Notes under the pieces: model-generated
What the model was told of the DNA's origin: nothing
Database searches by the model: none
What the model saw: the letters and a program-made list of their open reading frames with translations, nothing else
DNA from: Chara braunii
Lineage: Eukaryota; Plantae; Charophyceae
Assembly (NCBI GenBank): GCA_003427395.1
Contig: BFEA01000025.1
Span: forward strand, 4,008,090 to 4,060,700
Direction of reading: 5' to 3'
DNA length: 52,611 nt
Position numbers and translations under genes: made by a program
Shown: positions 1 through 52,611 of the stretch, piece after piece
How positions within the stretch are numbered: the stretch's first letter is position 1
How the letters are laid out: the number at the start of each line of letters is the position of its first letter

Positions 1-12958: not shown

Positions 12959-13665
12959 AGCAACAACAAACGACAGTCTTCTGTTGGCACCTCAAGGTTT
13001 GGTTTGTTTGTACCAGGTTGGGTTTGTGTGCACCACCTTTCTACGGATCGGGCCTGGAAGGAATCGAATCGTTGATCTTGGGCTTAAACCGCTAGTATAT
13101 TTCCCCAGCCTTGTGGAGAATTGTTCCTCAACTACTCCGAAAAAGTCGGAGCTGGCGCACCGTCCATAAAATACACCGGCGGCCTGCGCCTCGTTTTGGC
13201 CTCGGAATGGGGCTGTGCGGCCTATGTATGGCCTGTACCGGTGGTTTGACAGACAGACGCCTCAACCCATTGGGAGCTCTTGGTGGTTGGGGAACTAGGA
13301 GAGCTGCCAACCGATTTCTGACTCGATGGGTTGCGCTTTTCCTTGGGCTACGTGCAGCACTCGACTGTTCATCAAGCAAGGGCAAGTAACAGGAAGGACC
13401 AGCCGTGCCACCTTTTCTGGAGGATGCAACGATGCACTTTTCCAGATCTATATACCGAGGGTGGATATGTGCTTCTTGCACCAAATGTGTTTAAAGCATG
13501 TGTTTGCATGTTGGTCCCACTCCACTGATATTGAATATTTATGCGGCTTTGAAGTTAAGATTCGAAATTTCGACACAGATTATGTTCATGCTTCTCTTTA
13601 ATAATATACCGTGTACCATCACAGTGAGTGGTGGGTATTTCATCATCTATGCTAGCATGCAGTCC

Positions 13666-13743
<78 letters not shown>

Positions 13744-15066
13744 NNNNNNNNNNNNNNNNNNNNNNNNNNNNNNNNNNNNNNNNNNNNNNNNNNNNNNNNN
13801 NNNNNNNNNNNNNNNNNNNNNNNNNNNNNNNNNNNNNNNNNNNNNNNNNNNNNNNNNNNNNNNNNNNNNNNNNNNNNNNNNNNNNNNNNNNNNNNNNNNN
13901 NNNNNNNNNNNNNNNNNNNNNNNNNNNNNNNNNNNNNNNNNNNNNNNNNNNNNNNNNNNNNNNNNNNNNNNNNNNNNNNNNNNNNNNNNNNNNNNNNNNN
14001 NNNNNNNNNNNNNNNNNNNNNNNNNNNNNNNNNNNNNNNNNNNNNNNNNNNNNNNNNNNNNNNNNNNNNNNNNNNNNNNNNNNNNNNNNNNNNNNNNNNN
14101 NNNNNNNNNNNNNNNNNNNNNNNNNNNNNNNNNNNNNNNNNNNNNNNNNNNNNNNNNNNNNNNNNNNNNNNNNNNNNNNNNNNNNNNNNNNNNNNNNNNN
14201 NNNNNNNNNNNNNNNNNNNNNNNNNNNNNNNNNNNNNNNNNNNNNNNNNNNNNNNNNNNNNNNNNNNNNNNNNNNNNNNNNNNNNNNNNNNNNNNNNNNN
14301 NNNNNNNNNNNNNNNNNNNNNNNNNNNNNNNNNNNNNNGCAACCCTGTGAAGCACCAGGCAACACAGTAGAGGCAACATGGCTGCACAACGCCAAAAACG
14401 ACTGCAAGGAACGACATGGCACGCAGGATGCAGCGCGGAAACCGTGAAGTGAAGCACAAGACAACACAAGCAAGGCAACAGCACTGCAAGGGACGACAGG
14501 GCGAGCGGACCAGCAGGTCGGCAACCGTGGAGCGGTGCACAATGCACCAGCAACAAGGCAACCAACCTACAGGGCACACAAGCGGCAAACACGGAAGGCA
14601 CGGCCAGCGGATGAGCAGCACAGCAGCGAAGCAGCGAAGCGCAGGGCAACACCAACAACACGGCCACACTGCACAGCGAAAACACATCAACCTGCAAAGA
14701 ACCACATGTGAAGCAAGCGGGACATGCAGCAGGGCAGCGGCAGAGCGCAGACGAGGACGTCCACACATCCAACACGGAGCAAAGCAGCACATGACCTACT
14801 CACATCACGATTGAACCCCGCAGACTGTTGGTTCCCACCACCCACTGAGCCAGGGAGTCACTACGACGAACATCCGTCATCACCGACAGGCAACACAGAC
14901 ATCCCAAACCGAGCGGCCCCCATAAGAGTGCAGTAGGCACTCCAAACGAGGAACCACTGACTGTTTGGCACTACTTAAGGGTGCTCAGTTGGGCACACAC
15001 AAAAAAATACTCAGAAAAAATCGGGGGGAAGGACAGAACACACGAAAGACTGACAGACATAGAACT

Positions 15067-15120
<54 letters not shown>

Positions 15121-16679
15121 GGGTAGCTATCAAGGCAATACGAGCGCTCAAAGTGTGTGCCTCTCATGTCTCACACAACGGTTTTCATCGTCCCATTTGG
15201 AAACTTGGCTACTGCCATTGTGTAGATGGCTTCAAGTCTTTTCCTGCCTTTTCTTTTCTGCACCTTCTTCTCTCTTTCCCCATGTCCTTCTTCATGCCCT
15301 GTACCTGTGCTGCTCTCCTCTTTCTCTACCTTCTTTTCTGCACGTTCTTCTCTCTGTCCCCTTGTCCTTCAATATTGCAGCCTTTTTGGCTTCGGTGCTT
15401 TTAGCCTCGAGTCCCCATTGGCAATACATTTGTGCTAGTTCGAACTTAACTGATGTGCTGTTTTATGAGCAGGTTTGTCCTTCCTCAGGGCAAGCACAAC
15501 GGCTTCTATTGTGAGCAGCAGTTCGGGGAACCGAACCCAATGCTTCACAGACCTATTGTGCTACACATCACCGATTGTTCCGTCTTAAACCCCAGCCGTG
15601 CACAAAGTGAACTTATCCCCGCCACCTCAACGTTCGGGGTCAGGTCGTCGTTGGTAAATTCCGTCAATGCCCTTTGTCCCTCAGAAAGTCAAGGTGAGGG
15701 GCTCGTGCCCGATGTATGGTCGTGTACTCGTGGTTCAAGCTGGGGATCAGCTGTGATGCCCCCGTAGTAAGATGAAGAAGGCTGTGACGAAGCCTCCCCA
15801 AGGTGAGCTTCTGGCCCCCAACTGCCCCGGTGTCGACTAAGCCGAGTCAAGACCGAGCATGTGGGAGTCGGGGATGCTTTGGAAGGAAATTTCACATGTT
15901 CGTTCCCCTGCAGTTATGAGCGCAGTGCCCCTCCATGCAAATTTTGTCTGCCCCCCATGTTTATTTGGACCATCTTTCTGGAGCCCAAAACCCTTTTCTC
16001 CAGTGATTTAAATTTGCCAGAGGGGGCAAAACAAACTGACCTAACCCTGCGGCAAGGTCCCACTAGCAAAGACGATTGGATAAATATCCTGAATCTGGAC
16101 GTGTTTTAACCACAGATGCAGAAAAGCAGTGCAATCTCGATTTTCTGCACCTTTCCACAAAGAAGTCTAGATTTAGGCGTTCAATCCGATCCTCTTTGCC
16201 AGTGGGACCTTGCCCCTGCATCAGCTCTGCGGTTCACTGCGTCCTGCAACTCCAACTGAAAAATTGAGTAGCCATCGGCAGACCTGGGAGGCAGCAAAAA
16301 AAACTGATTCTTCTGGCTTTTATTTTGGCTATGCTTCGGTCTCCTCTCCTTCACTGAAAAAACGTTTGAAAGGCCATGCAGCTGTAGAAGGGAAAACTTT
16401 TTAAACCACCGGTACTTCCGAGGGCCGAGGCACTTTTCTCCAATGCCGGAAAACAGCTGCCTGGCAAAATAAAATGAACTGACGCAACTTTCATTTGGTG
16501 GCGCTACCAGCCATTTTACTTCCGAGTGGCGCGACTTCCATTTGGGTGGCGCTGCCAGCCATTTTGCTCCGGTACCCAAAGCCCGAAAGTCAGGCGCGTG
16601 CATGAAAACACTCAGATGCAGATGTATGGGCCAAGTACTGGTGGTTTAAGGGACAAAAATTGCTTCGGCCCTCAAAAAG

Positions 16680-17243
16680 TTATGGCACAAATGTGATGCA
16701 TATGGCCGCTCTATGTCCAGACCCCCAAAATTGTTTGGAGGGATGGGCAAAGTCGTGCGTTTCCAGAAAAGGAGATGCTTGGCATAGTGGTACTAATGTG
16801 GACCTGGTGGGTGGGGTAAATGGGTTATCCATGGGTCTTTTAGGCATGTAGTGGGAATTCAAACACTGGCCTCCTGAATGCCACTTGTGTGCCGTACCAA
16901 CTGAGGTACTCGGCTCTCGTGCTCGGTGGCCTCCATTCGATTTTGTGGGCATAAAGGGGGGAGAAGAAAGATCAAAAGACTCGAAAACTTTGTGCCCAGA
17001 AACAGAATGCACTAATCTCATGTATTGTGTGGAAACCAGTTTAGAGTATATCTACGAGCAGATTAATGAGGACATGCAACCTTCTTGCCCCATATATAAT
17101 GTACGGTCATTATATCTGTATTTAGACCGAAAGATGGCCCAAATACAGATATAATGACCGTACGTTGTATTCGGGGGAAGAAGGTAGGTGTTAATGAAGA
17201 CACGCATCCCAACCAAACCCAACCCCACCCCACCCCATCAAAG

Positions 17244-17296
<53 letters not shown>

Positions 17297-18673
17297 CTAT
17301 GAACTTGACGAATCAGATCCTGTCTTATATAAGGCGAGTCATCCTCAGAATCCGACGGGAAGGCCGCCGCCTACTGCAAACCCCTTTCTGATAACGCTCG
17401 GTGCGGCGGCAATCACTGCAGAGAGTATTGGACCAATGGGGTGCCACCGTCGTCCACGGGATGACAATCAACTCATTGAAGGGCAATAGTAAGGAATAAG
17501 GCTGAAAACGAGTATCGACGATCACAAACCCAGTGCCACCGAACCCCGAACACCTTGTTTCTGGAGGGAAATAATAATGTCCTCCGATCTTTGCGACGAC
17601 TTCTCGTGTGTCCCACTCGCATACACGCGGCCTTTCCTTGCTGTACGGGAACGGGTGCTGTGGGAATACGGGAAGTCGGCACCCAGTCAGATCGGTATGA
17701 TCAGTCCACATGGCATAAGCTTGTTAATGGTGTAGGTCTACGCAATTCATCATTTGATCTGATAAAAAATGCAAGTGTTTAGCATCCATTGAGGGAAGAG
17801 AGGAAGCAAAATAAGTCAAGTAAATCTAACGTGGAAAGAAAGTAACACCAATGTTTTATTATATCCAAGTCATCAAAACAGCAGTTCAGCCAATGCATAC
17901 AAGAAAGAGTTTCTATCCCAACCTGTTTTTGTGCTCCGTTGAGTTCGTTCGGCGAAACTTCAAGCATCAAAAATGGGTAGAGGCAAGCGATCACGCATAC
18001 ATCATTCGTCGTCACGAGTATGCATCATTCATCACACATAGAGGAGCAGAAAAAAAAAAAGCAAGGCCACATGAGCTCGCCAGCCTCTCGAGTTCGACGA
18101 TGCTCATCCCCGCGAGATACAGTCGAACCAAAGAGACAAGCGGGGTGATAACTCAGACACGGACAAAAATGGGGAAGTCGCCTCATCATCCAATCATTTT
18201 GAGAGAGAGAGGGGGAGAGTGTTGCCAAAACTGGGACCTTACCAAAAGGAACAAACACCAGTATACAGGCGTGCAAGGAGATTTGAAGGAGACCGGTGTC
18301 TTGCAGTGAACTTATCTGAGAAAAAAGAAAGAACAAGACACACAAGCCTGTAGATCTCATACAATGGCCCCAGGCCAGGCAACCACTCGTTCACACACAC
18401 GTTCCTTACTCGGGCACTGGCGATCCCGGCCGCCACGTACCATGTTCTGTACCACAATGATCGTCACCCTGCCGACTTGGTTTCTACACCGACTTACCCA
18501 GATCCTGCAATCCGTCGTGGCCACCCGACGCACAACCTCGCAAAATATAGTTCTGATTCATCAGTCATCACATCATGTAACCACTGCTTCCTGAAGTTGG
18601 CAGATGGGTTGAGAGAGAGTTTTTCGGACGCACTTGCGGGTTTTATAGTTGTGAAAGCAAAAGTAGAAGACAT
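16680..18673 (-). pseudogene. Possible decayed multi-exon gene of unknown family
   Basis: ATG at 18673 (MSSTFAFTTIKPASASEKLSLNPSANFRKQWLHDVM...), GT-AG intron candidates with pyrimidine tracts (GTATGA...TTTTTTCTCAG at about 18362-18316; GTAAGG at about 18242; GTTGGG...CACGTTAG at about 17922-17826), and complex ORF segments at 17325-17711 and 16680-17021. Stops and frameshifts are present and no domain was recognised. Confidence 0.3.
17080..17184. mobile_element. 105-bp fully palindromic MITE related to the 3278-3382 family
   Basis: 49-bp arms around a 7-nt loop, with a perfect 23-bp core GTACGGTCATTATATCTGTATTT. The right end CGTTGTATTCGGGGGAAGAAGG+TA matches the TIR of 3278-3382; the left flank is AA rather than TA. 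Confidence 0.75.
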
Positions 18674-20384
18674 GACAAAGGGAAGGAGAAGGGGTAGACG
18701 AGTGGGGGAAGGGGAGAAGGATTGATCGCCTAGGGAAAGCCATATGGATCCGCACGAGTTCTTTGCAGCTACTCAGAGTACAATGTGAGGGGATTAATGT
18801 CTCCTTACACGCTACACATCTGACGACTTGAAGGCTGTGAGAAAGGATCTGTAGACGGGGGCGAGAAAGGAGAGGGGTTGAAGAGCAGTGCGTAGCAGGA
18901 CCAAGATTCAGATGAAGGGAAGGAGAAAGGAGTGCAAAGGGAAGGGCATCAAAAAACAGGTACGGGTTAAAAGAAGAAGGCGCGAAGGACAAAGGGTGAA
19001 GATGATTTGGGATATAGGGGGAGGCGGGGGAAGCTTGCATGCATGGCGCTGACACGTAAAAAAAGGCGCCGAAACAATTATGCTCTGCCCAATCTAGCTC
19101 TAAAACTCGTTCAAGATTTCAAAAATTCAAAAGCAATATCTGCACGCAAAATTAGACGCGCGAAGTCCTACACCTATTTAGATTCTTTCTGACAATTCAT
19201 TGAGCTTTCTGAGACGGATTTGGGGACACTTGTGTGCAAGAAGGGACACATCAGCGGGAACTGCACCCGCAAATTCCGAAGCTCCCAACTGTCGAACAAA
19301 ATTCATAGTGCTCTCTCTAAGTTGCGAGTAATTCTTACGTAAAGGTCATAGACATTGAAGAAAAACGAAGAAAATTTTCAAAAAACCTAATAAACCAAAA
19401 ATACTTTGAAGTGGGGAGGCCTCGGTGGCCATTTGGACTTATTCATTACCCACCAGCCAAAAAGAAGGTGCCCCAAAACTCATTGATGGCCGAAAAGAAA
19501 AGAGTCACAGAACGAAGGGTTTTGGAAGTTCGTTCAAGCATAAAAGTTGGCATGTCTCATATGTGATGTTCAAGGGGTTCCAAAATTATGTGATCTACTA
19601 ATTGCATGCATGTATATTTGTGAAGACTATGTTACACAAAGGATTATGCTGGAAAAACTGATGAGAGGAGAGAGGAGGAAGGAGGAAAACGAAGATGGTT
19701 ATGACCCAACATATCAATAAGCAGAGGAAAACACGTAGCATCCGGTTGAAGTGACGCCGGTCGATATGTCGATGTCAACTTCAGTTGCAATATCCTCGGG
19801 ATACAGCTTCCATCATCCCTTGGTGATAATCTTTCTCGCCCGCAGATAGGGATCGAGATTGTTAGTGTCTGGTTGTCTTCCAAATAACACCGTCAAGGTA
19901 TGGATCAGTCTAATTGCTATTGTCGGCTTACCGATGCTCCGCCCGGTCGTAATCAACGAGAAAAGGGGGAGGTGGGGGTTGGGGCCAATGGGAAGGTAGT
20001 GGGGGAAAATGATTGCTGGCTTCATCTTCGAGATCAATGAAATGGACGATCCGGTGAGCGCAGGGAAGTCGATGATTGGGTCGGGGAAGGGAGGCAAGGT
20101 ATTCAACGTAAAGGGTGGGGATCGTGCGTAGGGTATTGTCGAGCAAGGACTCGTAATGTTTTACTTCGGGGAAGGTCCCTGAGATGATACAATACAACTC
20201 TATGTGGTTGTATTGTCTCCATGCGATGCTGAAGAGGAGAATATGGAGGAAGAAGGAGGACGAGGAATGGGGACGAACTTCGCACAACAAACGGACTCAG
20301 TGGTGGCGATAGAAGAGTTGGCCGACGAAGATGCGGCAGTCAGGGGGAAAGTCAACGTGGGGGAGTGGAGAGAAGGAGAGGTAA

Positions 20385-21089
20385 TCAAGAGGGCAAAGAA
20401 AGATTGGACGAGGATAGGGCGCTCAAGTGGGGAGGAGGATGGGGCTGAATCGCGGAGGGGCCAACAGAGGAGTGAGATGGTGAGCGAGACTTGCAGCGGC
20501 GGAACGATTCTCTGCCATCGTTGAGGCTAACTTCTTCCTTAGGAGGCTTAAGATTCCATGCGGAATCCGCTGGTCTTGCTAGTCGCGAACTCGTAGGGGA
20601 TGCTTCGTGATGTTGGAGTTGGGACGACTCTTCGTGTTGCTCCGTCGATAGCTGGTCTTCCTTCTCTTCTTTGGATGTGGACTCGGTTCCTTCTTGTTCT
20701 TCATCGTCATCCTCGTCCTGGCTGATAAGCACTATTAGATCCAGACTGTCGTATGATAACACCTCTCTGTTATCACGATGAGTCATCCAGTAATCGACCA
20801 GTTCTGAGCTTGCAGGGGCGAGTTCGTTCAGGTTTAGGAAGTTCCACGTGGCTGGATTGTGAGCATTTAGGAACTTCCTCGCTTTTTCCATGCAACCCGC
20901 CCAAATAACAGTTGGCGTTAGCTTTCGCTCTAGGGTCACCGGTTCCGTTTGGTTTGGATCGCTTGGATGGAAGGAGATGATGACGAGATGGATATTGTCA
21001 ACGATCTGTGCCAAAAACACGAAGATCTCATTAGCGACGCTCGCCATTCTGCCTTGCTCCACCTCACCAAAAAGAAGCCCAACAAGCAT
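20385..21089 (-). pseudogene. 234-codon ORF with an acidic tract, probably a retroelement-associated accessory ORF remnant
   Basis: One of the longest non-microsatellite ORFs in the window (LLFGEVEQGRMASVANEIFVFLAQIVDNI...DEDDDEEQE). It lies on the same strand as, and downstream of, the integrase remnant. No named domain recognised. Confidence 0.35.
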
Positions 21090-22239
21090 CCCACTCGTTC
21101 CTGATTGCTATGCCTGCACGAGAAGGAGAGTAATCTCGTCTGGGATGATCACTTCTCGGTTTTGATAATAACGCGCCCAATGTGCCTTTACCGAGAGCAT
21201 GCAGCCGCCACTAATCCGGTCCAGTCTTGATTGAAGTGATGAGATTGAAAAGGAGGTATCGCTATAGGACGGATATTCAGAGGATTAAAGGATCGACCTC
21301 AGAGGACCAGAGAACAGGAAGATTGGAAGGTAGAGAGAAGGTAGAGAGGCGATTCATCGACGAGGAGGATGAAAGGGGCGAACAACAAGTAGTGGTGCCG
21401 AAATGTCCGAAGGACTAGAGCACAGATAAAAAGTATCAATACCCTCTATTCTCACTACTTGATCGTCAACCATGCTAATCATTGTCGCCAATCTGTCACT
21501 AATTCGCGTCCCCACTCATACAATCTTTCTGTTACTTCGATCCGCCGAGTAGTAACGATATTGCAGATGTCCCCGTTGAACACGACGACCACCATTACGT
21601 CACTTTGCCCATGCTGAAGCATCCACTAAAATCACCATAAAACCACGATCTGCCGAAATTGTTACCTCCACTGCCGCGTATCTCGCTTGCGTGTTGAACA
21701 CCTGCGTGAATCGTAGCAAATCGGGGCTAAGCCGAGGATGAGACACTTGGCGAAACTACAAGGATGGTCGAGGGCTGTAGTGCAAAACTCATGGCGATGA
21801 CTGCGGGCAGAGGGAATCAGAAAGAGAGGAGGAGGAAGCAAGTTCTTTGTCACTGTGGGAGAGAGGTAAAAAAGAAGAAGATGAAGAGGAAGTGGGATTG
21901 ATAGGAAAAGGGAAAGGACAAAGACAGGAGAAATGGCGAACGATGGGAAGAGAGTTATGACATGCACCCGTCTCAGGAGCAATGTGCACAGTATTCACTC
22001 CGTTGGGGTAGTTTCAGTACGAGGATGCAACCAAAAAATTTTGGTGCGAGTTTTCGGTCGTGTGCACAATTACTTAGTTGTACCAGGTCCCGCAATTTAT
22101 ATTAGATTTGTGTGTTTGTGTTCCTATTATGGGCCTTGTAATTGCGTACCTGCCTATCATGGGTCAGTTCTGTCATCCTTTGCCGCTTACGGGCCAATCT
22201 AGGGATTGCCTTTTCCATTAATTTGGCGTACCTTTTGGC

Positions 22240-23165
22240 CTAGGCCTTAAGGGACGCCCGTGTGTCTCTACCCCGTGGCTCGGCAATTTTCGAGGCATCC
22301 TGGTTGGTGATGTAAGGGACACTATTTGGTTGGAAGGGGGTGAATCCTGTCGATTCGTGAGGGGTAGCCCGATGAATTCCGATGATTTGAAATACGATCT
22401 CGGGCAAAGGACGCGTGTCATTTACTGCAAGATTCCTCCATAGCATTGTTTTAATCATGCGATTCACATTTTTTCGCGAGTCTGTTGGATCGAGAAACAT
22501 GCGACGCAGTGGGTCAGAGAGCAACATCTCTACGTATCAGTAGCTCTTCTACCTCGGCTTTGAACGCAAACCCATTATAGCGGTCAATGTGGGTAGCTAT
22601 TTCTGAGGCCTTTCAAGTCTTACGGAGGTAGACTTCTATATATTTCGAGAAATGATAAAGACCAATATAATGAAATATTCGCAACGGTTTGGTCCAGGTG
22701 GCACATCGATATCTCTTATGTCCATGCTAACATGTTGGAAAGGATGTTCAACTTCCGTCGGTACCATAGTGTTTGATTCACGGATCGACGCTCGAACTGC
22801 AGAACAGACTTAGACAGTTTTCGACCACATGCCTGACATCTTCTCGAATATTAGACCAGAACCATTGATTTCGGCCGATAGTTACTTCGGTGACATGTAT
22901 CGCAAAGTGAGCGACTTGTTCCTCATGGGCGGATCAGGTCCAATCATACCAATGAAACGGATGCGGAACCGTCAACCATAATCCCGATCCGTTTGTTTTC
23001 CGCTTTTTTAGGTGGTCGTTGATCCATCTATAGTCTTTAGATCTTTCGGTGACCCGACGCCTGTCATGTTTCGTAAAGGCTTCTAACGACTTGCCAGCTA
23101 ATTTTATCAGCAGGATTTTGTTCATCCAAACTTCAGCACGTCGATATTTCTCATCATATGTGGGT
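22240..23165 (-). mobile_element. Gypsy-type LTR retrotransposon integrase remnant (frameshifted)
   Basis: Translation across frameshifts gives the HHCC zinc finger (AHEEQVAHF...FWSNIREDVRHVVENCL/C), the core start PFQHVSMD, FSKYIE, and the late core NRMIKTML...HRATPHESTGFTPF. Confidence 0.8.
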
Positions 23166-23169
23166 CCGT

Positions 23170-25030
23170 CAGTTCGAGCAGTTGAGAAAGAAGATTGGCA
23201 AATGCGGTGAGAAGGAAAATGAGGGTTAGTGTACGTAAGAGAATTATCGTGAAGTTGAGGTTTGACTTTGTCATCAAGAACACTGGCATGCGGAGGTACA
23301 CAGAAGCAGTGGTGGAGGCCAAACTGGAGGACAAGATGTTGACGGCCTTTATCAAGACACGAATTTTGATAGTATGGTGTTGGAACAAAACAATGAGGGA
23401 GATACTGCATAACCAAAAGACTTTCACTAAGGAGGTGGAACAAAAGTGCATATGTGCTACCTAGTCGCTGCCCAAGAATGAAGGACATGTCAGAACCAGA
23501 TTTGCCAACTTGACAAATGTTCCGCCATTCCTGGAAAACTCCAAGAACATCACGAGGTCCATCAAGGCGACGAGCCCACACCGTATTATACAGACAGTGA
23601 GCACAACTACAGAATATCTAAACGACAAGGAACAGACATGCGTGATACCGAACGACATCATCTGTGGCAAGGGACAAGACACACTGGCTTGGTCCGAGGA
23701 CCAAATCCGGAACTAGAAGCAGAGGTTCGATGGGCTGGTGCTTTCGCCGATTGATCGAAATCATGGGGATACGGTTGTAATGTGCCCTGTTCTTTACCGC
23801 CAGGCCTTTGACAAGGTGTTCATATGTAACACAAGTTATGAAGCAATCAGACCAATTGACGCAGAGGCTGAAGTGTTGCGAAGTTGCAAGTCCGATATCA
23901 TTAAGCAACGTCTGCAAAGAATCGGCTCATGGAGACCTGACGGCAGGCTCGGGACAACGTATGTGATCGTGAATCACGAAGATCTAGACCGTTGGTAGCC
24001 GATCGCATCAGCACCCTCGGACTTGACGACACTGGCACAAAGGAGAGTTGCGAGGGCACTACACTACTTACTCCTACAGCTACCGGCTCATAGTACATTT
24101 TACCAGAACTAGGTTGCGGACTTGCGAGAGAAGATGGGAGCGGCAGAGCAGAGATTGAAGGAGGCTGGCTGTTTCGACATCGAAGGTCACTGCTATGACA
24201 TAAAGGAGATGTTATCCAGATTCCAGCATGCTGCAGTCATCCAAGCGGTACTGCAACTTCTGCGTAGTTATTAAGATAAAGGTTGGTTGTAGGTGAAGGT
24301 GTCCTACAAAGGGAGAACCTGTGTTCTGAGTAAGACCAGGAAGAGCCTGGATGGGTTCGTATCTATTCGGATGCAGGAGCTGCTGAACGGGGTGAAGTTT
24401 GACCTGGAACATTCACTCGTTAGATCTGGGAACATGATGTACCGCCGAATATTTGGAATCCTGATGGGGAAGACAATGAGCTCGGTGCTAGCATCAATCA
24501 CATGCGCCATGGTCGAGCTCTGATTCCTGGTCACTTTGGGCAACGACAGGAAGCTGGTGTCTGGTGTTTCAAGCTGCAGGAGCGCTCCCACTCTCGGAGA
24601 ACTGCTGGAAAGCTTCAACGGGATCTACGATAAACACCTGGAGGTGGTTCGTAAAGATGATTGCGGGTGGTCATGGCTCTTCGTGGGTGGATAGGTGTTC
24701 CAATCCAGCGAAGGGGTGAAGATGGACTACATACGACAAACAAAACACACTGACTCCATCACTCAAGGATGCGGCCTGGAGTTCCGGACAATGCAAGATT
24801 ATGCATCGTACTCGGAGAGGGCGGTTAAGAAAGCCATTCTAACCGGGATGATAAAGCGCCTATGGGAAGCAAACCGCTAGTGATGGGAGCTATAGCGGTG
24901 ACTATGTGCAAAGCTAATCTCCAGGGCTACCGCCCAGAGGTCTCTCTCGGTGCCCTGGCCAGATTGGGCAAGGCTGTGGAAGACCAGCTACTGGAAAGCA
25001 TGCTCACAATTTTCAAGAGACATTTTTAGA
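23170..25030 (+). mobile_element. Penelope-like retroelement reverse transcriptase pseudogene (5'-truncated)
   Basis: Ordered RT motifs: DGLVLSPIDRNHGDTVVMCP; YVIVNHEDLDRW*PIAS; CYDIKEMLSRF; YRRIFGILMGKTMSSVLA (the G-x-PMG motif); and thumb-like TMQDYASYSERAVKKAILTGMIKRL. The catalytic xxDD segment appears deleted near 24570. Multiple stop codons. Confidence 0.75.
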
Positions 25031-25084
25031 GGTGGTAGGACCATCGCCCACACACGACATGGATGGGTTTTGCTTCGGTTTTCA

Positions 25085-25117
<33 letters not shown>

Positions 25118-26490
25118 AAGGGGATGCCCGCCGCGGATGCAGCGGAGACCATGAGGGAGGGGGGAGGGAAACAACACGAACATCTGGTGTCTTCCTGCTG
25201 CTCGGTCTCCTCCAGTTCGTTGTCCTCCTCCTCCTCCTCGTCCCCCTCTTCCAGCTCCTCCTCCTCCGGCTCTTCCCCCTCCTCCTTTCACTCCTCTTGC
25301 CACTCGTGGAGTCGTCTTGCCATGTTTGTCGTCCTCCCCCTCCTCCCACTCCTCCTCTTCCTCCCACTCGTCGTCCTGCCCCTCCTCCTCCTCTCACTGG
25401 TCGTCGTCCCCGTTCTCCTCCCGCTCCTCCTGGTGCTCCTCCAGTTCACAGCCATCCTCCTGCTTGTCAACTTCTCCTCTTGTCGCTAACCGTCATCTCG
25501 TCCCCGCGTCGTTCCTCCCCCTAGTCCTCCTCCCGCTCCCCCGAGCTTCTCCTCTCGTCTGTCATCCTCCTCCTCCTGATCGTCATCCTCCCCTTATTCA
25601 ACCATGGGACTTCTTTCCGCCTGCAACAAAAAAACGTGCTGCTGTTTACGCAGAAAAAAAGAGTTGAGCGCGCCGCTCGTCATCCTCCTCCTCCCGCTCG
25701 TCATCCTCCCCTTCGACCATGAAAATTATTTCCACCTGTGACAAAAACGCACGCTGTTGTGCACCCAGAAAAAAGAGTCGCGCGCAATGAAACGGCACAA
25801 AGGACCCAAGGTAACAGAAGCCACAACACAAATGACAAAAAAGTGAAACATGGAAGTAAGAAAAAAAAAAGAACGGACGAAACAGCCAAACTGTTGCATT
25901 GAGCTGACACCGGTTTTCCCAACGGTGGCAGTGGTGTCTCGAGTGGGTAGGTCATGCGAGACCCTCATGGCCTGCATCATCTCCTGCAGCTAAATAGCCG
26001 CACCTCACACCTCCCCCCAACACCTCCACACCGAATCGACGTCACCGTGCGCAGAACGAAACCACACATGAAATTCACGCGGTGACCCCCTCCCCCCCCA
26101 ACGCAGGCTTCGCGCGCGAACCAAAAAACAGTGCAGCGGTCGACGCAAAAACCAACACAGCCTGCACGGCCCGCCGACCAAAAAGAACCCCCCCCCGGCG
26201 CAGGCTCCCCGTGCAAATCGCAAAACAGCACAACGGCCGATGCGAAAATGAACACAGTCTCTGCAAGGCGCACGAAAAAGAGCGTGGCCCCCCACCCAAA
26301 AAGAGCCCCGCCTAACTCAAGCTCAGCGCGGCCCCCAAAAACGAAACGCGCCCTCGAAACGACAGGCCCCAGACTCAACGTCGGCGCGGCGGGGGACTTG
26401 GTACTCCCCGGCCTCCGCCTAATCCTGCGTTACCTCCTCCGTCGGTTTTCCCTGGGCCTGACCGTTGGCATTACGACGGGCCCACTATAG
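25085..26490 (+). mobile_element. Putative non-autonomous Helitron-like insertion
   Basis: Compositionally distinct block that starts after an A with T(TAT)n. It ends with a GC-rich hairpin CCGTTG-GCATTA-CGACGG, then GCCCACTATAG followed by T. No TSD or TIR. The termini are imperfect relative to TC...CTRR. Confidence 0.35.
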
Positions 26491-27111
26491 TTTTTATAAG
26501 TATAGAGATCAATATTTTTCAGTGATTCAGCCCCTGGCTTAGTTGGGGCTGGCTCTATTTTGGTTTTGCCACATGTGCATGCACTTGGTAGTGTCTGGGT
26601 TCTGCATGTGGTTTGTTTTTTGTTTTTTGCAAGCAAGCCTTAATGGAGCTTCAAGAGAATTCCGACTTTGTTTTTTTCGACAGTTTTGGTTGTGGCGATC
26701 TTTGTATGGTCGTATTCTCGAATTCTATTTATATTGTTTTATTTGATTTTGGGACCAACGATTCAAAAAAACAGTTGTGGATTGTGAGAGCGACATGAAT
26801 GTGCACACAATAGAGGGTAGGATACAGGGACCGGGCAATGTGCGTAATAGGAAAGGGAAGTCAAGTAGTGAGCGAAGACGCGGACACTGATAGGGGTTGC
26901 AAGTGACCACGACTCATCAAGAGTCGGCTACGGGTTCCTCGTTTACTAAATTTGAATCTTGGTGAACCCGAGACCGGGTTCTTGGAGTGTGAACTCGGGT
27001 ACGAGGCCGACGCGATTCGGGAGCACTTTGGAAGTGGGGTGGAGACGAGAACAAATGCAGTTATATATGTGAGGGAGCAAGGCTTATACTCCCTCTTTCG
27101 GCACGTGAGCT

Positions 27112-27160
27112 AACCCTCCTGATGATCCTGTGGGCGGATAGGTGAAACCGGTTACGGGAT
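27112..27160 (+). ncRNA. Minimal type-I hammerhead-like motif (Penelope pseudo-LTR type), degenerate
   Basis: CTGATGA (27119-27125), stem II CCTGT/ATAGG, GAAA (27144-27147), palindromic mini stem III ACCGGT, and a partial stem I CCC/GGG. Same strand as, and downstream of, the PLE RT. Confidence 0.6.
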
Positions 27161-27363
27161 CCACCTGTGTTGGCTATGGAGGCAGCTATGATGAGTTTGA
27201 CTACTGTGAGATCACGTTGAAATGGAAACCTGAATGTGGTGCTTTTTTGCTTATTGTTGAGCCTGGTTCCTGGTTTTGAGTTGTGACTCTCTATGTTTTC
27301 ATCCTTGTCATGACCTGCGGCGAAGGCTGTGCAGTTGCAGCCTGCCTACTCTCTCTCTCTCTT

Positions 27364-27430
<67 letters not shown>

Positions 27431-27525
27431 NNNNNNNNNNNNNNNNNNNNNNNNNNNNNNNNNNNNNNNNNNNNNNNNNNNNNNNNNNNNNNNNNNNNNN
27501 NNNNNNNNNNNNNNNNNNNNNNNNN

Positions 27526-27556
<31 letters not shown>

Positions 27557-28954
27557 GGTCGATGTCTGTCTGAAGTAGGAACAATGTTTGTCTGAACTAG
27601 GAACCTACAGACCGCCCACGGAACGAGGAACGGTCGATGAGAGTGAGCCTTAGTACAATCTATGGCCGGTGCTGGTAGGGCTCTTGTGTCGGTGGGGCTC
27701 TCTACAGGATTGGTTGGGTTGCCTGCCCCCTATGTTCGGTTCACTATCAACAAACAAGTAGTAATGACAACAGTGTGCACAGCGAACAACCTCACAACAA
27801 ATAACAGTAACAACAACTGTGTACACAACGATAGGAACGCAAAATACGTCCACCTATGGGACTTGTAGTGAAACGTTTGTACCTAGCACGTGAAGTACCC
27901 GGGCAACAAGGCTCGCTCAAATATGCTTCGATCTGAGTGGGGTGTGTGGGACTCAGCTTAGCCCTGATACCTACAACCATTGTTTGATCAGGTCTTCCCC
28001 AGGCTGGAGGGTGAGGATCCTGAGTGGTGGACACTGAGGTAGGATACTGGGAGTAGGAGTGCGCCGGGAGAAACTACAAAAGAGGTAGGTTGGGAGGGAG
28101 TCCCGTTGGATTAGGGGGCCTCTACCACATGGACGAGTGTCGAAGGTGTAATCCAGCCTCTACAACAACCTGGGCTTAAAGAAAGAAAAAAAAAGGGTTG
28201 CATTCCCCGTGGCCCCGTTGTAGGTAAGTGTCTCACCATCTCCACATTGTCACTGCACTCGAACAGACCAGAAAGACCTGTGTTTTTTTTTTTTGACAAA
28301 AGTTGGACATGCTGGGAACAGGGCTCAGCGTCCCATGCAGATTTATACAAATCGTTGGAAATCATTGGAAATACCAGGACCATTATCTGGCTTCAGCTAA
28401 GAACAGTCTGAGAACTATTAAAGGTGTTCAGGAAAATTTAGGAAAAAACAGGATAATTGTTGACCTATTGCTAGGCTACTAAAAAGCCACAGAAATCCTT
28501 CGAATGCTCAAAACCTCTGGACTCCGTAATAAAACCCTCTAAAAATCTCCAACAATGTTTTATTCCTTGCCGAGCTCGCCCAGGCCTCATACCCCTACCC
28601 TGTTAGGTTACAAGGCAATACGACTCACCCCAACTTTGGTCAGCGTCGTCCAGACAGCAACTCTTGGTTTTCTTTTGGAACGCCCGCCCCAAGGCATCCC
28701 CAGATCTCTCTACCAGGCCTCACGCTCCTGCTGTCAACAGGTAACAGGGCAACCCCCCAACATTCTGGCATCGAAAAAACGCATATCCATGAATGTAACA
28801 ACATCAAAGAAGCCTAAAGTGAGTTCTAAGAAGTACCCAACATCCTAAGGCATTCTCAGGACCACCAAAAGCAAACGAGAACAACAACATTGAAACAATC
28901 AAAGGAATGCTCCTCCCTCTTCTCTCCAACCCCCTACTCTTCTTCATTCCCCGA

Positions 28955-29380
28955 CGAGCCGACCTCCTCCACCACATATGAGAACAACAACCGCACCCAC
29001 ACAACCTAACCCAATCCCATCATGGTTAAAAGCTAACTTCAACTTTTCATCTTCCTTCCACGAGCCGACCTCCTCCACTACATAGTTCGAAGAAGAAGAA
29101 AAAAAATAGTTCACCCAAAAGTAACCAAGAGGCCAATCTGAGTTTTTGACCATCAGTCATAGCTAAACTTGTTATTGCCACCTATTCTCATAGCCCTACC
29201 TACCGCCGGACATCCCCACAAACTATCTCTACTCTTCTTCTACTAGCGACAAGCCGACCTCCTCCACCACATAGTTCGCAAGAAGAAAAGGAGTAGAAAA
29301 ATTGGCTCGCCGGGACCCACGACAAGTAGTAGCGTACCTCCATCTTCTCGCGACAAGTCGACCTCCTCCACCACATAATT
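28955..29380 (+). repeat. Four spaced copies of the ~23-bp motif AGCCGACCTCCTCCACCACATA
   Basis: Copies near 28957, 29063, 29252 and 29356. Confidence 0.85.
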
Positions 29381-29961
29381 CGCGACATGAGGGTTGTCTA
29401 GGCAACAAAAAGTTTTCAGCCATCCAACCTCAATCGGCTTCGACCTCCTTCCTCGATATCAAGACTCTTAAAGGCTTCACACCCCCAACTGCTAGGTTAC
29501 GAGGCAGCGTGACCTGCCTCATAAAACTCCCATTTGTTAGGCTACAGGGTGGAACGACCCACCTCGTCTCCGACCAGCATCGTCTTGACAACAACCCCTA
29601 AAAACCATAGAACCGCCTGCCCCCTTAGGCGATTCTCAGGACCTCTTATCAGCCCTCCAGAGCCCTCGTCACGCTCGAGTTACTGGCAGCACGACCAAAC
29701 CCGCAGCTCCGACCAACATCGTTCCCGCTCGGCCATCCGAAAGCATAAAAGTGAAAGGCAAATAGCACAACATCGACCGAACCGCCAAGCATCACCACAA
29801 ACCTGACTTCAAATTCGTTGGCACTGGAATCCCACAGGAATTTGAGTAATTAAGGACTAGATCAAGGTTAGAGTAACATTAGATTGAAAATCCTCAAATA
29901 CAGTCAAACTAAATTATTGCAATTTAAAATCTCATTAAGATGGACATCTAATTAGGCTGAT

Positions 29962-30265
29962 AAATTTAGAAGGTGAATTAAAGGCGTATTACAATCTGGT
30001 TTTTGAATCTCAAAGTTCATGCAGATAGGTCTAGATAGACTTGACCAATTAAGCAACAAAAATAGGAAACCATTACGGTCACTTAGAAATCTGATTAAGA
30101 TGTACAAAATCAAATTGTGGTCACTTAAGAATCTAATTAAGATATACAAAACCAAAAAAACATCAAATTGAATTAAACAGATGAATTTAGAAGGCGAAAT
30201 AGAAGACATATTTTAATCTGATTTCTTAATCTCAAAGTTCTCGCAGATAGATCAAAATTAGACTC
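29962..30265. repeat. AT-rich diverged duplication (~222-bp period) with an internal 42-bp tandem
   Basis: AATTTAGAAGG...AATCTCAAAGTTC..GCAGATAG at about 29962 and 30184; GGTCACTTA..AATCT.ATTAAGAT.TACAAAA at 30077 and 30119. Confidence 0.75.
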
Positions 30266-31259
30266 AGGATCTATAGGATCTACAGGAACTTTAACCTAAT
30301 CTTTATTACTACCTTAGAATTAAAATTACGAAACATGAAGAGGAAGAACATAAACTTACCCTCGACAATCCTTAACACCCCCCCCTCTCTCCAAACCTCA
30401 CCTCCTCCTTCATCGGCTCTCAAGTAACTCGCCCACCTGTGGTCAAACCATTCCAGGACCGAAACGATGAAGATAACATGACCGCAACTTGGAATACCAT
30501 CACAACAATCCAACCCACGTCACGAGACTAAACATTTGAGCCTGGTAACCGCCCCTCGTAGGTAGCCCAACGAGAAGACGGGGTGTCATCGTCACAAACG
30601 TCGCCCGCCTATAGAAGGTCTGTCTTGAACATCCTCACTCCCTCTCCCGCCTCATCATCCACCTGCTGTCCTCTCGCCCTGCACTCTCATCCTCGCATCG
30701 AAGCTGTTGTCATGGCACCCCAACCACTCTTCGTCTCTCCCCCTCACCCAGGAGGCCGCCGTCATGTCAAAAACGTCGGGCGACGGAGCGCTCCCAGTAG
30801 CACCCCGCCGGTAGGGAAGGACTCCAGGAGGCATGGCACCTACGGTCCAATCTGCAGTGGGTAGGTAGGTGTGTAAGATCAGCCAATGCAAGCTTCTGCA
30901 CTTGGCCTGTCTGATGGGTCGTCTTTGCCAGCTTATTCCAATGAGTAGGTGAGCGGGTATCAACATTCATCTGGGCGTGCCAGCAATCAGCCAAACTGGA
31001 TCCAACACTGTATGGAGAAGTTTGTTGCCTCTCCTCACCACGGATTCTCCCAGCATAGGGTGGTCCATCTTGGCCCTGTCCTCCATTGCCATTCCAGAGG
31101 GTGAAGGGGGAGGACCTGGTTACTGTTTTCTGCAGAGCCCACCACCACCATCCTAATCAGAGAAAGAACCCTTTATCTCCGTTACTATGGGCTCCCCTGC
31201 CTTTCCCTTCCACCCTTCGGCCACCCTTTGGCCACCCTTCGGTGCTTCTACTCCAATTG

Positions 31260-31482
31260 TTCTCGTAAAACACCCCCACGCACTCATCCCCGGTAACCCC
31301 GATTAGTTTATTTGTTGGCGAGCAAAGGTCACCGGAGCCCCTTTAAAAATGGAATGGAATGAAAACGGTGGTTCTCGTAGAACACCCCCACGCACTCATC
31401 CCCGGTAACCCCGATTAATTTATTTGTTGGGGAGCGAAGGTCACCGGAGCCCCTTGATGGAATGGAACGGAAAAACGTTGGA
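31260..31482. repeat. ~112-bp tandem duplication
   Basis: TTCTCGTA.AACACCCCCACGCACTCATCCCCGGTAACCCCGATTA.TTTATTTGTTGG... occurs twice. Confidence 0.95.
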
Positions 31483-32424
31483 GGTAACGCGGTACCTGCA
31501 CCCGTCGATCCACCTGGACGGACAAGCGGGGTCCTCAGGGCCCAAAAAAGTTAAACAAACATGAACAAGCGGCGGGTATATATAGAATACACGCGCCTTT
31601 TTTTTTTGTCAATTTCAGATATGGCGAGTGGTGGAGCGAGGCCCTTTATCCGACTTCCAGAGGACTGCGAGCAGAGCTGACGCCATGTACCACCTTATCG
31701 CCCAACCTCGTTTTTGCCTCCCTTGGTAGGGCTCTTGGGAGGGAGTCTGGGGCCCAGGAGCAGTGCTGGCGGTAGCGCCCCCGGTTCTTCCGACTCAACG
31801 TTGTGTACGCGTGATGCGGGTTCCCTGGTTCTGATTGCTTGCGTGGCAACGCCAGCGGGGCACGCGGTTTAGCGCGGGGAGTGCGACGTGCGCGGGGCAC
31901 GTCGACCGCCGGCCGACCATAACGGGACCTGAGTTTTGGCGGCAGACTGGATAGTGTCGAAGCGGAGTCCATGGTTACCTTTGGGGACATCGCCTCCCCT
32001 GGGGTGGCATCAAGCAGGAGGGCAAACCGGTGAACATGCAAGCGGAATACTATTGCGAAGCTGAATCCACGGCCACCTCTGGTGCCTGAGAGCGCAGCTC
32101 GTGCACTGCCGACTTGTTGGCGATACGACACTGCGTGCCATAGAGAGGCAGACGGGTAGAAGATAGATTTGCTGCCAGCTGTTGCCATACACGAGGGCCG
32201 GAGGTTAGTTTCCATCTTTGTCCCCGCATTCTCCATCGAAAGGTCGATCACTATTCGGTTTCCCATCCTCTCTGTTTCTCTGTCTCTCTCTGTGTTTCAT
32301 ATTTGTCCACCAGTTCGGTACTGCGTTATGTTCACTGGTTCTAGAAATCTGACGACTGGTCAGCTGGGTCGAAGAGCGGTATTCTCTGCATGTGCGTGTG
32401 CGCGTGCTTCTCGTGTGTGTGTAT

Positions 32425-32471
<47 letters not shown>

Positions 32472-32493
32472 CGCGCGTGGATGCGTGTACGTG

Positions 32494-32547
32494 TGTGTTG
32501 GCATCAGGAAAAAACAGCACGACAGTTTCAAACTGTTTCGTCGGACT
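32494..32547 (-). ncRNA. 3' half of a hammerhead-like repeat unit (same family as 9244-11016)
   Basis: Minus strand GT-CCGAC-GAAA-CAGTTTGAAACTG-TC-GTGCTG...CCAACACAC has an intact stem III and GUC triplet; the CUGANGA half is missing. It again abuts (CA)n. Confidence 0.55.
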
Positions 32548-32651
32548 CCCGCGCGCGTGCGTTTTTTTTTTTTTTTTTGTTGTTGTTGTTTGTGTGTGTG
32601 TGTGCTTTTTNNNNNNNNNNNNNNNNNNNNNNNNNNNNNNNNNNNNNNNNN

Positions 32652-32707
<56 letters not shown>

Positions 32708-33235
32708 GGGCAGTGATGACTGGGAGGAAGATCACGTGGCGTGGCGACGTGAATAATGACGGCGTTGACGTGACGTGATGGAACGGTGCTGGCGTGCGGG
32801 ACGGCGTGGATGATATGGATACTGCGGCTGATGTGGGCCGATGTGGCTGATGACGTGGATGTTTCATGAAGTACTTTTGATGCGTGAATGATGTTAGTTC
32901 CATTGCAATGTGTGATGTTAGCGAACTACAACGTGTCCAGTGTGATGCCGTTAATGATGATGGAGATGCTGTGGATTATTTGAGCGATGGGGATTTTTTT
33001 TAATGTGGATAGCGCCGATAATGATGTGGATTGTGTTGTCGATAATGTGGATGATGACCGGCATTGATGTGGATGCTCTCTCGCGGCAGTGATGTCGTGA
33101 TGAGGTGAGACGTTGACGGCAACATTTATTGTGCCGAAACAGGTGTGATGAGGGCGTCGACGTCGTGTGTGGTGTTTGGCAGAATCCCTGTCGGATTTTG
33201 TTTTATTTTTATTTTTCACAAATCAAAAGCAATTT

Positions 33236-33357
33236 TGCGAATAGCGGCACTAGAACCCATATCCCCTGCTTGGAAGGCAGACAATTTTTTTTTTTTTTTT
33301 TTATATCATCCTTGTATTCGAAGAAGGCAGACAATTTTTCCTTTAATTTATATCCGC
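33236..33357 (-). pseudogene. trnG: Organelle (mitochondrial)-type tRNA-Gly(UCC) pseudogene interrupted by a poly(A)-tailed insert
   Basis: Removing the insert and one TSD gives GCGGATA TA AATT AAAGGAAA AATT G TCTGC CT-TCC-AA GCAGG GGAT ATGGG TTCTAGT GCCGC TATTCGC A. The acceptor, D and anticodon stems pair; the T arm is decayed. A 17-bp direct repeat lies at 33273-33289 and 33323-33339. Confidence 0.85.
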
Positions 33358-33649
33358 TATTAGATCAATGGTGATGATGACGTGGATGCGCTTGAGTGGA
33401 TAGGGATTAGCCGTAGATTATATCGTAGATCGATACTTGTCTCTGAGCAGATGTTGTCACACGTAGAACGGATATTTGTTCTTAGTCGGTATACGGTGAA
33501 GAGGCACGTGGCCCCTTCACGTAGAATCGCAGGGGGATTTTACTTTGACGTACCTGGACGCAATTTCGGCGTTTTTTTAACCGAAAAACCGTCAGGTCTT
33601 ACAGGTGGGAACCCGGTAAGCCCTGTCGATTTCGCTTCAAAAAATGCCG

Positions 33650-33947
33650 AAATTTAATATCATGTGGCCCGATGGACCACGCAGGGACATCCGTTAAAAT
33701 TGGAACGATACAGAGAAGGGTAATTAGCAAATTGCCCCTGCGCAAGGATGACACGCATAAATCGAGAAATGGTCCAAATTAAAAAAAAAAAAAAACTGAT
33801 CAGAACAGAAACTACACTTAAATTAATTTTCTGGGGGTACGGTGGGGTCATATGGGTAGGCTTGCCTACTCGACCCCTCTGAGTTGCCTCTGTATTGCAC
33901 TGAAGCAGAGCGTGGCTCGCCCCATTAAAAAAAAAAGAAAAAAAGAA
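33650..33947 (+). pseudogene. U2: U2 snRNA processed pseudogene with an inverted 5' portion
   Basis: Sense 3' half at 33818-33924 (Sm-like AATTTTCTG, stem III with CTTG loop, stem IV with ATTGCACT loop) plus an A-tail at 33927-33947. Antisense pieces at 33793-33819 (AAGTGTAGTTTCTGTTCTGATCAGTTT, branch-point recognition region) and 33650-33683 (stem IIb, TGCGTGGTCCATCGGGCCACATGATATTAAATTT). TSD-like repeat at 33639-33654 / 33941-33956. Confidence 0.85.
33684..33795 (+). pseudogene. U6: U6 snRNA processed pseudogene (5'-truncated, poly(A)-tailed)
   Basis: GGGACATCCGTTAAAATTGGAACGATACAGAGAAG...CCCCTGCGCAAGGATGACACGCATAAATCGAGAAATGGTCCAAATT matches plant U6. The first ~9 nt are missing, an A15 run replaces the oligo-T terminator, and there are small insertions around the AGC triad. 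Confidence 0.95.
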
Positions 33948-34949
33948 GCTGAAATTGCGGCCAGGTACGTTAGAGTTCTCAATGCCCAAAGGGGTATGTT
34001 GAATTGAATCGATCCAAAAAAAAAAAGAAAAAAAGGTGTTATGATGTTATCGAATGCATCATTGGGAGCGACTGCTTCTGTGCTTATTTTTTTCCAGACA
34101 AGTTCCAGCCCTGAATGCTGACCTGTAGTAGTAATTCGTACGGTGTGTTTTGTTGTTCATTAAAAAAAAACAATCAGTGAGAAATTATCGTATATTGCTT
34201 GGATCTCCCGCCTCTGCTTTCCTAAGTCGATCTCCCTCGCTCCCAGTCTTTGTTCTCCCTCTCTCCCTCTCTCCCTCTCTTTGTTCTCCCTCCCCCTCTT
34301 CTGGGATGCGTAGGGATGGCGATTCCGCGTCTGGACGTGTTAGTAGTAATGCCTATGCGTGGTATTCGGAGAGACCAGAGCTGACAACAGCTAAGGGTAT
34401 ACGCACACTCGCACGTTCTGGGATGTATAGGGCGGCACTTGCGACCACATTCAGTGCACAAATTCCCTAGTTTAACTATGGTTTACGTAAACCACTTCCC
34501 CCACCGTTTACCAGGACCGAAGAGGGAGAGAGGTTTACCCATGCCATACTCACAGTGAGATTGTGCACCGAATCTGGTCATAAATGCTGTCAGGATATCT
34601 CCCGAATAGGAGTGACCATATAGTGGATAATTTGTTCAAAAATAGTGCGAGCCAACCAGGGGGATGGGAGGAAACGAGTAGGGAAGGGGGGGGGGAGGGG
34701 GGCGGAGACGGGAGGGCAAGGGGCAGAGGCTGGCTGGACCCCCTCCATACCCATGTATATGGTGGGAATCAAGAAAACCGAACCCTCTGGCCATTATCAA
34801 AGGGCTACTGAACAGAGCCCCATGGAGGATTTAGCGAAAGAAAGCATGGGTGAGGGGGGCTCGAGAATGGAATTGAATTGAATTGAATTGAAACAGCGAG
34901 GCCAATGATTGGAAGGTCGACAAAGGAAAAAAGATGAAAAAAAAAAAAG

Positions 34950-35331
34950 AAAACGGAGGAATCCAAGGGTCAGATCGTCAGCTGTCGCGTCAAATCATGG
35001 CGTTCTGACCATTCGATTCCTCCGTTTTTTATTTTTGTTGACGCCACAGCTGGCGTGTTTCCTTTGCCTAATCATGGCCAGCGGGTGAGGGGATTGAAGA
35101 AGGGAATGGTCGAGAGGGAGGTCGACAAAGGAAACACGCCAGCTGTGTCGTCAAATCCAAATCCATGGCTACGCGCCCCTCGAGGGGGGGGGGGGCGGGA
35201 ATGAATGCCTCCCCCCTCGTATTCCCCTCGCGCGAAAGAGGACAAGGTGCAGGCGATCGACATTGTGGGGATGAAACTGATCAGATCAGTTTCATCCCCA
35301 CAATGTGATCGCCTGGACCTTGTCCTCTTTC
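34950..35331. repeat. Cluster of three inverted repeats upstream of MIC10
   Basis: 34950-35028 (imperfect ~31-bp arms); 35038-35066 / 35126-35154 (28/29 match); 35234-35331 (48-49-bp arms, 1-nt spacer, 1 mismatch and 1 indel). Confidence 0.9.
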
Positions 35332-35763
35332 CAGAAAAACACTGGCCGCCGGTGGCTAAGATTCTTGCTATTTTGTACTGCTATCGGACTAACAAGTTGT
35401 TGGAAGAGGGAGAGAAAAGAGAATGGGAGAGAGAGGGGGAGGAAGAGAAGGTGAGAAGGGAAGAGGGGAAGAGGGACGGAGGGAGACAAGGAGAGGGGGA
35501 AGAGGGAAAGAGAGGGAGAGAAGGAGAGAGGGAGAGAAGGATGGAGGGAGAGGAAGGGAGGGAGAGGGGAAGAGGGACGAATGGAGAGAGGGGGGGGAGG
35601 TGGAGGAGGAAACCGGATGAGTCGGGGGAAGGAAAGGCAGAGAGTCAGAGAGGCAGGGAGGCAGAGAGAGGGAAAGTGGAAGGGGTAGGATGTTGAAGGA
35701 AGGACATGGATTCTTTTAGTGACTGAATATCGAGTGTTTTGTGTTGCAGGGAAATCCGTTGAC

Positions 35764-36129
35764 ATGGCAGAGACCAATGTAAGACCCAAGGAACTCATGG
35801 TGGATGAAAAATGGGACCGTTGCTTGGACCTGGTTCTACACAGGTCAGTGTATGGCAGTCTGGCAGGAATTGCAGGCGCCCTCCTTTTGTTCCGCGGGCC
35901 GTCCACAAGACTGGCATCGATTGCCTTCGGGGCTGGTTTGGGATTAGGTTCGGCATACACCGACTGCTCCCACATCTTTGATGGGCACATTCGGAAGTGG
36001 CCGATGCCATCACCACCGTCTCCTTCTCCCAATATTCAATCTTCTCAATCTTTTCCTGATGCACCTACGATGGACTCGAGCCCAACCAAGGGTGATGAGG
36101 ATGTCGTTTCTTCCGGAGATGAGCGATGA
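35764..36129 (+). CDS. MIC10: MICOS complex subunit MIC10 (MINOS1/DUF543 family), 121 aa
   Basis: VDEKWDRCL motif, two glycine-rich hydrophobic helices (YGSLAGIAGALLLF; IAFGAGLGLGSAYTDC) separated by a short basic loop. Intact ORF with an ATGG start; likely 5'-UTR splice acceptor TTTTGTGTTGCAG ending at 35749. Confidence 0.93.
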   Translation: MAETNVRPKELMVDEKWDRCLDLVLHRSVYGSLAGIAGALLLFRGPSTRLASIAFGAGLGLGSAYTDCSHIFDGHIRKWPMPSPPSPSPNIQSSQSFPDAPTMDSSPTKGDEDVVSSGDER

Positions 36130-36234
36130 GACCTGACTGCGGTCTTCCCAGCAAAACCCATTGTGTGAATTGATTCTCTGATTGCCTGTTCGCCTGACTG
36201 ATTGGTTCATTCAAATTGCACGCATTCACCCTCG

Positions 36235-36327
<93 letters not shown>

Positions 36328-36642
36328 NNNNNNNNNNNNNNNNNNNNNNNNNNNNNNNNNNNNNNNNNNNNNNNNNNNNNNNNNNNNNNNNNNNNNNNNN
36401 NNNNNNNNNNNNNNNNNNNNNNNNNNNNNNNNNNNNNNNNNNNNNNNNNNNNNNNNNNNNNNNNNNNNNNNNNNNNNNNNNNNNNNNNNNNNNNNNNNNN
36501 NNNNNNNNNNNNNNNNNNNNNNNNNNNNNNNNNNNNNNNNNNNNNNNNNNNNNNNNNNNNNNNNNNNNNNNNNNNNNNNNNNNNNNNNNNNNNNNNNNNN
36601 NNNNNNNNNNNNNNNNNNNNNNNNNNNNNNNNNNNNNNNNNN

Positions 36643-36687
<45 letters not shown>

Positions 36688-37393
36688 TTCTGTCTCTGTC
36701 TCTCTGTGAAACACACGCAAACACACATGCCCTCTCTATTTCGCTGTCCATACCGACCCTTGGCTATTACCTTTTAGGGGTTGAAAGGCATCATTCTTTG
36801 TCCAGCCAGAAGCCATGGGTAGTTCTGCAGAAATCATGCGTAGTTTTCTAAAGGCACATCAGAAAGAGAGAGCATCCGTTCTCTATGACATGACAACTTC
36901 CTGGGTGCATGTAAACGTTTAGGCTGAATTGGGCCTCTTTGTTTTTGTTTTTGGTCTTATTTTCGGTCGACAAATGCTTGTTCTTTTCTTTTCTCTTAAT
37001 TTCATGCTGTATAAACCTCTGTGTAGTTTGTACGAGAAATATTTCATTGGCTCGTTTAACTGCTGTGGTAGGGACATAGTGAAATGCTGAGACCGCTCGT
37101 GTGTGCAGATACCATTGGGAGAAAGAATGAGAATTTTCCCTGAATGTGCGTTGGCACTTGTAGCAGCAGATGCTTTTCTAGCAGCACAGGGGAGAACAGC
37201 CTGAGAGAAGGAATTCTCTCCTCTTCCAAAAAAATAGAAGGAAAAAAAGAAGAAAATTCATCTTTCGTCTTTTTTTTTTTTTTTTTCCCACAAACGAAAG
37301 ATGTCTTTTCTTCTTTCGTCTGTTTCATTTCCAGCAGTGGAGCGATTTTTTCTTCTGTTCCGGGGGAACAAAAAAAAACTCATCTTTCATCTG

Positions 37394-37575
37394 TTTTTTT
37401 TTTTTTTTTTTTTTTTTTTTTTCCCAATGGGCGACGGCCTTGAGATATCATCATTAAGCTGACCGGCCCCAGGCAATTCAGAAATAGTTGGTTTTACAAC
37501 TTTACTCGTCAAATTCCATCATCTGGATTCGAACTCGGGTCTGTATTTTCAACAATTTATGGGTTTCCTTTCCAG
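37394..37575 (-). mobile_element. tRNA-derived SINE copy with poly(A) tail
   Basis: T29 on + (the A tail), body GACGGCCTTGAGATATCATCATT.AGCTGACCGGCCCC shared with 41651-41832, and B-box GAGTTCGAATCC on the minus strand. Confidence 0.8.
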
Positions 37576-37616
37576 TAGTTGAGTGATTCTTTCTTTTTTT
37601 CCTTTTCCCACCCCCC

Positions 37617-37656
<40 letters not shown>

Positions 37657-40357
37657 GAAACAATCGCATGTCTATATATTTTGCAAAGCAGAAAGAGGCC
37701 TAGGAACCTCACAAATCTACCCGGGACTGAGGGCATTACTCAGCTTCGCTTGACCAGATGCAATCTGGCAAATTGAACCAACATGAAAAGCAGCAGAACT
37801 CAACTACTGTCACCGACTTGAAAAAAAAAGAAAAAGAAAAAAAAAGAGAGAGACGGACGACCACTCTCCAAGAGCACAGGCTGGGACAGGTAACTTGAAT
37901 CCTAATGCGGATTCTAACTCCGATCACAAACTTCTCTCTTTCGGGGGGTGAATGGGGTGGGTACTGTTCTGTTTGCTTTAGCAGCCTTACAGCAGGGGTT
38001 GGAAGAGGAGGGNNNNNNNNNNNNNNNNNNNNNNNNNNNNNNNNNNNNNNNNNNNNNNNNNNNNNNNNNNNNNNNNNNNNNNNNNNNNNNAAGGGGAAGG
38101 GAGGAGGGGGAGAGAGTGGGGTTTCGAGGAGGAGGAGGGGAGAGGGAGGGGGAGAGGGACCGTTGAAAGGGAGACAGCGAGGTGGGAAAAGTACTTGAGG
38201 CTTGAGGTAGTTCTCATCTGTGTCGTCCTCCCCTCTTCCGCTTGGGTGGGTTTTGAATGCCATTTTTTTTAAGGGGGGAAAAAAAGAATCCCACTGTTGT
38301 CGCCGAGTTGGCGCTGACCTGAATCATTCTGGTACGGTGTTATGAACTGATCAGCAGAACGTTTTGGCTTTTTTTTTTCCTTCTTTGTTGTTGTAACTGA
38401 TGCCACAGATTCTTCACAGTCTATTTGCGGTTTAACGGAGACGAGGTTTGATACGATGTACTGTAGGTGGAAAAGAGAGCGTACAAAGTGGAGGTACTGT
38501 CCCCTTGTGCATGGGCATGAAGCATTCGGGGGGAAAAAAAAAAGAAGGGATGTAGGGTAGGTTCCACCGTCTGAGGGAAGTGTTTTTTAACTTCTTCTTT
38601 TTGTCCCCCTTGTTTCTTTTAGGGAAAAGTTTTTATAAACGTTATACAAATGTTCTTGCTCACGAAAAATATTTGTGCCAAACAGGAATGCATATGTCAA
38701 TCAGAGTTGCTGTCACTCGGATAGGCCCGAGTGGTCTCGGGCTGGGCAGGCCAGACAGAGTTGGTACTTAGCTTATATTTGACAAAATAGGCCCTCAGGT
38801 GTTCTTCTGGTCAGATGCAAAGTCTCACATGACATTACGCTCTTGACACTTATTTTCTCTTTCGTTAAACCCGCAAGTACACGGCCCCAGCCTTGCAGAA
38901 AGTTTTCGCCGCCACAAGCAAAACTTGGAGGGGCCGCGCGGCATGGGGCGCCGTTGAAAAAGAAAATCGGTGGCCTCTGAAGTGGTGCGGGTTTCGTGCT
39001 GACACCCGTGGGCTGATGTGTGGTGTACTGGTGCTTTAAACCCGCAAGGTCACCGAGGTCTTAGGCCTCCTCTGGTGCGAATGCATATGGACCTGCACGG
39101 TGCAGGTGCCACTTTGAAAAGGCGCAGGTGCAGGCTCGCAAGCCTTGGAAGATTAGCTTCATCAACTCAGGCTTAAACCGCCAGTACCGCAGAGGGGTCT
39201 TAGGCCCCCTCTGGTGCGAATGCATATGGACCTGCATGGTGCAGGTGCCACTTTGGCTTCATCAACTCAGGCTGGTGTGAACTGGTGGTTATCTCAAATT
39301 GCTGAACCTGGATTTTTTTTCTGTGCCCGAATAATTCAACTGGTCCTGTCGTGTATATCGAAAGTGCGGCCTCCTTGTATATTGTCGGAAGTTTCGGAGG
39401 AGCGGAGTTGTATTGGTGGTAAGTTCAGTAGCATCATGCCGGTTGCTCAGATCCATGTGCTGCGAAGGGGTCTTCTTGTATGCTGCGTTAAGTTCCGGCT
39501 GTTTTCCTTCGGGCAGCCTCATTGGGGGGTACCGGCCATCTCTGGAAATGCAGCAAGCTATCTTGCCTCACATGGAGTCATGTTGCTTTTTCTTTTTGTT
39601 TCTGGGAACATTGCTGGTAGTCTTTGGACCATTGCCATGGGGAAGAAGTCCCAGTTGCAGAGCTCTTTTTGAGTGGGGCCCGGACTGGTCGCGAAAGCGA
39701 CAATGCGCTTTGAAACGGCGCAGGTGCATGCTCGCTAGCCTTGGAAGGTTAGCTTCATCAACTCGGGCTCGTGTGAACTGGCGGCTTAAAGTGCTCCTGC
39801 GGTCGCCCCTTCGACGGCAGAAGACGGGAAGATCAAGCGGACTCCGATGTTAGGCTGGTGGGCTTGATCCACTGTGATGTGGGCTGCAGATGGCCCGCCT
39901 CCTCTGACAGTAGCACTAGACCGCACCCGCTGGTCCGAAGACAGACCGCGAGGCGTGTCACAAGGAGAGCAGATCTACATCTGTCGGACCTGTCGCCTCG
40001 AGTCACCATCTCTCACTGCACTCATGCCGGTGTTATTGTGATGGGATGCCGGACCTGATCTCCAGCAGGTGCAGGTCACCACGAATGGAACGGACAAAAA
40101 AAAACGACATACTGCCTGTCTATCTTTGATCAGTCGTATAAACACCCGGCTGACGGTGAAAGTCCTCCTGCCCATCTAGCATCCCAGAGCACTGAGAATT
40201 TTGCCCAGCTGAACATCCAGCTTCTCAGGTTGATGAAAATTATGCCCGCTTGGGCACCTAGCAGATCCCCCAGGGTATTTTGCACACTAAACACCTGAAG
40301 CATGTATAGTACAGTGTGCTTGGAGTTTTTACTAGTTATGGGTGTGCTTCTTGTCCA

Positions 40358-40510
40358 CTTCAGCAAATGAACAGGTAACCTATTGCTCTCCCTCTGCACA
40401 CTGAACTCCTGACCCCTTCAGCAAATGGACAGGTAAAAACGACTGCTCCTCCTGTGCACGCTGAACTCCTGACCCCTTCAGCAAATGAACAGGCAAACTG
40501 CTCCTCCTCT
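40358..40510. repeat. ~59-bp tandem repeat, about 2.5 copies
   Basis: CTTCAGCAAATG.ACAGG...CTGAACTCCTGACCC recurs at 40358, 40416 and 40476. Confidence 0.9.
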
Positions 40511-41023
40511 TGGGCATACTGAATTATGACAATTTGAACTGATTTCCATATCAAGGAATCCTTCTTTGGTGGTGACGATGGAACTGGAAATTGTGGTCCA
40601 TCGTGCTATCTACGGATACCATTATGTACTGGATCCACTAGGGGGGGGGGGGGGGGGGGGGGGTCAGTAGGAAATATGCCTATGTTCATAATCTAGTGGT
40701 ACACGAACATGAAAACACTGCCTGGGTGCAGAACCTGGTGGTACGTCAACATGCCGAGAAACTCGAAACACTTCGGCCACCTTGGCGGATCAAGCGTGGC
40801 AGAGCCCAATGAGCCTTTTTCACACAGATGAGAGAGCCTGCAGTTATTTACAAATCCTCGGATCAAGGCTGGCTACTTTGTCAGTTTGTGTGTTTCGTCG
40901 TTGCGCAGGGGGCCATGCAGATCATCTTCGTGTCGTTGTTGTTGTTGTTGTTGTTTTTGTTTTTGTTGTTTGTTTGCTTGTGCAGGGGGCACTGAAATAT
41001 TCTCTGTATTGTTTCAATTTTAA

Positions 41024-41164
41024 CAGATGTGCAAAAGGACCGAAGCGATCTACTTTCCAGACAAGTCGTATAAACAGAATAACAGGCCATACCAACTGTA
41101 GTCAAATCAACGCGTTTATACGACTGTCTGGAAAGTAGATCGCTTCGGTCCTTTTGCACATCTG
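41024..41164. mobile_element. 141-bp hairpin element (MITE-like) flanked by TTAA
   Basis: 51-52-bp arms identical except one indel, a 38-nt spacer, and TTAA at 41020-41023 and 41165-41168. Confidence 0.75.
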
Positions 41165-41650
41165 TTAATACGAGGAGTTCTTAATGACCTCCTGGGTAAT
41201 GGTCCCAGTATTGTGATCTCCTGGTTGTATTGTGAGGCTCCCTAGTCCCAGTGTTTTTTTTGGAATGAGAAGTTCTTAATGACCTGTTTAAAAGGAAAGG
41301 AACAACTGCGGTAAAGACTTTTATTGTTTTCCCCTTTTTTATTCGCCCTCTTTTTTTTCCCCTCTTTTTTTTCCCCTCTTTTTTTTCCCCTCTTTTTTTC
41401 CTCCTCTTTTACTTCCCCTCTTTTATTTCCCCTCTTTTATTTCCCCTCTTCCCCCCCCCCCCTGAAGTATACAAAGTAATGGAGAACAAAGCCGGAGAGT
41501 CGCTTCGTTCAACGTAAAATTCTTTTGTTCTCTTGGAGCCATGTGTTGTTAAATATGCAGCAATGATTTTAGCTGGTCTCCATCAACCTGTGTCTTCTTC
41601 CCTTCCCTTGTCGTATTTTTTACCGTGTGACCCTGTAGGTTTCGGTGGGC

Positions 41651-41832
41651 TTTTTTTTTTTTTTTTTTTTTGAAGTGTGACGGCCTTGAGATATCATCAT
41701 TGAGCTGACCGGCCCCCCAGGCAATTCAGAACTATATTTGGTTTAAAAATTGTAATAATCAAGGTCCATTATCTGGATTCGAACTCAGGTATGTAGTACA
41801 ACAGTTCATGGGTGTACCTACTGAGCTAGGCT
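41651..41832 (-). mobile_element. tRNA-derived SINE, near full length (~180 bp)
   Basis: Minus strand: A-box TAGCTCAGTAGG, B-box GAGTTCGAATCC, body shared with 37394-37575, and an A21 tail. Confidence 0.85.
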
Positions 41833-42582
41833 CTTGGGTATGCCTTCCTCTTTTACGAGGAGCTCACAGCAATTGACGCACCATCGTTGCACCTTGCGCT
41901 TGAGCAAGGTCGTCCCATCTATCGTTCTCTACAGGCTTGGATGGAGATGGGCAGCAAAATTTGCTCAGCTTCTGCATGGCCAGCCATAGTGGGAGGATGC
42001 CAACTCCTTTGGCCGGCAATCCTGATGTCATCAGCTTTGATGAACCCGACACAGGGTAGGACCGAGTCCTAAGATCATACGGTGGTACGTCGTTCATGTG
42101 AGTTGCCCCTTCTCAAATAATTCAGAAAATGGCAAAAGAAACATGTCAAAATTATATAAATCATAAGTGGATTGGAGGTGTTTTGACCAATTGGAAACAC
42201 ATTTTTTGGATGTGCAAGCGCATTTTCCACACTTCGAAACCTTATCGCTCAAAGCTTGGTTGGTCGCCGCTGATCTGACACCTCCCGAGACCTGTAATGT
42301 GGTAAACACAATGTATTTGAGGATGTTGACTTGTGGGGGGGATACGAACCATCTCCACTAATGCTCCCCAGAAAGGATATGGAGCCAGGACCAGCAGGGG
42401 GGCTGTTTTATCGGGAAAAAAGAAGAAGAAAGAAGGAAAGAAACGGGCAGCAGCTGGGATATGCGATTTTCGAGCGGACTGTCCCAGGTTAATTCAAAGT
42501 TGTTTTTTGGCTGTAATGATTCCATCTGCATTCGAATTGACATCTGTAGGTCAGCAGTTGCATGGGTGGACTGAGCTGTGGG

Positions 42583-45027
42583 CATAAGCCCACGTAAACC
42601 CACGTTTACCCATGTATAATTATTATTACCCACATTTACCCATGTTGCCCTCTTTTACTACCATCGGTATTAACCCACAACATTTTACCCGGATGGGCAT
42701 AAACCCATGTCTACCCATGTTTACTCATCTGTACCCACAAGCGTACAAACCTGTGTATTCTCACGTTTACCCACATGTACTCAACACATGCACCCACATT
42801 GGTATAAACTCTCGTATACCCACGTTTACCCACATATACTCATGTGAGTATAAAAATCCGTCTGTACCCGCGTTTTTCCAAACTTGCCTACATACCTCCC
42901 CGTGTGTACCCATCTGTAACCACATGGGTGTAAGCCCATGCATACCCGTATTTATCCACATGGGTATAAAGCTACGCATATCCACATCTGCCCACATGGG
43001 TACAGAGGCGTGTATACTGAAAAACTCACCCACGTGTATCCGCATTTATTGACTCACACCCCCCCATGGGTATAAACCTTATATGTATGTTGACCAACAT
43101 TTACCCAATGGGTAAAGACCGACCCATGTTTAACCCCGTATCCCTGCAGGGGAAGAAACCCACGTATACACACATTTACGCACTTGGTTAGAAATCCATA
43201 CATGCCTGGGGACTCCCACTTTTCGGCCCTGAGTAACCATGAATGATCCTGAAGTTAGGGTTTCGGGGTCAAATTTTGTGTTTTTTTGGATTTTTTTTTT
43301 TGCCTGTTTTTGTTTTTGGACAAGCTTGCTGTGTGTCAAATTTGGTGTCATTAGGTTTATTAGAATTTGTGCTGTTGATCATCCTGAAAATCCTGAAATT
43401 TCGATGATTTTTTTTTTGGCAAAATTGCCTGAAAATGCACTTTTGAGGTGCTGTTTTATGTGTTTTTAATTATTTTTTTTTGCTTTTTGTTTTATAATAT
43501 GTTAGTAAGAAGTGCACTCTATACATTGGTGTGGAGTTTGCTTGAAATGGCCTTATGGTTTTCTTATAAATTGAGGTGAAAAATGGGGGGTTGGTTAACC
43601 GGCTCTCAGTCGATGCATACCCATGTTTACCCACGTATACCCATGTATACCCATGTTTACTCACATTTACTGGCATGGGTATAATCCCACGTAAATCCAC
43701 ATGTACCCAAATTTACCCCAATGGGTAAACCTATGTATGCGCACATTTACCCACAGACACCAATATTGGTATAGACCGGCATATACCCACGTTACCCACA
43801 TTTGTCCACATGGGTCTAAACCAATGTATACCTACGTTTACCCACATATACTCACCCATCATGGTCTCAAGCCCACATTTACATATGTATGCTCACATGG
43901 GTCTGAACCCGCATATAGCCATGGTTATCCAAATTTACCCACATCGGTATAAATCCACGTATACTGAGGTTTACCTACTTTTGCAGACATGGGTGTAAAC
44001 CTTAGTATACCCACGTTTACCCACATTCAACCTCATGGGTGAACCCATGTGTACCCCTGCTTACCCACATGCACCCGCATGTGTATTAACCCTCTGAGTT
44101 CCTATGTTTACCCATGTTTACCCATGTTTACCCAGACAGGTATAAGCCCACTTCTACCCACATGGGTATAATCCGATGTATACCCATGGTTACCTACATT
44201 TATTCACATAGGCGTACCTCGATGTATATCCACATGTACCAACATTTACACAAATCCATGTATAACCTTACTTATCCCGTCTACCCATATCGGTATAAAC
44301 AAACACATACCCAAAGTTTACCGATGTGGCCGTAAATGCACGTATACGCACATTAAAGCACGTTTACAACATTTACACAAATCCATGTATAACCTTACTT
44401 ATCCCTGTCTCTTATACACATCTAGATGTGTATAAGAGACATGTATAACCTTACTTATCCTGTCTACCCATATCGGTATAAACAAACATATACCCAAAGT
44501 TTACCGATGTGGCCGTAAATGCACGTATACGCACATTAAAGCACGCTTACCCACCTTGGTATAAGCCCTTGTATACCCACATCTACTCAAATGGGTACCA
44601 ACCTACATTTTACCATGCTTACCAACATATACGCATATGGGTATAGACCCATCTATACCCATGTTTATCGACATTCACTGAGACGGGTATAAGCCCATAT
44701 ATACCCACATTTACCGGGATTTACATGCATGGCTATAAAGTAGTATAAACCCAAGTATGTCCACATTTGGCCACGTGTAGATATAGACCACTGTATACCC
44801 ACTTTACCCACATGGTTATATATTTACCCACATTTCTCCATTTATGCCCATGTTTTTACCCATGTCTACTTTTACGTGGGTATAAACCCTCGTATATCCA
44901 CAATTACCCACAACAAGCCATGTGGGTATAAAACATGGTATACAATCGTTTACCTACATAGACCCACACAGGTATAAACCCATGTATACCTACGTTTACC
45001 CAGATTTACCGACATGGGTATAAACTG
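42583..45027. repeat. Degenerate satellite built from ~11-bp subunits (TTTACCCACAT / GGGTATAAACC / CATGTATACCC)
   Basis: Dozens of diverged copies, interrupted by a T-rich block at about 43205-43610. The same repeat reappears at 50636-50760. Confidence 0.9.
44405..44441. other. Nextera mate-pair junction adapter (two inverted Tn5 mosaic ends), an assembly artefact
   Basis: CTGTCTCTTATACACATCT followed directly by AGATGTGTATAAGAGACA, i.e. 37 of the 38 adapter bases. Confidence 0.98.
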
Positions 45028-45276
45028 TACTTGTGGTGCATCAGGTGCATGCAAGTTGCGTACGTGCGGTGCACAGTGCATGCCTGGGCACGTGATGCGG
45101 CACACCCAGTTAAAAATAGGGGTCGATAGGAAAAAAAAATCAGTTTCAGGAGGAACAGGGTGTGGTGGCCAACCCCCCGCCCCTGCCTGCTAGAAAATGG
45201 AAGTGCAAAAGGAAAAAAAAAAAAAGATCATGGTCGTGTGCAACCAAAAATTGTATGTGCGCGTGCGTGTCTGTGC

Positions 45277-45322
<46 letters not shown>

Positions 45323-46045
45323 CTCGTTAGACACTCATCGGGCCTTCCTTGGGGCCCGAGGAAATTTTCTTTTCGTCGCTCGAGGAAATTCCTGTCGTCG
45401 TTTCACTGATCCTCGGAATGGGCCCCCGAGGACGATTCCTCGGGGGCTCCCGCGGCCAGTTTCATACATCGACAAGCGGACGGGGGTTGGGGGGGACGGT
45501 GGTCCAGCGAGGTCTGTCCATGCCGACGTCGTTGGTCCAGTTTGGGTGGGCATTGCAAAATCGAAAGTCAGCTGCCTTCAAAAAAATGAGGGCGTTGAAA
45601 AAGGTGCGCAGTCCCAGATTCAAATTTCGAAATTCGAGTTTTGGCATGCGAGTGAAGGCGCGCGTGGGTGTCTGAAACAGCTGACGGCAGCAACGTTCCT
45701 CCGCGGAAGCGTTTGGGTATGAGGTGGTGACTGCGTGTTGGCGGGCACGGCGAAAGTACATGTAGACATCCGAAGCAGCAGACAAGCCGTCACACGATTG
45801 TCGTCGTTGTCGTCTTGCCTGGTGGGCGTCGTCATCGACGTCTACGCCGTGTACTCTGGTTGTCACTCGCGGCATCACTGTACTGTGCCTCGGCAGTGGT
45901 GAGGTGTTGTGTAGTTCGCGACGTCCATGTCGACAAAAGCAGTATCGGCGATGGACATGAAGGGGGAGCCGGGCCGTGGCGTGCTGAGCACGACGGAGAG
46001 AACGACGGTTGCAGCGGCCGTGAACGCCATCTTTTCCGTTGTCTG

Positions 46046-47278
46046 ATGGAGAGGAGCGAGGGGAGGATGAGAGCAGCGGTTCACGCACGACGGAAGAAGA
46101 CGTTGCAGTCCATGAATGTGGAGGGCTTCGACAATGCTACCATTTGCGACGTCGTGCTGCAGGTGTGCTATGCCATGTGGTGCGAAGCTTTTCCCAGAGC
46201 GACGCCCAGGTGATGGATGAAGTGACGGACAGGGGGGACGTGGGAGGATATGCGGCAATGCGACGACGCGATGACCGACTACTTCAGGGAGAAGCTGCAC
46301 ATGTCGCCACGTGTGTTCCGAGAGATCGCGAAAGCTTTGTCTCCCTTTCGGCAACGATATGTCATTTTCTAGAGGCAGCCGTTACAGCCTCACCACATTG
46401 TCGCGTACACTTTGTACCGGTGGGCATCGGGGGAGACGCATGAGAGCGGGACATGCAGCTTCGTCATTGGCATATCATCTGGGTTGGTGGCTGTGCGGGG
46501 CGTGGCTGCGGCGTTGTTGAGTGTGTACCTTGACAAGATATCGTGGCTGACGGGGCTGCAGAAGGCGGTCGTCTTGCGCGCTTTCGTTGACAAGGGTTTC
46601 CCAAACTGCCATGGGTGCATCAAATGCACCCACATCTACATCGACAAGCCCGCGAACGCCCCCGGGGAAGACTACGACGATCGAAAACGCCGTTTCTCCG
46701 TCCAGACGCAGGTGGTCGTCGATTTGAACTTGCGCATGCTCGACGTGTTCGTCGGTTATCTGGGAAGTTGTCAGGATCATCCACCTGTCAAGTTTATGGT
46801 CGCGCGCGAGGGAAGGGAGCTTTTCACTGGGCCACCTATCATGCTGCCTTTCCAAGTGTAGACGAACGGGTATTTGCTGGGCGACAACGGTTATCCCCCC
46901 TCTGAATGGGTAGTCGTCCCGTATGGCGGTCTCGCAACGCACCCGTCGGAGTTGCGCTTTGATAACAAACAGAAGACGACAAGGGGGGCAGTTGAGAGGG
47001 CTTTCGATAGATTGAAGGGGATGTGGAGGTTGTTCCTTTGCTCCCATAAGACGAACATGGACACGTTGCTGCAGCAGTTCGTCGCCGTGTGCATTCTGCA
47101 CAATATACTGTTCGACGTGGACATCCCATTCGACAATCTACTGTAGGAGGTGGTCCCTGATGGTGTGCGTCGCCGGGCGGATCTTGGGATACACAGGCCC
47201 TTGAGGCACATGGAGTCATCGACGGGGGACGCGCTGATGCTGCGGCACGCACTGGCGGAGCGAATGAATGCGCAGTGA
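46046..47278 (+). pseudogene. HARBI1-like DDE transposase pseudogene
   Basis: FREKLHMSPRVF; LYRWASGET; GFPNCHGCIKCTHI (first catalytic D changed to K); GSCQD; YLLGDNGYP; RGAVERAFDRLKGMWR; CILHNI. In-frame stops, e.g. at 46211, 46859 and 47144. Confidence 0.92.
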
Positions 47279-47656
47279 AGATGGCCAGGCGTGCGGATTG
47301 AGCGAGTGTGATGACGAGCGTGTTGTGAGAAAGAGGCGCAGACGACGCTGGAAGCCGGCAAAGAGGTCGTATACCGTCCATGAAGAGGTGTATGACTGTC
47401 GATACGCGCCGTTGCCGCTCCCGTGTAGCTCTGTAGCCGTCCAGTCCTGGGTGGACCCACTTCCCAGTGTCACGGTCCACGACCGTGTGTCATCCGCCTC
47501 CACGTCGGACGGATCAGGCAGAGGTTGCAAGTGCGGCGGTAAGTGCGCGTACCCAGCCCACTCCGACGGCCTTGAACTCCTCGACGGGGTTTGCCCAGCC
47601 CGCTGGCCACCGCCCTGCTCCCCCGCAGACCTGCAGATCGCCTGGCGCTCCTCCAT
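47216..47656 (-). pseudogene. Probable N-terminal remnant of the Harbinger second (Myb/SANT-type) ORF, internally deleted
   Basis: Convergent ORF inside the TIRs at the position expected for ORF2. No Myb domain is visible in what remains, so the call is positional. Confidence 0.45.
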
Positions 47657-48593
47657 CCTGACGTCCTTCGACGATTACCGCCTTCTGCATGCACGTCGCG
47701 GAATGCTACGGACGATGCACACGTGGAACACAACTAAAACGAGGAGCAAGAGGACGACCAGCACCAGCAGCGGCAGCCTCCGAAAGACGTCGGCACGTGG
47801 ACGACGGCAACAGCTAGAAGACAACGGTGGACGCCCAGGAAACGACGACGAACGGTGCTCCAAACGGTCGATCGCAGATATCGACAAACGAAGGGTAACA
47901 TATCCTGTCGTGGAAGACACTGCGCAATCGGGAGAGCAGGGGCCGGCTGAAGTATTCAAATCTGCCAAACTGTTGGGCGTCTTCCCGCTCGGGGCCAAGG
48001 GCACCGATGCGATACAGCCCCTTCTCGACGTCTTGGAGGCCGGTAGGTCGTCAACGGTGACCGTTGGCGGACAATTTCATGACGCCGAACGTTGCTGACC
48101 GAAGATGTCCGTCGACAGGCCGCCAGGAACAGAAATGGACCAGCTGAGTTCGAGAATTGTCATCGAGAGGGTTGCCGTCGACGCCCCGATTCTTCCGGAT
48201 GCTCGACCTCCGAGGGACCTCGGGAGGTCCCTTGGGGAACGCGTTGAAATGGCTGTAGCTCGAGGATCCAAGGAATCCTCGAGGGAATGTTTTCACATTT
48301 TTTTTTCAATTTCTTCCCCAAGGATAAGTGGAACGATGAATTCCTCGGGGGATTTACGCGCCCAAGGAGTGTCTAACGAGCCTGTGTGTGTGTGTGCATG
48401 TTCTAAATGAATTCGATCTGTTTTCCTTGTTCGATACAGCCATGATGAGGGTGTGGTGTTCCTTTGGAAAGGGACAACTCTTATGAGATTTAACTGTGGA
48501 AATCACCTTTTTGTTTTTTGCTATTGCTGGCAAACCATTGAATGCACCATCAGAGGGAGAGACAGAGGGGTAAGTGTTACATCAGGGCACTTT

Positions 48594-48925
48594 TCTCTCC
48601 CTCTGAATGAACATAGATGCATTTCAGGTCCAATTCCTGTAGCTCTCTCGTTTCTTTGTTTTGCTTTACATCAGGGAATTTTTCTCTCCCTCTGAATGAA
48701 CATAGATGCTTTTCAGGTCCGATTCCTGCAGCTCTCTCGTTTCTTTGTTTTGCCTTTTTTCCGAGTACATGCCTGTAGCTCTTTCATATTGGACCTACAC
48801 ATGGCAGTGCACTGCCCGAGGGAGAGACGGGTTACGGCTACATGATGATGCCACTTATCTCTCCCTCTGAATGAATGAAGACGTGTATCAGGCCTGATTC
48901 CTATAGATCTCTTTGTTTCTGTCTT
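48594..48925. repeat. Three copies of a ~70-90-bp unit
   Basis: TCTCCCTCTGAATGAA...TCAGG.C..ATTCCT..AG.TCTCT..GTTTCT at about 48594, 48684 and 48860. Confidence 0.85.
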
Positions 48926-48975
48926 TACTTCCAAGTACGTGCAGTGGCCCTACAAATTACGTGCAAGGACCACGA

Positions 48976-49035
48976 GGCCTAGCTGAGTTGGTACATCTGT
49001 AACTGTAGAAATACAGACCTGAGATTGAATCCAGT
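48976..49035 (+). mobile_element. tRNA-derived SINE head, degenerate copy
   Basis: GGCCTAGCTGAGTTGGTACA...AAATACAGACCTGAGATTGAATCCAG matches the heads of the minus-strand copies. Confidence 0.6.
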
Positions 49036-49154
49036 TTATATGTTGATCCCTGCATGTTATTCAACGTCTTTCTGTACGGTGATGAACCCTTGCTCCCTTT
49101 CACTCCAGGGGCCCTTCGACTTACTTTCAGGGGGTCTTTGAATGTGGAAGGGGC

Positions 49155-49231
<77 letters not shown>

Positions 49232-50774
49232 NNNNNNNNNNNNNNNNNNNNNNNNNNNNNNNNNNNNNNNNNNNNNNNNNNNNNNNNNNNNNNNNNNNNN
49301 NNNNNNNNNNNNNNNNNNNNNNNNNNNNNNNNNNNNNNNNNNNNNNNNNNNNNNNNNNNNNNNNNNNNNNNNNNNNNNNNNNNNNNNNNNNNNNNNNNNN
49401 NNNNNNNNNNNNNNNNNNNNNNNNNNNNNNNNNNNNNNNNNNNNNNNNNNNNNNNNNNNNNNNNNNNNNNNNNNNNNNNNNNNNNNNNNNNNNNNNNNNN
49501 NNNNNNNNNNNNNNNNNNNNNNNNNNNNNNNNNNNNNNNNNNNNNNNNNNNNNNNNNNNNNNNNNNNNNNNNNNNNNNNNNNNNNNNNNNNNNNNNNNNN
49601 NNNNNNNNNNNNNNNNNNNNNNNNNNNNNNNNNNNNNNNNNNNNNNNNNNNNNNNNNNNNNNNNNNNNNNNNNNNNNNNNNNNNNNNNNNNNNNNNNNNN
49701 NNNNNNNNNNNNNNNNNNNNNNNNNNNNNNNNNNNNNNNNNNNNNNNNNNNNNNNNNNNNNNNNNNNNNNNNNNNNNNNNNNNNNNNNNNNNNNNNNNNN
49801 NNNNNNNNNNNNNNNNNNNNNNNNNNNNNNNNNNNNNNNNNNNNNNNNNNNNNNNNNNNNNNNNNNNNNNNNNNNNNNNNNNNNNNNNNNNNNNNNNNNN
49901 NNNNNNNNNNNNNNNNNNNNNNNNNNNNNNNNNNNNNNNNNNNNNNNNNNNNNNNNNNNNNNNNNNNNNNNNNNNNNNNNNNNNNNNNNNNNNNNNNNNN
50001 NNNNNNNNNNNNNNNNNNNNNNNNNNNNNNNNNNNNNNNNNNNNNNNNNNNNNNNNNNNNNNNNNNNNNNNNNNNNNNNNNNNNNNNNNNNNNNNNNNNN
50101 NNNNNNNNNNNNNNNNNNNNNNNNNNNNNNNNNNNNNNNNNNNNNNNNNNNNNNNNNNNNNNNNNNNNNNNNNNNNNNNNNNNNNNNNNNNNNNNNNNNN
50201 NNNNNNNNNNNGGGGGGGGGGGGGGTGTTGGGGTGGGGTTGGGATAGGGTAAGGGGAAAAGAGGGTTGTGATTCTGAAGTGGGGACAACATTACATTGAA
50301 TAGTAGGAATAGTGAGGAACGCATATGGAAGATGCGTGTGAACCACGTTGGAAGGGTTGTTGGTGTATCCTCTTGGGATGGAGTAAGTGGATGTAGGGCC
50401 CAGCAGACCCGCCCCCCCGGCCGGAGACAGGGTGCTTGCTAGGCCCCTGGCACATCTCCGATCAGGAGCGGGTGTGTCATGAGTCCACCCTTCCCAGTCC
50501 CTGCCACATGCGGGTCCCGATACCCCCCAGACAACTATAACTATTCTGGACCACTGTGTTCCTATGGTTGCCGGTGATAAGCAACCGGACTGCCGCCCGC
50601 CAGAATAAATGGGGCAAGTGTCTTCAAAAAAAAAAAGAACCATGTATACCAATGTTTACCCATGTGGGTACAAACGCACCTATACCAAGCTTACGCATAT
50701 TTACTCACATTTACCCACATAGGTGTAAACCCGCAAAAACCTATCCTTACCCACATTTATGAATCTTCTCGCAT

Positions 50775-50848
<74 letters not shown>

Positions 50849-50883
50849 CTTCTTGCTAATCTTCCCTTTTGCGCAGAAGAAAT

Positions 50884-50953
<70 letters not shown>

Positions 50954-52611
50954 ACAGGGGACTTTTTCAAGAAAGAGGGAGGCAACTGGGAGCAAGAATT
51001 GACAGTGGGAAGTTCTGCGGAATGACCAGCTACGAAGAGTGAGCATTAACCTTTACCCCCCTCTGCTGCTCTCACCAGCCCAGTTGGCTGATTTCTTTTA
51101 ACGAGAAAAAGAATTCAGAAAAAATTCACAGAAATCCTCTAATAACTGGGAGGCCGGGGACTCCCGGATGTATCAATTCCCGACTCCCTGCCTGCAGCTT
51201 TTTGAGCCCGGCAGGAGAGGTACCGCGTCACGGGGTACCCATACCTTCGTTTTTCATTCCTCTGTTCATCTTTTCGTTGTCCTTTCTTCTTTTCTTTTTT
51301 CTTTTTTCTTTTTTCTTTTTCTCTTTTTCTCTTTTTTTTCTTTTTTCTTTTTTCTTTTTTCTTTTTTCTTTTTTCTTTTTCTTTCTTTCCCTTTTTTTTT
51401 TTTGTTTGTTGCGGCCTTCCACGCCCTCGGTTCCAAAATCTGACGACAAAATCGAGAATCAGAAGAACCACATCGGAAAGGCCGAACCATTGGTACAGGA
51501 TTGTGTCGAGCGCGCTATGAACAGGGCGTACCACGCAAGGAAGGGCACAACGCCACTCGAAAAGTGAGAATTGAACTCTTGGACGGGGGATTATAGCAGG
51601 ATCTTGACGAACGCACGGGAGAGTCTTTTTTTCTTTTTTCTTTTTCTTCTCTTCTTCTCTTTTCATTTTTTCTTTTGGTGGAATTTGGGAGGCGAACGGT
51701 CTCGAACTACTGCACTATGGGACACGCGATAGGGAATAATTAGACGGTGTTCTTTTTGAGAAGCATGTTCAAGACACGGGATGATGACTAGGTGCAGAGC
51801 CTGTCAGTATGGAACAGGGAGCTACTACGACGACTGTTTTTCGGGAAACGACGACAAGTGGGGGCCAGGGGTCTACAGAGTGTAAAACTGGGAACGGGCA
51901 CTGTAGCAAAACATCATTTGCGTAATTCGAGCGTGCAATCTGAGGGTGACCTTCTCGATCAAGCGAGCGGGAATTCAACCGGCAGGAGCCGTCTCTCAGC
52001 ATGGATTTCTTCACGGACCCAGACCTCGGCGATGACTTGATGGAGCCCGAAGAATCGGTGTAGTCCACACACCCTTGACGTTTTTTACGTCACGTGCATG
52101 GGACTGGTAGCAGCACGCAGCAGCCGACGATACGCAGCAATAGCAGGGCCGGTAACGCCCACCACGCAGCGCGACGCATAGCTCACTAGCATGGCAGGCA
52201 ACGCCGAGGTGAGAGGTTGCAGGACAGAGGAGAGTATAGCCATCTACGCCTTCGTCACGTACCTTGCACTCCTCGCTGGCATAGCGCTTCTGAGCATCAT
52301 TGCGACCTTGCCACCTCAGCCATCCTCGCCTCCTCCATGGTCTGAACCCTCCTCTTCTCTCCCCCCCCACTCCCCCCCTCCTCCCGCCCATTCCACCTGG
52401 CCCTCTCCCCCGCGATCCACCAATCAGGTGTGCTGTCGGGGTTCGCTCTACGATCTGCCGTTACTAGCGGCACCTGTTCCCTATGTGACACCCGCGGCCT
52501 AGGCCGCGGGCATTTCGGCTGCCGCGACCGAGATTCTTGGCCGCGGCCTGGTGTTTCAATATTTCCCCCCCCCCCTAAATACGGAAATATATATATATAT
52601 ATATATATATA

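Follow-up and report, generated by a model that had tools for sequence, protein, structure and literature searches.

A U6 snRNA retrocopy inside a 5'-inverted U2 retrocopy inside a palindromic element of Chara braunii: the probable fossil of three successive insertions

On contig BFEA01000025.1 of Chara braunii a copy of U6 snRNA lies inside a copy of U2 snRNA, which in turn lies inside a short palindromic element. Does such a nest of two spliceosomal RNAs record a coupled or snRNA-directed retroposition, as an earlier note on this DNA had suggested, or is a more familiar process sufficient? We addressed this question in a window of 52,611 nucleotides (52.6 kb), by which we mean the whole stretch of DNA that was analysed, with positions counted from its first letter; within it, the region 33542-33976 was read directly and scanned with Rfam models. 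Our results favor the view that the locus is probably a non-functional fossil of three successive insertions, and ordinary LINE-type reverse transcription accounts for the layout without any link between U2 and U6.

From left to right the locus comprises the palindromic element with its left terminal inverted repeat (TIR), a first target-site duplication (TSD1), antisense U2 nt 68-99, a sense U6 with A15, antisense U2 nt 30-56, sense U2 nt 93-195, an A-rich tail, TSD2 and the remainder of the right TIR (Table 1). The DNA itself shows the pieces with their orientations and breakpoints, their tails, the duplication of the target and a T-run/purine sequence at each of the two presumed nick sites. 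All elements that the earlier note had listed for 33548-33970 were found, each within a few bases of where they had been placed, and the mapped pieces and breakpoints back the nesting order proposed there, in which the palindromic element came first, the 5'-inverted U2 retrocopy second and the U6 retrocopy last.

Table 1. Features of the nested locus, in positions of the 52.6-kb window.
Feature	Positions	Strand	Basis or remark
Left terminal inverted repeat	33542..33578	+	37 nt, 84% complementary to 33940-33976
Element interior (inner arms and ~4-nt loop)	33579..33638	+	Self-complementarity; hairpin fold of the reconstructed element
TSD1 (original inner right arm; 3' end AATT the presumed top-strand primer)	33639..33654	+	13/16 to TSD2
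Antisense U2 nt 68-99 (stem-loop IIb and following AUAUUAAAUU)	33650..33681	-	29/32 to best plant-type U2 reference
CA, 2 bases	33682..33683	.	Mutated U2 nt 66-67, U6, or untemplated
U6 snRNA retrocopy, 5'-truncated by ~11 nt, ending AAATT	33684..33780	+	RF00026
U6 A-tail, A15 (12-15 nt)	33781..33795	+	Last three A equally the complement of U2 UUU 54-56
Antisense U2 nt 30-56 (branch-point recognition region, 5' arm of stem IIa)	33793..33819	-	25/27
Sense U2 nt 93-195 (Sm site, stem-loops III and IV, 3' end)	33818..33923	+	RF00004; 79/109
U2 3' end (ATT) and A-rich tail	33924..33940	+	Sequence reading
TSD2 (second copy of inner right arm)	33941..33956	+	Inside the 37-nt arm complementary to the left TIR
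Right terminal inverted repeat, outer end	33957..33976	+	Complementarity to left arm

The identity of the two RNAs follows from model scans and from alignment to fetched genes. Run at the locus, the RF00026 and RF00004 check that had been proposed beforehand returned U6 at 67.4 bits (+) and U2 at 35.4 bits (+), together with an antisense U2 match of 25/27 (-). The alignment of the sense half of U2 covers the Sm site with stem-loops III and IV, and it skips the 5' half of the model; the antisense match appeared when 33784-33826 was scanned alone, corresponds to RF00004 model positions 29-55, and gives the same count against fetched references. The stem-loop IIb piece on its own had no Rfam match, as expected of a stem-loop that is variable, and was therefore assigned through fetched U2 genes. 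These were obtained with a pattern consisting of the branch-point region plus ATGATATTAAA 30-60 nt downstream, which gave 119 metagenome stretches and 76 plant-type U2 genes, and the U2 pieces were placed on them by local alignment; the 11-mer of the pattern was derived from the locus itself, so that the surrounding matches and the spacing are the only independent evidence. The sense half agrees with the best of the 76 references at 79 of 109 positions, and the references among themselves average 77% (range 61-100%). The metagenome contigs contained no exact match to a 23-mer of the stem IIb presumed for Chara. The hairpin of stem-loop IIb folds more stably when read from the minus strand (-11.0 versus -7.2 kcal/mol), because its G.U pair becomes a C.A mismatch on the plus strand. 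Judged by these alignments, the U2 sequence is of plant type.

Across the intervening U6 the U2 sequence runs on save for nt 57-65/67 (9-11 nt), which are missing from the locus, as are nt 1-29; its stem-loop IIb piece overlaps TSD1 by 4-5 nt. Split, partly inverted and without nt 1-29 and 57-67, the copy does not have the makings of a functional U2 gene. Its tail is an A10 G A7 tract from 33927 onwards. The 19-mer A10 G A7 G of this tail (33927-33945) recurs exactly 90 bp downstream, at 34017-34035, where it ends another A-tailed stretch immediately beyond the right end of the element; the recurrence may be a coincidence of low-complexity sequence, or a further short retrocopy may lie there.

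The U6 match to RF00026 exceeds the gathering score of 44 and extends over 33666-33783 (+; E 6e-15). The first 18 nt of that alignment are forced onto the U2 hairpin, and the certain U6 part is 33684-33780. Within 33718-33735 the copy carries a GGTA insertion right after ACAGAGAAG and, within the otherwise invariant AUUAGCAUGGCCCC, AATT where a U is expected, on account of which we regard it as decayed; either change could be a post-insertion mutation or a feature of a variant source gene. A T-run terminator and an upstream promoter context were looked for by reading the sequence around the copy, and neither is present. With its truncation and its indels in invariant positions, the copy is unlike a functional U6 gene. 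Set against plant U6, its sequence too is of plant type.

The outermost layer of the nest is a palindromic element of 121-133 nt. Both TIRs survive, as had been claimed: they are 37 nt each and 84% complementary, and the window contains the core 20-mer nowhere else, 100 shuffles having produced 0 chance matches to it. The stretch 33562-33654 is self-complementary by itself (74% over 95 nt), and the reconstructed empty element (33655-33956 removed, 133 nt) folds into a single hairpin of -77.3 kcal/mol, which corresponds to z = -11.8 against shuffles (-32.6 +/- 3.8 kcal/mol). A short non-coding sequence with long terminal inverted repeats and a single-hairpin fold resembles a MITE, and foreign sequence enclosed by intact ends resembles a Pack-MITE. 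It differs from the former in having no further copy in the 52.6-kb window (pattern search and blastn matched the locus alone), no flanking host TSD evident on direct reading, and no demonstrable superfamily signature, and from the latter in that its interior arrived by retroposition and not by gene-fragment capture, and in that the composite is not known to have moved to any other site. "MITE" is consequently a structural description here, not a statement of family membership.

Within this element the pair of TSDs previously placed at 33639-33654 and 33941-33956 was recovered with 13/16 identity, one of the three differences being CpG to TpG. Taken alone this identity is weak support, insofar as the A-run makes up part of the matching stretch, and 13/16 is reached by 0.18% of random 16-mer pairs in this low-complexity, repeat-rich window. 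We therefore rest the argument on a three-way homology with the left arm. Both copies align to one and the same stretch of that arm; TSD1 pairs with it at 88%, and fits it better than TSD2 does (folds of -77.3 versus -71.2). Since both are homologous to the same left-arm stretch, the corresponding stretch of the right arm is present twice, and the duplication is established.

Twin priming of L1 is said to have been described by Ostertag and Kazazian in 2001, and the U2 part of the locus bears its full signature, in agreement with the reading in the earlier note. Both U2 arms (antisense nt 30-99, sense nt 93-195) are enclosed by a single pair of TSDs. Moreover, the antisense arm lacks both a T-run and an A-tail, and it starts exactly at the match of the target's 3' AATT to U2, the AATT (AAATT in some U2 variants) at 33650-33654 being common to TSD1 and the U2 complement, which is the overlap that had been pointed out before. 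The arms overlap by 7 nt (U2 nt 93-99), and at the inversion junction they share the 2 nt TT at 33818-33819, which when alone would be weak evidence.

A number of observations suggest that a LINE-type machinery produced the two retrocopies. The U6 and U2 matches stop at RNA ends or truncation points and have no gene context, both carry a 3' A-rich tail, and the sequence at their insertion points is consistent with nicks of the T-rich/purine kind, at TTTTTT/G for U2 and CAGTTT/AA for U6. The events differ in their target sites: U2 has a TSD of 16 nt that matches at 13/16 and is corroborated by the symmetry of the palindrome, and U6 has none and has lost 9-11 nt of its target. Among the 30 ORFs of the 52.6-kb window we recognised no LINE ORF, and we accordingly infer the enzyme from these signatures.

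We propose the following sequence of events, in which the LINE-type enzyme, the order of U2 before U6 and the independence of the U6 event are all suggested by this single locus. A palindromic, MITE-like element of 121-133 bp would already have been present, and an A-tailed U2 snRNA would have been copied into its right arm by a LINE-type endonuclease and reverse transcriptase, through target-primed reverse transcription. A bottom-strand nick at TTTTTT/G, placed there because the A-tail adjoins the A-run that opens TSD2, would have freed a T-run that primed on the A-tail, so that U2 was copied from its 3' end to nt 93. The top strand would have been nicked 16 nt downstream, after ...GAAATT, and this GAAATT end, paired with an AAUU inside U2 (about nt 94-97), could have served as primer for a second cDNA, synthesised from nt 99 towards the 5' end of U2 as far as nt 30. 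The two cDNAs would then have been joined at the 2-nt overlap, leaving a 5'-inverted U2 between 16-bp TSDs.

The U6 part looks like a separate and later insertion. Its A-run adjoins CTGATCAG, and its final three A complement U2 UUU 54-56; from this contact between the A-tail and the TTT of U2 nt 54-56 we infer a nick at TTT/AA, the classic L1-type nick site. An A-tailed, 5'-truncated U6 snRNA would thus have been inserted by a target-primed event of its own, following a nick at CAGTTT/AATATC, in the loop of stem-loop IIa, on the strand that carries the U2 sense sequence, with 9-11 bp of target lost and no TSD made. The landing of U6 in loop IIa had been recognised before, with a loss of about 9 nt and no TSD, and it is borne out at the measured loss of 9-11 nt. 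A TSD is the usual hallmark of target-primed insertion, and its absence counts against this model of the U6 event. L1 integration is known to cause small target deletions in a minority of cases.

Other histories could have led to the same arrangement. If twin priming had played no part, a 5'-truncated sense U2 and a 3'-truncated antisense U2 would have been inserted independently and come to abut by chance, for which the high density of retrocopies offers some ground. However, both arms lie inside a single TSD pair, the antisense arm has neither a tail nor a TSD of its own and begins at the second-strand nick, 16 nt from the first, with AATT microhomology, and the break at U2 nt 93-99 is common to both arms, so that we consider two independent U2 insertions decidedly unlikely. 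A composite template, that is, a U2 pseudogene elsewhere that had received an antisense U6 retrocopy, was transcribed and was then twin-primed here, would by our reasoning yield an identical final layout with no local U6 insertion. Such a history is unlikely as well, since it demands transcription and A-tailing of a disrupted pseudogene of ~300 nt and adds one more step that explains nothing further, and no second copy of the composite exists within the window. A snap-back (self-primed) inversion was rejected, as the two arms cover different parts of U2, and so was a single event with template switches into and out of U6 during second-strand synthesis, as it needs two internal switches plus a skip of 9-11 nt.

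The question of a link between U2 and U6 comes down to the U6 insertion. The two RNAs, paired in the spliceosome, might have been reverse-transcribed together, or U6 might have been guided to U2 sequence; in mammals, L1 RNPs are associated with U6 more than with any other RNA (PMC4476161). Against this, the U6 copy has an A-tail of its own and a TTT/AA site for a DNA nick, and had it been acquired by a template switch while the inverted arm was being made, it would be antisense, whereas it is sense, on the plus strand. The junctions are at U2 nt 56/57 and 66-68, in the loop and stem of IIa, positions that lie outside the U2/U6 helix I, II and III regions. Moreover, about 8 or more chance nestings are expected per ~50 Mb, in a rough estimate that takes ~2.5 U6 per 52.6 kb and lets each U2 copy offer a target of 170 bp, over 970 windows; in our window we count a single U2 locus and two to three copies of U6. 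The earlier note had called the nesting unlikely by chance and a hint of coupled or snRNA-directed retroposition, and this claim is not supported in view of the tail, nick site, sense orientation and non-pairing position of U6; we regard such coupling as highly improbable. That U2 and U6 retrocopies are associated beyond their density, through recruitment of U2/U6 RNPs to LINE complexes or through a preferred TTT/AA loop in U2, seems to us very unlikely; if it were true, the locus would be the product of one biased process. Short repeated elements are difficult to assemble, and reads from different snRNA retrocopies could have been joined by the assembler, but such an artefact would not be expected to produce matching TSDs, flanking complementary TIR halves, continuity of U2 across U6 and microhomology at every junction, and its probability appears to be extremely small.

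Under the reading of three successive insertions, the locus can be compared with several known systems. Classes of processed snRNA pseudogenes were reportedly set out by Denison and Weiner. With these classes, and with groups II-III of Doucet et al., the locus shares dead, mature U2 and U6 copies with A-tails, the lack of promoter or terminator, T-rich/purine nick sites, and TSDs at the U2 copy; it differs from them in that its U6 has a small target deletion instead of a TSD and sits inside another snRNA pseudogene. Twin priming on snRNAs is not new in itself: internal top-strand priming with junction complementarity is documented for human U1, U2, U5 and U6 chimeras with L1 (PMC4476161), and twin priming has also been invoked for antisense small-RNA/L1 chimeras (PMC13174262). 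As in twin-primed L1 and in the snRNA/L1 chimeras (Doucet et al. 2015, PMC4476161), inverted 5' and sense 3' segments stand between one pair of TSDs, and, again as in mammalian L1, target and RNA share microhomology where internal priming began, the segments overlap slightly at the breakpoint, and an A-tail adjoins the A-rich start of the TSD. What is unusual is that a single snRNA of ~195 nt, U2, supplied both arms, with no part contributed by L1, and that the host belongs to the green lineage and not to the mammals.

A physical joint between U6 and another retro-copied RNA is also found in U6/L1 and other chimeric U6 retrogenes, attributed to template switching and RtcB ligation (PMC6789731, PMC13174262). 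In those chimeras U6 is full-length and stands at the 5' end, has the orientation of its partner, is fused to it directly without a tail, and shares its TSD; in contrast, the U6 of our locus is 5'-truncated, A12-15 tailed, opposite in orientation to the flanking U2, and interrupts it. The locus is thus not a template-switch chimera of the U6/L1 type.

If our reading is correct, the locus documents base by base how a LINE-type integration took place in a non-mammalian genome: both nick sites, the priming microhomology and the target deletion are all kept within one 430-bp stretch, and twin priming would be able to act on a template as short as an snRNA. Such a record could be used as a teaching or calibration example for the annotation of snRNA retrocopies. 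It points to neither a new mechanism nor a function.

The surroundings of the locus look gene-poor and repeat-rich: none of the 30 ORFs of at least 130 aa in the window matched a Pfam family above cut-off, and the window contains no tRNA genes. At 40863-41168 lies a decayed minus-strand U6 copy in two pieces (32 and 23.9 bits) with a (CAA)n/(CAAA)n tract between them. An inverted repeat with perfectly matching 44-nt arms, at 41020-41063 and 41125-41168 and 61 nt apart, takes in U6 nt about 5-30 together with 16 nt of flanking sequence upstream, and looks like a young palindromic duplication on an old U6 copy; it also gives rise to spurious MIR393/MIR5048 matches. Many sub-threshold matches to mir-297, mir-466, mir-3149 and mir-1277 fall on CA/CATA-type simple repeats at 9100-11200 and 17080-17190, and these sub-threshold miRNA-family matches are most likely artefacts of repeat composition.
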